Shown here: piece after piece, positions 1 through 64,000 of the stretch
How the letters are laid out: every line of letters begins with the position of its first letter
Numbering within the stretch: the first letter of the stretch is position 1
IMG/VR virus record: IMGVR_UViG_3300043418_000114
Location: 1 to 64,000 of that record
Reading direction: 5' to 3' (one strand)
DNA: 64,000 bases
Notes under the pieces: model-generated
What the model was told of the DNA's origin: nothing
Seen by the model: only the letters and a program-made list of their open reading frames with translations
Databases searched by the model: none
Translations under genes and position numbers: made by a program

Positions 1-11
1 AGACCATTCCA

Positions 12-503
12 ATGTGGGTCTTAAAATCACATGGAGAAACCTTTTATGTTAATCATGTGGAATGCAATGTTCCATGGAGTACGAAAGAGACACCAGATAA
101 CCCAAGTACAAAAGGTAGCATCAAAGTCAAAGATGTTCTATTGACCATTGATCCAGACAACAACGCAGTATTAACCAAGCTAACTATCTTTGATAAAGTA
201 CGATTACGCAATCAAAAGATGGGCATTACTCGTATCATGTTTTTGCCACACTCTGACATTCACAAAGACTTGTTAGAGAACAAGCTAAAGCATGGACCAA
301 TGAAACGAATCACTGCACCTTGCACTACAGCATACATTGTGTGTGACTTGCTTGATAAGGCAGAGGCTACATTCGCTACATTGAAATACGATAAGTTTAG
401 AGTTTTACAACCAAATGATAGTTACTACCAACGATACGATGAAGCTGGCGACCGCATCAGTGCCGACTACTCGGATAAAGACACTCCGTATGAGTACAGT
501 TAA
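12..503 (+). CDS. hypothetical phage protein
   Basis: 163-aa ORF in the dominant orientation; no recognised domain. Confidence 0.7.
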   Translation: MWVLKSHGETFYVNHVECNVPWSTKETPDNPSTKGSIKVKDVLLTIDPDNNAVLTKLTIFDKVRLRNQKMGITRIMFLPHSDIHKDLLENKLKHGPMKRITAPCTTAYIVCDLLDKAEATFATLKYDKFRVLQPNDSYYQRYDEAGDRISADYSDKDTPYEYS

Positions 504-705
504 ACTATTCGTGCCGACTATCGACTTCCAAGATGTGTGTAAGCATGTCAGTGAGAGTGGGGTAAAGTATTACCCCATTCGTAGACACGGTGAAATGGTT
601 GGTAGTAGCTATCGTGCTGGGTATCTATTTGAAATGGACAAAAATCATCCAATTGTATCATATTTGATACTCAAATTTGACCTAAAAACTATTAATTCTC
701 ACTAG
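490..705 (+). CDS. small hypothetical protein, possible distant member of the LRW family
   Basis: ATG at 490 overlaps upstream stop; ends ...HPIVSYLILKFDLKTINSH. Confidence 0.55.
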   Translation: MSTVKLFVPTIDFQDVCKHVSESGVKYYPIRRHGEMVGSSYRAGYLFEMDKNHPIVSYLILKFDLKTINSH

Positions 706-736
706 ATAGTATAGAATAAAAGATAAAGGAGACATT

Positions 737-1156
737 ATGTTATTAGATAACACACCGGATGATTTCAAATGGTATACAAGGGATAGGGCAGGCTATGAAG
801 CCGAAATGGATAGGAAAGAACAAGAGTATAAGCGCCAGCACGAAGAACATATGGGTCCTGATTATCAAACACCATATAAGCCAACTCAGAAAGAATTGGA
901 AACACAAATGGATTACCGCTTGAGTAGAATTAAACGAATGCGGGAACTTAAAGCACCTGATCCAATCATAGATAATGAGCAAGAACTTATTAACGAACTT
1001 GCGGAGAAATTAGTTAAGGTAGAATTTCTAGTAACTGATGCAGAAAAAGCATATCGTGAAGCATATCAACGTAAAGAAGAAACCTTTGAGTTTGTATTTG
1101 AGGTTCGTAAACCTGATCCAGCCCTTCTCAAAGACGATTACACCGAACAACTTTAA
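737..1156 (+). CDS. hypothetical protein, charged/coiled-coil
   Basis: AAGGAG RBS upstream of ATG; 139 aa. Confidence 0.75.
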   Translation: MLLDNTPDDFKWYTRDRAGYEAEMDRKEQEYKRQHEEHMGPDYQTPYKPTQKELETQMDYRLSRIKRMRELKAPDPIIDNEQELINELAEKLVKVEFLVTDAEKAYREAYQRKEETFEFVFEVRKPDPALLKDDYTEQL

Positions 1157-1179
1157 ATTAAAGTTAGTCTATGATAGAA

Positions 1180-1185
1180 TAAATA
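1180..1185 (+). promoter_or_regulatory. T4-like late promoter core TAAATA
   Basis: GAATAAATAC in intergenic region before 1261. Confidence 0.55.
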
Positions 1186-1260
1186 CACTTGCTACACAGG
1201 GTAGCAAATCTAACAGACTTTAACTTTATGCACTTAGTCTGTGTGCAGTAAAAGGAAAAT

Positions 1261-2202
1261 ATGATGTACGCAAACAAGCTCGTGGCGAGCCTAAAAGCCA
1301 ATGGTAAAATTCTCCGCGAATTTAAAGACACAGTTTATATTCCATTCGGTAGCGAATATAGCTTCTTACTTAAAAATCTTCATACCCAACGTGCGGTAGT
1401 CAATGTCTTCATTGATGGTGATAACGTTATCGAGGGTGGTCTAGTTCTTAACGCAGGTCAAGAAGTTGACTTAGAACGTTATGTCAAAAATGGCAATCTT
1501 ACTGCCGGCAACAAATTCAAATTCATTGAACGCACTAGTGCCATTGAAGATGGTCCTCGTGGTATTAAACTAGAAGATGGATTGATTCGCATCGAATTTC
1601 AATATGAACAGCCTCGCCCAGTTCTAGAAATTGGCAAAAAGTGGATTCCTGGTCACTATGAGTATGACTGGTATGCAACTAACAGTCTAAATCGTGGTCT
1701 ATGGAACAGCCCAGTGTATGGTGGCACAACTGGCATCAGTGGATCAACTGGTGATAGATTTAGCGTAACAGCTAGTGGCGCTACTTGTCAAGTAAACGTC
1801 AATGGCGCATTGCGTGGCGTAGATTACAGTCAAGGGGAAAGCGTCAAAGCAACTGCCGCTAGTGCAACTACTGCAACACTAGCATCGATGGGCATTAAAG
1901 ACATGCAAGCACATGATGGCATGGCTACTATGGACTGGATGGAAGCTCCAAAGAACGATGTTGGCATCACCGTGCCAGGTAGCAAGAGTGAACAAAAGTT
2001 CACATCGGTTATAATGGGCGCAATGGAAGCTGAGAAGCACACTATCGTATTGAAGTTACTAGGCGAGACTCCTGACAACAAGCCAGTACTACAACCAGTG
2101 ACTACTAAGCACAAGCCAAAATGTGTCACGTGTGGCAAGCAAAACAAAGCTACTGCAAAGTTCTGCACTGAGTGTGGCACTGCATTAGAAATCTTTGCTT
2201 AA
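1261..2202 (+). CDS. hypothetical protein with C-terminal zinc ribbon
   Basis: 313 aa; C-terminal CVTC...CTEC; AAAGGA RBS. Confidence 0.8.
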   Translation: MMYANKLVASLKANGKILREFKDTVYIPFGSEYSFLLKNLHTQRAVVNVFIDGDNVIEGGLVLNAGQEVDLERYVKNGNLTAGNKFKFIERTSAIEDGPRGIKLEDGLIRIEFQYEQPRPVLEIGKKWIPGHYEYDWYATNSLNRGLWNSPVYGGTTGISGSTGDRFSVTASGATCQVNVNGALRGVDYSQGESVKATAASATTATLASMGIKDMQAHDGMATMDWMEAPKNDVGITVPGSKSEQKFTSVIMGAMEAEKHTIVLKLLGETPDNKPVLQPVTTKHKPKCVTCGKQNKATAKFCTECGTALEIFA

Positions 2203-2204
2203 AC

Positions 2205-2210
2205 TAAATA
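2205..2210 (+). promoter_or_regulatory. late promoter core TAAATA
   Basis: TAAATA 4 nt before ATG 2215. Confidence 0.45.
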
Positions 2211-2214
2211 CCTG

Positions 2215-2799
2215 ATGGATTTAATCGTAGCATTTCCATCAGGTGCGTCTGGTAGGTTTATCACTAGTATTATTACATGGCTATTGTATGATATCCAAAC
2301 TAGTGTAACCTACCATACTCATAATTCAGTTCACAACTTAGGACACGAATCTGCAAACAGTTGGATCGCAGACAAAACAGTATCAGACTTACATGATAGT
2401 AAAGTATATGAGACTTTAGAATTCGTCGGTAGTTTGCCACATCGTATCTTTTGGACACATGCATTTCCAGATATCAATGTCATACACAGTCGATTGCCAA
2501 ATGCAAAGATAGTAATCATTACTTTCACGGAATCCGACATTGAAGAAATCTCAGTCAACAGTAAGTATAAGAATGACTTACCATTTCCACCTGAAATAGA
2601 TCACAAATTCAATCGTAACAACGTGCATACTGCACACAACACATTGATAATTCCCTATCGGGAAATCTTGAATATAAGAACTTTATCAGTACTTGCCAAC
2701 TTCATTGGCAAACAATCCAATCATATCGTAGCCCACAACTATCAAACATACATTGATGGTCAATCACAATTCTTATTTGCACTTAAATCCAAAATATGA
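2215..2799 (+). CDS. hypothetical protein, possibly sulfotransferase-like P-loop fold
   Basis: N-terminal IVAFPSGASGRF resembles VIYPGACGGNH of 18892; fold is inference. Confidence 0.55.
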   Translation: MDLIVAFPSGASGRFITSIITWLLYDIQTSVTYHTHNSVHNLGHESANSWIADKTVSDLHDSKVYETLEFVGSLPHRIFWTHAFPDINVIHSRLPNAKIVIITFTESDIEEISVNSKYKNDLPFPPEIDHKFNRNNVHTAHNTLIIPYREILNIRTLSVLANFIGKQSNHIVAHNYQTYIDGQSQFLFALKSKI

Positions 2800-2805
2800 T
2801 ATACT
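2777..2805 (+). promoter_or_regulatory. sigma70-type promoter
   Basis: TTGCAC-N17-TATACT. Confidence 0.65.
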
Positions 2806-2811
2806 TTGCTC

Positions 2812-3066
2812 ATGCAAATATCTTCATCACTTGACTGGAATTCAATCGGCGAAAAACTGCGTGTGCAGATGAACAAGATCGGTTATAACGCCGACCTGCA
2901 AAAGCTATTCTGGAATATCGATGCAATGGTTGTCGAGTTGAGCAAACTCGAAGTCGAAGCCAGACGTATTCGTAAAATGGAATATACTGCAAGCAAAGTT
3001 GAAGATATTAACCAAGCAATAAAACGACTCGAACAACTTATCATGGTTGGGATGTTAATGAAATGA
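2812..3066 (+). CDS. hypothetical helical protein
   Basis: ATG 6 nt after the -10 box; ATGA overlap with next gene. Confidence 0.7.
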   Translation: MQISSSLDWNSIGEKLRVQMNKIGYNADLQKLFWNIDAMVVELSKLEVEARRIRKMEYTASKVEDINQAIKRLEQLIMVGMLMK

Positions 3067-3584
3067 AAACAGTTCTCGAACACTTGAAAGACAGACACCT
3101 CAATCTTGAGTTGCATCGTCCTACGGTCGATGAGGTCGAGCGTGTCGCTACATTCTTCCTGTACAACTTAAGTGGTCAAGTTGTTGGTTATCAACAGTAT
3201 CGTCCTGAAGGCGAGAAAAAGCCTAACAACAATCCAAAAGAAGGCAAGTACTTTACTTACAGAAAACAACCTACTCTTGCAGTTTGGGGTGTTGAAAGTT
3301 TGCACCTGACTCCCCATGTTGTATTTGTATGTGAAGGTGTATTCGACGCCGCACGATTGACAAGTAAAGGAGTTAGTGCATTGGCTGTATTGAGCAACAA
3401 CACTGGTTGGGATTTGCGTAACTGGTTGTTTATGCTGAATCGTAAGGTTGTTGCAGTATGCGATAATGATGATGCAGGACGTAAACTTGCAAAGTTCGGT
3501 GATGTTGCAGTCTTTTGTGAAGATCACGACTTAGGTGATAGCACTGATGAATTCGTAAACAATTTGGTAGCGAGATTTGTATGA
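3063..3584 (+). CDS. standalone TOPRIM-domain protein (primase-like)
   Basis: VFVCEGVFDA and VAVCDNDDAG TOPRIM motifs; no zinc-binding domain. Confidence 0.8.
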   Translation: MKTVLEHLKDRHLNLELHRPTVDEVERVATFFLYNLSGQVVGYQQYRPEGEKKPNNNPKEGKYFTYRKQPTLAVWGVESLHLTPHVVFVCEGVFDAARLTSKGVSALAVLSNNTGWDLRNWLFMLNRKVVAVCDNDDAGRKLAKFGDVAVFCEDHDLGDSTDEFVNNLVARFV

Positions 3585-3976
3585 AACTGACTAAACATAG
3601 TAAGAACAAACTGCTCAGGTCTTTTGAACAATATAGTGTGCCTCAAGAATACGCAGATCCATTAATAAACTACCTAGTATATGGGTTCAATCCTGGTAGC
3701 TTCTGGACAGCGGTACTTGCTAATGACTTTTTGGATGCAATGGCTAAATCACATCCAGCAAACAATATTAATGCTCTCAAGAATGTAGGTTGCTGGATCA
3801 TTAACGAAATGCCATGCAAAGCATACGGTTCACGTGAAAAGGTTAAAGAGTGGACAGAACTCAGTGAAGATGTTCGTCGATCATATTTGGTAGAAAAGAA
3901 TCTGATTCATACTGAACAAGATGAAATCGTTTTGATTCTCAAAGATGTGCCAACACATGAACCTCACTTGTGGTAA
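3581..3976 (+). CDS. hypothetical phage protein
   Basis: 131 aa, ATGA coupled. Confidence 0.7.
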   Translation: MKLTKHSKNKLLRSFEQYSVPQEYADPLINYLVYGFNPGSFWTAVLANDFLDAMAKSHPANNINALKNVGCWIINEMPCKAYGSREKVKEWTELSEDVRRSYLVEKNLIHTEQDEIVLILKDVPTHEPHLW

Positions 3977-3980
3977 TTAT

Positions 3981-4220
3981 ATGATGTTAATGTGTGATTT
4001 GACCTATCAAGGATTGTATGGCAATCTAACATATGATCAGGACGCATACATCGTCAGGGTTTATAGAGTAAGTGACATTGTAGATTATGGTCATCTGGTT
4101 GGAAAGGTAAAGTTTCCTTCGCCAATATACTATATGTCTTTTGGTAACGGTGTACAAGCTGAGGATCGGTTGCTCGAATTGTTAGAAAAACCTGCATGGA
4201 CTTTGTTGAAATACGGTTGA
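3981..4220 (+). CDS. hypothetical protein
   Basis: fills gap up to next promoter. Confidence 0.5.
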   Translation: MMLMCDLTYQGLYGNLTYDQDAYIVRVYRVSDIVDYGHLVGKVKFPSPIYYMSFGNGVQAEDRLLELLEKPAWTLLKYG

Positions 4221-4245
4221 CAGTAAATCAGTTTGGTCATATAAT
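4217..4245 (+). promoter_or_regulatory. consensus sigma70 early promoter
   Basis: TTGACA-N17-TATAAT. Confidence 0.9.
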
Positions 4246-4279
4246 ACATACATCAACAACACACACAGAGGTAAACAAA

Positions 4280-4585
4280 ATGGCACTCACCGCACTCACA
4301 GAACGTCAAAAGCAACTGATCGTCACTAACGTTGTTAAAGCAGTCAATAACATTGACAGCCTGAACAATACTGGTTATAAGTTTCTGTGTCTCGCAAGTG
4401 GTTTCATCGCTCATTATGATCGACAAGGCTTTATCGCTGAGTACAGTGAGCGCAGTCTTCGCCAAGACCTCGTGTCTTATGCAGGTTCTAATCAATTTCG
4501 CAACTTCCGTCCAGGCGAAGCGAATTATGATTACTACATGAGCAAAGCAGATGTGTACAATCAAATTCTTTCCCAAATTCTGTAA
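4280..4585 (+). CDS. early hypothetical protein
   Basis: GAGGT RBS, ATG 4280, directly downstream of promoter. Confidence 0.75.
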   Translation: MALTALTERQKQLIVTNVVKAVNNIDSLNNTGYKFLCLASGFIAHYDRQGFIAEYSERSLRQDLVSYAGSNQFRNFRPGEANYDYYMSKADVYNQILSQIL

Positions 4586-4591
4586 AATAAT

Positions 4592-4620
4592 TTGACGACG
4601 AATCAAAATTGAGTTACACT
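4592..4620 (+). promoter_or_regulatory. sigma70-type promoter
   Basis: TTGACG-N17-TACACT. Confidence 0.7.
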
Positions 4621-4678
4621 ACAGTTTCTTTCACTTAAACAAGTTTTTTCTTTCAGCCATCATTCATAGGAGATTCAA

Positions 4679-5788
4679 ATGGCATCAGCAGTTAGCGACA
4701 ATCACACCATCACCTCGATTCAAGCCGCACGTAGCTTGAAACAAGCGATGAAAGCAAAACGCCCCGTGTTCTTGTGGGGTCCTCCTGGTATCGGTAAGTC
4801 TGACGTTGTTCAGCAACTTGCAGTCGAACTCGGCGGCTCTAAAGACGCAATGATTGACTTGCGTATGGCGCAGATGGAACCGACGGACATTCGCGGCATT
4901 CCATTCTTCAACAAAGACAACGGCAAGATGGACTGGGCTGAGCCTGTTGATCTGCCTAGCGAAGAATTCGCCGCACAGTTCCCGACTGTTGTGTTGTTCC
5001 TCGACGAAATGAACTCTGCACCTCCTGCAGTGCAAGCCGCTGGTTATCAGTTGATCTTGAACCGTCGTGTTGGTAAGTACAAGTTGCCTGATAACGTTGT
5101 TATCGTTGCCGCTGGTAACCGTGACTCGGACAAAGGCGTGACTTATCGTATGCCTATGCCTCTGGCTAACCGTTTCGTTCACCTCGAAATGCGTCCTGAC
5201 TTTGCTTCTTGGCAGTTGTGGGCTGTGAACAACAACATTCACAAAGACGTTGTTGGTTACTTGTCTTTCGCTAAACAAGACATGTACGACTTTGATGCTA
5301 AGTCTTCTTCTCGTGCATTCGCTACTCCTCGTAGCTGGTGCTTCGTGTCTGACTTGCTGAATGACGACACCATGGACAACGATACTCAATTCAACCTGGT
5401 TGCAGGTGCGATTGGCGACGGTCTGGCAGTCAAGTTCATGGCTCACCGCAAAGTTGCAGGTAAGATGCCTGAGCCTGCAGATATCTTGTCTGGCAAAGTC
5501 AAAGACTTGCAAGTTAAAGAAATCTCCGCAATGTACTCGCTGACCATTTCTATGTGCTACGAGTTGAAAGATGCGATTGACAACAAGAAAGTTGACAACA
5601 AGAAATTCCATGAAATGGCATACAACTTCATTGAATACATGATGAACAACTTTGAAACTGAGTTGGTCGTTATGGGTGCAAAGATTGCATTGAAGACATA
5701 CAAGTTGCCTATTGAGCCTAGCCAACTCAAGAACTTTGACGACTTCCACAAGAAGTACGGTAAGTACATCGTTGAAGCAGGCAACTAA
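4679..5788 (+). CDS. MoxR-like AAA+ ATPase
   Basis: Walker A GPPGIGKS, Walker B LFLDEMN, sensor AAGNR, LANRF. Confidence 0.9.
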   Translation: MASAVSDNHTITSIQAARSLKQAMKAKRPVFLWGPPGIGKSDVVQQLAVELGGSKDAMIDLRMAQMEPTDIRGIPFFNKDNGKMDWAEPVDLPSEEFAAQFPTVVLFLDEMNSAPPAVQAAGYQLILNRRVGKYKLPDNVVIVAAGNRDSDKGVTYRMPMPLANRFVHLEMRPDFASWQLWAVNNNIHKDVVGYLSFAKQDMYDFDAKSSSRAFATPRSWCFVSDLLNDDTMDNDTQFNLVAGAIGDGLAVKFMAHRKVAGKMPEPADILSGKVKDLQVKEISAMYSLTISMCYELKDAIDNKKVDNKKFHEMAYNFIEYMMNNFETELVVMGAKIALKTYKLPIEPSQLKNFDDFHKKYGKYIVEAGN

Positions 5789-5840
5789 TCTCTTACTAGC
5801 GAGTAAGCTAGAAGGTTCGGGGTTATAACACCCTGTTAAT

Positions 5841-5876
5841 GGGGGCGGATAGTGTGAATATTCGCCCTCTTTTTTT
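5841..5876 (+). terminator. rho-independent terminator
   Basis: GGGGGCGGATA/TATTCGCCCTC stem with G-U pairs followed by T7. Confidence 0.8.
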
Positions 5877-5890
5877 AGAAAGAAATTAGT

Positions 5891-6043
5891 ATGAAGGCAA
5901 AAGTTTATTTTTATGCTCTTGGTCAAAGTGCCAGGGCACGTGGCTTGTCTTTGCGTGAAGCCGAAGCACTACATCGCATCGACGCGGGTGGCTGGGTTGC
6001 TCGTAATTATTTTGACAAAGGTTACAGGGGGTTGGGACTATGA
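5891..6043 (+). CDS. small hypothetical protein (50 aa, below ORF-track cutoff)
   Basis: manual translation MKAKVYFYALG...GYRGLGL; stop overlaps ATG 6040. Confidence 0.5.
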   Translation: MKAKVYFYALGQSARARGLSLREAEALHRIDAGGWVARNYFDKGYRGLGL

Positions 6044-6291
6044 GTGATAATGAACGTAAATTGCCAAACGGTATGAAGCTGGTATTCGCACCAGGTTGCT
6101 TCGATCAGTTTGAGGGCACACAGGAAGAATTGGATGCATTGATGCAAGAAATCCAAGAAGCATTTGAGAGTGGCGAAGCACTTATGAATGCCATCCCAGT
6201 CAGTACAATTGATGACTTGATTGATGAAACTGACCCAGACGAAATCGAAGACATTCGGCAACAATTATTTGCACCTCGTAACTTGCAATGA
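6040..6291 (+). CDS. acidic hypothetical protein
   Basis: 83 aa. Confidence 0.65.
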   Translation: MSDNERKLPNGMKLVFAPGCFDQFEGTQEELDALMQEIQEAFESGEALMNAIPVSTIDDLIDETDPDEIEDIRQQLFAPRNLQ

Positions 6292-6292
6292 G

Positions 6293-6321
6293 TTGACAGC
6301 AATTCAGACAGGTGCTATAAT
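6293..6321 (+). promoter_or_regulatory. consensus sigma70 early promoter
   Basis: TTGACA-N17-TATAAT. Confidence 0.9.
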
Positions 6322-6350
6322 TACCACATTAACACATCAAAGGATTAGAA

Positions 6351-7640
6351 ATGAGCGAAGTTATTAGCAAAAATAAGAAAAAATCTCGCAATGAGAAATT
6401 TGATAAACTGATCGGCCCTACCGATCCTAAAGTTGACCACGAAGCACGTGAGCGACTTGTTACTGCACGTATTGGTCTTTTGCTTCGTCATTCGTTCTTC
6501 GGTAACTTGGCAACTCGTCTGAAACTCGTCAACGCAGACGAGTGGTGCTCAACTGCCGCCACTGACGGCCAGACTTTCTACTACAATGCTCGTTTCATCA
6601 TGATGCTGAAACCCAAAGAAGTTGAATTCTTGGTCGGCCATGAAGTCTTGCACGTTGTATATGACCACATGGGTCGTCGTAATCACCGTGATCCACAAAT
6701 CTGGAACATCGCCGATGACTACGCAGTTAACGCGGACTTGAAGCGTCACAAAGTTGGCCAATTCATCACTACTGTGCCTTGCTTGTACGAACAAAAGTAT
6801 GACGGCAAGCCAGCAGAAGAAATCTATGATGACTTGATGAAGAACGTCCAGAAAATCAACATGGATGACTTGATCAGCCAACTGTTGGACGATCACATGG
6901 ATGGCGACGAAGAAGACGGCGACGGTGATGGTGATCAAGACGGCAATGGCAATAAAAAAGGCAAAGGTCGTCCTAAACTTTCTCAAGAAGAAAAAGATCG
7001 TATTCGCCAAGAAGTTAAGCAAGCAATTATCAATGCCGCACAAAGTGCAGAAGCTGGTAGTTTGCCGCTTGGTGTTGAGCGTCTTGTTCGTCAAGCAACC
7101 GACCCAGTTATGCCTTGGCGTGAATTGATTCAAACAAACTTGACTAGTGCGATTCGTACTGACTATTCTTGGATGCGTCCTTCTCGTCGTGGTTGGCACA
7201 TGGATGCTGTTATGCCTGGCATGACACCCGGTGAAGAAATCGACGTTGTTGTGACTCTTGACATGTCTGGTTCTATCTCTAACAAACAAGCACAAGCATT
7301 CTTGGGCGAGATTGCTGGTATGATGGAAGCATTTGATGGCTACAAGGTGCATGTGTTCTGTTTCGATACTGACACATACAACCCACAAGACTTCACTAGT
7401 GAAAACATGGACTCTATTGAGAACTATGTTCCACAAGGTGGTGGCGGTACTGACTTTGATTGTATCTTTGACTACTTGAAGAAAGCTGGCAATGTGCCTA
7501 AGCGTCTGATTGTATTCACTGACGGCTATCCATGTGGCTCTTGGGGTGACCCTGACTACTGTGATACGACTTGGATCATTCACGGAGATCCTAATCCAAA
7601 TCCTCCGTTTGGTCAGTTTGCTATCTATGACGAGAAATAA
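6351..7640 (+). CDS. DUF2201-like metallopeptidase plus vWA domain protein
   Basis: TAATDG, HEVLH (HExxH), acidic Gly linker, MIDAS-like DMSGS, GGGGTDF, FTDG. Confidence 0.85.
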   Translation: MSEVISKNKKKSRNEKFDKLIGPTDPKVDHEARERLVTARIGLLLRHSFFGNLATRLKLVNADEWCSTAATDGQTFYYNARFIMMLKPKEVEFLVGHEVLHVVYDHMGRRNHRDPQIWNIADDYAVNADLKRHKVGQFITTVPCLYEQKYDGKPAEEIYDDLMKNVQKINMDDLISQLLDDHMDGDEEDGDGDGDQDGNGNKKGKGRPKLSQEEKDRIRQEVKQAIINAAQSAEAGSLPLGVERLVRQATDPVMPWRELIQTNLTSAIRTDYSWMRPSRRGWHMDAVMPGMTPGEEIDVVVTLDMSGSISNKQAQAFLGEIAGMMEAFDGYKVHVFCFDTDTYNPQDFTSENMDSIENYVPQGGGGTDFDCIFDYLKKAGNVPKRLIVFTDGYPCGSWGDPDYCDTTWIIHGDPNPNPPFGQFAIYDEK

Positions 7641-7642
7641 TT

Positions 7643-7774
7643 ATGGAACAACTAGCACAACTTGGTGAGACTGTAGGCACACTAATTTTAGTGGGTGCAG
7701 TCTTAGGTATAATTTATGCCTTCTATCGCATATTGAAATATATGCTTGACGGTGTAACACGACATGATGATTAA
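7643..7774 (+). CDS. small membrane protein (43 aa)
   Basis: manual translation with hydrophobic stretch GTLILVGAVLGIIYAFY. Confidence 0.5.
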   Translation: MEQLAQLGETVGTLILVGAVLGIIYAFYRILKYMLDGVTRHDD

Positions 7775-8003
7775 GTCAAGTGAAGAAATAATTATTTACG
7801 AATCACCGGACGGCGGGAAGACGATCTACTCACGCAAGAGTGGATCGTCCCAACGTACCTTGCATAGTATCGATCCTATGTACAAAAAGGAACAAGAGTT
7901 AACTGAAAAATGGGCTAGACTAAAAGAGGCAGTATTTTTAGAAGACCCGGCGATTGACGACTTGATTAGCAAAATCGAAATGTTAATGGAATTGAAGAAA
8001 TGA
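7764..8003 (+). CDS. hypothetical phage protein
   Basis: IYESPDGGKTIYSR; coupled to next gene. Confidence 0.7.
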   Translation: MMIKSSEEIIIYESPDGGKTIYSRKSGSSQRTLHSIDPMYKKEQELTEKWARLKEAVFLEDPAIDDLISKIEMLMELKK

Positions 8004-8419
8004 AATACATTGGACTAAGTCTCGGTGGTTGCTTGCAAAGTATTATGGCAGGCGAGGTGCCTGAGGACGATGTTATGTTTATCGTCACTCGCACCAATGC
8101 ACCTACGTTTGATCAATACATCAAAGTAGTAGAAGCCTATCATGGTCACGGAAACCCAACCGCTCGATACTTTCAAAATTATGAACTAAGTGATCATCCA
8201 CTTGATAACGTAACTGACCTTGCTATACGACTATGGAATAGTGGAAAGATTCATCAGCCTAGAGCTATCATAGGTGATGGATATGGATCATACCGTCATC
8301 CAGTTGAATATGGAGATGGAATATGGATGCAAGTTGTTCCAATCAAACAGAACACGAATCCAGCTGTGATCGAGGCGTGGGAAAAATATAAAGTTTTGGA
8401 TGCATTGACCCGTGACTGA
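8000..8419 (+). CDS. hypothetical protein
   Basis: 139 aa, ATGA overlap. Confidence 0.7.
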   Translation: MKYIGLSLGGCLQSIMAGEVPEDDVMFIVTRTNAPTFDQYIKVVEAYHGHGNPTARYFQNYELSDHPLDNVTDLAIRLWNSGKIHQPRAIIGDGYGSYRHPVEYGDGIWMQVVPIKQNTNPAVIEAWEKYKVLDALTRD

Positions 8420-8678
8420 TGTTATAATTTTGCCATCTAATTGGTATGGAAACAGGGAGTTGACATATACTCCACGGCACTTCACTATATCTAACACCGT
8501 ACTTACGCCAGAATCCAAAGTTTGGATTCTGAATAAGTTATCTGGAAGATTCAGCGTTGTTAGATGGACAGAGGCATCGGACGATGACATTTTCAGTCTT
8601 ATCACTGAGTCAGCAAATGGACGTCCTGCTTTCGAAGATCCAAAGGAATTAGTGTTTTACGAGCTAACCTGGTCATAA
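8412..8678 (+). CDS. small protein, dispersed LRW-family member
   Basis: ends PAFEDPKELVFYELTWS. Confidence 0.65.
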   Translation: MTDVIILPSNWYGNRELTYTPRHFTISNTVLTPESKVWILNKLSGRFSVVRWTEASDDDIFSLITESANGRPAFEDPKELVFYELTWS

Positions 8679-8707
8679 AAAAATATTTCTCGTTAAACTA
8701 CTCACGT

Positions 8708-8713
8708 TAAATA
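8708..8713 (+). promoter_or_regulatory. late promoter core TAAATA
   Basis: intergenic TAAATA upstream of AAGGAG RBS of 8739. Confidence 0.5.
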
Positions 8714-8738
8714 TCTCTAGTTACTCAAGGAGAATAAT

Positions 8739-9419
8739 ATGAGTTTTTTACGTCACGTAGGCAAACATGGTGATCGCAAGGTTGCTGTAGTTTTTAGAGA
8801 AGTTCCAGGCGAGCCACACATGTGCTTAGTCGTATATACTGAATTATTGAATCAACACATTCATGATCCATTAGTTCGTTGTATCGAATCTGACATTGGC
8901 CAAAATAGCGAGAATCTGGCAGATGCCCTGAATCGTAGTTATACTGTAGATGGCAAGCCAATTCTACAAACATTGCACGTTGAGGGTCAATTGAAGAAGG
9001 TCAATACTTCACAAGTTGTAATGACACCACAACCTAACACTCGCATCAAACTAGATGAATTGAATAAGATTCTAGATGAAATGCAACAAGGCGAAGCCGC
9101 AGTTAAGAAGCTAGCTGAAATGGACAAATCATTGGGATTGCAAGATCCAGCTGATGTAGTTCGTAGAATGCGCGGCGACAAACAAGCACAAACTGGAATC
9201 CAAAGTACCGGTGATGCATTAGGTGATGCGGCAATTGCACAACAACGTGTAGCACAGGCAAACAAGATGGCCGCAGAAGCTCGTGGTCTACTAGCTGAAT
9301 CAGAGCGTTTGATTGCAGAAGCACGACAAATGGATCCATCACTAGCACCACCAGTACCAGCGATTGAAACTCCAAAGGCAAAAGCACCACGCAAGGCAAA
9401 AGCAAAAGCTAGTGCATAA
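8739..9419 (+). CDS. hypothetical phage protein
   Basis: 226 aa, AAGGAG RBS, helical C-terminus. Confidence 0.8.
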   Translation: MSFLRHVGKHGDRKVAVVFREVPGEPHMCLVVYTELLNQHIHDPLVRCIESDIGQNSENLADALNRSYTVDGKPILQTLHVEGQLKKVNTSQVVMTPQPNTRIKLDELNKILDEMQQGEAAVKKLAEMDKSLGLQDPADVVRRMRGDKQAQTGIQSTGDALGDAAIAQQRVAQANKMAAEARGLLAESERLIAEARQMDPSLAPPVPAIETPKAKAPRKAKAKASA

Positions 9420-9715
9420 TGTCACCAGAGTTCATCGAGAAATGGGAACATATCCTTGAAGATGTTGAAAAAAATAAAGTTCCCGTACAATTTATTAAAA
9501 AGCTAGTTATCAAGTTGCAGGGCAAGAAGCAACAGACAATAAACATTGAAAAGTTTTTGTCACAAGGACTTGACCCTGAGCAGATAGAGGAAGCAGTGAG
9601 TAGGAAATTAAACGAACTAGATGATAATATCACTAGCGTAGAATTCATACTCAATGTGCAGTCAATTGCAGATACCGTTCAACCAGAAACAGATAGACTT
9701 TTAAATAAATTATGA
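9419..9715 (+). CDS. hypothetical protein
   Basis: 98 aa, TAATG overlap. Confidence 0.75.
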   Translation: MSPEFIEKWEHILEDVEKNKVPVQFIKKLVIKLQGKKQQTINIEKFLSQGLDPEQIEEAVSRKLNELDDNITSVEFILNVQSIADTVQPETDRLLNKL

Positions 9716-10167
9716 AACTAATCGTAGCATGTGACCCAAAAGGTGGAATAGGCTACAACAACAAATTGCCCTGGAGTAACATCCAGGGCGATTTGCCAAG
9801 ATTCAAAAATTTGACTCAAGGACAAGTTGTTGTAATGGGTCGAAACACATGGGATAGTCTCCCAAAAAAGCCATTAATCGGCAGACTAAATTTTGTAGTG
9901 TCTAGTCAGTCACTACACTTACCAATCGGTGCTATCCAAGTACCAAACTTAAATCACTTCGGCGAATTCAAAAACGCTTGGCTCATTGGCGGTGCAAAAC
10001 TGATTAACTCAGCATGGCACTTGATCGATGAAGTACATTTAACCAAGACATTCTCCGAATACACTTGTGATACTTTCATCGACTTGTTATACTTACAAGA
10101 CAATTATACATGCTGGTTCAAAGAAGAATTTGAAGACCATGTATACGAAATTTGGAAAAAGAAATGA
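9712..10167 (+). CDS. folA: dihydrofolate reductase
   Basis: LIVACDPKGGIGYNNKLPW, DLPRFK, VVMGRNTWDSL, RLNFVVS, IGGA, CDTF. Confidence 0.95.
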   Translation: MKLIVACDPKGGIGYNNKLPWSNIQGDLPRFKNLTQGQVVVMGRNTWDSLPKKPLIGRLNFVVSSQSLHLPIGAIQVPNLNHFGEFKNAWLIGGAKLINSAWHLIDEVHLTKTFSEYTCDTFIDLLYLQDNYTCWFKEEFEDHVYEIWKKK

Positions 10168-10213
10168 CAATATTATTACTGTCCGGGCTAATATTTTTCA
10201 ATTTATGCTGTGC

Positions 10214-10756
10214 TTATTTACTAAGTCGCCAGCCGTGAATTGATGACTGCTTTCCTTTAATAACTCTACTCAGATTCCCAGCGTCTAGCTTGTATAATGT
10301 TCTTAAATCGTTTTGAGTCATTGATACTTTTTCGCCAGTATTGATATTTTCAAAGTCATACACTGATGTATCGTATCGTGGATTATTGGCAGAAATATAA
10401 GTATCTCTTTTCATATAATGATTCTTGCCACTGAATTTTTCTTTGACAATATCAGTAGTAGCTGGGTTTTTACTGCCAAGTAGTCCACCGCCACCAGACT
10501 CTGGTATTAAGTTTGCCCATTCAGAACTTTCAACGATATTCCACAATTCACTATAATATCTTCCCCAATAATTACGTTCATCCTTGGAGATACATTCTTT
10601 TAATACATGAGTATCATGTTCGTGTCCATATCTCGTCAAATGTTGTTTCCACTCTTTACCAGAGCCTTTGTATTTGTATGGGTTACTTGCGGTTTGGCCT
10701 AAGTATTTTAGGCCAGTCTTTCTATGTGTCTTGACATAGAGATAATAAATAGTCAT
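10214..10756 (-). mobile_element. free-standing GIY-YIG-type (Seg-like) homing endonuclease
   Basis: YYLYVKTH...KYLGQT...YKGSG, WANL, C-terminal NUMOD1-like helix-turn-helix; inverted between DHFR and TS. Confidence 0.8.
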
Positions 10757-10816
10757 GCTGATTGCTCCTATAAGCGTTAGAGTAGTTGGGAATTCCCGTT
10801 CCGCGAACTACACTCT

Positions 10817-10822
10817 TATTTA
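10817..10822 (-). promoter_or_regulatory. late promoter core for endonuclease gene
   Basis: ATAAATA on minus strand 60 nt upstream of ATG. Confidence 0.6.
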
Positions 10823-10833
10823 TCCCAACAGCA

Positions 10834-10862
10834 TTGATTTACATAACAATATTTGATAAAAT
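10834..10862 (+). promoter_or_regulatory. sigma70-type promoter for thyA
   Basis: TTGATT-N17-TAAAAT. Confidence 0.6.
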
Positions 10863-10868
10863 ATCAGT

Positions 10869-11780
10869 ATGAAGATATATTTACAACTTTTACAAGACAT
10901 ATTAGACAATGGTGAAACTAAAGACGACCGCACGGGTGTAGGGACAATTTCAGTATTTGGCAGACAACTTAGATTCAATCTTAAAGAATCTTTTCCCGCT
11001 GTCACTACTAAGAAACTTGCATGGAAGGCTTGCAAAGCTGAACTTCTCTGGTTCTTGGAAGGCTCTAACGATGAACGTAGACTCGCAGAGATTACACATG
11101 GCACCACAGACGGTAAAGTTACAATCTGGACGCCCAATGCGCTTGCTCCGTACTGGAAGCCTAAAGCGAAATTCGAGGGCGACTTGGGTCGTGTCTACGG
11201 AGTTCAATGGCGCCACTGGCAAACGCCGGTCATTCATACGCAAGAAACGTTCAAGGACGACTTCGGCAACGTCTATGGTCGCGGCGGGTCGATACACATT
11301 AAAGAAACGGATCAAGTCAAGAACCTCATCGAGGGTTTGAAGCGGGATCCAAACGGTCGTAGACACATCATCAGTGCATGGAATGCAGGTGAATTAGACC
11401 AAATGGCATTGCCACCGTGTCATGTTATGTCACAATTCTATGTCAACAAGAATAACGAACTATCTTGTCATATGTACCAGCGTAGTGTGGATGTGTTTCT
11501 TGGTTTACCTTTTAACATTGCTAGCTATGCGTTACTCACTTATATGATTGCACACTGTTGTGGTTTCGGTGTAGGTGAATTAATTATTTCAACCGGCGAT
11601 ACTCATATCTACAGTGATCACTTGGAACAAGTTAAAGAACAACTAACACGTACACCATTAGAAGGTCCAGATTTGTGGTTAAACCCAGATGTGCGTGATA
11701 TTGACAAGTTCACTATGACTGATATTGAGTTGTTAGATTACAAGTCAATGGACTCTATCAAAGCAAGGATGGCTGTATGA
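10869..11780 (+). CDS. thyA: thymidylate synthase
   Basis: DDRTGVGT, ELLWFL, GRVYGVQWR, ALPPCH, YQRSVDVFLGLPFN, GDTHIY. Confidence 0.97.
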   Translation: MKIYLQLLQDILDNGETKDDRTGVGTISVFGRQLRFNLKESFPAVTTKKLAWKACKAELLWFLEGSNDERRLAEITHGTTDGKVTIWTPNALAPYWKPKAKFEGDLGRVYGVQWRHWQTPVIHTQETFKDDFGNVYGRGGSIHIKETDQVKNLIEGLKRDPNGRRHIISAWNAGELDQMALPPCHVMSQFYVNKNNELSCHMYQRSVDVFLGLPFNIASYALLTYMIAHCCGFGVGELIISTGDTHIYSDHLEQVKEQLTRTPLEGPDLWLNPDVRDIDKFTMTDIELLDYKSMDSIKARMAV

Positions 11781-12313
11781 CACGTGATGAAATTATTCAT
11801 GCCCCTCAATCAACTGGTCCAGTGAGAGTATTAGGTCCGGTTAATCTTCCAGAATTGAGTAATTCATTAACACCTTTTGTTATTAAGGCTCTCAATGGAA
11901 CAACACAACAAGGGTTAAGATGGGCAGGTGACTTTGAAGGAGTCAGTGATCTAAGATACAGTGAAGCTAATCCTCGCAAAATTGGAGAAGAAGATTTCAA
12001 AGACTGGATTCCTGGCACAGAGACATTGCAGGAAGTAGCTAAAACATACGGCATACGTGATGTTGGTAGAGTTCGAATGCTCACCATGAAGCCTAAGTCA
12101 ACATACTCTCTACATCATGACCCTGATTTATGGAGAGTACACATTCCATTAATCACGAATTCAGATTCATTCATGTTCGTTGATGGCAAGATGTGGCATC
12201 TGCCCGTTGGGTTTGCATACTTGGTTCAGGTAGAGTATCATCATTTAGCAGTGAATGCAGGTGATGAAAATCGCATTCATGTTGTATTTGATTGGTGTGA
12301 CAATTTAGCATGA
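11777..12313 (+). CDS. Asp/Asn beta-hydroxylase-like 2OG-Fe(II) oxygenase
   Basis: RVRMLTM..LHHD..RVHIPL..HLAVNAGDENRIHVV double-stranded beta-helix pattern. Confidence 0.75.
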   Translation: MTRDEIIHAPQSTGPVRVLGPVNLPELSNSLTPFVIKALNGTTQQGLRWAGDFEGVSDLRYSEANPRKIGEEDFKDWIPGTETLQEVAKTYGIRDVGRVRMLTMKPKSTYSLHHDPDLWRVHIPLITNSDSFMFVDGKMWHLPVGFAYLVQVEYHHLAVNAGDENRIHVVFDWCDNLA

Positions 12314-12546
12314 AAGAGATTACCGTACATACAATTTACATGAGTGATGTAGAAGATCCTGATCTGATGGTTGCTCAACCTATATGGGAGTGGCAACAAA
12401 CAGAGAAGGGCAAATGGGTTATGGAAAATACAGTTGACCCTAGCTGGCATCGTGTAATGAATGTGTATACGTTCGGGTACGATTATCATATACGAGCCAA
12501 ATTCACACCAGAACAAATAACATTTTATAGATTGAAGTTTCAATGA
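12310..12546 (+). CDS. small protein, dispersed LRW-family-like
   Basis: W-rich; ends KFTPEQITFYRLKFQ. Confidence 0.65.
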   Translation: MKEITVHTIYMSDVEDPDLMVAQPIWEWQQTEKGKWVMENTVDPSWHRVMNVYTFGYDYHIRAKFTPEQITFYRLKFQ

Positions 12547-13514
12547 ACATTTTAGTTACCGGTGGCCTCGGTTTAATTGGGCACAACGTAGTTAAACGAC
12601 TGCAAGATTTAGGTCACATTGTATCCATCATGGATATTCAAACAAACTATGGCATCATTCCACAAGATGAAATTGATTACTTGATGGACGAACGTTTGAA
12701 GAAGATTCAAGATGTTGGTGGCATGTACAATTACGATATTTGTGATGCAAAACGCATGAGTACGGTATTCAACATCGAACAGCCAGAGATTGTAATTCAT
12801 ATGGCTAGTTTCCCAAGACAAAAAGTAGTTAACGCAAATCCCGCATGGGGAAGTCGCGTTATGAGTGAAGGGTTGCTCAACTTGTTGGAAGCTAGTAAGA
12901 ATTTCGAGGTACGAAAGTTCGTGTATATTAGTTCAAGTATGGTCTATGGAGACTTTAAGGATGATGTTACAGAAGATGCCATCTGTAAACCTCAAGGACA
13001 ATATGGTATTTTAAAATTAGCTGGAGAAGACCTTGTTAAAGACTATACTCGCCGTGACAACATTAGTCACACTATTATTCGCCCCTCTGCTGTTTATGGT
13101 CCACTTGACGTGGAAGACAGAGTTATTGCAAAGTTCATGCTCACAGCGTTGCGAGGTGGTACCCTTAATGTCAACGGCGCAAATGAAACTCTCGACTTCA
13201 CCTATGTTGAAGACGCCGCAGATGGAATCGTCGGTGCCGCACTAAGCGACAACACAGACAACAAGACCTACAATATCACCAAGAGTCACAGCCGTACATT
13301 ACTTGATGCCGCCAATCTCGCAGTGAAGATTGCAGGTAAAGGCACAATCAATGTGCGAGACAAAGATGCTGACTTCCCTAGTCGTGGTGCCCTAAACATT
13401 GATGCCGCACGTAGAGACTTTGGCTACGATCCTAAAGTCGATGTTGAAGAAGGCTTTCAGAAGTACTATGATTGGTTAAGCACCTCAGAGTACTGGACAA
13501 AGAAGAATGTTTGA
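12543..13514 (+). CDS. NAD-dependent nucleotide-sugar epimerase/dehydratase
   Basis: ILVTGGLGLIG, YISSSMVYG, YGILK (YxxxK), IRPSAVYGP, DFTYVED. Confidence 0.92.
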   Translation: MNILVTGGLGLIGHNVVKRLQDLGHIVSIMDIQTNYGIIPQDEIDYLMDERLKKIQDVGGMYNYDICDAKRMSTVFNIEQPEIVIHMASFPRQKVVNANPAWGSRVMSEGLLNLLEASKNFEVRKFVYISSSMVYGDFKDDVTEDAICKPQGQYGILKLAGEDLVKDYTRRDNISHTIIRPSAVYGPLDVEDRVIAKFMLTALRGGTLNVNGANETLDFTYVEDAADGIVGAALSDNTDNKTYNITKSHSRTLLDAANLAVKIAGKGTINVRDKDADFPSRGALNIDAARRDFGYDPKVDVEEGFQKYYDWLSTSEYWTKKNV

Positions 13515-13854
13515 CAAACTTTCAATACCAATTCTTCGGAAGTTACTGCCAGCTACTATTGCAAAAGATATAGTTGGCGTACAGCCGATGACACAGACTA
13601 ATCCTATCTTTCAAATGAAGGATGGCAAAGTTGCATTCAAAAACTTTGTGCTAGCGTCAAAGCAAGATGAATGTAACAATTACTCTGGTACCCATTATGC
13701 GGTGGACGTTCGCACTTTTGTCGCAGAATGGATAGAGACACAGCCAATTCATATGTGGAAGCCTGCTGATGACACAGAAGGATGCCAGGTTGTTTGTTCT
13801 CGATATATCATATGTGAAGAACTATTAACTTGGATGACACTCAAATGGGGATGA
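13507..13854 (+). CDS. small protein with capsid-like N-terminal motif and LRW-like tail
   Basis: IPILRKLLPATIAKDIVGVQPMT; ends LTWMTLKWG. Confidence 0.65.
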   Translation: MFDKLSIPILRKLLPATIAKDIVGVQPMTQTNPIFQMKDGKVAFKNFVLASKQDECNNYSGTHYAVDVRTFVAEWIETQPIHMWKPADDTEGCQVVCSRYIICEELLTWMTLKWG

Positions 13855-14918
13855 AGATTTCACACTTTGGTCTCAACAGACAATTCAAAAACATTGGGGC
13901 CGAGTTACTGCAGGCAACTTCTGATGCAATGAAAGATGGCCAACTTGTAGGTGGCCATTTTACTCGTTCGTTTGAAGAATGGTTGAAGCACAAGACCAAG
14001 ACAAAGTACGCCATCACTGTTCATAGTGGCACACAAGCACTTGAAATTATTGCTCGTTGGAAAAAGATTAAGCATCAAGAAAGCATCGACTCTACTCCAT
14101 TGATTCGTCTTCCCAATCTAACATATCCTGCAACACTTAATGCATTCTTAACTGCTGGATGGGATGTTGAACTAGGTGACACTGATAAGAATGGTATCTT
14201 ACTGATGGATCATCCACCTGGTGGCAGAAATAGTTATGATTGTCTGATGGGGTATACAGGACGTAAACCATGGTCTGGTGCTAGCTATCCAAACGCATAC
14301 GCGGTCATAGTCGATGGAGCACAACATTGGTTAGTTGCTGACGGAGATGTAGGTGGTGGTATGGCAATCAGTTTTGATCCAACAAAGAACTTGAATGCAT
14401 CAGGCAACGGCGGTGCTATCGTAACTAACGATGAAAAGCTATATCTCTATGCATCAAGCTACCGTGACAACTGCAAGCCATACTTTCATGATGTTGGCAC
14501 TAACACAAAAATGAGCGAGTTAGATTGTGCCCACTTGATGGTCAGAGTAAAATACATTGACCAATGGCAAGAGCGTAGAAAAGAAATTGCTAAGTTCTGG
14601 TGCGATAGATTCAGTGAGTTGCCGGTTACTTGCCTATCAAACACACGTGACCCACATGCACATCAAAAGTTTGTGATGTACTTGCCTGATCGTAACTCAC
14701 TACATACGCATATGTTACTGAACGGGATTGATACCAAGAAACATTATGAGTATGTGCTTGGTGATTTGCCAACTGCCCAGAAGCTATCAAAGCCTGACAT
14801 GCTAAGTACTAGTGTCATGTTAAGTCGTGGTGTCATTAGCTTGCCTATGTACCCTGAACTAACGGACAATGAAGTGAACTACATAGCAGATAAGGTTGAT
14901 GAATACTTCGGAGAATAA
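13851..14918 (+). CDS. DegT/DnrJ/EryC1/StrS PLP-dependent sugar aminotransferase
   Basis: VHSGTQAL, IVDGAQ, SFDPTKNL (PLP lysine), SLPMYPEL. Confidence 0.9.
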   Translation: MKISHFGLNRQFKNIGAELLQATSDAMKDGQLVGGHFTRSFEEWLKHKTKTKYAITVHSGTQALEIIARWKKIKHQESIDSTPLIRLPNLTYPATLNAFLTAGWDVELGDTDKNGILLMDHPPGGRNSYDCLMGYTGRKPWSGASYPNAYAVIVDGAQHWLVADGDVGGGMAISFDPTKNLNASGNGGAIVTNDEKLYLYASSYRDNCKPYFHDVGTNTKMSELDCAHLMVRVKYIDQWQERRKEIAKFWCDRFSELPVTCLSNTRDPHAHQKFVMYLPDRNSLHTHMLLNGIDTKKHYEYVLGDLPTAQKLSKPDMLSTSVMLSRGVISLPMYPELTDNEVNYIADKVDEYFGE

Positions 14919-16110
14919 AAGTTACTGCATCCTGCCATGGATGAACATTAGCGTAGACCCTGACGGCTACGTTAAGCCATGTTGCGTGTCCACTGACAAG
15001 TTCAAATACAATCTTGGACACAATACTCTAGCGGAGATAATAAACTCACCTGAAATGATTCAGTTGCGTCAAGATATGATTGACGGCAAGCTAGTTCCTG
15101 GGTGCAGTGAATGCTATCGCCAAGAACAGTATGGTGGCAAGAGTCTCAGACAAGTACACACTGACGTTTGGCAGTTCATCCCATCAGTCAAAGCAAAGTT
15201 AGATAACCCTACTACTGAAATCGAGATTGGTGTAGAATACTTTGACTTGCGTTTTGGCAACATGTGCAATCTACAATGTCGAAGTTGCACTCCTAGTAAC
15301 TCAAGTCAACTAGCCAAAGAGTTTAGACAACTGAATATCCCAGTCACAGTACAAGATGATATCAATGACTGGTATCAAACTGACACATTCATTGATAATA
15401 TCAAAAGTCAGTTGGACAATATCAAGGTGTTGTATATCACTGGTGGCGAACCTACCATAATCGAAAAGAACTTTGAGATTTTGGAGTACTTGATATCAGA
15501 AGATAGGGCAAAAGATATCATTCTGCAACTAAACACCAACTTGACAAACATAAAGCCTAGATTCTTGAATCTACTAAGCAAGTTTAAGCATGTAGTCTTG
15601 TTCGTCAGTATCGATGGTATTGGTCCAGTTCAAGAATATCTCCGTTATCCGAGTAACTGGAATCAAATCGACAAGAATCTAAGATCATTGCTGGTGCTGA
15701 AAACAGACAATATGATCATCAAGCCAACTCCTGTGATTCAGAACGTCAACCTATCATCCATAGTGAATTTGTTCGAGTATTTTGAACAATTCAATCGTGA
15801 TGCTGGCAAGACAGTCATCCAAATCGCTCCAATCGTGCTTAATAACCCGAAACATTCAGACATTGTGTACTTACCATTGGAATACAAACAAACGTGCTGG
15901 AGCGCGATCCAACAATGGCTAGAGTCTGCCACCTATCAGACAGATGAACTACACACGATCATGAATCAAGTCAAGGAGAAATGTAGTACTCCACTTGAGT
16001 ATGATCAGGAAATTGCAGAATTTCTACGTCAAACCGCTATATTCGATGGACACCGAGGCACAGACCTACAGCAAGTCAACAAGAAACTATGGGAAATTCT
16101 GCATAAATAA
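14899..16110 (+). CDS. radical SAM protein with N-terminal SPASM/twitch-like region
   Basis: CILPW..VKPCC, CSEC, CNLQCRSC, ITGGEPT, LNTNL, SIDG. Confidence 0.85.
   Translation: MNTSENKSYCILPWMNISVDPDGYVKPCCVSTDKFKYNLGHNTLAEIINSPEMIQLRQDMIDGKLVPGCSECYRQEQYGGKSLRQVHTDVWQFIPSVKAKLDNPTTEIEIGVEYFDLRFGNMCNLQCRSCTPSNSSQLAKEFRQLNIPVTVQDDINDWYQTDTFIDNIKSQLDNIKVLYITGGEPTIIEKNFEILEYLISEDRAKDIILQLNTNLTNIKPRFLNLLSKFKHVVLFVSIDGIGPVQEYLRYPSNWNQIDKNLRSLLVLKTDNMIIKPTPVIQNVNLSSIVNLFEYFEQFNRDAGKTVIQIAPIVLNNPKHSDIVYLPLEYKQTCWSAIQQWLESATYQTDELHTIMNQVKEKCSTPLEYDQEIAEFLRQTAIFDGHRGTDLQQVNKKLWEILHK
16104..16109 (+). promoter_or_regulatory. late promoter core TAAATA
   Basis: CATAAATA 5 nt before ATG 16115. Confidence 0.55.
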
Positions 16111-16114
16111 GTGA

Positions 16115-16543
16115 ATGTGGATACTATCAATTCTGCCCGATTGGGCATTTCATGCGTTGTTGATCGCCGGTGTATTGGGAACAATCGCCGGATTCGTATT
16201 AGGTATGATACCGGCTGTACGAAGCTACTTGATTCCAATACGAGTAATTAGTCTCATTGTGCTTTCACTTGCACTTTTCCTAGAAGGTGGATTAGCAGAC
16301 AATCAGGTATGGCAACTAAAGGTCAAGGAAGTTGAGGCCAAAATAGCCAAAGCAGAAGCTGAATCAGCACAAGCAAACACCAAAATTGTCGAAAAGGCAA
16401 CAACTAGGATTGCCAAACAAAAAGAAAAAACAGTCATTGTTAGACAATACATTGACCGAGAAGTCACTAAGTATGACAGCCAGTGTGTTATTCCTAAAGA
16501 GTTTATCAAAGCACACAATGATGCCGCGGAGCAAGCAAAATGA
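16115..16543 (+). CDS. probable inner-membrane spanin (Rz-like)
   Basis: N-terminal TM segments followed by coiled coil; overlaps lipoprotein gene. Confidence 0.6.
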   Translation: MWILSILPDWAFHALLIAGVLGTIAGFVLGMIPAVRSYLIPIRVISLIVLSLALFLEGGLADNQVWQLKVKEVEAKIAKAEAESAQANTKIVEKATTRIAKQKEKTVIVRQYIDREVTKYDSQCVIPKEFIKAHNDAAEQAK

Positions 16544-16854
16544 GCAAACATGACAATAGAGACATACTAAAGACAACAATAGGGTTCGTGTTGATTCTAA
16601 TGTTGGTAGTTTTTGTGTTGGTAGGATGTGCTAGTCCAGTACCAGTCAGTGCTAAGTTCCCAGATGCTCCTGGCAAAAGTGCAACAACCGCATGCCCTCA
16701 GTTGGAAAAGCTCAAAGATGATGCAAAGTTAAGTGATGTTGCTAAAACTGTGACTCTTAACTATGAAACTTACTATGGCTGTGCAGTAAAAGCAGACACG
16801 TGGATCGAGTGGTATGAGATTCAGAAGCGAATCTTCGAGAATGCTGGCAAGTGA
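16540..16854 (+). CDS. probable outer-membrane lipoprotein spanin (Rz1-like)
   Basis: lipobox LVGC, Pro-rich linker, paired Cys. Confidence 0.65.
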   Translation: MSKHDNRDILKTTIGFVLILMLVVFVLVGCASPVPVSAKFPDAPGKSATTACPQLEKLKDDAKLSDVAKTVTLNYETYYGCAVKADTWIEWYEIQKRIFENAGK

Positions 16855-16860
16855 TAAATA
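16855..16860 (+). promoter_or_regulatory. late promoter core TAAATA
   Basis: GATAAATA upstream of 16883. Confidence 0.55.
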
Positions 16861-16882
16861 TACAATAGGCTAGGATTTAGAC

Positions 16883-17419
16883 ATGTCACAAGAATTAATT
16901 AATATTGGCGCATTACCAAACGACGGTGAAGGTGATCCGTTACGAACCGCTTTTCAGAAGATCAATAACAACTTTACCCAGTTATTTGGCACAGCGTTCA
17001 ATACTTCACTAGGATATAGCACAGGAAACACGGCTAATCAAGTTATATTTGAAACTCCTGTTGATACGTTCACACAGGCAACTTTCCAAATCAATACCAC
17101 GAATCCAAGCAATCAAGATAGCCAGGATATCACATTAAACGCATCTATTCAAAACAACGGTAGCAACGTTAAATTTGTTGGCCACAGTACGCTATTCTAC
17201 GGAAATGCACTAACTAACTTTGACATGGTAATTGCAGATAGCAACGTACAGATTCTAGTAAATCCAGTAGTTAATGCCAACTTAGTTCACTTTATCGCAT
17301 CACAGATTACATATAGTGGCGGTGGTGCAAACTCATACTCTATCCAATACAACAATCAAAATCCTGGTAACTCAATGGGCACACAGGGTGGTCAACTCAT
17401 TGGTACGCAGGGCATATGA
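16883..17419 (+). CDS. virion structural protein (baseplate/tail-associated N-terminal motif)
   Basis: INIGALPNDGEGDPLRTAFQKINNNF resembles T4-like baseplate wedge N-termini. Confidence 0.65.
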   Translation: MSQELINIGALPNDGEGDPLRTAFQKINNNFTQLFGTAFNTSLGYSTGNTANQVIFETPVDTFTQATFQINTTNPSNQDSQDITLNASIQNNGSNVKFVGHSTLFYGNALTNFDMVIADSNVQILVNPVVNANLVHFIASQITYSGGGANSYSIQYNNQNPGNSMGTQGGQLIGTQGI

Positions 17420-17799
17420 GAGCAAAAGAATTTATCAGCGAAGGTAAGAGTCCAGAAAAGCTATTGCCAGATCAGGCAGATGCTTTACCGGCTACTTATA
17501 TCATCCCTGAATTGCCTAACCAAGATCCATACTTGCAGTACCGTTTTGGTGTAGCAATTGCTGGAGCCAAAGGCAAGAAACAACGCGAGAAAGACGGCGT
17601 TAGTTCAATGTCTAGGGCCAGTGCATTTGGTGAGAATGAAATCGTTGTAAGCTACGGACATGATGCGGGTGAATACATCGATGATGCATTGAAGACAATG
17701 GGAATGAGTGGCAAGAAAATGGTTTCTACTCCTACCAGTATCGAAACGTCTGATGTTGGTAAGAAAAGTCCAGTTACTGGGTTCAAAGGATACGAATAA
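17416..17799 (+). CDS. putative internal head protein
   Basis: N-terminus MRAKEFISE. Confidence 0.55.
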   Translation: MRAKEFISEGKSPEKLLPDQADALPATYIIPELPNQDPYLQYRFGVAIAGAKGKKQREKDGVSSMSRASAFGENEIVVSYGHDAGEYIDDALKTMGMSGKKMVSTPTSIETSDVGKKSPVTGFKGYE

Positions 17800-18173
17800 T
17801 GAGAGCGCATGAATTTTTAACAGAAGGTGATGGCAAGATACACAAGCACCACGAAGAAGCTAGTCAAGGCGTGTTTAAAACTCGTGACGTTGGTGGTTAT
17901 GATCGTGTGTATCACATGAATCGTTTGTGGATGGCTATGGCAATGGCTGATGGTAAGAGCCAGGACGCGGTTGAAATGGATTCTGCTTCTTTTGCCGAGA
18001 AATACAATACGGTACACCCATATACCGAAGAAGAATACAACATGTTTGTATCTGCTACAAAAACAGTCCCAACAGACAAAAAAGATGTTGTTCCTTATTC
18101 TAAGTCCAAGGAACCAGACGATACCAATGTCAAGAGTATCGCTATTGCCAACAAAGGCATTCTAGGAAAATAA
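17799..18173 (+). CDS. putative internal head protein, paralogue of 17416
   Basis: N-terminus MRAHEFLTE. Confidence 0.55.
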   Translation: MRAHEFLTEGDGKIHKHHEEASQGVFKTRDVGGYDRVYHMNRLWMAMAMADGKSQDAVEMDSASFAEKYNTVHPYTEEEYNMFVSATKTVPTDKKDVVPYSKSKEPDDTNVKSIAIANKGILGK

Positions 18174-18205
18174 TTTCAATCGTGATTCACTGAATAAGTA
18201 GATTC

Positions 18206-18895
18206 ATGATTGATATTAACAACACCCTAGACCTAATTAAATTAAAATTTTACAATGAATGGCTTTACACGGCCCACATCTACGATGAGGGTACAAGCCC
18301 AATGCACGAACGTCTTACAGAAGACTTAGTTCAAAAGTACATTGATCCGTTGAATCTCCCAAAAGACGCTAAAATTCTTGATTTAGGATGTGGCCCAGGC
18401 TACTTCTTAGATAGTATGATGAAGCGTGGTTATAAAGACGTTACTGGTATTACCCTAAGTCCTGGTGATATCAAGATTTGTGAGGACAAAGGTCACAATG
18501 TCAAAGCATATGACTTGAGTTTCTTGCCACAAAAAGACGGTTACTACGATGAATCAGTAGACTTTGTTTACTTGCGTCATGCACTAGAACATAGTCCATA
18601 TCCAATCTTTAGTTTGATGGAATACAACCGTATTCTAAAACAGTTTGGCAAGATTTATATCGAAGTTCCAGCTCCTGATTGTGAGCGTAAGCACGAATGG
18701 AACTTGAATCACTATAGTATTCTAGGTGAACAACAATTGGCAGCCTTGTTAGTTCGTACAGGTTTCAACATTGATAGTTTTGAAAAGCTAGAATTCGATG
18801 TTGGTGGCACAAACACCGACGGCACCGAGTTTACCGCAAAAGAAGTATTCTACTGCATCGTTGCAACAAAGCAAAGACCACTAGATATCAAGTGA
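18206..18895 (+). CDS. class I SAM-dependent methyltransferase
   Basis: ILDLGCGPG, VTGITLS, DFVYLRHALEH, LKQFGKIYIEVP. Confidence 0.88.
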   Translation: MIDINNTLDLIKLKFYNEWLYTAHIYDEGTSPMHERLTEDLVQKYIDPLNLPKDAKILDLGCGPGYFLDSMMKRGYKDVTGITLSPGDIKICEDKGHNVKAYDLSFLPQKDGYYDESVDFVYLRHALEHSPYPIFSLMEYNRILKQFGKIYIEVPAPDCERKHEWNLNHYSILGEQQLAALLVRTGFNIDSFEKLEFDVGGTNTDGTEFTAKEVFYCIVATKQRPLDIK

Positions 18896-19599
18896 CAGCA
18901 AAGTATCTTTACGTAATATACCCTGGAGCATGTGGAGGCAATCATGTTTGTAACATGATTAGTCTCTGTGATGGATTTGGTCCAAGAGTACATAGACCTG
19001 ACTACAAAGAATGGCTGATAGAAACGTACAAGAATACCAACTATGCCTCTAAGCCTCATAAGTTCGTAAACGCACACGTAAGCAATGACATTCACCATGT
19101 GGATAGACTCTATGAATACGTTGATAAAGATTACGCACTAAATCCTGGACATACACTGATCATTCAGGGTCATCTTTTCAACTTCTTATCAGCCAGAGAT
19201 TATGGCATTCTTGAAGAATTAGGTGATGATTATATTGGAATCGTCATGGATTATCCTCCAGAGGGAACAATGCCATGGAATCGCATAGAAGCATATGGAT
19301 ATCATGCCGAAATGAGAGATTATTCGTTGCCACTGATCATTTGGAATATTGCCAAACAGGGCGAATCGAAGCGTCCTCTTGTAGAATTATACGACGATAA
19401 CGCATTTCACCTAGACACCGTTAAATTTTTTACCCCAGAAGGAAGTCAGTATTTGCGTGAATTACTCAAAAAACACTTTGATGTTGACTTGCCAGTAGAA
19501 GCCGATAAACTACATTCTATGTGGTTTAAGTGGATGGAACATATTTTAAAGCCAGAAAATATTGAGTACTGGGATAATTTTTTAAAGAATAATAGATAA
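18892..19599 (+). CDS. hypothetical protein, possibly sulfotransferase-like
   Basis: 235 aa; LYVIYPGACGGNH. Confidence 0.55.
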   Translation: MTAKYLYVIYPGACGGNHVCNMISLCDGFGPRVHRPDYKEWLIETYKNTNYASKPHKFVNAHVSNDIHHVDRLYEYVDKDYALNPGHTLIIQGHLFNFLSARDYGILEELGDDYIGIVMDYPPEGTMPWNRIEAYGYHAEMRDYSLPLIIWNIAKQGESKRPLVELYDDNAFHLDTVKFFTPEGSQYLRELLKKHFDVDLPVEADKLHSMWFKWMEHILKPENIEYWDNFLKNNR

Positions 19600-19602
19600 A
19601 TA
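19597..19602 (+). promoter_or_regulatory. late promoter core TAAATA
   Basis: GATAAATA upstream of 19624. Confidence 0.55.
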
Positions 19603-19623
19603 CTGTTTTAGAAAGTATTTTGT

Positions 19624-21483
19624 ATGGCTACCCCAGATCCAAGCAACGTTGCGCCGTGGTATTTACGCAACATCAACCAAGCATTAGCACTAGATGATGC
19701 GACTGGCAACGTTTACGTTCGCACTGGATTCGAAGGTAATATTGTTATTAGTGGCAACGTTAATGTTCCTGGCAACGTTGACGCACACATCTCAGAAATC
19801 GGCACATCAGGTAACTTACAAGTTCCATGGATGCCAGTCAGTTTAGATGGTAACAGTGCTGTAACGGTAACTAGTGGAAACATAACAGTTGCTCAAGGTA
19901 CTAGTCCTTGGGTAGTATCTGGCAACGTCAATGCTAACGTGTCAGGTAATGTAGGAATTACTGGTACCGTTAATGCTAATATCACTGGCGGCAACGTAAC
20001 AGTAACTCAAGGAACTAATCCTTGGACTGTTGCAGGAAATGTTGGTATCACTGGTACAGTAACAACAGTTCCAGCATTATCAGTTGGTGATTACTTTGGT
20101 GAGCCGTATGCAGTCCCAATCACCCCTGTTGTTCAATTAGATGGTCGTTATGGTATCTACACGAAAGATATTCAAACATATACAGCAGGTGGCGGATCTG
20201 CTAATACTGCTGGTAGTTGCTATCAAGTAGCATCTACATCTACTGCGGGAAGTTATGGTTTAATACGTAGTAGACGTTTCAATACATATAAACCTGGTCA
20301 AAGTTTAGTAGCTCGTTGGTATGGTAAGTTTGACACCCCTAGAGCAGGTACAAGTCAACGCATGGGGTTGAACAACCAAGAGAATGCTTATTGGTTTGGT
20401 TACGATAATACTACATTTGGATTCCTACACACATACGGTGGCAGAGCACCAATATACAGAATAACAGTTAACTCATATTCAGGAGCACAGAATGTAACAG
20501 TAACACTTAACGGTGTTGCTTATGTGATAGCAATCAGTGCAGGCTTGACCACTGGACAGGTAGCACAACAAATTTCACAATCAGCTTTTGGTGGATTGTG
20601 GTTAGCTAATCAACGTGATAATACAGTTGAGTTATTATACAATGGGGTTGGTCCATTGAATGGAACGTTCAGTGTTAGTGGCAGTGGAACATTTAGTGGA
20701 TCAATTGCACAAGTGCAAGCAGGTGTTGCCGCTACTAACGAATGGTTTTATGATGGCACGGACTTTAACTTACCTGTATGGTTCGATGCAACAAAATTCA
20801 ATCAATTTGAAATGAAGTATAGTTGGGCAGGGATTAATTTCTTCATTTTAAACCCAAGTACTGGTCAGTTTGAATTGATATATCAACACTTACAAACAGA
20901 TGAAGATATTTTAGAGTTGACTAATCCTGCTTTCAAAGTAGGTGTATTAGCATTGAATCAGGGCGGATCAAGTGTAGTGACTGTTAAAGTGGCAAGTATG
21001 ATGTCAGGTCTAGAAGGTATCACTAATCGTAATAGTTATACAGCAGGTGTTGCCGCAACTGCAACTTCATTGACACAAAATACATTGTATCAAATACTTT
21101 CAATTCAAAATCCATACACATTCAACGGAACGATAAACACAAAAGAAATATTACTGCAAGACTTAACAGTGGCAACACAATGTAATGATCCTAGTCAAAT
21201 ATATGTTTTTGTTGAACCTATAGTTGAACTGGCAACAGGCGTCGATAATTATATTTCTCAAGATGGACAACCAGCGACAGTTAGTTATCAAAATGGAACA
21301 ATCACCCAAGGTCAATATTACCCTGTAGCAACTTTCGTTGTAGGTAACACTGGATCAGTTACACAGTTTGATTTAAACGCATATCGTGTGGTAATACCTC
21401 CTGGATACCAAGCAACCATTGGTATCATGTCTACTGCTGTTATACAAAAAGCTAGTTCAAGCATTGTTTGGTACAACGACTAA
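19624..21483 (+). CDS. probable virion surface/spike protein with internal repeats
   Basis: 619 aa, G/N/T/V-rich; repeated V(A/T)QGT(S/N)PW.V.GNV..GITGTV; late promoter. Confidence 0.65.
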   Translation: MATPDPSNVAPWYLRNINQALALDDATGNVYVRTGFEGNIVISGNVNVPGNVDAHISEIGTSGNLQVPWMPVSLDGNSAVTVTSGNITVAQGTSPWVVSGNVNANVSGNVGITGTVNANITGGNVTVTQGTNPWTVAGNVGITGTVTTVPALSVGDYFGEPYAVPITPVVQLDGRYGIYTKDIQTYTAGGGSANTAGSCYQVASTSTAGSYGLIRSRRFNTYKPGQSLVARWYGKFDTPRAGTSQRMGLNNQENAYWFGYDNTTFGFLHTYGGRAPIYRITVNSYSGAQNVTVTLNGVAYVIAISAGLTTGQVAQQISQSAFGGLWLANQRDNTVELLYNGVGPLNGTFSVSGSGTFSGSIAQVQAGVAATNEWFYDGTDFNLPVWFDATKFNQFEMKYSWAGINFFILNPSTGQFELIYQHLQTDEDILELTNPAFKVGVLALNQGGSSVVTVKVASMMSGLEGITNRNSYTAGVAATATSLTQNTLYQILSIQNPYTFNGTINTKEILLQDLTVATQCNDPSQIYVFVEPIVELATGVDNYISQDGQPATVSYQNGTITQGQYYPVATFVVGNTGSVTQFDLNAYRVVIPPGYQATIGIMSTAVIQKASSSIVWYND

Positions 21484-21485
21484 TT

Positions 21486-21767
21486 ATGTTTGACGCATTT
21501 AAACAAGCTAAGTTGCAAAACGCATACAAGTCTATGAAGGAGTATAAACCTGCTCCTGAAAAAGACATGACTTTGGATGAGTTGAAGCGACTTAGCGGAA
21601 ACGGCAAGATTACAGGAGAAACGACAGTGACTCCTAACTCTGCTTTAGCCACTCAAAAAGCAGAATACATGCGTGAGCATAACATTCGTCCTGGCGACAA
21701 GGAATGGTTCAAACTGTGGTTCGCTCAACCACATATTACAGGCGAAGATCCATTTTCTAAAAAGTAG
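21486..21767 (+). CDS. hypothetical late protein
   Basis: 93 aa from ATG 21486. Confidence 0.65.
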   Translation: MFDAFKQAKLQNAYKSMKEYKPAPEKDMTLDELKRLSGNGKITGETTVTPNSALATQKAEYMREHNIRPGDKEWFKLWFAQPHITGEDPFSKK

Positions 21768-21779
21768 CATATTATTTGC

Positions 21780-21785
21780 TAAATA
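21780..21785 (+). promoter_or_regulatory. late promoter core TAAATA
   Basis: 6 nt before terminase ATG. Confidence 0.55.
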
Positions 21786-21791
21786 ATAGTT

Positions 21792-23345
21792 ATGGCAAAT
21801 AATAACAATGCACCGTCGTTGGTTAAGACACCTTACCAAAAGACTGCTTTTACCACTGAACAATTACAAGAGTTCGTGAAGTGTTGTGACCCAAATACGG
21901 GTTACTTGTACTTCATGGACAACTTCTTTTACATTCAGCATCCTACAAAAGGCTCGATGCTATATCATCCATGGCCTTATCAAAAGAAACTGATTGACAC
22001 ATATCACAGATATCGTTACTCAATCTCTCTTATGCCTCGCCAGTCTGGTAAGTCAACGTCAGCCGCAGGTTATCTATTATGGTACGCAATGTTTGTGCCT
22101 GACAGCACGATTCTTATTGCCGCACACAAATACACGGGTGCCCAGGAAATTATGCAACGTATTCGTTATGCATATGAAAACTGCCCCGACCATATTAAAG
22201 CTGGTGTTACAACATACAATAAAGGCTCCCTAGACTTTGAAAACGGATCACGTATTGTAAGTGCTACTACGACAGAAAACACCGGTCGTGGTATGTCTAT
22301 TTCACTATTGTATCTTGACGAATTTGCGTTTGTGCGACCATCGATTGCTACAGAGTTCTGGACTGCTATTACACCTACACTATCTACTGGTGGTAAAGCG
22401 ATTATCACAAGCACTCCTAACTCCGACGAAGATCAATTTGCGTTAATCTGGAAACTAGCGAACAAAACAGAAGATGACTTTGGTAACCCAACTGAAGTAG
22501 GCAAGAATGGCTTCCGTGCGTATCGTGCTTATTGGCATGAACAGCCTGGCCGTGATGAACAATGGGCCAAGGAGATGAAATCTCAGCTGGGCGAAGATCG
22601 TTTCAATCGAGAAATTGGATGTGAGTTCATTATTGCCGATGAAACACTTATCAACCCAAATACATTGTTAACCCTTGAAGGCATAGAGCCGAATTTCAGA
22701 CAGGGACAAGTTCGCTGGTACAAGAAACCAGAGAAAGGTCATGTTTACACAGTTGCACTAGATCCAAGTATCGGTACCGGTGGTGACCCAGCGGCAATTC
22801 AGATTTTCGAAGCTGATTCTACTACACAAGTTGGCGAATGGAAGCACAATAAAACAGACATTCCTAGTCAGATTAAGTTATTAGCACAGATTTGTAAGTA
22901 CATCAACGAATGTACTGGTGAATCGAATAACATTTACTACTCGATTGAAAATAACTCAGTTGGTGAAGCGGCCTTAGTGTCATTGAACGAATATGGCGAG
23001 TCAAATATTCCAGGTTCTATGCTCAGTGAACCAGGCAAGAATCGCAAAGGCTTTAACACAGGCAATAAGACAAAACTGGCGGCATGTGCCAAGTTCAAGA
23101 CTTTACTAGAGTCAAAGAAAATGACCATTTTTAGTCGTAGTCTTATCTCTGAGTTGAAAGCATTCGTAGCACATGGCGGCAGTTATGCGGCCAAGATCGG
23201 CGATACTGACGACTTGATCATGGCAACGTTGCTAACTGTTAGAATGGTGCAGTTATTGAGCGAATACCACGTTGATCTGGACAATTATGTCAGAGACCAC
23301 GATGAAATCATCACTCCTTTGCCATTCTTTGCCGTGCTAAGTTGA
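21792..23345 (+). CDS. terL: terminase large subunit (gp17-like)
   Basis: PRQSGKST Walker A, GRG, LYLDEFAF Walker B, STPN, ALDPSIG nuclease, DDLIMA. Confidence 0.95.
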   Translation: MANNNNAPSLVKTPYQKTAFTTEQLQEFVKCCDPNTGYLYFMDNFFYIQHPTKGSMLYHPWPYQKKLIDTYHRYRYSISLMPRQSGKSTSAAGYLLWYAMFVPDSTILIAAHKYTGAQEIMQRIRYAYENCPDHIKAGVTTYNKGSLDFENGSRIVSATTTENTGRGMSISLLYLDEFAFVRPSIATEFWTAITPTLSTGGKAIITSTPNSDEDQFALIWKLANKTEDDFGNPTEVGKNGFRAYRAYWHEQPGRDEQWAKEMKSQLGEDRFNREIGCEFIIADETLINPNTLLTLEGIEPNFRQGQVRWYKKPEKGHVYTVALDPSIGTGGDPAAIQIFEADSTTQVGEWKHNKTDIPSQIKLLAQICKYINECTGESNNIYYSIENNSVGEAALVSLNEYGESNIPGSMLSEPGKNRKGFNTGNKTKLAACAKFKTLLESKKMTIFSRSLISELKAFVAHGGSYAAKIGDTDDLIMATLLTVRMVQLLSEYHVDLDNYVRDHDEIITPLPFFAVLS

Positions 23346-23351
23346 TAAATA
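23346..23351 (+). promoter_or_regulatory. late promoter core TAAATA
   Basis: GATAAATA 6 nt before ATG 23358. Confidence 0.55.
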
Positions 23352-23357
23352 CATATT

Positions 23358-25154
23358 ATGCCTATTAATCAAGAAACACTCAACCGCAGACTTTATAAAG
23401 TACTGCATAATCGTTTTAAAGATACCAAAGCATTGGATTCAGAGGGAGACGTTTCTCCTATTGAAGACGAGGCAGACGTATTTCGCTTTACTTTCACCAA
23501 AGATGGTGAAGAATATGGTAAAGTATACGTCACGGTTGACAATTCTAAGACATTAAAAATCTACTACGACGATGATGTTACCGACAGTCCAAGTTCTATT
23601 ACTCCAGGTTCACAGTACAATGACACGTGGGATGGATTTACCGAATTCATGAAGCGTTGGGCAATGAAGAATCAACTTGGTTGGGAACCAACAGACAAAG
23701 ATCACTTAGAAGGCGACATGGCTAGGAGAAATCACGTGAAGAAACAAGAAAATATGATGGAAGGTTATTACCCAATGGGTAAGAAAGCTAGCTATAGCGA
23801 CAACGTACCTAATGTGAAAATGGTTATTCAACATACCAGAGAAATTCAAGAAGGCGAACAGCGTTATCGCAATGTTGCTAAAATCTTCTTGGAGAATAGT
23901 GAGGGTGAGCGTATCTTAGCTCCTACTACCAAGCCTGGTATCGCACGTGTATATGCTCGTCATATCGCAGAAGGTGGAGTTCCAAATGATGAACGTTGGA
24001 ATCACATCAAAGGTCTATGTGAAGAATATTCAAAGATGGCTGGTTTTGTTCGTGCCACTCGTGGCAAGCAATTCAATGAATCAGCACAAGGTCTAATTGA
24101 AAGTGGCATCAATCACTACAATTCTCTACGTGAATCACTAAGCAAGTTGGCTGGTCATCGCGGTTATAACATGTACTTTGAATCATGGACTCCACCGCTA
24201 ATGGAAGATGAAGATGATTCAAGTTCAATCACTGAATTGTTCGTTCAAGAAACGATGGATCCACGTATCGAAAGCGTAATGCCAATCCTATCTAAGCTAC
24301 ACAAGACAGTAGCAGAAATGAAGGAAGTTGGCGCACTAGCTGAGTGGGCAGATAGCTTGTTAGAAGCTCCTGGTGCCGAGACTCTAAAGCACAATCAAAG
24401 CACAGAAGAAAAAAATCTAAAAGCATTTGGTCTAGCAGAAGAAGAACTAGATGAAGGTGCCGGTGGTCCTGAAGCAAGCGAAGAACCAGTTCAACCTATC
24501 GTTAGTGAAGACGACCTAGATGAAGCAAGCGATGCATATTCTATTCCAGAATCTGATAATAAGAAAATTGAAGCACATGGCGTACATGGCATGAAGTCTA
24601 AGCCATGGCGCAAAGTGTTCAAGAATCAGACGGCGTTTGAAGCATGGTTAGAGAAGAACGAAGGCAATGTTGAAGTTCACGGCACTCGTGAGGTTGAAGA
24701 ACAAGTTGAAGAAGACTTGGATGCTAATCAAAAGCGAGTTGGTCAATTAGGTCCAACTGAAAAGGTTGGACCAAAAGGCGCAGTTGGCAAATTAGTTGGT
24801 GCAAGCGAAAGTTTCATTAACACTGACGCACAAGCCGTGGTAACAGAAGAAGGTTCCGTTGATTATGGTGACCTAGAAAACGAATACTACTATGTAATCG
24901 ACACTCAAAGTGGTGAAGTGATTGACGGTCCATTCGATAGCGTAGGTGAAGTTCCATTACGATTAATGGGATTCGACGGCGGTCACAAAGTCAAGAAGGG
25001 TGCTGAATTGAAGGGGTTAGAAGAAGCAAAATCCGATGATCCAGATTATGACAAAGCACTCAAGCGATTCAAAAAAGGATTGCCTCCAAAAGAGAAACAA
25101 GTCGCTGAAGGTCAAGAAGACTTAGATGCTATTCTACGAATTATTCGCAAATAA
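23358..25154 (+). CDS. late protein with acidic low-complexity C-terminal half (head core/internal protein candidate)
   Basis: 598 aa, Glu-rich tail, late promoter, terminator downstream. Confidence 0.6.
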   Translation: MPINQETLNRRLYKVLHNRFKDTKALDSEGDVSPIEDEADVFRFTFTKDGEEYGKVYVTVDNSKTLKIYYDDDVTDSPSSITPGSQYNDTWDGFTEFMKRWAMKNQLGWEPTDKDHLEGDMARRNHVKKQENMMEGYYPMGKKASYSDNVPNVKMVIQHTREIQEGEQRYRNVAKIFLENSEGERILAPTTKPGIARVYARHIAEGGVPNDERWNHIKGLCEEYSKMAGFVRATRGKQFNESAQGLIESGINHYNSLRESLSKLAGHRGYNMYFESWTPPLMEDEDDSSSITELFVQETMDPRIESVMPILSKLHKTVAEMKEVGALAEWADSLLEAPGAETLKHNQSTEEKNLKAFGLAEEELDEGAGGPEASEEPVQPIVSEDDLDEASDAYSIPESDNKKIEAHGVHGMKSKPWRKVFKNQTAFEAWLEKNEGNVEVHGTREVEEQVEEDLDANQKRVGQLGPTEKVGPKGAVGKLVGASESFINTDAQAVVTEEGSVDYGDLENEYYYVIDTQSGEVIDGPFDSVGEVPLRLMGFDGGHKVKKGAELKGLEEAKSDDPDYDKALKRFKKGLPPKEKQVAEGQEDLDAILRIIRK

Positions 25155-25172
25155 TTGGCGAAAATAGTTCTC

Positions 25173-25205
25173 AAAAACCGCGCTTTTTAGTGCGGTTTCT
25201 TTTTT
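25173..25205 (+). terminator. rho-independent terminator
   Basis: AAACCGC/GCGGTTT stem then T-run. Confidence 0.7.
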
Positions 25206-25220
25206 CTGGGATAAATAATA

Positions 25221-25249
25221 TTGACACATGCAAATAGTAATGCTAAACT
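25221..25249 (+). promoter_or_regulatory. sigma70-type promoter for SSB
   Basis: TTGACA-N17-TAAACT. Confidence 0.75.
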
Positions 25250-25325
25250 ATTACTTGTGTTAGACACTAATAGGTAGTGTCGAATATTAAACAGAGACCA
25301 TCTCAATTTTATAAGGAAAAATATC

Positions 25326-26327
25326 ATGGCATCATTAGCAGAAATCCGTGCCCGTATCGCGGCACAAGAAAACAAGTCACAGGGTAAATCTAACACCCAA
25401 TCTGATAACGCAGTCTACGCACACTGGAACATGGATGAAGGCACTACAGCTACTGTACGTTACTTACCAGACGCCGATCCAAAGAACGAATTCTTCTGGG
25501 TTGAAAAACAAATCATCAAACTTCCATTCAACGGCGTTAAAGGCCAAAGCGACTCTAAGCAAGTAATCGTACAAGTTCCATGTATGGAAATGTATGGCGA
25601 ATCATGCCCAATCTTGGCAGAAGTTCGTCCTTGGTACAAAGACGAGTCATTGAAAGAAATGGCTAACAAATACTGGAAGAAGCGTTCATACTTGTTCCAA
25701 GGTTTTGTTCGTCAAAACCCACTAGGTGACGACAAGACACCAGCAAACCCAATCCGTCGTTTCATCATCTCTCCACAAATCATCCCAATCGTCAAGAGCG
25801 GTTTGATGGATCCAGAGATCCTAGAAATGCCAACTGACTACACTCGTGGTCTTGATTTTAACATCAAGAAAACCACAAAAGGTGGCTATGCTGATTACTC
25901 AACCAGCAACTGGGCTCGTCGTGAGACTCCTCTAACAGAAGCTGAACAAGCCGCTATCGATGCACATGGTTTGTTTGACTTGAAAGAGTTCTTGCCTAAG
26001 AAGCCAACCGCCGCTGAATTGAACATCATCAAAGAAATGTTCGAAGCATCAGTTGACGGTCAACCATACGACTTAGAGCGTTGGGGTCAATACTACCGTC
26101 CATACGGCTTAGAAGCACCTGCAGGTTCGACCGCGGCTAAACCAGAAGCGTCTGCTGAAACCAGCGCCCCCGCAACTGCACCAGTAGCAGAATCTACTAC
26201 AGCACCGTGGGAAGACGAGCCACAGACCGCATCCGCACCAGTGAGTGTCCCTACTCAAACCGCTACTTCTAGCGACAAAGCACAAGACATCCTAGCGATG
26301 ATCCGTGCAAGACAAAACAAGTCTTAA
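25326..26327 (+). CDS. single-stranded DNA-binding protein (T4 gp32-like)
   Basis: basic N-terminus, VRYLPD, CPIL, DFNIKK, ADYSTSNW; gene order SSB-UvsX-UvsY. Confidence 0.85.
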   Translation: MASLAEIRARIAAQENKSQGKSNTQSDNAVYAHWNMDEGTTATVRYLPDADPKNEFFWVEKQIIKLPFNGVKGQSDSKQVIVQVPCMEMYGESCPILAEVRPWYKDESLKEMANKYWKKRSYLFQGFVRQNPLGDDKTPANPIRRFIISPQIIPIVKSGLMDPEILEMPTDYTRGLDFNIKKTTKGGYADYSTSNWARRETPLTEAEQAAIDAHGLFDLKEFLPKKPTAAELNIIKEMFEASVDGQPYDLERWGQYYRPYGLEAPAGSTAAKPEASAETSAPATAPVAESTTAPWEDEPQTASAPVSVPTQTATSSDKAQDILAMIRARQNKS

Positions 26328-26334
26328 TATGGGA

Positions 26335-26356
26335 ACAAGGGACTTCGGTCCCTTGT
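26335..26356 (+). terminator. UUCG tetraloop hairpin (terminator or stabiliser)
   Basis: ACAAGGGAC-TTCG-GTCCCTTGT; weak U tract. Confidence 0.6.
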
Positions 26357-26372
26357 CTTAAGGAGAATCCCC

Positions 26373-26597
26373 ATGACAATGCCAGACGAAAGATACCGTG
26401 CTTTAAAGCAGGGTAAAAAGCTATTAGAGGAGTTGTGTGACCCAGGTCGTACACCTCGTGTGCCTAGTTTGGTTCGTGATAGAGCAAGAGGAGCGTTGCG
26501 TCATTACCCATCTGATTATGAATTAGAACGTATGGCGGAGAAGTGTCCCGATTTGCTTGATACACAACCTTTCAGCGTGTACACTGTAAACAAATAA
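26373..26597 (+). CDS. hypothetical protein
   Basis: AAGGAG RBS; MPDERYRAL...RHYPS. Confidence 0.75.
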   Translation: MTMPDERYRALKQGKKLLEELCDPGRTPRVPSLVRDRARGALRHYPSDYELERMAEKCPDLLDTQPFSVYTVNK

Positions 26598-26607
26598 GGA
26601 GAACGAA

Positions 26608-27681
26608 TTGGCAAAACCATTCGACATTAGTAAATTTAGAAAAGACATTACAAAGTCCATCGACGGACTTTCAGTTGGCTTTCATGATCCAACTGACTGG
26701 ATCTCAACAGGCAATTACGCACTCAACTACTTAATCAGTAGTGACTTTAAGAAGGGCGTACCACTAGGCAAAGTTACTGTATTCGCAGGCGAATCAGGAT
26801 CAGGCAAATCATTCATTTGCTCTGGTAACTTAGTTCGCAACGCACAACAACAAGGCATCTATGTTGTGTTGATCGACAGCGAAAACGCACTTGATGAAGC
26901 ATGGCTACATGCACTTGGTGTAGAAACTACCGATGACAAACTATTGAAGCTAAACATGGCGATGATTGATGACGTTGCTAAAACAATTTCAACATTCATG
27001 AAAGACTACAAAGCGATGGCCGAAGAAGACCGTCCTAAAGTTCTATTCGTAGTTGACTCACTTGGTATGTTAATGTCACCAACAGAAGTCAATCAGTTTG
27101 ATGCTGGTGAAATTAAAGGTGATATGGGTCGTAAGCCTAAAGCACTTAAAGCACTAGTCACTAACTGCGTGAACATGTTTGGTAGCTGTAACGTTGGCTT
27201 GGTTGCTACTAACCACAGCTACGCATCACAAGATCCATACTCACCAGACCCAATCGTTTCAGGTGGTTCAGGCTTTGTATATGCATCCTCAATCTTGGTT
27301 GCGATGAAGAAGTTGAAGCTGAAAGAAGACGAAGAAGGCAACAAGACGACTGATGTATTGGGTATTCGTGCTGGATGCAAAATCATGAAGACTCGTTACG
27401 CTAAACCGTTCGAAGATATTCAGATTCAAATTCCATATGAAACTGGCATGAATCCATACAGTGGCTTCTTTGACTTGATCGAAAAGAAAGAGTTGATTAA
27501 GAAAGAAGGCAATCGTTATGCATACACTGACTTGAATGGCGAAGTTCATAAGTATTTCCGCAAAGAGTGGAATAGAAATGAAAACGGTATCATGGATCTG
27601 GTAATGGATGAGTTTGCTGAAAAAACCAAACCTGTGATAAGTAATTCTGTAGAAACTGATGAAGGAGAACCTACAGAATGA
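26608..27681 (+). CDS. uvsX: RecA-like recombinase UvsX
   Basis: TTG start with AAGGAG; STGNYALN, GESGSGKS, IDSE, VVDSLG, GDMGRK, NHSY, SGGSG. Confidence 0.93.
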   Translation: MAKPFDISKFRKDITKSIDGLSVGFHDPTDWISTGNYALNYLISSDFKKGVPLGKVTVFAGESGSGKSFICSGNLVRNAQQQGIYVVLIDSENALDEAWLHALGVETTDDKLLKLNMAMIDDVAKTISTFMKDYKAMAEEDRPKVLFVVDSLGMLMSPTEVNQFDAGEIKGDMGRKPKALKALVTNCVNMFGSCNVGLVATNHSYASQDPYSPDPIVSGGSGFVYASSILVAMKKLKLKEDEEGNKTTDVLGIRAGCKIMKTRYAKPFEDIQIQIPYETGMNPYSGFFDLIEKKELIKKEGNRYAYTDLNGEVHKYFRKEWNRNENGIMDLVMDEFAEKTKPVISNSVETDEGEPTE

Positions 27682-27926
27682 GTTTAAGTTTAGTAGCAGA
27701 AGTCTGGGAAGCGTTACAAACGCATATTGATTTTAATGAACGAGGTGATGCCGCAGATACATTGGTAACATACTTGATTGAAAACAACTACGAAGTTGAC
27801 GATATCAAAGATGCTTTCAGTGATAAAACCATCAACAAAGCATTGAAGGGTTATGCAGAAGAACACTTCCAAGAAGACGACTACGAAGATTACGAAGAAG
27901 ATACAGACGAAGACGATTGGAATTAA
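27678..27926 (+). CDS. acidic hypothetical protein
   Basis: 82 aa between UvsX and UvsY. Confidence 0.75.
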   Translation: MSLSLVAEVWEALQTHIDFNERGDAADTLVTYLIENNYEVDDIKDAFSDKTINKALKGYAEEHFQEDDYEDYEEDTDEDDWN

Positions 27927-28388
27927 ATGGCAATATGGTACTCACAAATTACTTCTAACCTAGGAGTAATCCCAGACTTTATTAGTTACTATGAAACTGA
28001 ATTGATTCAGGCAAAGAGTGAGGTTAAAGTTATTGGAAACGTTGAGAAAAACATTGCCGCTATTCCTGGCGTGACAGAGCACCGCTTTAATCAACTACAA
28101 GAGATTGAAGCGGTTCTCCAATATCTTAACTTGCAACTACGCAAGATTCGCCGAAAACATTTTCAAAAATATCTAGAAGCGTACAATAGAGCATTAACAG
28201 ATCGTACCGCTGAAAAGTACGTAGATGGTGAAGACGAAGTTATTGATATGGAAACTATCATTAACGAAGTAGCACTACTACGCAATAGATGGTTAGGTGT
28301 AATGAAGGGACTTGAAGCCAAACAATGGCAGATGGGACACATTGTTCGCCTACGCACTGCCGGTATGGAAGATATCACAATAGGATAA
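27927..28388 (+). CDS. uvsY: recombination mediator UvsY-like
   Basis: helical, KYLEAYNRALT, YVDGEDEV, VMKGLEAKQWQM; position after UvsX. Confidence 0.75.
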   Translation: MAIWYSQITSNLGVIPDFISYYETELIQAKSEVKVIGNVEKNIAAIPGVTEHRFNQLQEIEAVLQYLNLQLRKIRRKHFQKYLEAYNRALTDRTAEKYVDGEDEVIDMETIINEVALLRNRWLGVMKGLEAKQWQMGHIVRLRTAGMEDITIG

Positions 28389-28389
28389 T

Positions 28390-29217
28390 ATGGCAATCAT
28401 TCGACAAAGTCCAAGCACATCAAGTAACATCACTATCAATGGCGCTCAATTAACACAAAGCATGGGAGCTACAGCCAGTTCAAGTATTTCAATGGGTGCC
28501 TTTGGTAACTTGACACCTGGGTTATCGATAACGTCACTTGACTCATTGGTGTTCTGGGATAATCCTAACGTCAAAAAATATGAAATCGTAGAGACAACCG
28601 AAGACTTGATGGCACTTAGTGCTACCTGGTATCGTATTAGAATGTCTCGCACTCCTGAGAATCAAGGTACGATTTTCCCTACAACCTTAATAGACAAGAT
28701 TCTGTTTCCTGAAGTCAATCAGGATGATAGAAAACTTGCCGCTGACATTCGTGATTATTATAGCAAGAAAATCATGATGTGGAAGCTCAAGGGTAAAGAA
28801 CTAAACAACTTTGAGAAGGACATGAATGAATTCATTCATACCGATGGATTGAAGTTCCAAGAGAAAATGATTCCTCTTGTGTATAGCTTGCCAGGCTTCT
28901 ATGCGTATGCATTAGACTTTGACAAGATGATGGCACTGCATGATATTAGTATCAAAGATGCAATCAATCAAGTTGGCACAAAACGATTGGATCTAGTCAA
29001 AGTATTAGACAGCGGTAGACGTAGCCGTAAAACTAAAGAATACTGGTTCAGAGATGAATCTAATCATTTAGTTAAAATGGTAATACAAGCTGATAATCCA
29101 CTAATGTCATTACTTGATCTTTACACACAGGATCAGATCATAGTCAATGGGTTGTTCACAAAGATAACACGTGACGACAAAGACTATTTTATGGTGTCTA
29201 AGTTTAAATTCATTTGA
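28390..29217 (+). CDS. hypothetical protein
   Basis: 275 aa. Confidence 0.75.
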   Translation: MAIIRQSPSTSSNITINGAQLTQSMGATASSSISMGAFGNLTPGLSITSLDSLVFWDNPNVKKYEIVETTEDLMALSATWYRIRMSRTPENQGTIFPTTLIDKILFPEVNQDDRKLAADIRDYYSKKIMMWKLKGKELNNFEKDMNEFIHTDGLKFQEKMIPLVYSLPGFYAYALDFDKMMALHDISIKDAINQVGTKRLDLVKVLDSGRRSRKTKEYWFRDESNHLVKMVIQADNPLMSLLDLYTQDQIIVNGLFTKITRDDKDYFMVSKFKFI

Positions 29218-29242
29218 CACTGAATTAAATTGGACATATAAT
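29214..29242 (+). promoter_or_regulatory. consensus sigma70 early promoter
   Basis: TTGACA-N17-TATAAT. Confidence 0.9.
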
Positions 29243-29273
29243 ACACTCAATGTTTAACACAACGGAGAGTGAA

Positions 29274-29534
29274 ATGTCTGATACGATCATCACCACAGCA
29301 GAATGCCAGTACAAGAAAGATACTGGCACTTTGGTTAAACCTCATAACGAGCGTTTTCCTACTGAAGTTTTTGTTGTAAGCAACGTTACCGGACGCACTG
29401 TTCGTTTCATTCCTATCCCTATGAGTCATCCTATGTATGACGAAGATGGCTGGGATGGTGAACAAGCTGTTTATCAACCATGTGCAAACGAAGCGTACAC
29501 TAACGCTAAAGTTCTCGTTCTGCATCACTTCTAA
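29274..29534 (+). CDS. early hypothetical protein
   Basis: GGAG RBS, ATG 29274. Confidence 0.7.
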   Translation: MSDTIITTAECQYKKDTGTLVKPHNERFPTEVFVVSNVTGRTVRFIPIPMSHPMYDEDGWDGEQAVYQPCANEAYTNAKVLVLHHF

Positions 29535-29543
29535 GGAGTTATC

Positions 29544-29687
29544 ATGGAAATCACCGTGATTCTGCACACGCCAGCTGGCGATGTTCGCACCGCATTTCAT
29601 CCTAATGCCAGAGAGCATGCCATGAAGTGTATTGAAAGCTACACACTCGATGGCAAATCGTTTTCTGTTGAACAGCGAAAGTTCTAA
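29544..29687 (+). CDS. small early protein (47 aa)
   Basis: AAGGAG RBS; manual translation MEITVILHTPAG...EQRKF. Confidence 0.6.
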   Translation: MEITVILHTPAGDVRTAFHPNAREHAMKCIESYTLDGKSFSVEQRKF

Positions 29688-29689
29688 AC

Positions 29690-29866
29690 ATGTCTGAAAT
29701 TATTGGATATATCATAGCTACGATTATTCTGTTAGCTATTGCTGGTGGTCTGAATCGTTGTACTAACACCACTGCTCAAGAAAAATGTGAAGCAAAAGGC
29801 GGCGAGTTTTACAAAGCAGTAGATGCTAGTCATAGTCTTTGCAAACTTTCTCAAAAAGAAAATTGA
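29690..29866 (+). CDS. small membrane-anchored protein (58 aa)
   Basis: manual translation IIGYIIATIILLAIAGG then CEAKGG...LC. Confidence 0.55.
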   Translation: MSEIIGYIIATIILLAIAGGLNRCTNTTAQEKCEAKGGEFYKAVDASHSLCKLSQKEN

Positions 29867-29873
29867 TTTTCGG

Positions 29874-29902
29874 TTGACACTGGATCATTTTGGACATATA
29901 AT
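29874..29902 (+). promoter_or_regulatory. consensus sigma70 early promoter
   Basis: TTGACA-N17-TATAAT. Confidence 0.9.
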
Positions 29903-29935
29903 TCATCCATCGATTCAACAAAACCGGAGCTAAAA

Positions 29936-30157
29936 ATGGAACTCGCAATTGGTACTCACATTCGTTACACTTCTGCCGCAGGCACTCGTAACGCAGTGAT
30001 TGAAAACGTCAAAGTTGGTCCCACTGCAAAACCAGGCTTCATGAACACTTGGCTCACCCTGCGAATCCCTGTCCAGCGCGGTGTAAAGTTCGAGACTCAT
30101 GTTCAAATTCCCGCTGATAACAATTCTGTTAAAGCATTCCGCATCGAAGCAATCTAA
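29936..30157 (+). CDS. early hypothetical protein
   Basis: GGAG RBS; 73 aa. Confidence 0.75.
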   Translation: MELAIGTHIRYTSAAGTRNAVIENVKVGPTAKPGFMNTWLTLRIPVQRGVKFETHVQIPADNNSVKAFRIEAI

Positions 30158-30171
30158 CCGAGGTAATCAAA

Positions 30172-30516
30172 ATGACTACAGTAACTTTTGACCTGGCAAA
30201 AACTCAAGACGCAATCAACGAAGCTGGCATTCAGGCACGTACTGCCGCAAAGCAAATGCTTGCTCAACGAGGCGATGGCCCTATGTGTGGCTTTGCATGG
30301 GTTGACGTTCGTGGTGTTCGCAGTAACTCTAAAATGGGCAAAGCACTGGCCGCCGCTGGCTTTAGTAAAGCATGGAACGGTGCTCTGCAACTTTGGAACC
30401 CCTCTCAAGCACATGTACAATGTGTTGATATTCTCGAAGCAGGTGCTCATGCATATGCTACTGTTCTCCGTGATAAACTTGGCCTGAATGCCTACGCAGG
30501 TTCTCGCCTCGATTAA
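30172..30516 (+). CDS. early hypothetical protein
   Basis: GAGGT RBS; CGFAWV motif; 114 aa. Confidence 0.75.
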   Translation: MTTVTFDLAKTQDAINEAGIQARTAAKQMLAQRGDGPMCGFAWVDVRGVRSNSKMGKALAAAGFSKAWNGALQLWNPSQAHVQCVDILEAGAHAYATVLRDKLGLNAYAGSRLD

Positions 30517-30542
30517 TTTTAAAATCACATCGTCTAAAACGG

Positions 30543-30571
30543 TTGACAACAAATAAGTTTAGTCATATAAT
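30543..30571 (+). promoter_or_regulatory. consensus sigma70 early promoter
   Basis: TTGACA-N17-TATAAT. Confidence 0.9.
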
Positions 30572-30603
30572 ACATTCATTCTTTAACACACACAGGAAAT
30601 CAA

Positions 30604-32772
30604 ATGATTCTGTCAAACACTCCTCAGAACGAAGCAATCATGTCCAACGTCGGCGAGATTGGCGAGTTCCGCATTCGCAACAGTGCAAAAGCATTCTCGA
30701 TCTTGTCTAGCGGTCTGTACGCTAACAAGGTTCGTGCAATCATCCGCGAATTGTCTTGCAACGCAATTGACTCGCATGTTGCCGCTAAGAACATGGACAC
30801 TCCGTTTGATGTTCATCTGCCTAATGCTCTCGAACCCTGGTTCTCTATCCGCGACTATGGCACAGGTCTTTCACATGAACAAGTCACCCAAATCTACACC
30901 ACTTACTTTGAAAGTACTAAAACAGCGTCCAACGAATTCATCGGTGCGCTTGGTCTGGGATCCAAGTCGCCCTTTTCTTACACCGACAACTTCACCGTTA
31001 CAGCGATTAAAGACGGCGTTAAGGGTGTTTACACAGCCTTCATTAACGAAGCAGGTGTCCCGTCTATCGCAAAAATGATGGAAGAACAGACAAGTGATCC
31101 AGCTGGTGTTGAAGTTCGTTTTGCAGTTGAAGAACGTTACGACTTTGAAAAGTTCCGTCAAGAAGCACGTAGTGTTTACAAGTTTTTCAAGCAACGTCCT
31201 GTGATTTCAGGCGATGCAAACTTTGAATTCACTGATCCAACGTATATCGAGCGGGATATCATTCCTGGTGTGCATACCACTGATCGTGGCTATCACAGCT
31301 ACGCTATCATGGGCAACATTTCGTACCCTATCGAAATTCCTCACACTGACAAGACTCTTGGTGACTTGTCTGCCATGTTGAACTGTGGTCTGGTTATGGA
31401 ATTCGGCATCGGTGAACTTGACTTCCAAGCATCACGTGAAGGCCTGAGCTACATTCCTCAAACCATCAACGCAATCAAGGCTAAATTGCAAGCATTGAAT
31501 GCTCAACTGTCTGTGCATATTGCAGAAGAAGCCAACAAGATTGAAAACTTGTGGGAACGTGCGATCTACCTGTACAAGCGTAAAGATGAACCACTGTGGC
31601 AAGCCGCAGTTAACAAGTACGTGACTGACACCAAGTTTCCTCTGTTGGACGTTTCTACACATCGTTATGATGCGTTGAAGCAATTCAAGTTTAATGTCAA
31701 GACCTTGGCATCTAAGTACAACATTGTGTTGCGTGGTTTTTCTAAGTCTCGCGGTGTTGCAACCTGTTCGAATCTCAAAGTGAACGGTAGCTACGTTGCT
31801 TCTGGTCCTTCTACCAACATCACAAATACATATGTTGAAGAATGGCAGATTCGTGTTAGCGAAGACACTTACTTTGTGTTTAACGACACTAAGATTGGTG
31901 CATCTGAACGTGCTAAAGCACACTGGAAGAACAACTCGTTCTCTAACTATACTTCTGCCGTTTACATCATTGAAGCCGCTGACAAGACTAAGGATGTCAA
32001 GCTGGATAAATTCTACAAAGAATTGATGAATCCTCCAGCTAATCGTCTAATGAAGGCCAGCGAGTTGGACGAAGTTGAACGTGCAAGTGGCATGGGCAAG
32101 AACGTGACTATCATGTGCTTGGAAGAAACCACTCGTGGTGGCTACTGGTCTCGTCGCACTGAAACAGTGTGGCGCGATGCTGGCAAAGCTGATACGTTCG
32201 ACAATAAGAAAAAGTATTACTACTTGCCTCTGAGTGGCTATCAGTGTACTGGTGTCGTTGAAGATGCTAAGTCTTTGGCTCGTCACGTTAAGCAAGCTGG
32301 CATCTTTAATGAAACCATTTACGGTGTGCGTAAGGCAGATCAAGAATGGGTTAAGTTGCAAAAGAACTGGATCAACTTGGATGTGTTCATCAAAGATGAA
32401 TTGTCTAAGTTGGGTAACAGCGATGTGATGGGTTTGGTTAAGAAAGCTATTGACTTTAGCGAAATCTATCAGTATAATGCTGTTAAACACGTGACTGATA
32501 GCAACAGTCCGTACATTAAGTTGTACAACGTTTTCAAAGACGTTAAAGTTGCTGATGAATCTGTCCGTTCTGCTTTGGAGTACCTGTGCCGATGCTATAC
32601 TGTCAACACAAAAACTAACGTTGACCCTAAAGCACTGATCGAACAGTACACTAAAGAAGTTGAGGAACTTAAAAAGCGTTACCCGCTGATTAAGAGTCTC
32701 AGTAAGTACAGTACCGAAGGTGCTGATGTAGCCGAGTATATTAATTTGATTGACACACAGAAAGGTGTTTAA
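30604..32772 (+). CDS. rIIA: RIIA-like protein
   Basis: GHKL motifs RELSCNAIDSH, IRDYGTGLS, STK, GLGLGSKSPFSY; paired with rIIB. Confidence 0.9.
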   Translation: MILSNTPQNEAIMSNVGEIGEFRIRNSAKAFSILSSGLYANKVRAIIRELSCNAIDSHVAAKNMDTPFDVHLPNALEPWFSIRDYGTGLSHEQVTQIYTTYFESTKTASNEFIGALGLGSKSPFSYTDNFTVTAIKDGVKGVYTAFINEAGVPSIAKMMEEQTSDPAGVEVRFAVEERYDFEKFRQEARSVYKFFKQRPVISGDANFEFTDPTYIERDIIPGVHTTDRGYHSYAIMGNISYPIEIPHTDKTLGDLSAMLNCGLVMEFGIGELDFQASREGLSYIPQTINAIKAKLQALNAQLSVHIAEEANKIENLWERAIYLYKRKDEPLWQAAVNKYVTDTKFPLLDVSTHRYDALKQFKFNVKTLASKYNIVLRGFSKSRGVATCSNLKVNGSYVASGPSTNITNTYVEEWQIRVSEDTYFVFNDTKIGASERAKAHWKNNSFSNYTSAVYIIEAADKTKDVKLDKFYKELMNPPANRLMKASELDEVERASGMGKNVTIMCLEETTRGGYWSRRTETVWRDAGKADTFDNKKKYYYLPLSGYQCTGVVEDAKSLARHVKQAGIFNETIYGVRKADQEWVKLQKNWINLDVFIKDELSKLGNSDVMGLVKKAIDFSEIYQYNAVKHVTDSNSPYIKLYNVFKDVKVADESVRSALEYLCRCYTVNTKTNVDPKALIEQYTKEVEELKKRYPLIKSLSKYSTEGADVAEYINLIDTQKGV

Positions 32773-32773
32773 A

Positions 32774-33895
32774 ATGAGCTATCCGTTTATCGTCCAAGGT
32801 AATAACATTACCGTCGTGATTGGCAACAAGCCACACACAATCTCTAAGTCTCACATCACTTATAACAAAGTGCTGGAAGCTATCAAAGCCCAAGATTGGG
32901 ATTTGGTAAAGAACATCATTGAGCCTGTCAAGGTCGTATTGAATTACGGTCAAGGTCATGTTTCAGTCAAGGGTGAAACCTTGTTCTGGAAGGGCAAAGA
33001 AATGCACAACGCATTGTCTACCCGCATGATTGCAATGTTGCAAGATGGTTTCCCTATCGAGCCACTGGTTAGCTTCATGGAAAACTTGATGACTAACCCA
33101 AGCAAACGTGCAGTTGATGAACTGTATGGCTTCTTGGAAAAGAATAGCTTGCCTATCACTCCTGATGGTCACTTCTTGGCATACAAGAAAATCCGTCGTG
33201 ATTACAAGGACATTCACTCTGGCACAATGGATAACTCTGTTGGCAAGATTGTCGAAATGGCACGTAACGAAGTTGACGACAACAAGGATCAAACTTGCTC
33301 CACTGGTCTGCACTTCTGTAGCGAAAGCTATTTGCAACACTTCGGTGGTAGTGATAGCCGTGTTGTGATCTTGAAGATCAACCCTGCTGATGTGGTTTCT
33401 ATTCCTAGTGACTACAACAACTCTAAGGGTCGTGCATGTCGTTACGAAGTTATCGGTGAAATCGGTAACAACCCTGATGACGCGGTTGAGTTTGACAAGC
33501 CAGTGCAAACTACTGCAAACTCTATCTATGTTCCAGAGCCTAAGATTGGCGCTACTGACTTCTATCAAGGCTATAGTGATGGTTACCATGGTAACCCATA
33601 CAATGGCTCTGGCAAGAAGTATTCAGAAGGCTACGATAAGGGTAATACCCATAAAATCGATGGTACTCCTGAAATGTATCGCTATGAATTCTTTGATGAA
33701 GTCGAAGTTGATTTTGATTTCTCGGAAGAATTCGTTGATGATGTGTTCGAAGATGTTGCCGGTCAAGAATACGATGCAAATGGGCGTCCTCTGAGCATGA
33801 CTCCAAATGCGATTCGTAAACGTGCCGCACGTGCCGCAAAGCGGGCACAGGCACAAAAGATTGTCGGTGGTTCTTGGCCACAACCTAAGAACTAA
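32774..33895 (+). CDS. rIIB: RIIB-like protein
   Basis: NPSKRAVDELYGFL, ITPDGHFLAYK, CSTGLHFC, KINPADVVSIPSDYN, KGRACRYEV. Confidence 0.9.
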   Translation: MSYPFIVQGNNITVVIGNKPHTISKSHITYNKVLEAIKAQDWDLVKNIIEPVKVVLNYGQGHVSVKGETLFWKGKEMHNALSTRMIAMLQDGFPIEPLVSFMENLMTNPSKRAVDELYGFLEKNSLPITPDGHFLAYKKIRRDYKDIHSGTMDNSVGKIVEMARNEVDDNKDQTCSTGLHFCSESYLQHFGGSDSRVVILKINPADVVSIPSDYNNSKGRACRYEVIGEIGNNPDDAVEFDKPVQTTANSIYVPEPKIGATDFYQGYSDGYHGNPYNGSGKKYSEGYDKGNTHKIDGTPEMYRYEFFDEVEVDFDFSEEFVDDVFEDVAGQEYDANGRPLSMTPNAIRKRAARAAKRAQAQKIVGGSWPQPKN

Positions 33896-33908
33896 TTGAC
33901 AGGTAGAT

Positions 33909-33937
33909 AAAAAAAGGGACTTCGGTCCCTTTTTTTT
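33909..33937 (+). terminator. bidirectional rho-independent terminator
   Basis: A7-GGGAC-TTCG-GTCCC-T8. Confidence 0.9.
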
Positions 33938-33939
33938 GT

Positions 33940-33968
33940 TTGACAGAAAATAAATAATCGAGTATAAT
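33940..33968 (+). promoter_or_regulatory. consensus sigma70 early promoter
   Basis: TTGACA-N17-TATAAT. Confidence 0.9.
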
Positions 33969-33992
33969 GGACATATGACAAAGGAACACAAA

Positions 33993-34439
33993 ATGAAAAA
34001 AGGTGAAATGCTAGACAAGATGTTGGTCATCGTGACCAATGCACATCATGGTCAATTCGATAAGGGTGGAAATCCCTACATTCTCCATCCACTTAAAGTC
34101 ATGCACTACTTGAAGTCAGACGATGAAGAACTCATGTGCATGGCTCTTGGTCATGACGTAATTGAAGACACTGATGTAACCTACAAAGACTTGCGTGATG
34201 CTGGCATGACTGAGCGCATTATCAATGGCATCTGGAGACTTACTAAGCAACCTGGTCAAACATACGACGAATACAAAGAAGGCGTGTTCTCTAATGAGGA
34301 TGCTATGCGAGTAAAGCTGGCAGACTTGCGACACAACACAGATATTCGCCGTTTGAAGGGTGTCACTGAAAAAGATATCGCACGTATGGCAAAATATCAC
34401 ACTTTTTACATGGAAATTCAATCCAAACTTGACAAATAA
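33993..34439 (+). CDS. HD-domain small alarmone hydrolase-like protein (SpoT/Mesh1 type)
   Basis: AHHGQFDKGGNPYILHP, GHDVIEDT, LTK, VKLADLRHN. Confidence 0.8.
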   Translation: MKKGEMLDKMLVIVTNAHHGQFDKGGNPYILHPLKVMHYLKSDDEELMCMALGHDVIEDTDVTYKDLRDAGMTERIINGIWRLTKQPGQTYDEYKEGVFSNEDAMRVKLADLRHNTDIRRLKGVTEKDIARMAKYHTFYMEIQSKLDK

Positions 34440-34457
34440 TGGGTTTGGGTATATAAT
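34429..34457 (+). promoter_or_regulatory. consensus sigma70 early promoter
   Basis: TTGACA-N17-TATAAT. Confidence 0.9.
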
Positions 34458-34489
34458 TCATCCATCAACAACACATTTGGAGATAGAAA

Positions 34490-35008
34490 ATGAACATCGA
34501 CATGACCAAATCACTGACTGCACTCTCACTGCAAATCTCTGATTTCATTGACGTTGAATACGATACGGTTAAGTCAGTTGCCGCTAGCTCCGATGGCAAG
34601 TTTCTCGCAGATCGCACCACTATGCCAGTGGGTGAATTCCTCGCAAAGTATTTTACAGGCTACGAAGTGGCAAACACCATTGAAAAGATGCAAGCACATC
34701 GCCAAGCATTGAAGCCTGTTGTAAAGAAAGCCAAAGCAAAGGGCACTATCCTGGATCAATACGGCAACTACATTGTCGCAATCTGGGAAAATGGTGATGA
34801 ATTCTCTGCATCATATCGCAAGACCACTCATATCGATGCACATTGGGATGTGTTGACTAAGCATGAAATTGAATACAAGAAAGACGGTCGTCGTTTTTCA
34901 GTGGTACACCATACCAGTTCACGTAAAGATGCAATTGAGAAGAAGAATGCATTGATCGAAGATATGGTTTCTCGTGGTCGTATCTACAAGGGCGAACTGT
35001 CGGTCTAA
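34490..35008 (+). CDS. early hypothetical protein
   Basis: GGAG RBS; 172 aa. Confidence 0.75.
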   Translation: MNIDMTKSLTALSLQISDFIDVEYDTVKSVAASSDGKFLADRTTMPVGEFLAKYFTGYEVANTIEKMQAHRQALKPVVKKAKAKGTILDQYGNYIVAIWENGDEFSASYRKTTHIDAHWDVLTKHEIEYKKDGRRFSVVHHTSSRKDAIEKKNALIEDMVSRGRIYKGELSV

Positions 35009-35017
35009 GGAAATAAA

Positions 35018-35218
35018 ATGGAACTACATGGTCGTGTCGTCGATAGCGTTGAGGTAGATGGTGTGGATAGCCGAGACTATCCAGACTTCTGTGATGCATA
35101 CTTTAGCTATGCTGAATTTGCAGATACTGGTGAACCACTAGATGAAGAAGATATGGAGATTCTCAATGAGAAATATCAAGATGTTGTCAATGAAATGGCT
35201 TACGATAGTTTTCACTAA
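35018..35218 (+). CDS. small acidic hypothetical protein
   Basis: DYPDFCDAY motif. Confidence 0.7.
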   Translation: MELHGRVVDSVEVDGVDSRDYPDFCDAYFSYAEFADTGEPLDEEDMEILNEKYQDVVNEMAYDSFH

Positions 35219-35226
35219 GGATCAAT

Positions 35227-35493
35227 ATGTCTAAATCTCGCACATACTACACAGTGGAAACTCTTTCATTGCGAAAGTTCTCTTACTCCGATGATCATTG
35301 GATAATGAGTGGTGTAGGTCCTGGTGGCAAGACTATTGAGGAAGCACGTGACCGTGTCAAGAAAGACATGGAAAGAATTGGCATGAACCGACTGCATGAT
35401 GTGAAATTCAGAATCACAAAAACAGTTGAGATTGAGGAAACTGCCGAAGAAATTCTGGGTAACGAAGCCTCATTTTTCATGTTAAAGGCTTGA
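35227..35493 (+). CDS. hypothetical protein
   Basis: AAGGA RBS; 88 aa. Confidence 0.7.
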   Translation: MSKSRTYYTVETLSLRKFSYSDDHWIMSGVGPGGKTIEEARDRVKKDMERIGMNRLHDVKFRITKTVEIEETAEEILGNEASFFMLKA

Positions 35494-35518
35494 CAATAAA
35501 TCTCTAGTTTGATACACT
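35490..35518 (+). promoter_or_regulatory. sigma70-type promoter
   Basis: TTGACA-N17-TACACT. Confidence 0.8.
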
Positions 35519-35539
35519 ACAGATAAATAAAGAAGCAGA

Positions 35540-35582
35540 GCGATAGACGCCGAGCAGACAATTCTTCTAAAGGAGCTTTAGA
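35540..35582 (+). promoter_or_regulatory. candidate cis-regulatory leader RNA, copy 1
   Basis: GCG-ATAGA-CGC then TTCTAAAG-GAG-CTTTAGAA hairpin covering RBS up to the start codon. Confidence 0.6.
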
Positions 35583-35912
35583 ATGTCAAAAGTAATCACA
35601 GTCTTTGAAATCGAAGACGAAATCAAACAACGTAAACAAGAGATAGCCGACCTCGAGGCAAAACTTGAACTGGCTAAACTTGATTCGCCAGAAGAACAAC
35701 TCGCCAAATCCCTACATGGAATGCTTTGCACATGGAATCACACCGATGGCTGTGGCTGGTTCTATGAATTCAAAAACAAAAAAGACGACTGGTCTGGTCA
35801 TGCACACGGCGAGTATATGAAGAAAGCCCGCAACCTGATGCATATCTGCAACAAAGAAGGCATTGCAGTTGACAAAGCACTTGAAATGTACAAACTGGTG
35901 CGAGGTTATTAA
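35583..35912 (+). CDS. hypothetical protein with His/Cys motif
   Basis: LHGMLCTWNHTDGCGWFYE. Confidence 0.75.
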   Translation: MSKVITVFEIEDEIKQRKQEIADLEAKLELAKLDSPEEQLAKSLHGMLCTWNHTDGCGWFYEFKNKKDDWSGHAHGEYMKKARNLMHICNKEGIAVDKALEMYKLVRGY

Positions 35913-36277
35913 TGCACAATCGTGAACAACTATGGTATTCCGCTGACGGTCGAAGCGTGAAGATTAAGGACATGACAATTGGCCATCTGGTCAATGTCAT
36001 CAATTGGGTCAGTGATAACAAAGACTCATATCCACTGTCCACTCTTGATGTGATGATTGCCGAAGCAGAATATCGCCAACTCACCCTGTTTGCAGAAGCC
36101 AAGGCATACCCACAAGTTATCAACAATCGTTGGGTACTGATTGACCCTAAAACAGGCAAGAAGGGAATTATTCCCCCACCAAAAGAATACCTTGATAGTG
36201 TCAAGGACAATGTGGCTTATCAGAAAATGAGTCAGAATACTCAAATCAAAAGAGCCAAACGAAGGAATATTGCTTGA
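35912..36277 (+). CDS. hypothetical protein
   Basis: WYSADGRSVKIKDMTIGHLVNVI. Confidence 0.7.
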   Translation: MHNREQLWYSADGRSVKIKDMTIGHLVNVINWVSDNKDSYPLSTLDVMIAEAEYRQLTLFAEAKAYPQVINNRWVLIDPKTGKKGIIPPPKEYLDSVKDNVAYQKMSQNTQIKRAKRRNIA

Positions 36278-36302
36278 CCTTTAATAGGAATGGCACTATA
36301 AT
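36274..36302 (+). promoter_or_regulatory. sigma70-type promoter
   Basis: TTGACC-N17-TATAAT. Confidence 0.85.
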
Positions 36303-36315
36303 AGAACCATAGCAA

Positions 36316-36357
36316 GCGATAGACGCAAGCGACATATAACTAGAAAGGATTTTTCTA
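36316..36357 (+). promoter_or_regulatory. candidate cis-regulatory leader RNA, copy 2
   Basis: GCG-ATAGA-CGC then TAGAAA-GGATT-TTTCTA hairpin covering RBS and the A of ATG. Confidence 0.6.
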
Positions 36358-37376
36358 TGTCAAAAGAATACGGAACCCTAGTCCTCATCGGACGTTTTCA
36401 ACCCCTGCACAATGCTCACCTTGAGATTATCAAACGTGCAACTGCCTTAACTGACCAACTGATCATAATCACTGGTTCAGCCGCACAACCTCGCACTTAC
36501 AAAAACCCGTTCACAAGCGATGAACGTGCAAGAATGATCAAGTCTGCAACCAGTGGCTTGGCTATGAGAGTGCATGTTGAAGAAAACATTGACACTATCT
36601 ACAATGATCAAGCATGGGCAGTGCGTGTGCAAGGCATTGTTAGTAAGTATCGCATCCTCGGCACAAAGACTGCCGTCATCGGCCACAAGAAAGACGAAAG
36701 TAGTTTCTACTTGGATATGTTTCCTCAATGGGAATACGTTGATGTGGAAGAAATCGAACCACTCAGTGCTGTGAACATTCGTGACTTGTATTTCAAGCGT
36801 GATTGCAACATGAAATTCATTCGTGGTGTTGTGCCTGAAACTACATTTGATTTCTTGACCACATTCAAAGACACACCTGAGTACGAGCAAATCATTCGTG
36901 AACGTGAGTTTGTTGAAACATACAAAAAGCAATACTCTAGTTTGCCTTACCCTCCAATCTTCTCTACTGCCGATGCTGTAGTGATTCAGAGTGGTCACGT
37001 ACTGATGATTAAGCGCCGTAGTGAACCAGGCAAAGGTCTGTGGGCACTGCCAGGTGGCTATGTCAATGCATACACTGACAAGTCAGTAGAAGATGCCGCC
37101 ATTCGTGAACTGCGTGAAGAAACCATGATCAAAGTTCCTGCACCAGTGTTGCGTGGTAACATTGTTGACAATCGTGTGTTTGATGCAGTTGATCGTTCAC
37201 CCCGTGGTCGTATCATCACACACTGTTTCAAGATTGTGTTGCCTGATGGTGAACTGCCTAAAGTAAAAGGCAGTGATGACGCTGAAAAAGCACGTTGGGT
37301 TCCTATCGCAGAGGTCAAGTCGGAAGAATGTTTCGAAGATCACTACGATATGGTCATGTGGGCAGTTGGAGCATAA
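36357..37376 (+). CDS. nadM: bifunctional NMN adenylyltransferase / Nudix ADP-ribose pyrophosphatase
   Basis: IGRFQPLHNAH, IITGSA, KNPFTSDER; Nudix box PGG...EDAAIRELREET; GSDDAEKARW. Confidence 0.93.
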   Translation: MSKEYGTLVLIGRFQPLHNAHLEIIKRATALTDQLIIITGSAAQPRTYKNPFTSDERARMIKSATSGLAMRVHVEENIDTIYNDQAWAVRVQGIVSKYRILGTKTAVIGHKKDESSFYLDMFPQWEYVDVEEIEPLSAVNIRDLYFKRDCNMKFIRGVVPETTFDFLTTFKDTPEYEQIIREREFVETYKKQYSSLPYPPIFSTADAVVIQSGHVLMIKRRSEPGKGLWALPGGYVNAYTDKSVEDAAIRELREETMIKVPAPVLRGNIVDNRVFDAVDRSPRGRIITHCFKIVLPDGELPKVKGSDDAEKARWVPIAEVKSEECFEDHYDMVMWAVGA

Positions 37377-37377
37377 T

Positions 37378-37587
37378 ATGCACAAGAGCAACTACCAACC
37401 CAAGCGTAGTCAACAACTCTTTCTAGCTGAACAAGTTAGAATCAGGGTGTTTAACGCTACAATGGATCAGATTATTGTGCATCATGTGTTGGAAGATACT
37501 CCAACCAGACTGTATCTGCAAATTGAACGCCGTGAAACAAGCCCATTCGGCTATGAAAAGATTTACTTTGAGCGAGTGGAGTTGTAA
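37378..37587 (+). CDS. hypothetical protein
   Basis: GGAG RBS; 69 aa. Confidence 0.55.
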   Translation: MHKSNYQPKRSQQLFLAEQVRIRVFNATMDQIIVHHVLEDTPTRLYLQIERRETSPFGYEKIYFERVEL

Positions 37588-37588
37588 T

Positions 37589-37786
37589 ATGGTACGAGTT
37601 GTTAAAACAGAACCACATCCAAGTGTTGTCAAGGAAGTGATTTGCAGAAACTGTGGAGCTACATTGGAATATGTACCCGCAGATATTAAAAAAGAAGTTC
37701 ACAGGGATTACGGTGGCGGTAGTGACACATACTATCACATCGTTTGTCCACCATGTGGTGATAAAGTTTCAGTAAAGGGGTATTGA
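37589..37786 (+). CDS. small zinc-ribbon protein
   Basis: CRNCG...CPPCG. Confidence 0.7.
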   Translation: MVRVVKTEPHPSVVKEVICRNCGATLEYVPADIKKEVHRDYGGGSDTYYHIVCPPCGDKVSVKGY

Positions 37787-37787
37787 T

Positions 37788-37976
37788 ATGACTACACAAC
37801 AATACAAACGATTAGAAGATGGCCCAATGGATGATATTGACGCTACTATCTTTAGTGGTGATACTTTTCATAATCGTGAAAATATCAAAGCCTTTCGTGA
37901 CATGATGGCACGTTGGGAACGTGGCTTACAAGAAGCCGAAGCTATTGTAACAGAAATGGAAAAAGAAAATGCTTAA
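37788..37976 (+). CDS. hypothetical protein
   Basis: 62 aa in operon. Confidence 0.6.
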   Translation: MTTQQYKRLEDGPMDDIDATIFSGDTFHNRENIKAFRDMMARWERGLQEAEAIVTEMEKENA

Positions 37977-38490
37977 ACATACAAAAGGTAATCTACTCGA
38001 CCTAGCAGAAGCAGGCGAGTTCGATATTGTCGTTCAGGGCTGTAATTGCTTTAACGCAATGGGTGGTGGCATTGCCCGAGAGATTGCAGAACGTTATCCT
38101 TATGCGGCTCAAATTGACAATGAGACTAAACGAGGTGACTACATGAAGCTTGGCACATGGACAGAAAGCGAAGCCGGAGATTACTTTGATACTGTCACCT
38201 ATTCAAGAAACAATAAGTTTCAATTTGGTGATCCGAAGAGATTCACCATTATCAACGCCTATACACAATACAGTGTGTCTCGTGGTTTTGATGTGTTTGA
38301 GTATGTTGCATTTGAATTGATTTTGCAGAAACTCATTCATGAATATGGTGACAAGCGTATCGGATTGCCTTACATTGGCATGGGTCTTGCAGGCGGTGAC
38401 AAGGAAACTATCATTGGAATGATTGAAGCCTTTGCTCATGGTGTCGCAAGTAAAGGTGGCACTGTAACTTTGGTAGAGTTTGGAGGTTAA
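37969..38490 (+). CDS. macrodomain (Appr-1-p processing / ADP-ribosylhydrolase)
   Basis: KGNLLD, VQGCNCFNAMGGGIA, INAYTQ, LPYIGMGLAGG. Confidence 0.88.
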   Translation: MLKHTKGNLLDLAEAGEFDIVVQGCNCFNAMGGGIAREIAERYPYAAQIDNETKRGDYMKLGTWTESEAGDYFDTVTYSRNNKFQFGDPKRFTIINAYTQYSVSRGFDVFEYVAFELILQKLIHEYGDKRIGLPYIGMGLAGGDKETIIGMIEAFAHGVASKGGTVTLVEFGG

Positions 38491-38491
38491 T

Positions 38492-39442
38492 ATGTGGGAT
38501 AAAATTGGAATTTTTGAAGATGAAAAAGAACATGTTAAGAAGTATGTTTTCGAGAAAGATGATATCGCGGTCGAATCTGTACTATATCGGTACCCAACTT
38601 ATAGTGAACGCACTGTTCTTTGCATTAGTACCATGTGTGGTTGTCCTATGGGCTGTCGTTTCTGTGGTACAGGTGATTACTACGTTCGTAATCTCACCGC
38701 TGATGAAATTGTGGGACAAGCTGAGTACATTCTTGACACGCAAATAGACGGACTGGATCCAGCTAAGATTGGCAAGTTGCAAATCATGGTAATGAGCATG
38801 GGTGAGCCTGCACTGAATAAGAATTTGGAGCAAGCATTTGAAACTCTTTATGCGAAGTACCCTAACGCCGCACTGCTGATTAGCTCCAGTGGTCCTAAGG
38901 TTAGTTATGTTTGGATTCGTAACATGAGTGTTCGTATCCCTACTGTTGGGTTGCAGTTTAGTATTCACGAATCTACCGACGAGGCTCGTGATAAACTTAT
39001 TCCATTCGATAAGAAACTCAATCTAAAAGAGATTGCCGACATTGGCACACAATGGTTCTTAGACACTGGTCGTAAGCCATACTTTAACTATTGCGCTCAT
39101 GAAGGCAATAACACTGATGCAGACGTACAACGTATCAATGCATTGTTTAAACCAGAAATCTGGGAAGCAACGGTGTCCGTGATTTGTGAACGTGATAGCC
39201 ATGCAGTTGCAACTAACAATAAGCAACGTGACTTGGCAATTGACTTTGGCAACAAACTCGTTGAACAAGGTTATAATGTCAGAGTATTCGACCCTGCAGG
39301 ACAAGATACAATTGGTGGCGGTTGCGGTCAATTGTGGTATGTGCAAGATTGGATGAAAGATCATCCTGAGCATGTAAAGCCATCTGTAGGCTGTGGCTTG
39401 CAGAAAGTACACACACCTAAGGAGTGGAATCTATGCGTATGA
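38492..39442 (+). CDS. rlmN: RlmN/Cfr-family radical SAM RNA methyltransferase-like protein
   Basis: LCISTMCGCPMGCRFC, MSMGEP, FSIH, GGGCGQL. Confidence 0.8.
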   Translation: MWDKIGIFEDEKEHVKKYVFEKDDIAVESVLYRYPTYSERTVLCISTMCGCPMGCRFCGTGDYYVRNLTADEIVGQAEYILDTQIDGLDPAKIGKLQIMVMSMGEPALNKNLEQAFETLYAKYPNAALLISSSGPKVSYVWIRNMSVRIPTVGLQFSIHESTDEARDKLIPFDKKLNLKEIADIGTQWFLDTGRKPYFNYCAHEGNNTDADVQRINALFKPEIWEATVSVICERDSHAVATNNKQRDLAIDFGNKLVEQGYNVRVFDPAGQDTIGGGCGQLWYVQDWMKDHPEHVKPSVGCGLQKVHTPKEWNLCV

Positions 39443-39897
39443 TTAAAGCACCAGAGCAAGTGCCAGAGGATGGCATTCGTGTGTTTCTTGCTGGCTCAAT
39501 TGAAATGGGAGTTGCTGAACAATGGCAAGAGCGTTTGGCAAAACTTTTAGAAGACACTGATTGTATTCTAGTGAATCCTCGGCGTGATGATTGGGATTCA
39601 TCATGGGTACAATCTATTGACAATCCACAATTCAATGAACAAGTAAATTGGGAATTACACGGATTAGAAGATGCACACATTGTTGTGTTTTATTTTGATC
39701 CAAATACAAAAAGTCCAATTACACTAATGGAATTGGGATACGTAGCGGCAATGCCATGTGTTGATGTTGTAGTTTGTTGTCCAGAAGGATTCTGGCGCAA
39801 AGGCAATATTGATATCATGAGCAAGCGTTGTGGACTCGAAACGGCAAAAACTTTAGAAGAAGTTGCCGAATTCGTGAGGAATCAGTTGACTCAATAA
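39433..39897 (+). CDS. nucleoside 2-deoxyribosyltransferase-like protein
   Basis: VFLAGSI, NPRRDDW, QVNWEL, SPITLMELG. Confidence 0.8.
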   Translation: MRMIKAPEQVPEDGIRVFLAGSIEMGVAEQWQERLAKLLEDTDCILVNPRRDDWDSSWVQSIDNPQFNEQVNWELHGLEDAHIVVFYFDPNTKSPITLMELGYVAAMPCVDVVVCCPEGFWRKGNIDIMSKRCGLETAKTLEEVAEFVRNQLTQ

Positions 39898-39914
39898 TTC
39901 TGTTGTGTTATACT
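39886..39914 (+). promoter_or_regulatory. sigma70-type promoter
   Basis: TTGACT-N17-TATACT. Confidence 0.8.
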
Positions 39915-39924
39915 TGTGACAAGT

Positions 39925-39968
39925 CCTAGAGATAGACTTTAGGCAATTTAACTTTAAAGGAACTTTAA
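39925..39968 (+). promoter_or_regulatory. candidate cis-regulatory leader RNA, copy 3
   Basis: CCTAGAG-ATAGA-CTTTAGG then TTTAAAG-GAA-CTTTAAA hairpin covering RBS. Confidence 0.6.
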
Positions 39969-39969
39969 A

Positions 39970-41373
39970 ATGAAACTCGCAAAAAACATTCTGTTGAACA
40001 CAGACAGCTACAAAGTTAGCATGTTCAAACAATATCCAGCTGGCACTACAGGTGTATTCAGCTACATTGAAGCCCGCGGTGGCAAATACAATGAAACAGT
40101 CTTCTTCGGACTGCAAGCCTTTATTAAGGAATACTTACTTGACCCTATCACTCAAGCCGACATTGATATTGCAGATGAGATCCTTACTGCTCACGGAGAG
40201 CCCTTCAACCGAGAAGGATGGGAATACATTCTATCAGCACACGGTGGTTACCTTCCCGTCGTTATTCGTGCTGTTCCTGAAGGCACAGTTGTGCCTGTTA
40301 AAAATGTTCTGGCAACAATTGAAAATACTGATCCGAATGCGTATTGGTTGACAACTTGGCTCGAAACTGCCTTGCTTCGCGCAATCTGGTATCCTACCAC
40401 AGTTGCTACACAAAGCAAGACCATCAAGACAATCATTCAATCTTACTTGGAGAAATCAGGTGACCCTACTACAATTAGCTTTAAGTTGCACGATTTCGGT
40501 GCTCGTGGTGTGTCTAGCCTTGAATCAGCGGCTATCGGAGGTGCGGCACACTTGGTTAACTTCATGGGTAGCGATACTATTTCTGGTGTTCTGTATGCTC
40601 GGGAATTTTATAACGCTGGGGTTGCGGGCTTCTCTATCCCTGCCGCGGAGCACAGTACAGTTACTAGTTGGGGACGAGACAACGAAGTAAAAGCATATAG
40701 CAACATGGTTCGTCAATTTGGTATCCCTGGTGCAATTCTCGCTGTGGTATCTGACAGTTACGATATCTACAAAGCATGTGAAATGTGGGGTAGTGGCGAA
40801 TTGAAACAACAAGTTGTTGATTCGGGTGCTACTGTCGTGATTCGTCCTGATAGTGGTGATCCAGCAGAAGTGTTGCCAAAAATGTTGCGTATCTTGAGCG
40901 AAAAGTTCGGGTATACAACTAATGACAAAGGCTACAAAGTCTTGAACAACGTTCGTGTGATCTGGGGTGATGGTATCAATCAGTTGAGCATCCAAACAAT
41001 CTTCCGTACTGTTGTTGATCTTGGTGGCTATAGTGCTGACAACCTTGCATTCGGCATGGGTGGTGCCTTATTGCAACAACTTGACCGCGACACTCAGAAA
41101 TGGGCTATGAAGTGTTCAAGTGCTTGCATTGATGGTGAGTGGGTCGATGTATTCAAAGATCCAATCACTGATAGTGGCAAAACTAGTAAGAAAGGTCGTG
41201 TGACTCTGTGGACTAATAGTGGTGGTGAATACGCTACAAGCGTGAATGCTCCAACTGGCTGGACTGACAAAGGCATCGGCGGCTGGACTGAGGTACTCGA
41301 AGAAGTATACCGCGACGGCAAATTGGTCAAAGAAATTGACTTCGAAACTGTTCGCGCCAACAGCAACAAATAA
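39970..41373 (+). CDS. nadV: nicotinamide phosphoribosyltransferase
   Basis: TDSYKVS, LHDFGARG, SIPAAEHS, VSDSYD, IRPDSGDP, IWGDG, FGMGGALLQ, SKKG. Confidence 0.95.
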   Translation: MKLAKNILLNTDSYKVSMFKQYPAGTTGVFSYIEARGGKYNETVFFGLQAFIKEYLLDPITQADIDIADEILTAHGEPFNREGWEYILSAHGGYLPVVIRAVPEGTVVPVKNVLATIENTDPNAYWLTTWLETALLRAIWYPTTVATQSKTIKTIIQSYLEKSGDPTTISFKLHDFGARGVSSLESAAIGGAAHLVNFMGSDTISGVLYAREFYNAGVAGFSIPAAEHSTVTSWGRDNEVKAYSNMVRQFGIPGAILAVVSDSYDIYKACEMWGSGELKQQVVDSGATVVIRPDSGDPAEVLPKMLRILSEKFGYTTNDKGYKVLNNVRVIWGDGINQLSIQTIFRTVVDLGGYSADNLAFGMGGALLQQLDRDTQKWAMKCSSACIDGEWVDVFKDPITDSGKTSKKGRVTLWTNSGGEYATSVNAPTGWTDKGIGGWTEVLEEVYRDGKLVKEIDFETVRANSNK

Positions 41374-41400
41374 GAAATTGGGCATTTTGCCCATTTCTTT
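41372..41400 (+). terminator. probable terminator hairpin
   Basis: AAGAAATTGGGCA/TGCCCATTTCTT. Confidence 0.6.
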
Positions 41401-41403
41401 GAG

Positions 41404-41432
41404 TTGACATTTAAATCATTCACACATACAAT
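41404..41432 (+). promoter_or_regulatory. sigma70-type promoter
   Basis: TTGACA-N17-TACAAT. Confidence 0.85.
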
Positions 41433-41463
41433 CAATTTTCATTAAACTTATTGAAAGACAAAC

Positions 41464-42525
41464 ATGGCACGTTTTTTTAAAAATGGCAATACATACCGAG
41501 TAGCTTCTAACGAAGCGATGGACATTCGTGATCTGTTGCCTGCTGGTAACTACACAATCAAAGTTCCCCCAATGGGCGATATGTACCTTGAACATATCGA
41601 AGACTTCTCCATTCCTTCTAAGGTCTATGGTGATTGTCTCAAGAACACTGATCGCATCATGCAAACATTCATGAAACGTCCTGCGGCGACTGGTGTTATG
41701 TTGACTGGCGAAAAAGGTTCTGGCAAAACTCTGTTGACTAAGAACATTGCTACTCAGTTGGCAAAACAACATAACGTTCCCACAATCGTTATCAATCAGC
41801 CTCTGTGCGGTGAAAACTTCAACACATTCATCCAGTCTATTGATCAACCATGTGTGATCTTGTTTGATGAATTCGAGAAGGTCTATGATCGTGATGACCA
41901 AGAAAAGATTCTGACTCTGTTGGATGGCGTGTTCCCTTCTAAGAAACTGTTCTTGATTACTACCAACGACAAGTACCGTGTTGACTATCACATGCGTAAT
42001 CGTCCTGGTCGTATCTTCTACATGTTGGACTTCAAAGGTTTGGATTCTACGTTCATTCGTGAATACTGCGAAGATGCCTTGAACGATACTACTCATATTG
42101 ACCGTATCGTCAATATCTCTAGCTTGTTCGCTGAATTCAACTTTGACATGCTGAAAGCATTGGTCGAAGAAATGAATCGTTACAACGAATCTCCACAGGA
42201 AGCACTGCGTATGCTGAATGCTAAACCTGAGTTTGACGGTGGTTCTAAGTATGACGTTCAGGTTATTCACAATGGCCAGGAAGTCAAGGGCGATATTCAC
42301 CCATCTATCTTTGACGGTAACCCATTGCAACCTAAGGGTCTGGAAGTATCTTTTGATATGGATCCAGATGACGATTCTTGCGACTGGGAAAACTGCCACT
42401 TCAATGCTAACGCATTGGTCTCTGTTGATGCACAGATTGGCAAGTTTGTGTTCGAAGACAAGGGTACTCGCTTGATTCTGACTAAGGTCAAGAGCAAGCA
42501 ATACGATTACTTGTCTGCATTCTAA
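41464..42525 (+). CDS. AAA+ ATPase
   Basis: GEKGSGKT, ILFDEFEK, LLDG, LITTN, RPGR. Confidence 0.88.
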   Translation: MARFFKNGNTYRVASNEAMDIRDLLPAGNYTIKVPPMGDMYLEHIEDFSIPSKVYGDCLKNTDRIMQTFMKRPAATGVMLTGEKGSGKTLLTKNIATQLAKQHNVPTIVINQPLCGENFNTFIQSIDQPCVILFDEFEKVYDRDDQEKILTLLDGVFPSKKLFLITTNDKYRVDYHMRNRPGRIFYMLDFKGLDSTFIREYCEDALNDTTHIDRIVNISSLFAEFNFDMLKALVEEMNRYNESPQEALRMLNAKPEFDGGSKYDVQVIHNGQEVKGDIHPSIFDGNPLQPKGLEVSFDMDPDDDSCDWENCHFNANALVSVDAQIGKFVFEDKGTRLILTKVKSKQYDYLSAF

Positions 42526-42549
42526 AAAAGCCCCTTCGGGGGCTTTTTT
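42524..42549 (+). terminator. bidirectional rho-independent terminator
   Basis: A6-GCCCC-TTCG-GGGGC-T6. Confidence 0.9.
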
Positions 42550-42551
42550 GT

Positions 42552-42581
42552 TTGACAGTAAATCAGTTTCTGGTTTATAAT
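42552..42581 (+). promoter_or_regulatory. sigma70-type promoter
   Basis: TTGACA-N18-TATAAT. Confidence 0.75.
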
Positions 42582-42611
42582 ATGTCATATTCAAACACAA
42601 CGGAGTATGAC

Positions 42612-42851
42612 ATGTCTAAAGTTCAAATTGGTTCTATCATCAAATCTTTTGACTTCCCTGGCAATCTTAATTGCTACATGGTAGGTAAAGTCACTAACGT
42701 TGATGGCGACTTCATTTCCTGTGATACAATCAAACAAGTGTTCTCTGGTATTGCCGAAGAAATCACTGAATTCAACAAAACATTTCGTACAGTAGCACAA
42801 GGTCAAGGCATGTTTGATGACAAGTTTGAACGTGTTGTTGTAATCGCATAA
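42612..42851 (+). CDS. early hypothetical protein
   Basis: GGAG RBS; IKSFDFPG. Confidence 0.7.
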   Translation: MSKVQIGSIIKSFDFPGNLNCYMVGKVTNVDGDFISCDTIKQVFSGIAEEITEFNKTFRTVAQGQGMFDDKFERVVVIA

Positions 42852-42860
42852 GGAGTAACT

Positions 42861-43187
42861 ATGCAAATCTGTATCCCTAACGTTGGTCAACATCTTGAAT
42901 TGACTAGTGATTGGCCAATTGATATTCTTCATGACTATGATAATATTCAAATGCTCAAGCATATGAATGTCAATCTACAGTATTACGTCAATAAGCAAAA
43001 GGTTGTTGACAGATTTGTTATGCCAGCTGGCGCTTGGATGAAGATTGAACAGGTCTACATCCGCAAAGGATCAGCAGATGCGAGTTCGTTGAAACTACTG
43101 TGGCGTAATCCTCCTGGTGGCAAGAGTATTCGTTTTCGTGCATCACTTGCTGATGTTAACAAACTTGATTGTGCAATTTACGATTGA
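42861..43187 (+). CDS. hypothetical protein
   Basis: AAGGAG RBS; 108 aa. Confidence 0.75.
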   Translation: MQICIPNVGQHLELTSDWPIDILHDYDNIQMLKHMNVNLQYYVNKQKVVDRFVMPAGAWMKIEQVYIRKGSADASSLKLLWRNPPGGKSIRFRASLADVNKLDCAIYD

Positions 43188-43212
43188 CACTGGCCGATAG
43201 CTGTCGTATAAT
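43184..43212 (+). promoter_or_regulatory. consensus sigma70 promoter
   Basis: TTGACA-N17-TATAAT. Confidence 0.9.
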
Positions 43213-43239
43213 CGCTTTTTTATTTTATTTGGAATCTGA

Positions 43240-44247
43240 ATGTCTAGTGTAGTTCGAATTAAATCTGGTTTCTATCGTCATTATCCCGTCAAAGGAATTG
43301 TATTCAATCTGATTAAAGGCTATCGCTATGGCACTCGTTGTGGGTTTGTGACTGTTGAGAACACTGGTCAGTTTCCAGGCTTTCCCGACACCCTGCGTAT
43401 CAAAGTGGTCGATCAACATCAAATCGAATATCTCTCTGGTCATGAATCAGTTGAAGAAGATATCATTGAAGAAGAATCTGATGATGATGCAATGGATCGT
43501 ATTGCTAGTCGTTTTGGTGTACTCGATGAAATGTCCAAAGCATGTATTGCTGGTGACATTCGTGCCATGATCGTTACTGGTCCTGCAGGTATTGGCAAGT
43601 CGCATGGTGTCACCACGCAAATGGAAAAAGCATCCTTATTCAATGCAGTGACAGGTGATAAGCCTCGCTTTGAAATTGTCAAAGGTGCAATGTCCGGTAT
43701 TGGTCTGTTTGTGAAGCTACACCAATACAATGATAAGAAAAACGTTTTGATATTTGACGATTGTGATATCTGGGAAGACCAAGACGCTATCAATATTCTG
43801 AAGGGTGCGCTGGATAGTGGCAAAACTCGTCGTATCTCGTGGAACAAAGATTCTCGCATTCTTAAAGACGAAGGCATTCCTAACACGTTTGACTTTAACG
43901 GATCGATTATCTTTATCACTAATAAGACGTTCGACAATCGCCGAGCAAGCAAGATTCAGCCTCACTTGGATGCTCTACAGTCTCGTTGTCACTTTCTTGA
44001 TCTGACTGTCAATACTGAACGTGATAAGATGCTTCGCATCAAGCAAGTGCATCGTGACGCTCCTGGTGGTCTGTTTGCTGACTATGAGTTTGATGAATTA
44101 CAGACGGATGAAATCATGAATTTCATATGGGACAATCATGAAAAACTGCGTGAAATTTCTCTGCGTATGTGTTTGAAGATTGCTGATCTAGTAAAGATTA
44201 GTAGCAACTGGCGTATGCTTGCACGTGCAACTTGTATGCGTGAGTAA
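43240..44247 (+). CDS. P-loop/AAA-like ATPase with extra N-terminal domain
   Basis: GPAGIGKS, LIFDDCD, ALQSR. Confidence 0.8.
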   Translation: MSSVVRIKSGFYRHYPVKGIVFNLIKGYRYGTRCGFVTVENTGQFPGFPDTLRIKVVDQHQIEYLSGHESVEEDIIEEESDDDAMDRIASRFGVLDEMSKACIAGDIRAMIVTGPAGIGKSHGVTTQMEKASLFNAVTGDKPRFEIVKGAMSGIGLFVKLHQYNDKKNVLIFDDCDIWEDQDAINILKGALDSGKTRRISWNKDSRILKDEGIPNTFDFNGSIIFITNKTFDNRRASKIQPHLDALQSRCHFLDLTVNTERDKMLRIKQVHRDAPGGLFADYEFDELQTDEIMNFIWDNHEKLREISLRMCLKIADLVKISSNWRMLARATCMRE

Positions 44248-44276
44248 TTGACACTAAATGGGTTTGGATGTATAAT
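44248..44276 (+). promoter_or_regulatory. consensus sigma70 promoter
   Basis: TTGACA-N17-TATAAT. Confidence 0.9.
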
Positions 44277-44307
44277 TCGTTCATCGACAACATAATTGGA
44301 GCTACTG

Positions 44308-44547
44308 ATGAACGAACGAATTAAACAACTTGCGATACAAGCTGACAACTATGCTTACAAGATGAATCCTGAAGAAGATTCGTATGGTCGTCCTGCAAAT
44401 CCTCGCAAGTTTCAACAAGACCGTGATACAAAGTTCGCCGAGTTGCTTGTTAAAGAATGTGCCATAATTGCTAATCGTGCTGAGAATACTGAAACTGAGA
44501 TACGGTGTATGTATGATGTGATTACTGAACATTTCGGAGTTGAATGA
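44308..44547 (+). CDS. small early protein, MNERIKQL family copy 1
   Basis: MNERIKQL...KFAELLVKECA...EHFGVE. Confidence 0.75.
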   Translation: MNERIKQLAIQADNYAYKMNPEEDSYGRPANPRKFQQDRDTKFAELLVKECAIIANRAENTETEIRCMYDVITEHFGVE

Positions 44548-44756
44548 TGAACGAACGAATTAAACAACTTGGCAGTCAGGCTCGTGAATACGCCCACGAG
44601 CAAGCGGCTATGATGGACAATACTTATCTACGAGCATTCGAAGATAAGTTTGCCGAATTGATTGTCCGGGAATGTGCCGAGTTTGTTGAAAATGAAATAG
44701 AAGTAGCTGGTTATAAGGTAAAGCGAATCTTAAAACATTTCGGAGTTGAAGAATGA
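44544..44756 (+). CDS. small early protein, MNERIKQL family copy 2
   Basis: MNERIKQL...KFAELIVRECA...KHFGVEE. Confidence 0.75.
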   Translation: MMNERIKQLGSQAREYAHEQAAMMDNTYLRAFEDKFAELIVRECAEFVENEIEVAGYKVKRILKHFGVEE

Positions 44757-45553
44757 GTATCATCCAAGCCTATAAGTCAGACGCTGACGGCAAAATCTTT
44801 GAAGACAAAAAGAAGTATCAAGCACACTTGCGTAAACTCGCCGCTGGTCGTCGTGCTGAAAAGAAAGTAGCAAAGATGGAAGCCGAGCGAGAAGTATTTC
44901 TCGCTAAGATGGGCCAAGTCAAAAGTCTTGCTGAATTGAATCAGTTTATCAAGGACAACTGGAAGTGGTTCTGGGCCAACGGAGCACAACATGACTTCTA
45001 TCGATGGACTCGCACCAACAAGACAGACTCTGCTCCGTTTCACGAATATCATGATATTGAGATTAGTAACCTGTTCTTTAAAGAAGACTTGAGTAACAGT
45101 CACAGTAGCCCTCGTAAAGGTGTACAAAACTTTGACACTCGTGCTGACTACAACAAAGGTAAGCCAACTGGATACCCTGGCTGGACTGGTCGCATCAACA
45201 TCAAAGTTAAGCCTCCAATGAGCAAGCACAAGAAAGACCCATACATGTACGATGGTTGGGGCAGTGCTTACTTTGAGAACACTACTATCAACACCGGTAG
45301 TGGCGGTGGTGGAGGTGGCACTGATTTTAAGAGTTATAGCTACGATGTTAAGATTTGGGCCGCTGACTTCCCCGTGATGTACGAAGCACTACGTAAGGAT
45401 CAATGGATTCAGGAAGAGAATGCTGAACGTCTATATATTTGGCGTCAACTTGGTGGCAAGGGATTGCCACAAGGTGTAACCGAAGCAGACATTCCAAGTG
45501 ATTGGGTTCCATCTGATCCACTTAAGGGCGACTATAACAGATCGTCATGGTAA
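44753..45553 (+). CDS. hypothetical protein
   Basis: 266 aa; GSGGGGG stretch. Confidence 0.75.
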   Translation: MSIIQAYKSDADGKIFEDKKKYQAHLRKLAAGRRAEKKVAKMEAEREVFLAKMGQVKSLAELNQFIKDNWKWFWANGAQHDFYRWTRTNKTDSAPFHEYHDIEISNLFFKEDLSNSHSSPRKGVQNFDTRADYNKGKPTGYPGWTGRINIKVKPPMSKHKKDPYMYDGWGSAYFENTTINTGSGGGGGGTDFKSYSYDVKIWAADFPVMYEALRKDQWIQEENAERLYIWRQLGGKGLPQGVTEADIPSDWVPSDPLKGDYNRSSW

Positions 45554-45559
45554 ACTAAT

Positions 45560-45585
45560 AAAGGAAGACTTCGGTCTTCCTTTTT
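45560..45585 (+). terminator. rho-independent terminator
   Basis: AAAGGAAGAC-TTCG-GTCTTCCTTT-TT. Confidence 0.85.
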
Positions 45586-45595
45586 ACCTATTTTG

Positions 45596-45624
45596 TTGCA
45601 TAAAGTATCTGTATCTGTCATAAT
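45596..45624 (+). promoter_or_regulatory. sigma70-type promoter
   Basis: TTGCAT-N17-CATAAT. Confidence 0.55.
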
Positions 45625-45630
45625 GACAGA

Positions 45631-46641
45631 ATGATAGAATTAAAAACAGCAGAACAAGTTATTCAATTTATGAATAACGGCGAGATTAGCTTAAGTAGAT
45701 ATGATGAAAAATTCATATCTAGCCTATCTACGATCAAAAGAGTAACAACTAATCAAGTTGAATTATTCTATAAGCTGATTTACAAATACGCTAGACAGCT
45801 AAGTAAGCATGAACTAAATGCAGAGACTTTGATTAATCTGCCATGGACAATGCCGGTTGTTGAGTCATTGCCAGAGTATACCAATGGGCACATTGAAATC
45901 ATCGATAACTTGCTTACGTTTAAATGTCCATTTAATCGAACATTTGTCACTGAATTCAGAAAGCAAGAAAACAATACGTTCACTTGGCATGCCGAAAACA
46001 GACGGTATGAATCTCTATTCAGTCCTTATGCATTGCAATTATTGCTTAATACTGCATCAAAGATTTACAAAGATGTTCGTCTTTGTCCAGTCACTCATAA
46101 GCTGATAGATGACTTGCATCCATATGCAACGTGTACTAATTGGGACCCTACCTTAAAGCTGATTAACGGCAATCTAATGATTGCGTCAACTAATCCAATT
46201 ATCGACGAACTTACTAAAGATATTCCACTTGAACTAACAATGGAATCCTTGAACAAGTTTGCAGAATTTGGTATCGAGTCTTCTAAGGAAGTATACGGCG
46301 ATGACAAGAGACTTGAATTCGCAGGCTCTATTGTATTCACACAAGAGGCAAATGCCATCATAAATATCATACCATGGTTACAAGAATTAGAGTGTGACAT
46401 GGTTTATATCTCTGGCGGTGCTGGCTTGACGCCATATCGATCTGCCCTAATGCGAGGACTTAAAGAAGCCAATATGCCACATTATGAATTAAGTGGCTTT
46501 AATAAAAAAATGACGCCGGCAACATCATACAAATTCCCTGTACTGATTAAATTGCGACCTAGCTTTGATAACGGACATGAACCACACAAGGTGTCCAAGA
46601 TTATCAACGTTAGAAATTCCGAACCTATCCATATTAAATGA
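45631..46641 (+). CDS. hypothetical protein upstream of helicase
   Basis: 336 aa. Confidence 0.75.
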   Translation: MIELKTAEQVIQFMNNGEISLSRYDEKFISSLSTIKRVTTNQVELFYKLIYKYARQLSKHELNAETLINLPWTMPVVESLPEYTNGHIEIIDNLLTFKCPFNRTFVTEFRKQENNTFTWHAENRRYESLFSPYALQLLLNTASKIYKDVRLCPVTHKLIDDLHPYATCTNWDPTLKLINGNLMIASTNPIIDELTKDIPLELTMESLNKFAEFGIESSKEVYGDDKRLEFAGSIVFTQEANAIINIIPWLQELECDMVYISGGAGLTPYRSALMRGLKEANMPHYELSGFNKKMTPATSYKFPVLIKLRPSFDNGHEPHKVSKIINVRNSEPIHIK

Positions 46642-48125
46642 AACAGTGTAAACTAATAATCAAAGATGAAGTAAACGTAAAGATTGAAGGCCTAGACCTA
46701 ACAGAGCGAAAAACTCTGATGAAGCTATTTGAATATAGTGTTCCAGGTGCTCGTTATCTACCAAGTGTCAGGTTAGGCAGATGGAACGGTAAAGTAAGTT
46801 ATTTCAGTTTAGGCGGTAGCAGTTATATCAACTTACTACCAGAGATTCTTCCAGTATTAGACAATGCAAACTATGACATTGAATTAGTAGACTTACGAGA
46901 CTACAAAACAACGTTCGAGTTTGAAAAAGTTACCGAAGAAACATTCAAGCACAAACTTTGGCCAGCAAAACACGTGATGGCGGGAAAGCCAGTTGTCTTA
47001 CGTGATTATCAAATTGAAATTATCAACAATTTCTTAGCTAATCCACAGTCTATTCAGGAAGTAGCTACAGGAGCAGGCAAAACGCTCACCACTGCGGCCC
47101 TTTCCTTGAGTGTAGAGAACTATGGTCGAAGCATTGTTATCGTCCCTAACAAAGACCTAGTGCGTCAAACAGAAGCTGACTATATCAACCTAGGGCTAGA
47201 CGTTGGTGTTTACTTTGGTGATCGCAAAGAGCATGGCAAAACTCATACCATCTGCACATGGCAATCATTAAACAACATGATGAAGAACACCAAAGCAGGT
47301 GAAGCAGAAGTGCCAATCGGTGAATTCATTGAAGGTGTCGTTTGTGTCATGGTTGACGAAGTTCACATGGCAAAAGCTGATGCATTGAAAGCATTGATGA
47401 CTGGTCCATTTGCTCATGTGCCAATTCGCTGGGGCCTGACTGGTACTATTCCAAAAGAAAAGTTCGAATCACAATCCTTATTCGTATCAATTGGTCCAGT
47501 TATCGGCAAGCTAAGTGCAAGTGAATTACAAGACAAGGGTGTTCTAGCACAGTGCCACGTAAACATTGTACAGCTACAAGACGGTGTTGAATTTAGCAAC
47601 TACCAGAGTGAGTTGAAGTATCTCACAGAAAATGGACAGCGATTGGATGCTATCTCTGAATTGGTCTCAAAGATTAAAGAGACTGGTAACACCCTAATTC
47701 TAGTTGATCGTATCAGTGCTGGCAATGAATTGCAACGTAGACTAAGTGATATATTTAGTTTACTCAAGGATGCACCTGATGTTGTGTTCGTTTCAGGTAA
47801 TACAAAGATTGATGATAGACGGGAAGAGTATGAAGATTTTGCAACAGCTACTAACAAAGTTTTTATCGCTACGTATGGCGTGGCCGCTGTTGGTATTAAT
47901 ATACCTCGCATCTTTAACCTGGTTCTGTTGGAGCCTGGCAAGTCGTTTGTCCGAGTTATTCAGTCAATAGGTCGTGGCATTCGTAAAGCTGACGACAAAG
48001 ACTTTGTTCAAATTTGGGATATCACTAGCTCATGTAAGTTTGCCAAGCGCCACTTGACCCAACGCAAAGCATACTACAAAGAAGCCAATTATCCGTTTGA
48101 CGTTGAGAAAATGAAATACAAGTGA
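46638..48125 (+). CDS. uvsW: SF2 DNA helicase, UvsW-like
   Basis: LRDYQ, ATGAGKT, DEVH, GLTGT, QSIGRGIR. Confidence 0.88.
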   Translation: MKQCKLIIKDEVNVKIEGLDLTERKTLMKLFEYSVPGARYLPSVRLGRWNGKVSYFSLGGSSYINLLPEILPVLDNANYDIELVDLRDYKTTFEFEKVTEETFKHKLWPAKHVMAGKPVVLRDYQIEIINNFLANPQSIQEVATGAGKTLTTAALSLSVENYGRSIVIVPNKDLVRQTEADYINLGLDVGVYFGDRKEHGKTHTICTWQSLNNMMKNTKAGEAEVPIGEFIEGVVCVMVDEVHMAKADALKALMTGPFAHVPIRWGLTGTIPKEKFESQSLFVSIGPVIGKLSASELQDKGVLAQCHVNIVQLQDGVEFSNYQSELKYLTENGQRLDAISELVSKIKETGNTLILVDRISAGNELQRRLSDIFSLLKDAPDVVFVSGNTKIDDRREEYEDFATATNKVFIATYGVAAVGINIPRIFNLVLLEPGKSFVRVIQSIGRGIRKADDKDFVQIWDITSSCKFAKRHLTQRKAYYKEANYPFDVEKMKYK

Positions 48126-48137
48126 TAGCCGAAAACA

Positions 48138-48166
48138 TTGATAATTTAGTATTAATGTAATAGAAT
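48138..48166 (+). promoter_or_regulatory. sigma70-type promoter
   Basis: TTGATA-N17-TAGAAT. Confidence 0.65.
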
Positions 48167-48186
48167 GTAACTAATAGGAGAAATAT

Positions 48187-48489
48187 ATGGCAAAGAAAAA
48201 AGTAATGTCTGATATCTTTGAATTCGACGATGCCGATGAATATGAAACAGAATGGCGCGGCATGCCAGGGTTCAATCAACCAGATAATGGTGCATTCAGA
48301 CAGATTATCATTTCATTCGATGATCAAGCTGGCGTAGATGCGTTTGCTAGAGCAATCGGACAGACACTGACACCGAAAACAAAATCAGTTTGGTACCCAC
48401 CACGTCCAACTAATAAAGTGTTTGACTTGTTCTACTTTGACGAAAACACAGCACCACAAGAAGGCAAGGAAGAAGATGGCACAGCCTAA
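48187..48489 (+). CDS. small protein coupled to glycosyltransferase
   Basis: AGGAG RBS; EWRGMPGFNQ...KSVWYP. Confidence 0.75.
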   Translation: MAKKKVMSDIFEFDDADEYETEWRGMPGFNQPDNGAFRQIIISFDDQAGVDAFARAIGQTLTPKTKSVWYPPRPTNKVFDLFYFDENTAPQEGKEEDGTA

Positions 48490-49423
48490 GTATCCTCTGT
48501 ACATTCCAACAAAGGGTCGTGCTGATAGTCGATTGACAAGTAAAGCACTTGAGTTTATGAAAGTGCCACATTATCTTGTCGTAGAGCCACAAGAGTGTGA
48601 CATGTACCGAGAACATATTGCATTGTGGGAAAAAGAAACAGGTCTAACATCATGTGCTACCGTACTTGAGATGGATCTAAACTACAAACTCACGTATGAA
48701 CTACTTGACGATCTAGGACAAACTCGATCAACAGGTCCTGGCCCTGCACGTAATTTTGCATGGGATCATTCCATCAAAAATGGTCATGAGTGGCATTGGG
48801 TGATGGATGATAATATTAGAAACTTCCTGCGATTGCACAACAACCTAAAAATCAAAGTAGGTGATGGCACTTGTTTCCGTGTCATGGAAGATTTCTGTGA
48901 TCGTTATGAAAACGTCATGATGGCAGGGCCCAACTATCGTTCGTTTGCCTCACAGAATGCTAGCATGCCTCCGTTTGTTAAGAACACTCGTATCTACTCA
49001 TGTAACTTGATTCGCAATGATAGTAAGTGGGTCACTGGTGATCGTGCAGGTCAACCATTCCGCTGGCGTGGTCGCTATAACGAAGATACGATTATCTCGT
49101 TAGATATGTTGACTCAAGGATTCTGCACAGTGCAGTTTAATGCATTCTTGCAAGATAAACTCCGTACTCAAGTTCTTGGTGGTGGCAACACAGCAGAATT
49201 CTATGCTAAAGAAGGCACTGCACCAAAGAGTCGTATGCTCCAAGAAGCATATCCTGAATACACAGAACTTGTCTGGAAGTTCCAACGTGAGCATCATCAC
49301 GTGAACTATTTGCCATTCAAAGACATGAAGCTAAAGCGTAAGCCAGGTGTAAATCCAACTGGCGTCAATGACTATGGCATGAAAGTATACAGACTGCCAG
49401 ATGACTTCCCAGGCAGAGTTTAA
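48476..49423 (+). CDS. GREB1/TAGT-like GT-A glycosyltransferase
   Basis: YPLYIPTKGR, HWVMDDNI, YSCNLI, RGRYNEDT, TQVLGGGNT. Confidence 0.7.
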   Translation: MAQPKYPLYIPTKGRADSRLTSKALEFMKVPHYLVVEPQECDMYREHIALWEKETGLTSCATVLEMDLNYKLTYELLDDLGQTRSTGPGPARNFAWDHSIKNGHEWHWVMDDNIRNFLRLHNNLKIKVGDGTCFRVMEDFCDRYENVMMAGPNYRSFASQNASMPPFVKNTRIYSCNLIRNDSKWVTGDRAGQPFRWRGRYNEDTIISLDMLTQGFCTVQFNAFLQDKLRTQVLGGGNTAEFYAKEGTAPKSRMLQEAYPEYTELVWKFQREHHHVNYLPFKDMKLKRKPGVNPTGVNDYGMKVYRLPDDFPGRV

Positions 49424-49438
49424 ACCAGAGACAATCAA

Positions 49439-49939
49439 ATGCGAATTTTAACCCTAGATAACACTTACTATAACTTAGAGACACTACCAGACGAAATCGA
49501 TGATTTGCGTTTTGCTATTCTCGACAACTCAAACCCTACCAACGTAGACTATCATTATATTCCTCTAATCTTTTTGGAATCATTCAGTGCGCCAGCATTA
49601 GTTCTTAAGATTGGTGATGCTACAATTAAGATGCCAGTTGATTGGCAGATTCTGATCGGCGAGAAAGAACATGGCGACTTAGAAACATTGCCACTAACAA
49701 GTATCAATGATCGTGGCTTTAATGCGTTTGAATTTAATCCACTTAGTTCATTCAGTCCAAGTTTCTTGCCAATTGAGATTGTAGACATATATCATGACGT
49801 AACTTGGTATGCACCTCGATTGAAGAATGGACAATTCTTATGTGTGCCACTAGATGATAGTCCTAAACCACGATGTGTATACTTTGTTAAAGAGATTGGC
49901 AGAAACTGCGAAATCGTTGATTATTCCCAAGCATTTTAA
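49439..49939 (+). CDS. hypothetical phage protein
   Basis: 166 aa. Confidence 0.75.
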   Translation: MRILTLDNTYYNLETLPDEIDDLRFAILDNSNPTNVDYHYIPLIFLESFSAPALVLKIGDATIKMPVDWQILIGEKEHGDLETLPLTSINDRGFNAFEFNPLSSFSPSFLPIEIVDIYHDVTWYAPRLKNGQFLCVPLDDSPKPRCVYFVKEIGRNCEIVDYSQAF

Positions 49940-49941
49940 TT

Positions 49942-50535
49942 ATGGCAACTAAGAAACCTACTGTACCAACCGATGAAAAACTAGAGAACCAAGACCTCAA
50001 TATCTTTGATGTGTTGGCGGCGTTGGATCGCAAAGATTATGACTACTATGATAGACTGAGTGAAGCACAACAAAAGAAGTTTGTGCCTTACTTGATCATT
50101 CAATGGATGAGTGCAGTCAAGGCTTCTAGTGAAGTTCAAGGCTATTATGTTATGAGTACAGAGTATAATGCCAACAAATATTTGTTCAACGAGAACGTAC
50201 AGAAGCATTCTAAGCTACAATGGCTAATGTTGTGTGCGGCAAGTCCTGGTATTGGTAAGCAATTCCATCAGTGGATTCCCAACATTAGCCCTAAAGTTGC
50301 GAAGCTAGAAACACCTGCAAAGATCAAAGACATAAAAGATTACTACAAAAAAATCTATCCAAAAGCAGACAGTGCCGATATCGATGCAGTGAGTGAAGCA
50401 TTTGTCCATGATCACAAACGAAAATCAAAATTGGCCAGTCTATTTCCTAACCTAAAGTTAGCTGATATTGAAACCCTAAATCAAGTTATCACAGACGAAG
50501 AAATTGAGAAATATGAGAAAGACCTCGGTAATTGA
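49942..50535 (+). CDS. possible clamp-loader small subunit (gp62-like)
   Basis: FVPYLIIQWMS and LQWLMLCAASPGIGKQFHQWI resemble gp62 patterns from memory. Confidence 0.45.
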   Translation: MATKKPTVPTDEKLENQDLNIFDVLAALDRKDYDYYDRLSEAQQKKFVPYLIIQWMSAVKASSEVQGYYVMSTEYNANKYLFNENVQKHSKLQWLMLCAASPGIGKQFHQWIPNISPKVAKLETPAKIKDIKDYYKKIYPKADSADIDAVSEAFVHDHKRKSKLASLFPNLKLADIETLNQVITDEEIEKYEKDLGN

Positions 50536-51217
50536 CAAGCCATTGAAATATGGATGTGAATTCTGTAAGCGTGAATTTGTAAAAGAAACAACGATGCTCA
50601 ATCACATCTGTGAATACAAACACAGATGGTTAGAAAAAGACAAACACAGCAACCGTGTTGGCTTTCAGGCATGGCTACAGTTCTATCAAAAGAACACAGC
50701 AAGCAAGAAAACCAAGACGTATGAAGAATTCATTAAATCAGCGTATTACACCGCGTTCATTAAGTTCGGTGCGTATTGCGTCGGAGTCAATGCTATCAAT
50801 ATCAGTCGATTTGTTGATTGGCTACTCAAGAATCAAATCAAGATTGACAACTGGTGTACTGATACTACATACAACAAGTATCTTGTTGAATACTTACGCA
50901 GTGAAGATCCATTTGATGCTATTCACCGTAGCATAGAAACAACAATCGAATGGGCAGAGAAAGATAATATTCAGCCGCGTGATTATCTACGCTATGGCAA
51001 CGCCAACCGTATCTGTCAGTTGATTAGCAACGGCAAGATATCTCCATGGTTGTTGTTTCAGAGCAACAGTGGTGTTAACTTTTTAGACACATTGACTCAG
51101 GATCATGTTAAACTGATATTTGATTATATTAACCCCGAACAATGGGCATTGAAATTTCACAGAGATCCAGAAAATGTCAGAGCAATCAAAGAAATCCTCA
51201 CTGCTGGGGGGTATTGA
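50513..51217 (+). CDS. hypothetical protein with N-terminal zinc finger
   Basis: CEFC...HIC. Confidence 0.7.
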   Translation: MRKTSVIDKPLKYGCEFCKREFVKETTMLNHICEYKHRWLEKDKHSNRVGFQAWLQFYQKNTASKKTKTYEEFIKSAYYTAFIKFGAYCVGVNAINISRFVDWLLKNQIKIDNWCTDTTYNKYLVEYLRSEDPFDAIHRSIETTIEWAEKDNIQPRDYLRYGNANRICQLISNGKISPWLLFQSNSGVNFLDTLTQDHVKLIFDYINPEQWALKFHRDPENVRAIKEILTAGGY

Positions 51218-51419
51218 CGTTGACCACGATTTTCGTGTAAAGATACCCTTTAACAATGTCTATGGGATGGTAAGTGACTGGCACGAACATTGTGCTACAG
51301 CAATTGAAATGTTTGGATTGCCCGGTGACAAGTTCACGTGTAGAATTACACATTCAGACATGGAGTTTTGGTTTCGTGATGAAAAAGATGCTATAATGTT
51401 TGAACTATGTTGCGGTTAA
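51174..51419 (+). CDS. LRW-array protein
   Basis: ends FWFRDEKDAIMFELCCG. Confidence 0.7.
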   Translation: MSEQSKKSSLLGGIDVDHDFRVKIPFNNVYGMVSDWHEHCATAIEMFGLPGDKFTCRITHSDMEFWFRDEKDAIMFELCCG

Positions 51420-51823
51420 AAGCAAGAATTCGCAAATGGAAAGCCGAGCGTAAACTCAAAAAGAGTGGATACGAGTCTTGGTCACAGTATAAACGCAATC
51501 GTGATGATGCAGTTAATGCGTATGCAAATGATGTTGACGAGTTCTACACTGGTTATCCATATGTGTATGCTTGTCTAGACTATAATCATTATGCATATAG
51601 CACACTATGGGACTATGGACCAGGTGGTCGCAGGCATGGCTGGCATGACATGATAGACTGGTGCGAAGAAAAGATAAGATGGAACTATCGATGTGATGTT
51701 CATTGTGTCTGGAAGAATGTTTGGGGCAAAATGGAGTTGAATGATATCGGAGGTCATGATATAATCTATTTCGCGTTCAAGCATGAACGAGATTATGTAC
51801 TGTTTATGTTGAGGTGGTCATGA
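51407..51823 (+). CDS. LRW-array protein (long)
   Basis: ends FAFKHERDYVLFMLRWS. Confidence 0.75.
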   Translation: MLRLKARIRKWKAERKLKKSGYESWSQYKRNRDDAVNAYANDVDEFYTGYPYVYACLDYNHYAYSTLWDYGPGGRRHGWHDMIDWCEEKIRWNYRCDVHCVWKNVWGKMELNDIGGHDIIYFAFKHERDYVLFMLRWS

Positions 51824-52038
51824 AATACTACAAGGCAAAGTTGCCAGAAGCCTATGCACGAGTAAAGTGGTGCAAAGAGGTGTTCGGCCGACCGTTTCAA
51901 GACGTACCTCAAGGCCAACGTAAGTGGCAAGACATGCGATGGTATAGAAATAAGGGCTATCTCTATTTCAAGGATGAAAAAGATTACATGTGGTATCAAT
52001 TAGTTTGGAGTGAACACCATGAGCAAAATAACACATAA
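51820..52038 (+). CDS. LRW-array protein
   Basis: LYFKDEKDYMWYQLVWS. Confidence 0.75.
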   Translation: MKYYKAKLPEAYARVKWCKEVFGRPFQDVPQGQRKWQDMRWYRNKGYLYFKDEKDYMWYQLVWSEHHEQNNT

Positions 52039-52261
52039 CACAGCGCACTATCATGGTAGCCAAAAAAACATCCATGAAGTAAAATGGGACCCAAGTGAAA
52101 TTGATGGTCGTGAAATCAAACGCTGGTGCATTCAGAACTTTGGCAAGTCTGGATATCAAGATGAAATCGAATGTGCTAGGTGGCTAGAAGAATTCGACAA
52201 GCATTCAATTACACTACTAAAGGATGAAGACTTAACTCTTTTCTTGTTGAGGTGGGAATGA
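52019..52261 (+). CDS. LRW-array protein
   Basis: ends KDEDLTLFLLRWE. Confidence 0.75.
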   Translation: MSKITHNTAHYHGSQKNIHEVKWDPSEIDGREIKRWCIQNFGKSGYQDEIECARWLEEFDKHSITLLKDEDLTLFLLRWE

Positions 52262-52494
52262 AAGTTGAAATTAAGTTTGTTCCAGAGAAACGACCCTATC
52301 ATGTTGATGTTAGGTGGAAGTCTAGAAATGATTGGAATGCATTAGAAGCATACTCATGGTGCGAGAAAAACTTTGGTCACAGAAATGACAAGTATGACAA
52401 CCCTCGCTGGTATGCTAACCCACGATACTTCACTGGAGACTTTAAGTTTCGTGACAAAAAAGATGCTGAATGGTTCTTGTTGAGGTGGGCATGA
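52258..52494 (+). CDS. LRW-array protein
   Basis: ends FKFRDKKDAEWFLLRWA. Confidence 0.8.
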   Translation: MKVEIKFVPEKRPYHVDVRWKSRNDWNALEAYSWCEKNFGHRNDKYDNPRWYANPRYFTGDFKFRDKKDAEWFLLRWA

Positions 52495-52706
52495 AATTAT
52501 ACATTAATAAACACTCAGATGATGTGGGTGAGCGTCGATTGCCACAATGGTGGTCTAACTTTGTAGAGTCAGTTGGACTAACCAAATGGCCAGATGAAGT
52601 ATTACCTAACTACAATGCATCGTTTGGAATTGATGACAATGAAGATATGTATTTACTATTCAATCACGACAGCGATGCCACCTATTTCTTGTTATTATGG
52701 TCATGA
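52491..52706 (+). CDS. LRW-array protein
   Basis: ends LFNHDSDATYFLLLWS. Confidence 0.75.
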   Translation: MKLYINKHSDDVGERRLPQWWSNFVESVGLTKWPDEVLPNYNASFGIDDNEDMYLLFNHDSDATYFLLLWS

Positions 52707-52915
52707 AGTATTACGCACCAATCAGTCCATCTCACAAAAATCTATCAGAAGAATGGAATCGATTTAGTTATTTCAAGCGATTGGAATACGATGACAACTT
52801 TTGGGACTGGGTGAAAAGAGAGCAGAAAGCAACTATGGATATTCATAGTCGTCCAGAAAGATGGATTTTTAATAAGCACGAAGATTGTATGGTGTTTATA
52901 TTGAGGTGGGCATGA
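52703..52915 (+). CDS. LRW-array protein
   Basis: ends IFNKHEDCMVFILRWA. Confidence 0.75.
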   Translation: MKYYAPISPSHKNLSEEWNRFSYFKRLEYDDNFWDWVKREQKATMDIHSRPERWIFNKHEDCMVFILRWA

Positions 52916-53202
52916 CATATAGACCAGATACTAATTCACCAGATTGGGTACGCAGTAAACTACCACCTGAGCGTGACAAGCTCTATGGAGATAGACTGTA
53001 TTATGTTGAGCCTGGTTGTGAATATGGCTTCCGAGAAGATGATGGCTATGTTTGGAATCGAATAAGCTGTAGCTATTGGTTTGGTGACTGGATCGAAGCG
53101 AACGGTAGAGCAGATCAATGGCGTATCTATGGTGGTCGTCACCGTGCTATCTATATTGTACGTGAAGACTTGATGGTGTTTATACGATTGAAATTTCTTT
53201 GA
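52912..53202 (+). CDS. LRW-array protein (divergent)
   Basis: ends VREDLMVFIRLKFL. Confidence 0.7.
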   Translation: MTYRPDTNSPDWVRSKLPPERDKLYGDRLYYVEPGCEYGFREDDGYVWNRISCSYWFGDWIEANGRADQWRIYGGRHRAIYIVREDLMVFIRLKFL

Positions 53203-53203
53203 T

Positions 53204-53464
53204 ATGACAGGATTCAAAAGCAAAAAAGCCATGAGTGCAAGATTCACTTTGGTAACAGATTCAAAGTACAAATTCAGTCGCAATTGGTACAGTGCATCAT
53301 TCAATCTTAAAGATTATGATGCAGTTGATGAATGGTGTGAACAACAGTTTGGCCCTCAAGATAGGCGACCAGACTCTTGGTCACGTTGGTGGCATAAGTT
53401 TGAGACTAGTATTCTTTTTCGTGATGAAAAAGATTATATGTTATTTGTGTTAAGATGGTCGTAA
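53204..53464 (+). CDS. LRW-array protein
   Basis: ends LFRDEKDYMLFVLRWS. Confidence 0.8.
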   Translation: MTGFKSKKAMSARFTLVTDSKYKFSRNWYSASFNLKDYDAVDEWCEQQFGPQDRRPDSWSRWWHKFETSILFRDEKDYMLFVLRWS

Positions 53465-53465
53465 T

Positions 53466-53720
53466 ATGAAACCTCGCATAGAACCAGAAACAGTATCTGC
53501 TATTTACAAATCATGGCTACGAGCGTGTGGCCTTGATGGCGAGTCGCTGAGTTATTGGAGCAATGACATTCATCGAGTTAATCTAAGTTTTGGAAATCCT
53601 AAACACTTTGACGAATATGTTTGGGGTTGCGGTGGTAGAATCTACCAAGAAAATGGCAAGCGATACATTGAATTCTTTGAAGATTCGAACTTGACTATGT
53701 TTTTATTGAAGTGGCTATAA
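53466..53720 (+). CDS. LRW-array protein
   Basis: ends EFFEDSNLTMFLLKWL. Confidence 0.75.
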   Translation: MKPRIEPETVSAIYKSWLRACGLDGESLSYWSNDIHRVNLSFGNPKHFDEYVWGCGGRIYQENGKRYIEFFEDSNLTMFLLKWL

Positions 53721-53923
53721 TGGAGTATCAACGTTATCCTCAATATACTAGCAATTACACGAATGTAATTGTGAGTCAGGACTGGCGGAGCGCGATGAAA
53801 GCAGATCAAGTTGCTTGGTTGAAGAATCATCAAGGTGGAATGTATCATATTCATCGTAGTGGCACTGCTATCAAGTTTGAGCGCAAAGAAGATGCTGAAT
53901 GGTTTATCTTGAGGTTTCTATGA
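53720..53923 (+). CDS. LRW-array protein
   Basis: ends KFERKEDAEWFILRFL. Confidence 0.75.
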   Translation: MEYQRYPQYTSNYTNVIVSQDWRSAMKADQVAWLKNHQGGMYHIHRSGTAIKFERKEDAEWFILRFL

Positions 53924-54177
53924 AAGTATTGAGATACAACGCGAAATATGACAAGTCTAATGAGTCTTTTGAGACCTGGAAAAAAGTCAATAATGTCATT
54001 CAACAAAACATGACTCCTGAAATCAAAAAGCGATGGCTTATAGATGGTTATATAGGACTCAATGAATGTGCATTAGATTACTTTGGAATCAATCGTATCT
54101 ATCGTGACAACAACCAATCTACTGTATTCGAATTCACTGAGCACCAGTGGACTATGTTTGTGTTGAGGTGGCTATGA
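53920..54177 (+). CDS. LRW-array protein
   Basis: ends EFTEHQWTMFVLRWL. Confidence 0.75.
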   Translation: MKVLRYNAKYDKSNESFETWKKVNNVIQQNMTPEIKKRWLIDGYIGLNECALDYFGINRIYRDNNQSTVFEFTEHQWTMFVLRWL

Positions 54178-54446
54178 TTAGAGTAATGATATCCGACCAT
54201 GGCAATGAATCACCATACATGTGGTGGTACAAGTTTCTCGGCAGTGTTAAGCCATCCAAGTATGGCATGACGGTTGAAGCCCGTATAGATGTTATCAACA
54301 CTGAATTAATGAATTGGTCCGCACAATTATGGCAAAATGAACCAATCCCGCATGAACTGGGTACTACTGTTTCCAAATATCGTAACGTTTATCTTGACTT
54401 TTATGACGAGCAGGCGCATACTTGGTTTGTGTTGAGGTGGGCATGA
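54174..54446 (+). CDS. LRW-array protein
   Basis: ends DFYDEQAHTWFVLRWA. Confidence 0.75.
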   Translation: MIRVMISDHGNESPYMWWYKFLGSVKPSKYGMTVEARIDVINTELMNWSAQLWQNEPIPHELGTTVSKYRNVYLDFYDEQAHTWFVLRWA

Positions 54447-54652
54447 ACATAGAATTCAAATACAATCCATTTAAACAATACCCATGGAGATGGTACTATA
54501 GTCCACAGGGTGAAGAATTTGCCGAAGTTATGCTATGGTTGTATGACACATATGGTTCACCGATTCGCAATAGTAGATGGGACATCAATCGTGGCTGGAT
54601 TAGTTTTGCAGACAAAAAAGATGCTGAATGGTTTAAATTAAGATGGAGCTAG
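54443..54652 (+). CDS. LRW-array protein
   Basis: ends SFADKKDAEWFKLRWS. Confidence 0.8.
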   Translation: MNIEFKYNPFKQYPWRWYYSPQGEEFAEVMLWLYDTYGSPIRNSRWDINRGWISFADKKDAEWFKLRWS

Positions 54653-54897
54653 AACTATCTGAAGGTCGTGTAGCAGGAGCACGATATCACACAGCAAAGC
54701 CAATATTTAATATGGATGCTTTGTATGGGTTCGATGACACCACATGGAGATCAATGATTGAATGGTGCGTCAATACATATGGTTCTACTCCGTCTGACGG
54801 AGTGTGGACTCCTGGCTCACGATGGTATAGTAACAATGCTAAGTTCTGGTTCAGAGAGCGAAAAGACTTAGAGTGGTTTATCATTAGATGGCAATAA
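54643..54897 (+). CDS. LRW-array protein
   Basis: ends FWFRERKDLEWFIIRWQ. Confidence 0.8.
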   Translation: MELELSEGRVAGARYHTAKPIFNMDALYGFDDTTWRSMIEWCVNTYGSTPSDGVWTPGSRWYSNNAKFWFRERKDLEWFIIRWQ

Positions 54898-55133
54898 TAT
54901 TGCAAAATTACGATCAATCAAAAGGCTGGGAACTAACTCAGCCTGGTTGGTACGAGCATAAAATCACTATTGGTGAATCTAGTATGTCCGAAACATACGA
55001 AGAAGTATTGTATTGGTTGTATAATCGTATTGACAATTGTGAGCGCCATGCTAGATGGATAATCTCTAGGAATCTGATCAAAATCAGATTCAGGCATGAG
55101 CGTGACATAATACTATGTAGATTGAGTTTCTAA
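54888..55133 (+). CDS. LRW-array protein
   Basis: ends RFRHERDIILCRLSF. Confidence 0.7.
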   Translation: MAIILQNYDQSKGWELTQPGWYEHKITIGESSMSETYEEVLYWLYNRIDNCERHARWIISRNLIKIRFRHERDIILCRLSF

Positions 55134-55336
55134 TGACATTAGATTTGAATCCATTGCCTTATTATACAGCGATAGACATTATCAAGTGGTGCTTTGAAAA
55201 TAATGTAGACCGTGAAAAGGCAATCTTTTTGACTGAAATGATGGGCATAGTCCCTGATGATTGGCCAGCTGATTTAGAATGGACATTAGAGATTCCAGAA
55301 GCATATGCAACTTGGATAACATTGAGATTTACATGA
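55133..55336 (+). CDS. LRW-array protein (divergent)
   Basis: ends IPEAYATWITLRFT. Confidence 0.7.
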   Translation: MTLDLNPLPYYTAIDIIKWCFENNVDREKAIFLTEMMGIVPDDWPADLEWTLEIPEAYATWITLRFT

Positions 55337-55533
55337 TAAAGAGACAATATAACAGAGGACAACCTGGTTATTTTAATAACTTCATTTTATCGCATGACCC
55401 AGAAGGCACGATAGAAGAAGAATTAAAATTATACAAGGCTACTATAGCAAAAAGTAAAAACAAACATTACAGAATGAATGTAAAGTGGTATGACCACGAA
55501 CTATATGTAATTTTTGTATTGAGGTATTCATGA
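55333..55533 (+). CDS. LRW-array protein
   Basis: ends WYDHELYVIFVLRYS. Confidence 0.7.
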   Translation: MIKRQYNRGQPGYFNNFILSHDPEGTIEEELKLYKATIAKSKNKHYRMNVKWYDHELYVIFVLRYS

Positions 55534-55709
55534 CAACGATTACTATTCTTTGTCGTGTTACCTGGTGGGAACAATGTCAATGGATATATAAAAATTGCAC
55601 CGACGCTGTAGATAGAACAGACTGGGGATTGTGGCAATTAGGACAAAGTGATATTCACTTTGATTTAGATGAAAAAGACGCCGTATGGTTTAACTTAATG
55701 TGGGTATGA
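55530..55709 (+). CDS. LRW-array protein (59 aa, missed by ORF track)
   Basis: manual translation ends FDLDEKDAVWFNLMWV. Confidence 0.7.
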   Translation: MTTITILCRVTWWEQCQWIYKNCTDAVDRTDWGLWQLGQSDIHFDLDEKDAVWFNLMWV

Positions 55710-56134
55710 ATATGACTGACAATGAATTGATTGATTACACTATTAAATTTGACAACGACCCTGTTCGTGTCAGACTTGCCACGTACATGGAGCGTCATCC
55801 AGGTGCCATTCTAGATGACCTTGAACGAGCAGGCATGGACGAAACGTGGTGCACCTTTCGTAGTGTCGTAACATGCACTGAATATCTTCCCGGTCAATAC
55901 ATCAGTCACCTTGAAAATGAAATTGAGTACTTACAAGAACAACTAAAGCAAGCACATGATGAAATTGAAGAAATGAAACCAATGAAGGTCAGTGATTTGA
56001 TTTCTCAATTGCGTGAAGCAATCACTACAGAGAAACATAGCAGAGAACGAGCAGAAAACAAGCGTTGGCAAGCAGAAAAAGAGCGTGAAGATATGAAAAA
56101 CAAGCTCGACATGTGGGCGATATTGAATCGATGA
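55706..56134 (+). CDS. coiled-coil hypothetical protein interrupting the array
   Basis: no LRW tail; long helical C-terminus. Confidence 0.7.
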   Translation: MNMTDNELIDYTIKFDNDPVRVRLATYMERHPGAILDDLERAGMDETWCTFRSVVTCTEYLPGQYISHLENEIEYLQEQLKQAHDEIEEMKPMKVSDLISQLREAITTEKHSRERAENKRWQAEKEREDMKNKLDMWAILNR

Positions 56135-56355
56135 ACATCAAGGTAAAAGAGCTAATGCGTGAATGGTTCGAAGAAGAAGAACTCAATAATAAGTACTGGC
56201 CCTATCAGTATGCAGTCAAAGACTGGCAACATATCCATATGGTTGAACGATTCTGTTATGGCAATTTCAAAAGCAAGAACTGGCGCAATCGTGGCAGATA
56301 CTTTGGATTCAAACGCAAACAAGACTATGAGTGGTTCTTACTGAGATGGCTATGA
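56131..56355 (+). CDS. LRW-array protein
   Basis: ends FGFKRKQDYEWFLLRWL. Confidence 0.8.
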   Translation: MNIKVKELMREWFEEEELNNKYWPYQYAVKDWQHIHMVERFCYGNFKSKNWRNRGRYFGFKRKQDYEWFLLRWL

Positions 56356-56537
56356 AGCAGTATGGTCTTGCTATCGAACGTTGGACTTGGCAACACAAGC
56401 GCGAAGTTAAAATGTGGCTTGTTGAAAACTTTGGAGTCAATGGAGGTCGCTGGGGCGAACAGCCAGACTATGGTTTAGAAAATCTTTGGATGGACGAAGA
56501 TGTTTATATGATGTACTTACTGCGATGGCAAAGTTAA
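56352..56537 (+). CDS. LRW-array protein
   Basis: ends MDEDVYMMYLLRWQS. Confidence 0.75.
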   Translation: MKQYGLAIERWTWQHKREVKMWLVENFGVNGGRWGEQPDYGLENLWMDEDVYMMYLLRWQS

Positions 56538-56773
56538 AATCATTCAAGGGCAATCTGATGACTCACAAACATCGAGGTCATCGTTGGACTGTGAGAGTCG
56601 CTGGCAAAATCGATGATGAAGTTTTCAACTGGTTAAGTGATAACTGGGGTGAAGAAGATTTTGAAAATGGTCCCTGGGCTAAAATGTATTCAGCCTGGGA
56701 TTATCATGGTCACGCCACTTATGATGTGACTGATCCTAAGATTATTACTATGATGAAATTGAGGTTTGAATAA
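56525..56773 (+). CDS. LRW-array protein
   Basis: ends VTDPKIITMMKLRFE. Confidence 0.7.
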   Translation: MAKLKSFKGNLMTHKHRGHRWTVRVAGKIDDEVFNWLSDNWGEEDFENGPWAKMYSAWDYHGHATYDVTDPKIITMMKLRFE

Positions 56774-57057
56774 TGGAATACTTTTATGGTGGGGGCGGGA
56801 ACAATCGCCCCGTTTTTACATACAGATTCAAAGTAAAAAAGTGTACTAATGAAATGTACAAGTGGGCAGAAGCATATCCTGAGAAGGGTCCTTTCAGTCG
56901 TTGGCACGTTGAGTGGGCAGGTGCTTATAGCAAAATGGACAGTCCTAGAGAATATGATGTGGTACAGTTTGAACACAGCGAAGCCGCTAAGATATTCAGA
57001 ATCGCATTCGCAGGTGAGTATGAAGATATCACCATGAAAGAATATAAACTTGATTAG
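56773..57057 (+). CDS. LRW-array protein (divergent)
   Basis: QFEHSEAAKIFRIAF plus short extension. Confidence 0.7.
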   Translation: MEYFYGGGGNNRPVFTYRFKVKKCTNEMYKWAEAYPEKGPFSRWHVEWAGAYSKMDSPREYDVVQFEHSEAAKIFRIAFAGEYEDITMKEYKLD

Positions 57058-57268
57058 TGTTAGGATTGAGCGAGATAAACCCGACGAGATAATGGAACTC
57101 GTTAGAGACCTACGTAAGAGAGGGTACGCACAGGGAATAGACTTTGACTTTAAGTTTATACCGGCTGAGATTGACCATAAAAGCTATCAAGTTATTAACA
57201 AAAAGCATACAATGTTTATATTCTATAAAGAGGAAATTGCCACATGGTTCACGCTACTATATCAATAG
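57050..57268 (+). CDS. LRW-array protein
   Basis: TTG start; ends FYKEEIATWFTLLYQ. Confidence 0.65.
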   Translation: MISVRIERDKPDEIMELVRDLRKRGYAQGIDFDFKFIPAEIDHKSYQVINKKHTMFIFYKEEIATWFTLLYQ

Positions 57269-57528
57269 AACAAACACAACATCCAGATTTAGAAGATGAA
57301 CTGGCTAAGATTTTACAGGAAGAAATCGACTGGGAAATCTTAGCTGGTATGTTCGTAAAGATGGGTTGGATCATGATTGACTTGCCACGATTCCATGATA
57401 GATACGAAGCGGTTGATGTTGAATTGTGGATCGATGAAAATTGTAGTGGCAAACACATGAAGCGAGGCAAGACGTTTGTGTTTGAAAATAAACAAGACGC
57501 TGAATGGTTTAGTCTACGATGGCTATAA
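57244..57528 (+). CDS. LRW-array protein
   Basis: ends FENKQDAEWFSLRWL. Confidence 0.75.
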   Translation: MVHATISIEQTQHPDLEDELAKILQEEIDWEILAGMFVKMGWIMIDLPRFHDRYEAVDVELWIDENCSGKHMKRGKTFVFENKQDAEWFSLRWL

Positions 57529-57860
57529 AGATTGCGTGGGGCAGAAGCATAAACTTCAACATAGAGCTACACAAGGCACGTATGAGTTACAACGGCGCAA
57601 ACAAATTTAATCCTAGTCCAGGAAAGCAGTACATGGAATACACAATCATAACCGATGGTGCAGACTGCTACCCTTGGCACGAATACTTTGCTATCTTGCC
57701 ACGCAAGACAATTAGTGGCACTCGCATCTTCTGGGAGAAAGCATACAAGCGTAAAGTTTGGGTAGTATGGGGCACAGGCTTTCATATGGAACCAGAAACT
57801 CAATACGCAACTGCATTTGATTTATTAACACATGGCGATCAAAATACCTTTAAGACATGA
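57519..57860 (+). CDS. hypothetical protein interrupting the array
   Basis: WHEYFAILPRKTISGTRIFW; no LRW tail. Confidence 0.65.
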   Translation: MAIKIAWGRSINFNIELHKARMSYNGANKFNPSPGKQYMEYTIITDGADCYPWHEYFAILPRKTISGTRIFWEKAYKRKVWVVWGTGFHMEPETQYATAFDLLTHGDQNTFKT

Positions 57861-58056
57861 TACACTCACGGGTGAGCAACAGCAATGGCTTGCTCATAAC
57901 GTAGGACCACGTATGCACCATCTGCACAATAGCATTGGCGGTGAAGGCTGGCTAGCCAAGCAAGAGTGGGATCCAGAAATGGTGACTAGGCGATGGTATC
58001 TTACACTAGAAGACGATAAACTCGCCACATTTTTTACATTAAAGTTTTCATCATAA
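57832..58056 (+). CDS. LRW-array protein
   Basis: ends LEDDKLATFFTLKFSS. Confidence 0.7.
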   Translation: MAIKIPLRHDTLTGEQQQWLAHNVGPRMHHLHNSIGGEGWLAKQEWDPEMVTRRWYLTLEDDKLATFFTLKFSS

Positions 58057-58334
58057 TGGCTACAGTACCTCCCTTTCAAGATTATGACGATGACGATCCA
58101 GAGATAGAGTTTCGCAAGAAACGCTGGGACTACTGGTCGGCATTAAAGCTAGTTCGCAAAGAATACATAGAAACATTAGATCAACTAGCTGGTCAATTCG
58201 ATGCATATGATTTTGAAGATTACATAGAAGCAAACTACGGCATCAAGATGAACATTGTAGACGGTAACATCACTGATGGATATAAGATCATGGATGAAGC
58301 CAAGTACACGTTCTTTCTTTTAAAGTTTCAATAA
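58056..58334 (+). CDS. LRW-array protein
   Basis: ends IMDEAKYTFFLLKFQ. Confidence 0.75.
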   Translation: MATVPPFQDYDDDDPEIEFRKKRWDYWSALKLVRKEYIETLDQLAGQFDAYDFEDYIEANYGIKMNIVDGNITDGYKIMDEAKYTFFLLKFQ

Positions 58335-58591
58335 TGACATTCAGACAAATAGTTGATTATAACGATGTAGATGAACCCATCACATTTAGAAAGTTCAAGA
58401 AGACGGTGCATAACGGCACTGATTGGGAAGATATGATTTTCTATGAGATAAAAGAGAAGGTCTGGGATGCTCAGTCTTGGCTAAAAGAAAAATACGGTAA
58501 CCAAGTATACTGTAAAACTTGGTGGCAAACTCATACAAGTATTTGTATGTCCGAAAAGATTTACACACATTATGCTTTAAGTGTATTATAG
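58334..58591 (+). CDS. LRW-array protein (divergent)
   Basis: ends MSEKIYTHYALSVL. Confidence 0.65.
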   Translation: MTFRQIVDYNDVDEPITFRKFKKTVHNGTDWEDMIFYEIKEKVWDAQSWLKEKYGNQVYCKTWWQTHTSICMSEKIYTHYALSVL

Positions 58592-58607
58592 CATAAAGGA
58601 ATATATT

Positions 58608-59162
58608 ATGAGTACTCATGTAATGATAGACATTGAATCACTGCACACCTCACCAGACTGTGTGATTCTTACAATTGGTGCGGTATTGTTTGATCCATGT
58701 GGACAAGGCATGATCGACAAGATTGAAATCAGACCAACAATCGACGATCAAACAGAAGTTTATGATCGTAAAATTAATGATGACACGATTGCATGGTGGG
58801 GCAGACAGTCACCAGAAGCCATCGAGGAAGCACTAGGAGACCGAGACCGCGTTTCTTTTCCAGAAGCAATGGCGCAGTTACACAAGTTCTGCTGGAATCG
58901 TGCTAAGAGTCCCTGGAGCAACGGAGCAACATTCGACATTATCGTAATGGAGAATGCATTTCGTCAACTAGGCATGGTACCACCATGGAACTTCTGGGAT
59001 ATTCGTGACACGCGCACATTGTATGATGTTACTGGCGTTAAATTAAAAGACGGCGGACACGTTACTAGTCACAAAGCGGTAGAAGATGCAGAGCGCCAAG
59101 CAATTGTTGTACAACAAGGCTACATGAAATTAATGAAAGCAGGATTGGTCGCGCCGCGATGA
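58608..59162 (+). CDS. DEDDh 3'-5' exonuclease (DexA/Rv2179c-like)
   Basis: VMIDIESL, WSNGATFD, RDTRT, HKAVEDA. Confidence 0.88.
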   Translation: MSTHVMIDIESLHTSPDCVILTIGAVLFDPCGQGMIDKIEIRPTIDDQTEVYDRKINDDTIAWWGRQSPEAIEEALGDRDRVSFPEAMAQLHKFCWNRAKSPWSNGATFDIIVMENAFRQLGMVPPWNFWDIRDTRTLYDVTGVKLKDGGHVTSHKAVEDAERQAIVVQQGYMKLMKAGLVAPR

Positions 59163-59365
59163 TTAAAATCACAAAGCACCCACTTGAACGCAGAAGCTAT
59201 ATGCTCACTGCTGACGAAGATAAGACAACCAACCGCGAAGACTGGAAAGAACTTCAATCTTGGCTTAATGCGAACGCTAGTGGCTGGGTGCTTAACAGTG
59301 GCATACTAACTTTACCTAAAGAGTTGCCATCTATTGAAACATATTTTACACTGAGATTCGGATGA
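59159..59365 (+). CDS. LRW-array-like protein
   Basis: ends PSIETYFTLRFG. Confidence 0.65.
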   Translation: MIKITKHPLERRSYMLTADEDKTTNREDWKELQSWLNANASGWVLNSGILTLPKELPSIETYFTLRFG

Positions 59366-59568
59366 ACACCGCAGAGAACACTTGGAGACAAGTCGCAGGA
59401 CTTAAACCTATTCAATCCTGGAAGTGTCGTTTCGGCTGGCATCGATGGACCAGTTATGAAATAATTGAACGCAATGAATGGGGCGGTGTATACGCAAAAT
59501 GTAGTTGTGCCGATTGTGGATTACCTAGAGTAGAACAGCCATATACTTCACGTAAAGAGAAAAAATGA
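59362..59568 (+). CDS. small Cys/His protein
   Basis: CRFGWHRW...CSCADCG. Confidence 0.65.
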   Translation: MNTAENTWRQVAGLKPIQSWKCRFGWHRWTSYEIIERNEWGGVYAKCSCADCGLPRVEQPYTSRKEKK

Positions 59569-60137
59569 GAATTGATTCAGACATTGATATTGACTTTGGC
59601 AATAGAGAAGGCATTTTGCAACACATTACCCACGTTCGTGCGGCAATGCACAGTGTTAAGCCCTATAGACCACATAACACAGGCGTATATGTAACAGATG
59701 TGCCATATGACCCTATCAACAATATCTGTGCAATTGATTATAACGAGGCAGAAAAGCGAGGCTACTTTAAACTCGACTTTCTGAACGTACACGTTTATGA
59801 GAATGTCAGGGATGAAAAACATTTGATTGAGTTAATGAAAGATCCAGATTGGTCTAAGTTAAATGATCAATCATTCGTGGAGAAACTCATTCACTTGAAC
59901 AATCATTTCGCAACTATGAAAAAGATGCCAGAGCCAATTGATAGCATTCCACGACTGGCAATGTTTTTGGCCTTGATTCGTCCTGGCAAAAAGCATCTAG
60001 TCGGTAAGAAGTGGTACGAAGTTGGCCGAGAAGTATGGGACAAAGGCACTGACGGATATACATTCAAACAGGCACACGCAATTGCCTACGCACATTTAGT
60101 GGTAGTGCATATGAACTTATTAGGAGAAACAAAATGA
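59565..60137 (+). CDS. miniature DnaE-like (C-family polymerase catalytic core) protein
   Basis: SDIDIDF, HNTGVYV, GYFKLDFLNV, LALIRPG, YTFKQAHAIAYA. Confidence 0.75.
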   Translation: MRIDSDIDIDFGNREGILQHITHVRAAMHSVKPYRPHNTGVYVTDVPYDPINNICAIDYNEAEKRGYFKLDFLNVHVYENVRDEKHLIELMKDPDWSKLNDQSFVEKLIHLNNHFATMKKMPEPIDSIPRLAMFLALIRPGKKHLVGKKWYEVGREVWDKGTDGYTFKQAHAIAYAHLVVVHMNLLGETK

Positions 60138-60355
60138 ACTCAGCGGATATGGCAATGAATTTAATTCATCGTGCTAAGAACTTACAGGAATTTACAATCG
60201 AAGTTGATGTGCCAGATAACTTTAGATTTAACGGATTGATTCCGTTTGATATGACTATTGAGAATAACGTCATGTCGGCCAAAGTATATGGCTTGACGTT
60301 TGAAGAAGCTCTTGCTACTTTTGACAAGTACTTGTCAGAAAATACAGATTTCTAA
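60134..60355 (+). CDS. hypothetical protein
   Basis: AGGAG RBS; 73 aa. Confidence 0.7.
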   Translation: MNSADMAMNLIHRAKNLQEFTIEVDVPDNFRFNGLIPFDMTIENNVMSAKVYGLTFEEALATFDKYLSENTDF

Positions 60356-60732
60356 GGCATTTTGCGTACAAGCGTAATACTCTTACGCTTGCTTCTACGC
60401 TTATTAAGCTCGGCCATGCTACAAATTGGACCATGAACAACAACAAGACTTTTATTGTTGAACGTTCGCAGATAGGGCTTGAAAATAGCCCATTCTTCTT
60501 TCAGAAACAGATTGATAGGTATCAGTCTATTGCTTTCCCACCACCAAACATCGCCTAATTCAAGGAACTTTTCCTTAACAACAGGATCAATGATAGATCC
60601 ATAGTCATATATAGTCGTGACCATGTCATCACGATTCTGCACGATGCCGACGTAATCTTGGTTGGCATATGAGCAAACAGTGATGAAAGGGTGATTTTCT
60701 GTTAATTTCTGAAAAAATTCGTTATGAATCAT
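60352..60732 (-). CDS. hypothetical late protein
   Basis: 126 aa on minus strand with TAAATA upstream. Confidence 0.75.
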   Translation of the reverse strand: MIHNEFFQKLTENHPFITVCSYANQDYVGIVQNRDDMVTTIYDYGSIIDPVVKEKFLELGDVWWWESNRLIPINLFLKEEWAIFKPYLRTFNNKSLVVVHGPICSMAELNKRRSKRKSITLVRKMP

Positions 60733-60754
60733 TATGATTATAGTTATCTTGGAG

Positions 60755-60760
60755 TATTTA
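60755..60760 (-). promoter_or_regulatory. late promoter core TAAATA (divergent pair, left)
   Basis: CTAAATA on minus strand. Confidence 0.5.
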
Positions 60761-60783
60761 GCAAGCCTCTAAACCATAAAGAA

Positions 60784-60789
60784 TAAATA
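60784..60789 (+). promoter_or_regulatory. late promoter core TAAATA (divergent pair, right)
   Basis: GAATAAATA upstream of 60814. Confidence 0.5.
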
Positions 60790-60813
60790 GATATATCATA
60801 TCGGAAATAATCA

Positions 60814-61596
60814 ATGGCCTACAACACTTCAGTTTTTGTTTATACACAACGTCAAATAGTGGTCCTGTTGTCAGGCTTTTCACCTAGGAGCTATATGCCA
60901 GTTTATGCTAAACCATTGACCTTACACAAAGGCGTCGATAATCAACTTCAATTCCAGTTTCTTAATCAGGAACAGAAGCCAGTCGATATTACTGGTGTCA
61001 CTATTACATGTCGAATCTTGAATTATCAAGGTAACCAAGTTTTATTGGAAAAAGCATTAACCCCAGGCTTGACAGTAAATGGTCTTTGTTCATTGTTTAC
61101 CAGTCCCGCAGACTTGATGGATATTGACGCTCAAAAGTGCTACTATACACTAGAAATCCCAGTTGGATCATTTGATTTCCCTGTTTTTGTTGATCAAAAC
61201 GCGGGCGGGCGTGGCGACTTGAATATTGTCAATAGTATTCTACCTAGTTTCGTGCCATCAGATAAGATTACTATCCCAACATCACAAGTATTTCCAAATA
61301 CAAACCCAGATGCCAATGGACCGTCATCTAATGCTCAGACAGTTACCTATTTTTCTAGTGTAATTACCACTGATGATAATCCAATTACCACTATACAAAC
61401 TGAGTTTATTCAGTATTCTGGTAATGTGTTGATTGCTGGTTCTACTGTAGTTGACAATGATTGGTATCCAATCGAGTTGCATCAGTATTCTAACATCACT
61501 GAAACACATGGCTATGTAATTCACGGATATCACCCTTATATTCGCATGACATTCGAATCAAACGCAGGTGCGGTCACCAACATCTTGGCAAGATAA
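60814..61596 (+). CDS. probable virion structural protein
   Basis: 260 aa beta-rich, late promoter; LHKGVDNQLQFQFLNQEQKPVDI. Confidence 0.55.
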   Translation: MAYNTSVFVYTQRQIVVLLSGFSPRSYMPVYAKPLTLHKGVDNQLQFQFLNQEQKPVDITGVTITCRILNYQGNQVLLEKALTPGLTVNGLCSLFTSPADLMDIDAQKCYYTLEIPVGSFDFPVFVDQNAGGRGDLNIVNSILPSFVPSDKITIPTSQVFPNTNPDANGPSSNAQTVTYFSSVITTDDNPITTIQTEFIQYSGNVLIAGSTVVDNDWYPIELHQYSNITETHGYVIHGYHPYIRMTFESNAGAVTNILAR

Positions 61597-61610
61597 TTCA
61601 ACCACAACCG

Positions 61611-61639
61611 TTGAATTATTAATAGCTAAGTGTTATACT
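61611..61639 (+). promoter_or_regulatory. sigma70-type promoter for primase
   Basis: TTGAAT-N17-TATACT. Confidence 0.65.
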
Positions 61640-61645
61640 GTATAG

Positions 61646-62623
61646 ATGTTTGATATACTATCAATAATACCCGGCAAGAAAAAGCACACTTCTAGCGGAT
61701 GGACGAGTTTTAATGCCATCTGCTGTAGTCACTTTGGCCATAAATCCGATCGTAGAATGCGGGGCGGTATTAAGTTCGATGGTCAACACAATTGGTCGTT
61801 TCATTGCTTTAACTGCGGGTTCAAGTGCAACTTTACACTGGGTCGTACTATTAGTACGAAGACCAGACAATTATTGTCATGGTGTGGCATTGACGAACTA
61901 GAAATCCAACGCTGGAATCTAGAGAGTCTACAACACAAAGACCTATTAGATTTCATTCAACCAAAGAAGCGCAAAAAGATCAAGTTCACTGAGCATCAAT
62001 TGCCAATGGGTGAACTAGTTGACAAAAACAACTCACAGCACAAAGTATACGTAGACTATCTCGCCTCTAGGAAGATAGATAGTAGTGATTATCCCTTCTT
62101 AATCACCCCGAATGAGCGGGGCAGAATGAATTCACGTGTCGTCATCCCTTATACATACAAGGGAAAGATTGTAGGACACACATCTAGATTCTTAGACAAC
62201 AAAGTACCAAAGTATATCAACGAACAACAGCCTGGCTATGTCTTTAACATTGACATGCAAAAGGATGAATGGCAAGTTTGCATACTCACCGAGGGTATTT
62301 TTGATGCATTGGCAATCGACGGTGTTGCAGTCATGCACGACGACATAAGCAATGAACAAGCCGAATTACTATCAACCTTAAATCGTCAAATCATCGTAGT
62401 ACCAGATCGAGACAAAACTGGCATGAAGATGATAGACAGAGCGTTGGCGCTGGGATATCAAGTTAGTCTGCCTGATTGGGATGCAGGAGTCAAAGACGTT
62501 AATGATGCAGTGGTCAAGTACGGCAAGATCCAGACCATTTTGAGTATCTTGCAGACAGCTACAAATAGTAAAATAAAGATAGAATTACAGAGGAAGAAAA
62601 TTGGCAAACAAAACGGCTTCTAA
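61646..62623 (+). CDS. DNA primase (gp61-like)
   Basis: zinc-binding NAICC..HCFNCG; TOPRIM LTEGIFDA, VPDRDKTG, KDVND. Confidence 0.9.
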   Translation: MFDILSIIPGKKKHTSSGWTSFNAICCSHFGHKSDRRMRGGIKFDGQHNWSFHCFNCGFKCNFTLGRTISTKTRQLLSWCGIDELEIQRWNLESLQHKDLLDFIQPKKRKKIKFTEHQLPMGELVDKNNSQHKVYVDYLASRKIDSSDYPFLITPNERGRMNSRVVIPYTYKGKIVGHTSRFLDNKVPKYINEQQPGYVFNIDMQKDEWQVCILTEGIFDALAIDGVAVMHDDISNEQAELLSTLNRQIIVVPDRDKTGMKMIDRALALGYQVSLPDWDAGVKDVNDAVVKYGKIQTILSILQTATNSKIKIELQRKKIGKQNGF

Positions 62624-64000
62624 GCAACAAATTGATTATAACAAACCAGAGATTCAAAAATTATTTTTAGAAATGATGCTATCTAACGCGGAATTATATA
62701 CCCGTGTTATGAACATCATGAACAGTGAAAACTTCGACAAGACCTTACGTCCTGTCGCAGAAATGTTCAAGTCTCATACTGACAAATATAACGTATTGCC
62801 TGATCCAGTGCAGATCAAAGCAATGACTGGCGTTGAAGTTAATCCAGTGCCTGGCATGAATGAAGGACACGACGAGTGGTTTCTTGATGCGTTTGAAGCA
62901 TTCACCAAGCGACAAGAATTAGAACGTGCGATCCTTAAAGCCGCTGATATGCTTGAGAAAGGTGACTATGATCCAGTTGAGAAACTAATCAAAGACGCAG
63001 TTCAAATCAGTCTACAGAAAGACATGGGTACCGATTATTTCGCTGACCCACAGGCTCGTATCAACAAATACTTTAACGCTGGTGGCCAAGTCTCTACCGG
63101 CTGGCCACAGATGGATAAGATTCTCTATGGTGGCATGTCACGTGGTGAATTGAATATCTTTGCAGGTGGCTCGGGTTCAGGTAAGTCACTGGTTATGATG
63201 AACTTAGCCCTAAACTGGTTAGGCGTAGGCATGAGCGGTGTGTATATCTCACTTGAATTGAGTGAAGAATTAACATCCCTGCGTACCGATGCGATGGCGA
63301 CAAGCATGGGCACTAAAGAGATTCGCAAGAATATCGACGATGCTCACTTGAAAGTCAAGATGCTTGCTAAGAAGTCTGGCCAGTATCGTGTTAAGGCGTT
63401 GCCTGCTCAATCGACAGTTAACGACATTCGTTCATACTTGAAAGAAGTTCAAATTCAAACTGGTATTCGTGTTGACTTTGTGATGGTCGACTACCTTGAC
63501 TTGGTGATGCCAGTATCTGTTAAAGTTAACCCTAACGATCAGTTTATCAAAGACAAGTATGTTGCGGAAGAATTGCGTAACTTGGCCAAAGAGATGGGAA
63601 TCTTGTTAGTCACTGCATCACAGTTGAACCGTAGTGCTGTTGATGAACTTGAGTTTGATCACAGTCACATTGCTGGTGGTATCTCAAAGATTAACACAGC
63701 GGATAACGTGTTTGGTATCTTTACTAACCGAAGTATGCGTGAACGTGGCAAATACCAGATACAATGTATGAAGTCTCGTAGTTCGACTGGTGTAGGTCAG
63801 AAGATTGACCTAGATTATAATATCGAAACTATGCGTATTACAGATGAAGATCCTGATGGATATGCTGACCAACAAGCAAAGTATAGACCAGCGTCAAGTC
63901 CTAATGATATAATGAGCAAATTCAAGACTCAATCTACTGTGACTGCCACTGAACCTATCATTGATCAGTCTACGGGTGAAATTTTAGAACCAGTTCAAAA
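62601..64000 (+). CDS. replicative DnaB-like helicase (gp41-like), runs off window end
   Basis: manual translation from TTG 62601: STGWPQMD, AGGSGSGKS, ISLELSE, VDYLDL, TASQLNR, DHSHIAGG. Confidence 0.92.
   Translation, partial: MANKTASKQQIDYNKPEIQKLFLEMMLSNAELYTRVMNIMNSENFDKTLRPVAEMFKSHTDKYNVLPDPVQIKAMTGVEVNPVPGMNEGHDEWFLDAFEAFTKRQELERAILKAADMLEKGDYDPVEKLIKDAVQISLQKDMGTDYFADPQARINKYFNAGGQVSTGWPQMDKILYGGMSRGELNIFAGGSGSGKSLVMMNLALNWLGVGMSGVYISLELSEELTSLRTDAMATSMGTKEIRKNIDDAHLKVKMLAKKSGQYRVKALPAQSTVNDIRSYLKEVQIQTGIRVDFVMVDYLDLVMPVSVKVNPNDQFIKDKYVAEELRNLAKEMGILLVTASQLNRSAVDELEFDHSHIAGGISKINTADNVFGIFTNRSMRERGKYQIQCMKSRSSTGVGQKIDLDYNIETMRITDEDPDGYADQQAKYRPASSPNDIMSKFKTQSTVTATEPIIDQSTGEILEPVQ

Follow-up and report, generated by a model that had tools for sequence, protein, structure and literature searches.

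Do the three short leaders that precede genes of NAD salvage in a 64-kb DNA stretch (the whole stretch analysed, hereafter the window) represent copies of one regulatory RNA and, if so, what might it respond to? The first-pass annotation described a shared two-part design, with a stem closing an ATAGA loop followed by a hairpin over the Shine-Dalgarno sequence, and inferred a translational regulon governed either by a ligand-sensing RNA or by an RNA-binding protein, possibly the Nudix enzyme itself. We found that the leaders are real copies of an apparently undescribed, strongly covarying two-hairpin element located in front of nadM-Nudix, nadV and, in one phage lineage, nadA. It occurs in many phages and also in Proteobacteria, and most likely controls translation of these genes, although this is inferred from comparative data without experimental evidence.

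Three leaders within the window

The window holds exactly three copies of the element, at 35535-35587, 36312-36361 and 39925-39969, each consisting of a hairpin H1 (variable stem, invariant G-AUAGA-C) followed by a hairpin H2 over the Shine-Dalgarno sequence, which abuts or includes the ATG. The relevant features are as follows.

35490..35518 (+), promoter-like site P1, TTGACA-17-TACACT, TG-extended
35535..35555 (+), leader 1, H1; core GCG-AUAGA-CGC at 35540-35550, with an outer GC/GC pair across an internal loop
35557..35587 (+), leader 1, H2; the upper stem TTCTAAAG/CTTTAGAA at 35565-35583 buries AAGGAG and the A of the ATG, and the lower stem pairs GACA with UGUC of AUG-UCA
35583..35912 (+), 109-aa protein without a Pfam match, phrog_12218 (unknown function), first gene of the operon that runs into nadM
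35912..36277 (+), 121-aa protein of unknown function
36274..36302 (+), promoter-like site P2, TTGACC-17-TATAAT
36312..36330 (+), leader 2, H1, GC-AA-GCG AUAGA CGC-AA-GC; core GCG-ATAGA-CGC at 36316-36326
36331..36361 (+), leader 2, H2; upper stem UAGAAA-GGAUU-UUUCUA at 36341-36357, lower stem pairing GACA with UGUC and directly abutting H1
36357..37376 (+), nadM-Nudix, a bifunctional NMN adenylyltransferase / ADP-ribose pyrophosphatase
37378..39897 (+), genes co-transcribed between nadM and nadV: three small ORFs, one of them a zinc ribbon, then a 173-aa macro-like protein (phrog_335; weak match to ADP-ribose 1''-phosphate phosphatase), a radical-SAM protein and a nucleoside 2-deoxyribosyltransferase-like protein
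39886..39914 (+), promoter-like site P3, TTGACT-17-TATACT, TG-extended
39925..39943 (+), leader 3, H1, CCUAGAG-AUAGA-CUUUAGG
39953..39969 (+), leader 3, H2, UUUAAAG-GAA-CUUUAAA, ending one base before the ATG
39970..41373 (+), nadV (nicotinamide phosphoribosyltransferase, NAMPT)
41379..41393 (+), terminator-like hairpin with a T run after nadV

Minimum-free-energy folding gave H1 plus H2 for all three leaders. A covariance model built from related loci and run over the whole window with filters off found exactly these three, with scores of 66.9, 47.1 and 28.9 bits (E 1.5e-11, 1.6e-7 and 7e-4), whereas the next best hit had E = 4, and this despite the presence of about 20 strong promoters in the window. 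Similarly, an H2-type hairpin over the ribosome-binding site at a plausible gene start occurs only at these three starts in the window. The bare heptamer GATAGAC is only mildly enriched, with 13 found against 6.5 expected, and the other 10 copies lack the hairpin-and-leader context. The downstream genes were identified as NadM-Nudix (Pfam CTP_transf_like + NUDIX; PDB 2QJO, E 8e-84) and NAMPT (NAMPT_N + NAPRTase).

Distribution and covariation of the element

The first-pass annotation held that its reading would fail if the motif were absent upstream of homologous genes or showed no covariation, and it passed both tests. About 130 related IMG/VR loci carry the element upstream of nadM-Nudix operons and nadV, with compensatory changes in both stems. 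Among 132 distinct H1 windows chosen without any stem criterion, pair 12-20 reads AU 56, CG 50, GC 16 and UA 4, with 2 unpaired, and the covariation score is 0.465, against 0.135 when shuffled and at most 0.152 when slid. For H2, 72 distinct windows are 91% paired, three pairs have no unpaired cell and 3-5 pair types each, and the score is 0.656 against 0.133. The bacterial set scores 0.503 against 0.152, although the bacterial and class-B alignments were selected with a stem filter and their percent-paired values are thus inflated. At reliably paired positions G·U outnumbers A·C 63 to 5, so the sense RNA folds. The element is always on the sense strand, between the promoter or the upstream stop codon and the AUG.

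H1 is a 7-10 bp hairpin of free sequence, sometimes with an internal loop, that carries a fixed pentaloop A-Y-A-G-A closed by G-C. The 5' arm and loop of H2 hold the Shine-Dalgarno sequence (invariant AAGGA), and its 3' arm ends at or includes the AUG. The H1 loop lies 26-29 nt upstream of the Shine-Dalgarno sequence in most phage copies and 29-33 nt in bacterial nadM leaders. No T run follows H1 in any lineage and a terminator scan does not call it, contrary to what would be required of an intrinsic terminator or attenuator.

In viral loci the downstream genes are nadV (73), nadM (55) and small first genes of nadM operons, while divergent phages place the element before NAMPT, NadM and NadA. 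It occurs in the cultured phages LucasX, RTH11 and DSS3P8, and cultured phage-host pairs that carry it are Xanthomonas citri with LucasX and Ruegeria pomeroyi with DSS3P8. The element is not a phage invention, as it also precedes nadM and/or nadV in Xanthomonadales, Caulobacter, some Burkholderiales and other Proteobacteria, with loop AUAGA or ACAGA. Interestingly, a phage subclade with a deeply divergent NadM-Nudix uses the same architecture with a different loop, G-GYRGU-C (covariation score 0.777 against 0.227), and the two loop classes fall in the two deep NadM clades. In total, more than 200 distinct natural variants are known. No paper describing the element was found, nor was any regulator of NAD salvage in Xanthomonadales, Caulobacter and the other bacteria concerned found in the literature searched. 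NAD depletion is a major anti-phage strategy and NAMPT plus NMNAT is a known phage route to rebuild NAD; this element would be the first post-transcriptional control described for that route. Phages appear to have the nadM-nadV cassette together with its control RNA, and have copied the module in front of nadV, nadA and various small first genes. The shared element also shows a regulatory RNA travelling with a metabolic cassette between cells and viruses.

What the element may respond to

A translational role, as the first-pass annotation proposed, is consistent with the position of H2 over the Shine-Dalgarno sequence and the AUG, with the occurrence of the element in intercistronic positions and with the fixed spacing from the H1 loop to the Shine-Dalgarno sequence. 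Since H1 can lie between cistrons, it does not depend on the 5' end of the transcript. We infer that H2 throttles translation initiation and that H1 is the specificity module, recruiting a trans-acting factor that reports NAD status and stabilises or blocks the neighbouring ribosome-binding site, most simply as negative feedback, although the direction of regulation is unknown. The reading that we favor, with roughly even confidence, is a translational operator whose H1 loop binds a protein, with NadM-Nudix, encoded in the same cassette, as the leading candidate. A protein is suggested because only the loop and its closing pair are conserved in H1, the linker is unalignable between lineages, and no loop-linker or loop-loop complementarity is conserved.

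Support for NadM-Nudix as the partner is correlative. None of 29 bacterial nadV loci without an adjacent nadM has H1; Xanthomonadales-type H2 survives in loci L280, L285 and L312, and L301 keeps a decayed relic. Only NadM and NadV are shared between the bacterial and phage contexts, and the loop class follows the NadM clade. However, there is no experimental or structural evidence that NadM-Nudix binds RNA, and both co-occurrence with nadM and the match of loop class to NadM clade could simply reflect common descent of one cassette, as related sequences share labels. Moreover, about 13 Variovorax-type bacterial loci and several cultured phages (ACP17, Moby, DLP_6, phiM12, KVP40, XacN1 and RsoM2USA) have NadM-Nudix but no H1, and a further locus, L331, has H1 before nadV with NrtR next door rather than NadM.

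A minimal riboswitch, in which H1, perhaps together with H2, directly binds NAD+, NMN, nicotinamide, ADP-ribose or PRPP and changes the accessibility of the Shine-Dalgarno sequence and AUG inside H2, is unlikely but not excluded. The element is tied to one pathway across distant bacteria and phages, as expected when the sensed factor is universal, the ribosome-binding site is enclosed in a hairpin, L331 has the element without an adjacent nadM, and guanidine-II would seem to offer a precedent for a very small hairpin riboswitch with an invariant loop. On the other hand, only about 5 loop nucleotides plus one closing pair are conserved, there is no conserved junction, bulge or pseudoknot, the linker sequence is free, the loops of H1 and H2 are not complementary, and no alternative, mutually exclusive pairing is conserved. 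The different loops (AYAGA versus GYRGU) in clades that carry different NadM types are not expected for one ligand pocket, and the absence of H1 from the bacterial nadV loci lacking an adjacent nadM also argues against this reading. Were it nevertheless correct, the element would be a new and exceptionally small riboswitch class shared by Proteobacteria and their phages, sensing, for example, nicotinamide or ADP-ribose, the products of NAD-cleaving defence systems, so that phages switch on NAD reconstitution when the host burns its NAD.

Somewhat less likely still, though also open, is a factor-independent structure, in which H2 simply sets a low translation rate and H1 acts as an mRNA stabiliser, a processing signal, a ribosome standby platform or an intercistronic insulator. 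H2-like hairpins do persist at nadM and nadV start sites in many phages and bacteria that lack H1, and H1 often lies just after the upstream stop codon. A purely structural hairpin would, however, need neither an invariant loop across AT-rich phages and GC-rich bacteria, nor restriction to NAD genes, nor a fixed distance to the Shine-Dalgarno sequence.

Three other explanations are very improbable. A DNA operator for a transcription factor such as NrtR or another Nudix-related regulator, or a DNA hairpin, could be considered because the site is an inverted repeat close to promoters, NrtR controls the same genes in other bacteria (PMC2330246) and L331 has NrtR next to nadV; yet the arms covary freely while the non-palindromic centre is fixed, the excess of G·U over A·C points to RNA, many copies lie between cistrons far from any promoter, the GT-N7-AC core of the NrtR box, a 21-bp palindrome, is absent, and in L331, the only locus next to which NrtR was found, a separate 27-bp palindrome overlaps the promoter. 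The 109-aa protein at 35583, which the first-pass annotation named as a possible binding partner, shares the leader and sits first in the operon, but neither it nor another accessory phage protein of the island is likely to be the dedicated regulator; the 109-aa protein cannot be the general one, given that homologues occur in only about 14 of 159 viral loci, other loci have unrelated small proteins at that position, and no accessory gene of the island occurs in any bacterial locus carrying the motif. A mobile promoter-plus-stem-loop cassette that only mediates gene shuffling, like the PeSL elements of T4-type phages, would fit the occurrence of the module, including the first codons AUG-UCA-AAA, in front of unrelated first genes and the presence of another repeated early-promoter cassette in the window, but many copies are intercistronic and have no promoter, the element is present in bacterial chromosomes, and the stems covary rather than being conserved as recombination substrates.

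Comparison with known regulatory systems

The NAD+ riboswitches (nadA motif, class I; pnuC motif, class II) are likewise cis-acting leader RNAs in front of NAD synthesis or uptake genes, and class II also involves the Shine-Dalgarno sequence. These RNAs have bulged-stem or pseudoknot aptamers with many conserved nucleotides and control nadA or pnuC in other phyla, whereas the present element has a single conserved pentaloop and controls nadM and nadV. A search of the whole window against Rfam 15 gave 0 hits at gathering scores, and at E up to 10 window positions 35480-40000 and positions 2700-4100 of locus L281 gave only unrelated chance hits that do not overlap the element. No pseudoknot or alternative pairing of the class II type was apparent, as the linker between H1 and H2 is not conserved and no complementarity between the H1 loop and downstream sequence is shared across lineages. 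The guanidine-II (mini-ykkC) riboswitch also has very small hairpins with covarying stems and an invariant loop next to the ribosome-binding site, but its two identical ACGR tetraloops kiss around the ligand; here the loops are AYAGA (or GYRGU) and GGANN, only H1 has a special loop, and the loop of H2 is the Shine-Dalgarno sequence.

NrtR, NiaR and NadR control the same target genes (nadV, nadM, nadA) for the same purpose of NAD homeostasis, but they are DNA-binding repressors with palindromic operators (PMC2330246), while this element is an RNA structure. Lambda N-boxB is a short hairpin with a conserved pentaloop whose loop classes are specific to phage lineages, and the rare variant GUAGA would fit its GNR(N)A pattern; boxB, however, acts in transcription antitermination together with boxA, whereas here there is no boxA, the main loop is AYAGA and the context is the ribosome-binding site.

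A conserved loop on a covarying stem adjacent to the ribosome-binding site is what is expected of a protein-binding translational operator. In the phage operators of this kind (the MS2/PP7 coat protein-replicase hairpin and the T4 gp43 and RegA operators), a hairpin at or beside the Shine-Dalgarno sequence and AUG is recognised through loop bases, the stems are free to covary, and different loop classes are paired with different proteins. In the present element the partner is unknown, the recognition hairpin (H1) is separate from the hairpin over the ribosome-binding site (H2), and the element is also bacterial and tied to a metabolic pathway. In the E. coli thrS operator (ThrRS autoregulation) and other enzyme-mRNA feedback loops, an enzyme binds hairpin loops upstream of its own ribosome-binding site and competes with the ribosome; there is no tRNA mimicry here (no U33-type anticodon loop), but this is the model that we propose for NadM-Nudix.

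The NAD-related island and its three leaders

The region 35490-41393 is an NAD-related island on the + strand of a 364-kb IMG/VR contig. Locus L081, one of the loci recovered from IMG/VR, is 100% identical to it, whereas no close cultured relative was found by megablast or blastn. Three sigma-70-like promoters precede three genes, namely those encoding a 109-aa protein of unknown function, NadM-Nudix (Pfam CTP_transf_like + NUDIX; closest structure 2QJO, E 8e-84) and NAMPT/NadV. Three small ORFs and three larger genes lie between nadM and nadV.

35490 (+): sigma-70-like promoter
36274 (+): sigma-70-like promoter
39886 (+): sigma-70-like promoter
37969-38490, 38492-39442 and 39433-39897 (+): a macro-like protein (weak match to ADP-ribose 1''-phosphate phosphatase), a radical-SAM protein and a nucleoside 2-deoxyribosyltransferase-like protein

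The last of these recurs next to NAMPT in two other loci, L200 (a GC-rich IMG/VR contig) and L277, and the three proteins may provide further NAD or ADP-ribose handling functions. L277 (DAIDKD010000215.1, labelled as a Bacillaceae MAG) is a 5.6-kb contig with the phage-type leader and a phage-type Nuc_deoxyri_tr2-nadV arrangement. Its NadV is 66% identical to that of the window, and it is probably a phage contig binned into a bacterial MAG.

The first-pass annotation, which had described in each leader a stem closing an ATAGA loop (H1) and a hairpin burying the Shine-Dalgarno sequence next to the start codon (H2), was correct on both the hairpins and their positions, and minimum-free-energy folds reproduce them (-13.3, -10.0 and -9.3 kcal/mol). 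In the two nadM-type leaders, GACA after H1 pairs with UGUC of AUG-UCA, and H2 therefore extends down to within 0-1 nt of H1 and fully encloses the start codon. Interestingly, unrelated first genes (the p109, p118 and p125 families, and nadM) all start AUG-UCA-AAA (Met-Ser-Lys), at 35583-35592 and 36357-36366 in the window and in L017, L038, L064 and other loci. The first codons therefore seem to be part of the RNA module, which looks as if it is copied as a unit. Phage nadM-type leaders of both loop classes (see below) also share (A/C)UAAAUAAA between the -10 hexamer and H1 (window 35519-35534; L001, L007, L026 and others). In some loci this reads TATAAATA, like a T4-type late promoter, and could be a second promoter or a 5' landing site.

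A covariance model (R1) built from related loci and run over all 64 kb with filters off returns exactly the three leaders (E 1.5e-11, 1.6e-7 and 7e-4), the next hit having E = 4. A hairpin of the H2 type at a plausible gene start likewise occurs only at these three starts. A GATAGAC at 58625-58631 has a 5-bp flanking stem, but it lies inside a coding region just after a start at about 58607, has no H2 and no covariance-model hit, and is taken as chance. The other strong early promoters of the window share a different, short, CA-rich leader with no hairpin. Perfect TTGACA-17/18-TATAAT promoters at 4217, 29214, 29874, 30543, 34429, 42552 and 44248 (+ strand) have a conserved spacer (…AAAT…TTTGG…) and a short CA-rich leader (CAUCAACAACACA…), and form a second repeated early-promoter cassette, distinct from the NAD leaders.

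Distribution and covariation in phages and bacteria

Searches of IMG/VR with NadM and NadV gave 159 loci at 72-87% protein identity, of which about 130 carry G-ATAGA-C hairpins within 100 nt upstream of nadM, nadV or both. Across these loci GATAGAC is flanked by 7 or more contiguous pairs 68 times, whereas six control heptamers of the same composition reached that length once in total. The genes directly downstream are nadV (73 distinct cases), nadM (55), and four families of small proteins that are alternative first genes of nadM operons. Many nadV copies have no promoter of their own, and in those the nadM stop codon lies inside or just before H1. The element can therefore lie between cistrons, and it does not depend on the 5' end of the transcript.

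Covariation of H1 was assessed on 132 distinct 31-nt windows, chosen only for GATAGAC plus a downstream Shine-Dalgarno sequence, ATG and ORF, with no stem filter. The pair next to the closing pair reads AU 56, CG 50, GC 16 and UA 4, with 2 unpaired, and the covariation score is 0.465, against 0.135 in shuffles (0 of 500 reach it) and at most 0.152 when the partner is slid. About half the copies, the nadM type, have a small internal loop in mid-stem, while others have perfect 9-10 bp stems. For H2, 72 distinct windows anchored on GGA are 91% paired; three pairs have no unpaired cell and 3-5 pair types each, and the score is 0.656 against 0.133. A-A-G-G-A and the first U of the 3' arm are invariant. 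The distance from the G of GATAGAC to the GG of the Shine-Dalgarno sequence is 26-29 nt in 122 of 144 distinct leaders, although the linker sequence is unalignable between lineages.

The element is wider than this phage group. An unbiased enumeration of the best upstream hairpin was too noisy to use, because internal loops break contiguous stems, and was useful only after filtering for both stems. A pattern scan of IMG/VR filtered in this way found the element in divergent contigs: before NAMPT in L162, L181 and L237, between NadM and NAMPT in L200, and before NadA (quinolinate synthase, PF02445), NadM and NAMPT in L263/L363. Among cultured phages, Xanthomonas phage vB_XciM_LucasX carries it before LUCX_150 and LUCX_151, Xanthomonas phage RTH11 carries it with the loop GUAGA in its nadV copy, and Roseobacter phage DSS3P8 carries it before gp110 and gp112.

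The element is also bacterial. In 80 bacterial nadV loci fetched from GTDB species representatives, exact G-AUAGA-C hairpins occur in 24 and the one-base variant G-ACAGA-C in about 15 more. These hairpins stand upstream of nadV and/or nadM in Lysobacter, Xanthomonas, Stenotrophomonas, Pseudoxanthomonas, Dyella, Caulobacter, Ralstonia flaminis and Paraburkholderia phenazinium, and also occur in Methylococcaceae, Thiotrichaceae and other MAGs. One genome can have ACAGA at nadM and AUAGA at nadV, so the two loops are equivalent. Given that model R1, built from AT-rich phage copies, recovers few GC-rich bacterial copies, the latter were collected by pattern plus stem criteria; their stems covary as well (67 windows, score 0.503 against 0.152), but the percent paired is inflated by this selection. 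None of the accessory phage genes of the island occurs in the bacterial loci, and only NadM and NadV are common to both contexts.

A G-GUUGA-C hairpin in Variovorax-type loci is not a further loop class. It is the hairpin around the nadM stop codon, in which the TGA sits in the loop of a conserved GC-rich hairpin (GGCCGCG-GUUGA-CGCGGCC and variants), and it occurs in Xanthomonadales (L309:3892-3922, L349:3922-3952, L335, L313) and in Variovorax-type operons (L284, L291, L294 and others, near 3930-3960). In L309 and L349 it is found alongside H1, and it is therefore a separate feature.

Several observations indicate RNA, not DNA. At positions that are almost always paired, G·U occurs 63 times and A·C 5 times, and the non-palindromic centre is fixed while the arms change freely. 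The element is always on the sense strand, and many copies are far from any promoter. The published NrtR box, a 21-bp palindrome with a GT-N7-AC core, is different (PMC2330246). In L331 (3879-3985), a Pseudomonadales MAG locus with NrtR divergent from nadV and no adjacent nadM, a separate 27-bp palindrome (AATATATTGGC-N5-GCCACTATATT) overlaps the promoter, while H1 and H2 lie in the 5' UTR. This looks like dual transcriptional and post-transcriptional control.

A second loop class and the inferred mechanism

A phage subclade has a nadM that is only about 32% identical to that of the window but is still CTP_transf_like + NUDIX. It has the same layout of promoter, A/U-rich start, H1, short linker, H2 and nadM (L117:4929-4980, L109:4923-4975, L131:4958-5015 and 12 more loci), but its H1 loop is G-GUAGU-C, G-GCAGU-C or G-GUGGU-C (G-GYRGU-C, class B), and its stems covary (15 sequences, score 0.777 against 0.227). 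In these phages nadV has only H2. In a NadM tree, class B falls in one deep clade and class A, with the loop AYAGA, in the other. The class-A clade includes 35 of 35 members of one bacterial clade, while its 13-member Variovorax-type sister clade has none.

These data show a conserved RNA structure, specific to NAD genes, that encloses the ribosome-binding site, and any mechanism is inferred from it. With moderate confidence, we favor a protein-bound operator. Conservation in H1 is confined to five loop bases and one closing pair; no junction, pseudoknot or alternative pairing is conserved; and the loop class changes with the NadM type. Moreover, none of 29 bacterial nadV loci that lack an adjacent nadM has H1, although several still keep the H2 of the lineage and one keeps a decayed relic. 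NadV is a weaker candidate than NadM, because NadV alone does not retain H1. However, these correlations may reflect common descent, L331 has H1 without an adjacent nadM, and RNA binding by this enzyme has, to our knowledge, never been reported. Several NadM-Nudix genes also have no H1, namely those of the Variovorax-type loci and of the cultured phages ACP17, Moby, DLP_6, phiM12, KVP40, XacN1 and RsoM2USA. These phages still have an H2-like hairpin with GGAG in the loop at the nadM and/or nadV start, and RsoM2USA nadM has a different upstream hairpin (GGUCAGCA-GCCGAA-UGCUGACC).

A minimal riboswitch is unlikely but is kept alive by the pathway specificity across very distant hosts. A factor-independent role appears still more doubtful, yet is kept alive by the wide persistence of H2 alone. 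A pseudoknot between the AUAGA loop and the linker or H2 was rejected, as YUAU stretches occur in many AT-rich nadM leaders but are absent from nadV leaders and from GC-rich bacteria. Kissing between the H1 and H2 loops was rejected because they are not complementary, and mimicry of a tRNA anticodon loop because the loop is closed by G-C and lacks U33. As for a CsrA-type site, H2 does have GGA in a loop, but H1 has AGA rather than GGA, and the distribution is NAD-specific.

Relation to described RNA families

Searches of Rfam 15 at gathering and at permissive thresholds gave nothing relevant, and no description of the motif was found in the literature searched, which did not cover subscription journals. 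We therefore treat the element as a new class of cis-regulatory leader RNA. It is the same kind of thing as riboswitches and translational operators, but, within the Rfam and literature searches, it is not a member of any described family.

Follow-up and report, generated by a model that had tools for sequence, protein, structure and literature searches.

Among class A radical SAM methylases, only RlmN and Cfr have been characterised, to our knowledge. RlmN is a dual enzyme that methylates C2 of A2503 in 23S rRNA and of A37 in tRNA. Cfr methylates C8 of the same ribosomal adenosine; it gives PhLOPSA resistance and is a clinically important multidrug-resistance enzyme. As far as we know, every characterised member of the family acts on an adenosine in RNA (established knowledge; PMC5130265).

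The phage pathways NARP1 (Adps and Namat) and NARP2 (Nampt and Nmnat, Vibrio phage KVP40) are published as two-gene systems in which a radical SAM (rSAM) protein is not a defined component, and NARP2 alone suffices experimentally without an enzyme of this type (10.1101/2024.02.11.579819). The publications that we consulted on these pathways make no mention of 'radical', 'RlmN' or 'methyltransferase', and our literature search returned nothing relevant on phage NAD modules that include a radical SAM or RlmN-like gene, or on phage-encoded A37 methylases.

A radical SAM gene inside an NAD+/ADP-ribose island

The window analysed here is a stretch of 64,000 nucleotides (positions 1 to 64,000 of IMG/VR record IMGVR_UViG_3300043418_000114) from a jumbo phage. 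It encodes a short radical SAM protein, P0001, within a tightly packed run of genes:

36274..36302, plus strand: promoter-like site ahead of Nmnat-Nudix (11 of 12, by consensus scan only); possible unit start
36357..37376, plus strand: bifunctional Nmnat-Nudix (NadM/NatV type), NARP2 component; Pfam CTP_transf_like and NUDIX, PRK05379 for the Nudix half (E 3e-57)
37475..37786, plus strand: small Zn-ribbon protein; weak Pfam Zn-ribbon matches, phrog_2834
37969..38490, plus strand: macrodomain protein of DarG/Poa1p/TARG1 type; stop 1 nt ahead of the P0001 start
38492..39442, plus strand: P0001, 316-residue short-form class A (RlmN/Cfr-type) radical SAM methylase (predicted)
39424..39897, plus strand: nucleoside 2-deoxyribosyltransferase-like (NDT-like) protein; Pfam PF15891, E 4.6e-34
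39970..41373, plus strand: nicotinamide phosphoribosyltransferase (Nampt/NadV), NARP2 component; Pfam NAPRTase (E 2e-57) and NAMPT_N (E 7e-28)
41379..41393, plus strand: terminator-like hairpin directly after the Nampt stop, by consensus scan only; possible unit end

The counter-defence island of the original prediction is real. P0001 has Nmnat-Nudix, macrodomain, NDT-like and Nampt genes on its two sides, and Nmnat-Nudix with Nampt form a NARP2 pair. The macrodomain protein (AF2 pLDDT 78) is recognised by Foldseek through the DarG macrodomain 5m3i (E 7e-7), with Poa1p and TARG1 as further matches, and by phrog_335 (E 3e-34); Pfam Macro reaches merely E 0.019. The Zn-ribbon gene accompanies the module in close relatives (loci L006-L014 and L030). 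A megablast of the locus against GenBank phages returned no match, with close records possibly masked.

P0001 runs from ATG 38492 to the stop codon at 39440-39442, giving 316 residues under translation table 11, the code used throughout. The longest possible ORF would start at TTG 38480; we favour the ATG because homologues start there ('MW...'). It is preceded by GGAGG and lies only 1 nt past the upstream stop, and at the other end the NDT-like start overlaps the P0001 stop by 19 nt. Relatives are encoded on 325 IMG/VR stretches. In comparisons with relatives, dN/dS is about 0.05-0.07 and pN about 0.1, synonymous sites being saturated. The ORF is real and intact, strong purifying selection acts on it, and its coordinates and frame had been given correctly from the outset.

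Enzyme class and clade of P0001

The predicted motifs (LC, CxxxCxxC, MGEP and GCGQL) were all located in P0001 by translation and alignment. Statements on conservation refer to A1, our alignment of the P0001 clade:

38621..38623, plus strand: C44 codon, aligned with E. coli RlmN C118 and S. aureus Cfr C105 (resolving cysteine)
38642..38665, plus strand: C51 to C58 codons, the CX3CX2C [4Fe-4S]/SAM cluster motif, invariant in A1
38798..38809, plus strand: M103-G104-E105-P106 codons (MGEP), from translation and the A1 alignment
39314..39334, plus strand: G275-L281 codons (GGGCGQL, with C278); C278 corresponds to RlmN C355 and Cfr C338 (methyl-carrying cysteine)

L43-C44 lies 7 residues ahead of the cluster motif, and the upstream cysteine is found in all A1 rows, shifted by +1 position in three (P0128, P0136 and P0139). 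C51, C55 and C58 align with RlmN C125, C129 and C132. M103 and G104 are invariant and E105 and P106 nearly so; likewise G275, G279 and L281 are invariant, and G277, C278 and Q280 nearly so. All five mechanistic cysteines align with those of RlmN/Cfr, and the clade conserves them. P0001 also keeps four basic residues (the equivalents of K94, R141, R242 and R274) that RlmN/Cfr conserve. Since C302 and C315 are unconserved in A1, a second cluster in the C-terminal tail was rejected.

With 33.1 bits against Pfam Radical_SAM PF04055 (cut-off 29.5), P0001 belongs to the superfamily. The NCBIfam model of RlmN (TIGR00048) matches it at E 3.3e-28 and the Cfr models at about 1e-26; the next family reaches E 6e-3 only. 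Its best PDB sequence match is Cfr 9p0p (E 8.6e-22), RlmN being matched as well. The AF2 model (pLDDT 92) has a partial TIM-barrel fold and superposes on the RlmN-tRNA structure 5hr7 with Z 29.5 (rmsd 2.9 A, 280 residues), compared with Z 15 for the next fold family after RlmN/Cfr. In Foldseek, RlmN/Cfr structures score from E 1e-18 to 1e-13 and the next radical SAM enzyme 5e-7. The top match is a radical SAM methyltransferase of Sphaerobacter thermophilus (6fz6, 'probable RlmN'; E 1.4e-18, Z 27.9, 25% identity), a bacterial chromosomal RlmN-type protein that, unlike P0001, retains residues N-terminal to the core alignment (its chain range starts at 62). C44 and C278 are the two extra cysteines of the RlmN/Cfr family, as class A demands. 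Agreement on this scale goes far beyond chance. By its sequence, modelled fold and predicted catalytic residues, P0001 is a class A (RlmN/Cfr-type) radical SAM methylase.

E. coli RlmN (b2517; EC 2.1.1.192; PDB 3rfa, 5hr6, 5hr7) and P0001 are about 22% identical. They have in common the radical SAM core with its beta-extension, the cluster motif, both mechanism cysteines, MGEP and GCGQL. P0001 has no counterpart of RlmN residues 1-78 (Pfam RlmN_N), nor of the Cfr N-terminal lobe: the TIGR00048 match begins at model position 77 of 355, and residue 1 of the P0001 model falls on residue 79 of RlmN and residue 65 of Cfr. RlmN_N (PF21016) finds no match in P0001, although canonical relatives have the domain. 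Because the fold match starts only at RlmN residue 79, we conclude that the N-terminal RNA-binding domain is absent. A split-off copy in the upstream ORF was rejected, as this ORF encodes the macrodomain protein. The missing domain bears basic R41, K65 and R68, conserved in 11/11, 9/11 and 10/11 aligned RlmN/Cfr-type sequences. Absence of the N-terminal helical domain had been noted in advance, and the accompanying proposal that the truncation may alter substrate choice appears right, as a possibility.

Further differences lie in the core. RlmN R206, which makes a bidentate contact to tRNA G29 in the RlmN-tRNA structure (PMC5130265), is A126 in P0001; the invariant R344 is F266, and K345-T346-R347 are replaced by D-P-A. 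R206 is invariant in the RlmN/Cfr rows, whereas none of the phage-clade sequences has a basic residue at the R206 or R344 positions. Also unlike RlmN, P0001 is acidic, phage-borne and located in an NAD module; the phage proteins compared are mostly acidic (pI about 5-6), with 3/17 neutral to basic.

With Cfr (S. aureus pSA737; PDB 9p0p), P0001 has the mechanism residues in common (Cfr C105, C112/116/119 and C338). The pocket is another matter: P0001 lacks Cfr W101, S103, D150, S151, S153, S328, Q329 and F330, and has R40, V42, L96, Q97, M99, D267, P268 and A269. The equivalent of the C8-specificity residue Q329 is P268. Among the Cfr-specific pocket residues (10.1101/2025.09.18.677109) only Y97 has a match, Y34. 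R40 corresponds to E. coli RlmN R114, and most other RlmN-specific equivalents are missing. Finally, Cfr has been proposed to hold rRNA with 10 basic residues, of which only K250 has a basic equivalent in P0001 (K195), at a position that is basic in 12/17 clade sequences compared.

In the phylogeny, a branch with SH-aLRT 99 splits the 52-row clade of P0001 from a 41-row clade with all RlmN and Cfr references, and the split reappears in a second tree. The P0001 clade is large, consists of short proteins and comes so far mainly from viral contigs; we found no characterisation of it in the searchable literature. Against the curated cut-offs, P0001 scores 98.7 bits versus 290 for RlmN (TIGR00048), and 92.2 versus 530 and 90.1 versus 550 for Cfr (NF000424 and TIGR04432), falling short by a factor of 3 to 6. 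The phylogeny called for by the original prediction places P0001 outside the clade that unites RlmN and Cfr. Its description as 'RlmN/Cfr-like' stands as far as a truncated radical SAM methyltransferase in an NAD island is meant, on the grounds of sequence, fold, residues and neighbours; the protein is neither RlmN nor Cfr. As it lies outside their clade and below the cut-offs, with pocket residues that fit neither, C2 versus C8 chemistry, A2503 targeting and resistance are not inferable for P0001. The database label '23S rRNA (adenine2503-C2)-methyltransferase' for this clade is not supported.

These data bear directly on an orthodox RlmN/Cfr role, in which P0001 would make m2A or m8A at 23S A2503 of host ribosomes, tuning translation or rendering infected cells insensitive to ribosome-targeting compounds. 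RlmN and Cfr are its top HMM, sequence and fold matches, the catalytic residues are complete, and Y34 and R40 have Cfr and RlmN counterparts. In addition, the rSAM gene also occurs in phages with very few tRNAs (one in W02), so a host target is possible. Yet the position outside the RlmN and Cfr clade, the low scores, the loss of the N-domain, of the Cfr-specific and most RlmN-specific residues and of nearly all rRNA-holding basic residues speak against it, and host RlmN already makes m2A at A2503 in most bacteria (established knowledge). We consider this role quite improbable.

Neighbouring genes across lineages

We surveyed the neighbours in 48 rSAM lineages, dereplicated at 80% identity. 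The six commonest families are all NAD+/ADP-ribose enzymes: Nampt/Namat in 15 lineages, Nmnat(-Nudix) in 14, macrodomain in 8, and NDT-like, NADAR and Prs/Adps-like in 6 each. Every other family is found in 5 lineages at most, and no RNA-handling family is among these six. Relatives of P0001 adjoin NARP1-like or NARP2-like pairs in several orders: Nmnat-rSAM-Nampt, Nmnat-Nampt-rSAM, Adps-Namat-rSAM and rSAM-Adps-Namat. On the rSAM tree, the linkage to NAD genes requires at least 8-11 gains or losses.

Where an rSAM and an NAD gene are both present (24 large records), they lie at most 3.5 kb apart in 11 (8/20 lineages); random placement gives a binomial tail of 1.6e-7, and p0 = 0.1 one of 4e-4. 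A NAPRTase-family gene is found in 24/37 rSAM carrier records and in 4% of GenBank phage records (2010), where the rSAM clade is found in just 13; reported rates for medium and jumbo phages are 22-33% (PMC9503650). Cultured carriers of the rSAM gene include Stenotrophomonas phage ANB28, Vibrio phage 496E54-1, Salmonella phage Arash and Aeromonas phage Ahp1.

The association has its limits. No NAD gene lies within 10 kb in 33/48 rSAM lineages, and 5/16 near-complete carrier genomes have no NAPRTase-family gene: rSAM is not a consistent, required part of NARP2. Other short-form subclades have different neighbours, as in a mouse-gut megaphage or next to a PAPS-reductase-like gene, and the NAD link is therefore not general to the short-form family.

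One member of the phage clade is an rSAM-Nudix fusion (P0141, locus L102), with Nampt and Nmnat directly downstream. It is a singleton, and its Nudix domain is MutT/RppH-like, with little beyond the Nudix-box region in common with the ADPR-type Nudix of NatV; for these reasons we dropped the idea of a Nudix swap between Nmnat and rSAM. Fusions to an HD dNTPase-like domain (P0231, a singleton), a PRTase (P0435, adjoining an adenosine deaminase) and TsaD (P0433) fall on the RlmN/Cfr side of the tree, outside the phage clade, and were set aside as substrate clues since they say little about it.

Such a neighbourhood suggests that P0001 could methylate an adenine ring outside ordinary RNA as part of an NAD+/ADP-ribose counter-defence module. 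We rate this, the main rival to the reading that we prefer, as somewhat unlikely. Its substrate might then be NAD+, ADPR, an ADPR-derived immune signal, an NAD cap or an ADP-ribosylated nucleic acid, each proposed with the same reserve, and one conceivable role, no more probable, would be to make a derivative unusable by host NADases, TIR enzymes or effectors. It is favoured by the six families seen most often beside rSAM, their varied orders, the repeated gains and losses of linkage, the proximity above random placement and the enrichment of the NAPRTase family in carriers. Further points for it are the Nudix-fused clade member, the packed run bounded by promoter-like and terminator-like sites, the loss of RNA-recognition features and the mostly acidic proteins.

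However, class A radical SAM methylases are not known to have small-molecule substrates, and bulk NAD+ is poorly suited to slow, SAM-costly chemistry. The lineages and near-complete carriers without NAD genes weigh on the same side, as does the Nudix fusion, being a singleton and not of the ADPR type. NARP2 works without such an enzyme (10.1101/2024.02.11.579819), and anti-defence and accessory phage genes cluster also without a common pathway. In our estimation it is unlikely that the short phage-clade proteins are the first class A methylases with a target other than an RNA adenosine, namely an adenine nucleotide of the NAD+/ADP-ribose type (including a cADPR-type signal made by TIR).

A third possibility concerns DNA or the deoxynucleotide pool: P0001 might install a C-methyl-adenine in phage DNA as an anti-restriction mark, or its radical chemistry might be of another kind, with a substrate that we do not foresee. 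DNA modification is common in large phages (established knowledge), short RlmN-like enzymes are fused elsewhere to HD dNTPase-like or PRTase domains, and the PAPS-reductase-like gene adjoins one subclade. But these fusions lie outside the phage clade, DNA-modification genes are not recurrent neighbours in the 48 lineages, and the NAD linkage would be left unexplained. We regard this option as very improbable.

RNA as the favoured substrate

Our preferred reading, to which we give slightly less than an even chance, is that P0001 acts on an adenosine in RNA, most likely A37 of tRNA, with altered recognition. We lean towards RNA because of family precedent, the tRNAs of the carriers, nearby tRNA genes, their A37 content and the slow, SAM-costly chemistry. 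All 37 carrier records of at least 100 kb encode tRNAs (median about 24). In 15/48 lineages tRNA genes lie within 10 kb of the rSAM gene, which in phage ANB28 and locus L076 stands within tRNA arrays. The P0001 phage itself codes for 45 tRNAs and a further one whose anticodon is CUA; A37 is present in 41/46, among them the Arg-ACG, Asp, Glu, Gln and His types modified by E. coli RlmN. Chemistry that is slow and spends two SAM per turnover would be better matched to a few macromolecular sites than to a metabolite pool in the millimolar range.

Against this reading, the tRNA array of the P0001 genome lies about 190 kb from the gene, and some carriers have merely 1-2 tRNAs. It is further weakened by the absent N-domain, the replacement of R206, R344 and the pocket residues K345/R347, the acidic proteins and the NAD-type neighbours. 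RNA is a putative substrate of P0001, whose RNA-binding N-domain is gone and in which R206 and R344 are replaced, and the idea of the original prediction that the phage may remodel host ribosomes or shield tRNAs is speculative.

We infer the activity of P0001, and with it the methylated atom, the substrate and any counter-defence role; the reaction would follow the ping-pong chemistry of RlmN and Cfr. A first SAM would methylate C278. A second, cleaved at the [4Fe-4S] cluster of C51/C55/C58, would yield a 5'-deoxyadenosyl radical, which would take a hydrogen from the S-methyl group of C278. The resulting methylene radical would attack an adenine-ring sp2 carbon, either C2 or C8, and C44 would resolve the covalent adduct; its RlmN analogue C118, when changed to alanine, leaves the enzyme stalled in covalent linkage with the substrate. 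The most likely target would be position 37 of tRNAs, phage-encoded, host or both, recognised in a new way. As an accessory gene, P0001 would be expressed from the phage's NAD+/ADP-ribose counter-defence unit (Nmnat-Nudix, macrodomain, rSAM, NDT-like and Nampt).

Beside RlmN and Cfr, the P0001 clade forms a third, large and mostly viral branch, in which the RNA-binding domain has been lost and the substrate pocket remodelled. The main interest of P0001 is a possible change of substrate choice through truncation. The recurrent placement among NAD+/ADP-ribose genes, in several orders and with NARP1-like as well as NARP2-like pairs, suggests a function beyond current models of NAD+ reconstitution. 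If tRNA is the substrate, P0001 would add a new case of phages that provide for modification of the anticodon loop themselves. Should the substrate be an adenine nucleotide, this would mean new enzymology and a new counter-defence principle, with a C-methylation step added to the NAD-centred counter-defence of phages.

A class A radical SAM clade outside RlmN and Cfr

The virus record, of which the window covers the first 64 kb, is 364,247 bp long with direct terminal repeats and is that of a jumbo phage. Its radical SAM gene, translated as a protein of 316 aa (P0001), runs from ATG 38492 to the stop at 39442 on the plus strand. The longest open reading frame over it starts at TTG 38480; the ATG is preferred because aligned homologues begin there with 'MW', GGAGG precedes it and the stop of the preceding gene lies 1 nt before. 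Comparison with relatives whose proteins are 84-88% identical shows strong purifying selection on the gene: pN amounts to 0.09-0.12, saturation is reached at synonymous sites (pS 0.65-0.87) and dN/dS is about 0.05-0.07 where computable.

All motifs named in the original prediction of a truncated RlmN/Cfr-like methyltransferase are found in P0001: L43-C44, C51-x3-C55-x2-C58, M103-G104-E105-P106 and G277-C278-G279-Q280-L281. When P0001 is aligned by MAFFT with E. coli RlmN (NC_000913.3) and S. aureus Cfr (pSA737), the cluster cysteines C51/C55/C58 match RlmN C125/C129/C132, while C44 is equivalent to RlmN C118 and Cfr C105, and C278 to RlmN C355 and Cfr C338.

Pfam recognizes only Radical_SAM (33.1 bits, cut-off 29.5). 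Among NCBIfam models, RlmN TIGR00048 scores 98.7 bits (E 3.3e-28, cut-off 290) and three Cfr models 90-92 bits (~1e-26, cut-offs 468-550), the next unrelated family lying at 6e-3. Searched against PDB sequences, P0001 finds Cfr 9p0p first (8.6e-22), then RlmN-type chains (3e-16 to 1e-12). An AF2 model built from 25 clade members (mean pLDDT 92.2) retrieves RlmN-type and Cfr structures with Foldseek at E 1e-18 to 1e-13; QueE, the next radical SAM enzyme, follows at 5e-7. VIA-align superposes it on the RlmN-tRNA complex 5hr7 with Z 29.5 (rmsd 2.9 A over 280 residues) and on Cfr with Z 20.2, the next family reaching Z 15. Model residues 1-304 correspond to RlmN 79-372 and 1-268 to Cfr 65-329, so the N-terminal domain of these enzymes has no counterpart here. 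The predicted loss of this domain is thus borne out: RlmN_N (PF21016), present in canonical relatives, has no match in P0001 by Pfam search. The upstream gene was considered as a detached N-domain and rejected, its product being a macrodomain protein.

In a HMMER scan of 1.84 billion representatives, 70 proteins reach E <= 1e-30, and nearly every full-length one among them measures 280-320 aa; canonical RlmN/Cfr-type proteins of 340-380 aa come in only from about 1e-22, with matches that begin around residue 75. In an IQ-TREE phylogeny (LG+C20+F+G4, 93 full-length rows), P0001 groups with other short proteins in a clade of 52 rows, hereafter the phage clade, which includes GenBank homologues from phages Stenotrophomonas ANB28, Vibrio 496E54-1, Salmonella Arash and Aeromonas Ahp1. 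The phage clade is divided, at SH-aLRT 99, from a 41-row clade in which all RlmN and Cfr references sit together within an 18-row group (SH-aLRT 99), and the split recurs in a second tree. For want of an outgroup the tree allows an unrooted reading only, in which RlmN and Cfr are nearer to each other than either of them to the phage clade; its sampling favours relatives of P0001. Membership of the class A family stands, and placement as RlmN or Cfr does not; P0001 is neither. It is well supported as a predicted functional class A radical SAM methylase from a separate clade that lacks the N-domain and occurs mainly on viral contigs. Orthodox methylation of 23S A2503 is improbable: RlmN and Cfr are the nearest homologues, yet P0001 scores far below their model cut-offs and branches outside both.

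Ten pocket residues have been proposed to decide between C2 and C8 chemistry (10.1101/2025.09.18.677109). The phage clade has a signature of its own (Y32, Y34, R40, V42 / L96, Q97, M99 / D267, P268, A269), so that regiochemistry is not readable from homology; antibiotic resistance must not be inferred. Database labels for the clade range from '23S rRNA (adenine2503-C2)-methyltransferase' and 'RlmN' to 'radical SAM, partial' and 'hypothetical', and PHROGs v4 gives weak, partial matches only. We found no mention of a radical SAM or RlmN-like gene in the papers checked on NARP1/2/3, NAD-ADPr viruses or jumbo phages, and combined-term searches on such a gene in phage NAD modules or on phage A37 methylases returned nothing relevant.

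An NAD+/ADP-ribose gene neighbourhood

The gene sits in a tight co-directional run:

36357-37376, plus strand: Nmnat-Nudix (Pfam; NCBIfam PRK05379)
between the Nmnat-Nudix and macrodomain genes, plus strand: Zn-ribbon ORF
37969-38490, plus strand: macrodomain protein (phrog_335)
38492-39442, plus strand: radical SAM protein P0001
from 39424, plus strand: NDT-like gene (PF15891), overlapping the radical SAM stop by 19 nt (39424-39442)
39970-41373, plus strand: Nampt (Pfam)

NAD+/ADP-ribose genes thus flank P0001, in agreement with its predicted location inside a counter-defence island. A promoter-like site (11/12) lies before Nmnat and a terminator-like hairpin after Nampt, both consensus matches only. 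The gene's predicted transcriptional embedding in the phage's NAD+/ADP-ribose module is well supported, and the 19-nt overlap suggests translational coupling to the NDT-like gene. Pfam Macro is not significant for 37969-38490 (E 0.019); by its AF2 model, which matches DarG, Poa1p and TARG1 at E 7e-7 and weaker, the product folds as a macrodomain of that type. Such proteins are ADP-ribosyl glycohydrolases or ADP-ribose-1''-phosphate phosphatases.

Upstream of the module lies a small HD-domain phosphohydrolase (33975-34439; phrog_990 E 5e-60, weak Pfam HD_4), with an 80%-identical copy near NAD genes in two other loci (L013, L014). Two large ORFs before it (30604-32772 and 32750-33895) cluster with genes that adjoin the radical SAM/NAD genes of Vibrio phage 496E54-1 and carry rIIA- and rIIB-like annotations ('protector from prophage-induced early lysis'); these relatives suggest an early-gene region. 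Two AAA-type ATPase genes (41464-42525 and 43240-44247) lie directly downstream, homologues of the first occurring near the radical SAM gene in loci L021, L030 and L033.

We surveyed 91 viral and GenBank loci with a homologue, dereplicated at 80% radical SAM identity to 48 lineages that are not fully independent, using crude ORF calls and BLAST clustering. Within 10 kb, Nampt/Namat occurs in 15/48 lineages, Nmnat(-Nudix) in 14, Macro in 8, and NDT-like, NADAR and Prs/Adps-like genes in 6 each (three of the NDT-like cases without a nearby Nampt); any other protein family reaches at most 5. The NADAR-domain proteins (PF08719, E 1e-50) are represented by L020:8811-9467, with homologues in L031, L050, L057, L069 and L081. 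Gene order varies by lineage (Nmnat-rSAM-Nampt, Nmnat-Nampt-rSAM, Adps-Namat-rSAM, rSAM-Adps-Namat), and NAD linkage needs at least 8-11 changes on the radical SAM tree. A NAPRTase-family gene is carried by 24 of 37 carrier records of at least 100 kb and by 4% of GenBank phage records; the published rate for medium and jumbo phages is 22-33% (PMC9503650). The two genes lie no more than 3.5 kb apart in 11 of the 24 records holding both (8/20 lineages), with a binomial tail of 1.6e-7 under random placement, or 4e-4 with a chance of 0.1 to allow for accessory regions, the lineages again not being fully independent. The link is not obligatory: 33/48 lineages have no NAD gene near the radical SAM gene, and 5/16 near-complete carrier genomes lack the NAPRTase family. 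One subclade of the short proteins (P0275, 301 aa, loci L104-L107), present on 114 contigs including mouse gut, the longest of 470 kb, lies in unannotated surroundings of an entirely different kind, free of NAD genes; close by are a ThiF-like gene and a reverse transcriptase.

One phage-clade protein, P0141 (468 aa, metagenomic contig L102:2043-5374), is a singleton radical SAM-Nudix fusion, its Nudix MutT/RppH-like. A 468-aa Nampt and a separate Nmnat of 174 aa come directly after it, and a second, ADPR-type Nudix lies upstream. Other fusions occur elsewhere in the family. P0435 (L110:3836-6453, L111, L112; 11 member sequences on bacterial, Bacteroidota-like contigs) joins an N-domain-less RlmN-like domain to a phosphoribosyltransferase domain, adjoins an adenosine/AMP deaminase gene and nests with canonical RlmN/Cfr; it is possibly a non-RNA, purine-linked use of class A chemistry. 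Two more, both falling with RlmN/Cfr rather than the phage clade in the tree, fuse a short RlmN-like domain to an HD/HD_assoc dNTPase-like domain (P0231, L103:724-3003, 759 aa, singleton) or to the tRNA t6A37 enzyme TsaD (P0433, 616 aa). DNA, dNTP or some other substrate for P0001, at which fusions outside the phage clade weakly hint, is very improbable.

RNA recognition, tRNA genes and the candidate substrate

Features of RNA recognition are reduced in the phage clade, judging from aligned residues. Among 12 positions basic in at least 75% of canonical rows, five remain basic: K94, R141, R242, R274 and the one corresponding to E. coli A270 (R194 in P0001). R41, K65 and R68 are gone along with the N-domain, R206 has given way to Ala or a different small residue and R344 to Phe, and variation is seen at the equivalents of K250 and K300. 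Crystallography of the RlmN-tRNA complex shows R206 bonded in bidentate fashion to G29 of the tRNA; RlmN depends on the complete shape of the tRNA, D-arm and acceptor end included, and does not accept a 17-mer anticodon stem-loop (PMC5130265). Ten basic Cfr residues have been modelled as holding 23S rRNA; K250 alone among them has a basic equivalent in P0001 (K195), as in 12/17 clade sequences. Conserved basic residues K95, R214 and R264 have been gained. P0001 has a pI of 5.3 and a net charge of -10, and the clade proteins compared are mostly acidic (3/17 neutral to basic). An adenine nucleotide or ADP-ribose-linked substrate would account for both the reduced RNA recognition and the gene neighbourhood; it is without precedent, and we consider it rather unlikely.

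All 37 large carriers (records of at least 100 kb) encode tRNAs (median ~24). tRNA genes lie within 10 kb of the radical SAM gene in 15/48 lineages, and in ANB28 and L076 the gene sits within the tRNA array. In the whole virus record (G000:C1), 45 tRNA genes form one minus-strand array at 225695-240882, outside the window and ~190 kb from the radical SAM gene; a 46th, with the amber-reading CUA anticodon, lies near the right end (363408-363482), and a tmRNA gene (361980-362523) encodes the tag ANDSVFALAA. ARAGORN also reports a tRNA with an 8-nt anticodon loop and the four-base anticodon 'tttc' at 227532-227606; this could be a miscall or a tRNA of the frameshift-suppressor kind. A37 is present in 41/46 phage tRNAs, including types modified by E. 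coli RlmN.

To our knowledge, all known RlmN/Cfr-family chemistry is on RNA, and the two-SAM reaction is slow, suiting macromolecular sites. Together with the tRNAs of all carriers and the half of the conserved basic residues that is kept, this leads us to favour, tentatively, an RNA adenosine as the substrate of P0001, most likely tRNA A37. Ribosome remodelling or tRNA shielding, the roles originally proposed, are possible. The phage Pro-UGG (2/3), Leu-UAG and Arg-UCG tRNAs have A37 (e.g. 226772-226848, 233917-233991, 234483-234572, 240149-240222), where their bacterial counterparts usually carry G37 (m1G); this could bear on evasion of host tRNA-targeting defences, or on an A37 methylase.

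What the first reader, a model, noticed from the sequence alone, without database searches (positions are those of the whole stretch)
51174..59365. Tandem array of about 29 small paralogous genes sharing a W-rich C-terminal module (LRW family)
Seen: between a zinc-finger gene and the exonuclease, nearly every ORF is about 59-140 aa, overlaps its neighbours, and ends in a variant of (F/Y)-x-F-x-x-(E/K)-x-D-(A/Y)-x-x-F-x-L-(R/K)-(W/F). Many also have a central W(C/L)-x-x-x-FG and a further Trp. N-terminal and loop regions are highly divergent. My manual count is about 29 members, including a 59-aa member the ORF track misses, interrupted by only three unrelated genes. Inference: a massively expanded single small fold with a fixed scaffold and variable surface, as expected for a diversified panel of binders (anti-defence or host-takeover inhibitors) or a gene-accordion region. 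I cannot assign it to a family I know.
Basis: partly seen in the sequence, partly recalled or inferred. Interest (0 to 1): 0.9.

Follow-up and report, generated by a model that had tools for sequence, protein, structure and literature searches.

The report
Coupled array of small Trp-rich phage genes
A 364-kb uncultivated jumbo phage carries a head-to-tail array of about two dozen small genes from one uncharacterised, virus-only protein family, and the family's "LRW" tail is also the ribosome-binding site and start codon of the next gene.

Summary
The array is real. Between the zinc-finger gene and the exonuclease, every + strand gene is 59-142 aa and abuts its neighbour. 18 genes are strong paralogues, 5 more are supported by profile comparison, and 6 share only the tail, so "about 29" is an upper bound.

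An AlphaFold model gives a small beta-beta-alpha-beta-beta-alpha domain with a Trp-rich core. Pfam, PHROGs, NCBIfam and PDB give no match. The family is large: 1458 clusters in metagenomes, none found in cellular genomes. In 80 IMG/VR loci it forms arrays of up to 30 copies, and all 841 hits lie on one strand.

L-R-W-x-stop is written TTG AGG TGG nnA TGA, which holds GAGGTG (a Shine-Dalgarno site) and an ATGA stop/start overlap. At this Arg the rare codon AGG is used in 9/17 cases here and 357/495 family-wide, against 1.5-10% elsewhere. 93% of junctions leave no gap.

The paralogues are old (at most 49% identical, orthologues under purifying selection), so this is not a recent accordion. Order and content differ between related phages. 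Some members carry a major-capsid or P-loop fragment at the N-terminus.

Function is untested. My best guess is a co-translated panel of binders built on one scaffold.

The parts
50504..51217 (+). Upstream anchor: C2H2 zinc-finger gene (phrog_11058). It is conserved and syntenic in related phages.
51174..51419 (+). Strong member. The start is uncertain (51174 or 51267). The tail has degenerated to ELCCG.
51407..51823 (+). Strong member, 138 aa, with a basic N-terminal extension. This add-on recurs in 28 members from other phages.
51820..52038 (+). Strong member with a 9-residue extension after the Trp.
52019..52261 (+). Strong member.
52258..52494 (+). Strong member. This is the gene modelled by AF2 (b-b-a-b-b-a, pLDDT 78). 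Its orthologues are 73-78% identical, with dN/dS 0.11.
52491..52706 (+). Strong member; the tail is LLW.
52703..52915 (+). Member supported by profile-profile comparison (hhalign 95%).
52912..53202 (+). Unresolved. It shares only the C-terminal R-L-K-F ending.
53204..53464 (+). Strong member of the most widespread subfamily (KYKFSR type). 141 relatives were found in IMG/VR.
53466..53720 (+). Strong member.
53720..53923 (+). Strong member; the tail is LRF.
53920..54177 (+). Strong in the in-window profile, weak with the external-only profile (E 0.34).
54174..54446 (+). Strong member.
54443..54652 (+). Strong member. The next gene's ATG lies inside its R-W codons.
54643..54897 (+). Strong member, the best external-profile hit (E 2e-25).
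54888..55133 (+). Strong member; the tail has degenerated to RLSF.
55133..55336 (+). Member supported by hhalign (94%). It has an orthologue in L001.
55333..55533 (+). Unresolved; only the tail matches (VLRY).
55530..55709 (+). Strong member, 59 aa.
55706..56134 (+). Non-member, 142 aa, unknown function. It is conserved in relatives at 50-57% identity.
56131..56355 (+). Strong member. Its L001 orthologue carries a major-capsid-protein N-terminal fragment.
56352..56537 (+). Strong member.
56525..56773 (+). Probable member (hhalign 40-59%; external profile E 0.025).
56773..57057 (+). Unresolved by sequence. It is highly conserved (79 clusters at 53-91% identity). The AF2 model shows the same b-a-b-b-a order as the family core.
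57050..57268 (+). Member supported by hhalign (53%, then 78% after one iteration). TTG or later ATG start.
57244..57528 (+). Strong member.
57519..57860 (+). Non-member, 113 aa. It is 98% identical to its L006 orthologue.
57832..58056 (+). Member supported by hhalign (83%).
58056..58334 (+). Unresolved (hhalign 19-24%, the same as the best negative control).
58334..58591 (+). Unresolved; it fits the pattern by eye only.
58608..59162 (+). Downstream anchor: exonuclease (phrog_255; Pfam Rv2179c-like in the orthologues).
59159..59365 (+). Unresolved small gene after the exonuclease; the tail is TLRF.
13507..13854 (+). Family member outside the array (hhalign 97%). It is a major-capsid (gp23) N-terminal fragment joined to a divergent family domain. 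Its orthologues lie inside the arrays of L004, L006 and L007.
8409..8675 (+). Possible further member outside the array (hhalign 45% over 68 columns).

Best explanation
The region is one long polycistronic block of an old multigene family.

Shown:
(1) Each gene encodes a 60-95 aa single domain, modelled as beta-beta-alpha-beta-beta-alpha. Its conserved residues are mostly aromatic or hydrophobic (W, W-C-x3-F-G, R-W, F-x-F, D-A-x-x-F-x-L-R-W). N-termini, loops and net charge vary freely.
(2) The last five codons of nearly every member are written (T)TG AGG TGG nnA TGA. This puts GAGGTG five bases before an ATG that overlaps the stop. That hexamer is complementary to the 16S rRNA 3' end (established knowledge). 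Where Arg is AGA or CGA, or Lys is AAA, the ATG of the next gene lies inside the (R/K)-W codons.
(3) Order, number and content of members differ between related phages. Orthologues are under purifying selection.

Inferred:
- Ribosomes that finish one member re-initiate on the next. The whole set would then be made from one mRNA without promoters or intergenic RBSs of its own.
- Any member can be inserted, lost or moved without silencing what follows. The 25-57 nt conserved junctions give the homology for unequal or ectopic recombination that reshuffles the array.
- The products are a panel of small, stable binding modules. Each would present a different surface, or in some relatives an N-terminal fragment of the major capsid protein or of a P-loop ATPase, to a different host or rival-phage target. 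That would mean host takeover, counter-defence or interference.

The architecture and the coupling signal are well supported. The binder function is a guess.
For: Family reality:
- Pairwise and profile searches in the window.
- A profile made only from external homologues ranks 23 array genes above every one of about 710 other ORFs.
- 1458 representative clusters at E<=1e-3 among 1.84 billion proteins, all 52-145 aa, with the match at the C-terminal end.
- 841 hits in 80 IMG/VR loci, all on the + strand and none on the minus strand, with up to 30 per 16 kb.

Fold:
- AF2 pLDDT 78, pTM 0.65, b-b-a-b-b-a.

Dual coding:
- Junction sequences.
- In the window, Arg at the L-R-W position is AGG 9, AGA 6, CGA 2 and CGT 0 of 17. 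Large ORFs use AGG 1.5% and CGT 57% (Fisher 9e-11).
- Close relatives show the same pattern.
- Family-wide, AGG is used in 357/495 cases against 9% in large ORFs and 10% inside the same genes. Exactly one residue follows the aromatic in 549/600. Junctions are ATGA 373, TAATG/TGATG 99, ATG inside the (R/K)W codons 85, and any gap only 43 of 600.
- Other genes of the window use AGGA/GGAG-type sites.
- There is no excess of promoter-like sites and no intergenic room.

Real genes and old paralogues:
- pN is far below pS, and dN/dS is 0.06-0.18 where dS is not saturated. Paralogues are at most 49% identical.

Plasticity:
- The arrays sit between the same anchors with 9 to more than 18 members, in scrambled order. 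About 10 window genes lack an orthologue.
- Conserved junction repeats of 25-57 nt.
- A second array of 12 members lies elsewhere in the same genome.

Variable surface:
- pI 4.1-9.5.

Add-ons:
- Pfam Gp23 1.6e-8 and phrog_138 1.2e-8 on the N-termini of some members.
Against: - No experiment or expression data exist, and the phage is uncultivated, so translation and coupling are inferred from sequence.
- No structural or sequence link to any known binder, anti-defence or host-takeover protein.
- The AF2 model is only moderately confident and rests on 18 paralogues.
- Six of the 29 ORFs cannot be shown to belong.
- Conservation of L-R-W could be due to the RBS, to the protein, or to both. I could not separate the two.
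- Recombination at the junctions is inferred from the repeats and the scrambled order. No breakpoint was demonstrated.
Confidence: 0.5

Rival explanations
1. Selfish, near-neutral cassettes. The family spreads and persists because its 3' end carries an RBS and start for whatever follows. Insertion anywhere in an operon is then harmless, and the conserved ends promote copying by recombination. The proteins would do little for the phage.
For: - Scrambled order and gain or loss between relatives.
- A copy at 13507 whose orthologues sit inside arrays elsewhere.
- Conserved junction repeats.
- 93% gap-free junctions family-wide.
- In cyanophage S-PM2, a comparable 9.5-kb block of 33 small ORFs was lost spontaneously and carried a fitness cost in the laboratory (PMC4503421).
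Against: - Orthologues are kept across diverged phages under purifying selection (dN/dS 0.06-0.18).
- A folded domain core is conserved in 1458 clusters.
- No nuclease, recombinase or integrase lies in or next to the arrays examined.
- The S-PM2 ORFs are unrelated to this family.
Confidence: 0.15
2. Virion-associated proteins: capsid-internal or ejected proteins, decoration factors or assembly factors, as suggested by the members that carry a major-capsid N-terminal segment.
For: - Major-capsid N-terminal fragments are fused to the domain in window 13507, L006 9358-9744, L001 8666-9013, P0018, P0029 and P0060.
- T4 internal-protein loci are also variable cassettes (own knowledge, not tested here).
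Against: - Only about 2% of members carry the fragment (14 of 709).
- The array sits among replication genes: helicase, exonuclease, a DNA polymerase piece and a DnaB-like helicase.
- The members share no N-terminal targeting sequence.
- No T4-type late promoter motif occurs in the window.
Confidence: 0.1
3. Small regulators that bind nucleic acid or the translation machinery, with a SUI1/eIF1-like or DCoH-like fold.
For: - Repeated weak Foldseek matches to eIF1, aIF1, YciH and eIF2D (TM 0.45-0.49).
- The capsid segment fused to some members aligns with T4 gp23 residues about 94-127. That falls in the first quarter of the protein, where the EF-Tu-binding Gol region lies (PMC3014915).
Against: - All PDB matches have E>0.3.
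- There is no conserved basic surface, and pI ranges from 4.1 to 9.5.
- The paper read does not give the Gol coordinates. The overlap rests on my recollection of residues 93-122.
Confidence: 0.07
4. A recent gene accordion: tandem amplification of one gene under strong selection for dosage, as in poxvirus K3L or T4 tifA.
For: - Tandem, same-strand copies with short repeats at the junctions.
- T4 is reported to amplify a counter-defence gene by recombination (bioRxiv 10.1101/2022.04.14.488369, listed; abstract only).
Against: - The best in-window paralogue identity is 22-49% over partial lengths.
- Many members have closer orthologues in other phages.
- There are no near-identical copies.
Confidence: 0.03

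Closest known systems
Hyperplastic regions of T4-type phages with PeSL-mediated modular shuffling (PMC2839356, PMC4122927)
   Same: Blocks of small, variable genes of unknown function lie between conserved core genes of a large myovirus. Content differs between close relatives. Short conserved sequences at gene boundaries are proposed as recombination points.
   Different: PeSLs are intergenic promoter-plus-stem-loop cassettes between unrelated genes. Here there is no intergenic space, no excess of promoter- or terminator-like sites, and the genes are paralogues. The conserved boundary is the coding 3' end together with the RBS and start codon.
S-PM2 cyanophage 'ORFanage' (33 small ORFs in 9.5 kb; PMC4503421)
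   Same: It has the same look: dozens of small, same-strand ORFs of unknown function in about 10 kb of a T4-like phage. They are also reported from freshwater and hypersaline metagenomes.
   Different: There is no sequence relationship. The family profile finds nothing at E<1 in NC_006820 4000-17500. The S-PM2 ORFs are not described as paralogues and lack the L-R-W tail.
Translational coupling by ATGA/TAATG overlaps with the Shine-Dalgarno site inside the upstream gene (general bacterial and phage operon feature; own knowledge)
   Same: The mechanism is the same: stop/start overlap, an SD inside the preceding coding sequence, and the codon choice at gene 3' ends bent to fit.
   Different: Here the signal is fixed at the same three codons of a protein-family signature in hundreds of paralogues across many phages. 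It therefore shows up as a conserved amino-acid motif.
Multigene families of large DNA viruses and gene accordions (poxvirus K3L; T4 tifA amplification, bioRxiv 10.1101/2022.04.14.488369)
   Same: A tandem expansion of one gene family in a large viral genome, generally read as host-interaction repertoires.
   Different: The copies here are ancient and diverged, not recent amplicons. The units are single 60-95 aa domains joined by translational coupling.
SUI1/eIF1 (YciH) and DCoH-like two-layer alpha/beta folds
   Same: The same order of secondary-structure elements (b-b-a-b-b-a), and weak Foldseek matches with TM 0.45-0.49.
   Different: No match is significant (E>0.3), there is no sequence similarity, and the last strand of SUI1 is absent.

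Membership tests
The unnamed 'LRW' small-domain family (as defined here by profile) | A significant match to a profile built from homologues outside the window. | tested here: met
   17 array genes at E<0.002. The top 23 of 741 window ORFs are all array genes. Six candidates do not reach this level.
The unnamed 'LRW' small-domain family | The domain sits at the C-terminal end and finishes hydrophobic-x-L-(R/K)-W plus one residue and stop, written with an SD-like GAGGTG or an internal ATG. | tested here: met
   Window junctions. Family-wide, 549/600 have one residue after the aromatic, AGG is used in 357/495, and 93% of junctions are gap-free.
The unnamed 'LRW' small-domain family | One shared fold (b-b-a-b-b-a). 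| tested here: inconclusive
   One strong member was modelled (pLDDT 78). One unresolved gene (56773) was modelled with the same b-a-b-b-a order, but Foldseek gave no significant cross-match. Only two models were possible.
Any curated protein family (Pfam-A, PHROGs v4, NCBIfam) or solved structure | A match above threshold. | tested here: not met
   No consistent hit for 31 window proteins or 10 external homologues. A PDB profile search found none at E<=1. Foldseek PDB best E 0.37; BFVD best E 2e-3, to uncharacterised uncultured-phage proteins.
T4-type hyperplastic region shuffled by PeSLs | Intergenic early-promoter plus stem-loop cassettes between the variable genes. | tested here: not met
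   Genes overlap and only two gaps of 16 and 34 nt exist. Promoter-like sites number 49 against 41 expected, and no terminator-like site lies at a junction.
Gene accordion | Near-identical recent tandem copies. | tested here: not met
   The best paralogue identity is 22-49%, and the orthologues are closer.
S-PM2 ORFanage ORFs | Sequence homology to S-PM2p017-050. | tested here: not met
   No profile hit at E<1 in the region.
T4 internal-protein (IP) cassettes | A shared N-terminal capsid-targeting sequence with a prohead-protease cleavage site. | tested here: not met
   The N-termini of members share nothing beyond the initiator Met in the alignments. The IP signal itself was not searched for with a model.
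Integron-like cassette array | attC-type recombination sites at cassette ends and a nearby integrase. | not tested
   No integrase-like gene is among the annotated neighbours. The conserved ends are coding and vary mostly at synonymous positions. attC structure was not searched for.
Known anti-defence proteins (Acr, Ocr/Ard-type mimics and others) | Homology to, or demonstrated inhibition of, a defence system. | not testable with these tools
   No anti-defence library was at hand. PDB and BFVD comparisons gave no such match.

The most novel reading that the evidence does not exclude
The domain is a general display scaffold. Many uncultivated large phages would hold it as a hard-wired, co-translated repertoire. 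Each copy would show a different surface or a decoy piece of the phage's own most conserved proteins, namely the EF-Tu-binding Gol-like stretch of the major capsid protein and the P-loop stretch of a DnaB/RecA-type ATPase. These would blunt host immune sensors that recognise such proteins, or poison the assembly of rival phages. The codon-embedded RBS would make the repertoire freely reshufflable.
Probability: 0.12. Interest if true: 0.9.

Novelty: new variant of a known kind. Interest (0 to 1): 0.62.

Why it matters
- It defines a large, virus-only protein family (about 1500 clusters at 50% identity, arrays of up to 30 copies) that is absent from Pfam, PHROGs, NCBIfam and the PDB. The family accounts for a visible share of the "dark" small genes of uncultivated jumbo phages.
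- It is a clean case of a protein-family signature that is also an RNA signal. It warns against reading C-terminal motifs as purely structural, and it suggests how phages keep long arrays of small genes expressed and shufflable without promoters.
- If the members are binders or decoys, the arrays are a ready-made library of candidate host-takeover or counter-defence proteins.

Tried and rejected
- Megablast of the array against GenBank phages found no match. tblastn of two members against the same collection found nothing usable. The family is therefore not visible in cultured phages at this sensitivity.
- Pfam, PHROGs and NCBIfam found no family hit. A PDB sequence-profile search found none. 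Foldseek PDB gave only insignificant SUI1-like or mixed hits.
- S-PM2 ORFanage homology was tested and rejected.
- The scan of 185,579 cellular genomes confirmed no relative. The first attempt with the broad alignment failed for lack of a conserved stretch.
- Window 12310-12546, with an LKF-type tail, is not supported as a member (hhalign below 1%).
- I first took window 13507-13854 for a false positive because of its Gp23 hit. It turned out to be a true divergent member with a capsid-fragment add-on.
- All-against-all hhalign of the weak genes linked them only through about 17 C-terminal residues, so they do not form a second demonstrable family.
- Promoter and terminator scans, the T4 late-promoter motif, Rfam and tRNA scans gave nothing informative.
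- For the P-loop add-on, similarity to the neighbouring DnaB-like helicase is weak (E 0.003 pairwise, Pfam DnaB_C E 0.045) and remains a lead only.

Full report
**Setting**

The window is positions 1-64000 of IMGVR_UViG_3300043418_000114, a 364,247-bp viral contig. It has no close relative among GenBank phages. Its zinc-finger gene (50504-51217) and its rIIA gene are 29-40% identical to those of jumbo myoviruses such as PA5oct, Atu_ph07, SCTP-2 and the 121Q/Rak2 group.

The finding lies in a co-directional block among replication-type genes. Upstream are a helicase, a glucosyltransferase-like gene and the zinc-finger gene. Downstream are an exonuclease and a DNA-polymerase piece.

Yes, in the main. 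From 51174 to 59365 the + strand is packed with 59-142 aa ORFs. Once starts are placed at the ATG next to the previous stop, they overlap by 1, 4, 10 or 13 nt. Only two gaps exist, of 16 and 34 nt.

A simple regex for the tail hits 21 array ORFs and only 3 of the roughly 390 other ORFs of the window.

- Pairwise phmmer links 17 genes.
- An in-window profile gives 18 strong members.
- A profile built only from 150 homologues from other metagenomes ranks 23 array genes above every other ORF of the window, 17 of them at E<0.002.
- Profile-profile comparison supports 52703, 55133, 57832 and 57050, and less firmly 56525.
- Six genes (52912, 55333, 56773, 58056, 58334, 59159) do no better than the best negative control.

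So "about 29" is an upper bound and 23 is what can be shown.

**What the protein is**

The alignment consensus is W ... W-(C/L)-x3-(F/Y)-G ... R-W ... F-x-F-x-(D/E)-x-x-D-(A/Y)-x-x-F-x-L-R-W-x. AlphaFold2 on 52258-52494 with its 17 paralogues gives strand-strand-helix-strand-strand-helix (pLDDT 78, pTM 0.65). I infer that the conserved aromatic residues form the core.

- Member pI runs from 4.1 to 9.5. Trp is 5.5% of residues against 1.2% in large ORFs.
- Nothing matches in Pfam, PHROGs, NCBIfam or the PDB by sequence.
- Foldseek finds no significant PDB match. It gives only repeated weak SUI1/eIF1-type hits (TM 0.45-0.49, E>0.3).
- In BFVD it finds only uncharacterised proteins of uncultured phages (best E 2e-3).
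- One unresolved gene, 56773, was modelled from 21 orthologues (pLDDT 77.5). It shows the same strand-helix-strand-strand-helix order, but without a significant cross-match. The single-fold claim is therefore plausible but not settled for the weak members.

**How widespread it is**

The 18-member profile finds 1458 representative clusters (E<=1e-3) among 1.84 billion. All are 52-145 aa, the match is always at the C-terminal end, and nearly all end L-(R/K)-W plus one residue. All named ones are "hypothetical protein" with no Pfam domain.

A scan of 185,579 bacterial and archaeal genomes found no relative. A scan of IMG/VR with one subfamily found 141.

Over the 80 fetched loci (1.04 Mb, 10,460 ORFs) the profile gives 841 hits. 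All are on the strand of the seed gene and none on the other strand. There are up to 30 per 16 kb, in L085. The same genome as the window holds a second array of 12 members near 200 kb (L057).

**The tail is dual-coded**

The junctions read (T)TG AGG TGG nnA TGA. That places GAGGTG, complementary to the 16S 3' end (established knowledge), five bases before an ATG that overlaps the stop. Where Arg is AGA or CGA, or Lys is AAA, the next gene's ATG sits inside the (R/K)-W codons, as for 54643, 54888, 56525 and 57519.

Codon choice shows selection at the nucleotide level:

| Set | AGG at the motif Arg | Comparison |
|---|---|---|
| Window | 9 of 17 (AGA 6, CGA 2, CGT 0) | Large ORFs: AGG 1.5%, CGT 57%; Fisher 9e-11 |
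| Relatives L001, L004, L006, L007 | 23 of 33 | Large ORFs: AGG 10.5%, CGT 24% |
| 703 distinct members in 80 loci | 357 of 495 (72%) | 9% in large ORFs, 10% inside the same genes |

Among the 600 of those 703 members whose tail fits the motif:

- Exactly one residue follows the aromatic in 549, which fixes the SD-to-ATG spacing.
- Junctions are ATGA in 373, TAATG/TGATG in 99, and an ATG inside the codons in 85.
- Only 43 have any gap.

Other genes of the window use ordinary AGGA/GGAG sites. The array has no room for promoters and no excess of promoter- or terminator-like sites.

I infer that the array is read from one mRNA by termination-reinitiation, and that each member carries the initiation region for whatever lies after it. 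Whether L-R-W is kept for the protein, for the RBS or for both cannot be separated with these data.

**Age and dynamics**

Orthologues in related contigs show pN far below pS, and dN/dS is 0.06-0.18 where dS is not saturated. These are real genes under purifying selection.

In-window paralogues are at most 49% identical over partial lengths, and many members have closer orthologues in other phages. The duplications are therefore old, and a recent accordion is ruled out.

Related phages carry the array between the same zinc-finger and exonuclease anchors. They have 9 (L004), 17 (L006) and at least 18 (L007) profile hits, in a different order. About ten window genes have no orthologue, and L006 has an ATP-grasp gene inserted in its array.

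The junctions form 25-57 nt direct-repeat families. Combined with the self-contained RBS, this gives a plausible route to reshuffling by recombination at the conserved 3' ends. That step is inferred; no breakpoint was shown.

**N-terminal add-ons**

Among members of at least 125 aa from the IMG/VR loci, three N-terminal modules recur.

- A basic segment, as in window 51407, occurs in 28.
- A P-loop stretch (D-I-E-S-G-G ... G-R-x-x-G-K-S) occurs in 17. It weakly resembles the Walker-A region of DnaB/RecA-type ATPases (Pfam DnaB_C E 0.045; E 0.003 against the DnaB-like helicase of L004).
- An N-terminal fragment of the T4-type major capsid protein occurs in 9 (Pfam Gp23 1.6e-8, phrog_138 1.2e-8).

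The window's own example is 13507-13854. It lies between an epimerase and an aminotransferase gene. It is a family member by hhalign (97%), and its orthologues lie inside the arrays of L004, L006 and L007.

The capsid stretch aligns with T4 gp23 residues about 94-127. A review states that the 29-residue Gol region lies in the first quarter of gp23, is its most conserved part and binds EF-Tu (PMC3014915). Placing Gol at residues 93-122 is my recollection, not verified here. This is a lead to function, not evidence.

**Comparison with what is known**

- The closest known setting is the hyperplastic regions of T4-type phages, where PeSL cassettes mediate shuffling (PMC2839356, PMC4122927). PeSLs are intergenic promoter/stem-loop units between unrelated genes, and that feature is not met here.
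- The S-PM2 "ORFanage" looks alike and was shown to be dispensable and costly in culture (PMC4503421). It is unrelated by profile.
- Translational coupling through ATGA overlaps is ordinary. What is unusual is that it is frozen into the signature of a protein family across hundreds of paralogues.

**Verdict**

This is a real, old, translationally coupled multigene family of a new small domain. It is expanded to about 23-29 copies here, with at least 12 more elsewhere in the genome, and it is common in uncultivated large phages.

Its function is unknown. I commit to a co-expressed panel of binding modules for host or rival targets as the most likely reading (roughly one in three). A near-neutral selfish-cassette reading is the main rival.

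Noticed in passing
window 13507-13854: A 115-aa gene between an epimerase and an aminotransferase gene. Its residues 3-38 match the major-capsid (gp23) profile, and its C-terminal half is a divergent family domain ending TLKWG. Its orthologues sit inside the arrays of L004, L006 and L007, so the gene has moved.
   Followed up: yes
L057 (same contig as the window, positions 193472-209687, reversed): A second array of 12 family members in the same 364-kb genome, outside the window.
   Followed up: partly
L085 (IMGVR_UViG_3300025723_000017, 154-kb contig): 30 family members within 16 kb, all on one strand. This is the largest array seen.
   Followed up: partly
window 57519-57860: A non-family 113-aa gene that is 98% identical to its L006 orthologue (pS 0.21). 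Flanking genes are 62-70% identical (pS about 0.77). This suggests recent exchange or unusually strong constraint.
   Followed up: partly
window 56773-57057: A 94-aa gene inside the array that is far more conserved than its neighbours: 79 clusters at 53-91% identity, on contigs up to 360 kb. By sequence it cannot be tied to the family, although its predicted secondary-structure order is the same.
   Followed up: yes
P0009, P0028, P0036, P0104; L030 5265-5675 and 16 similar: Family members with an N-terminal P-loop stretch (G-R-x-x-G-K-S). It weakly resembles the Walker-A region of the DnaB-like helicase encoded a few kb downstream of the array in relatives.
   Followed up: partly
L001 11900-13900 (also L002, L003): A more distant relative carries HSP20, ClpS, heme oxygenase and a ferredoxin-dependent bilin reductase next to its array. 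These are auxiliary genes typical of cyanophages, which hints at a cyanobacterial host for that lineage.
   Followed up: no
L006 7737-8918: An ATP-grasp (GARS_A-like) gene of 393 aa lies inside that phage's array. It is absent from the window's array.
   Followed up: no
window 8409-8675 and 12310-12546: Two further small genes outside the array with family-like tails. The first is a possible member (hhalign 45% over 68 columns). The second is not supported.
   Followed up: yes
window 48422-49423: A gene matching the PHROG for beta-glucosyl-HMC alpha-glucosyltransferase, which suggests a glucosylated, hypermodified DNA base as in T-even phages.
   Followed up: no
window 1-64000: No tRNA gene, no Rfam family at gathering score, and no TATAAATA (T4 late-promoter motif) anywhere in 64 kb. 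About 2.8 of the last would be expected by chance.
   Followed up: partly
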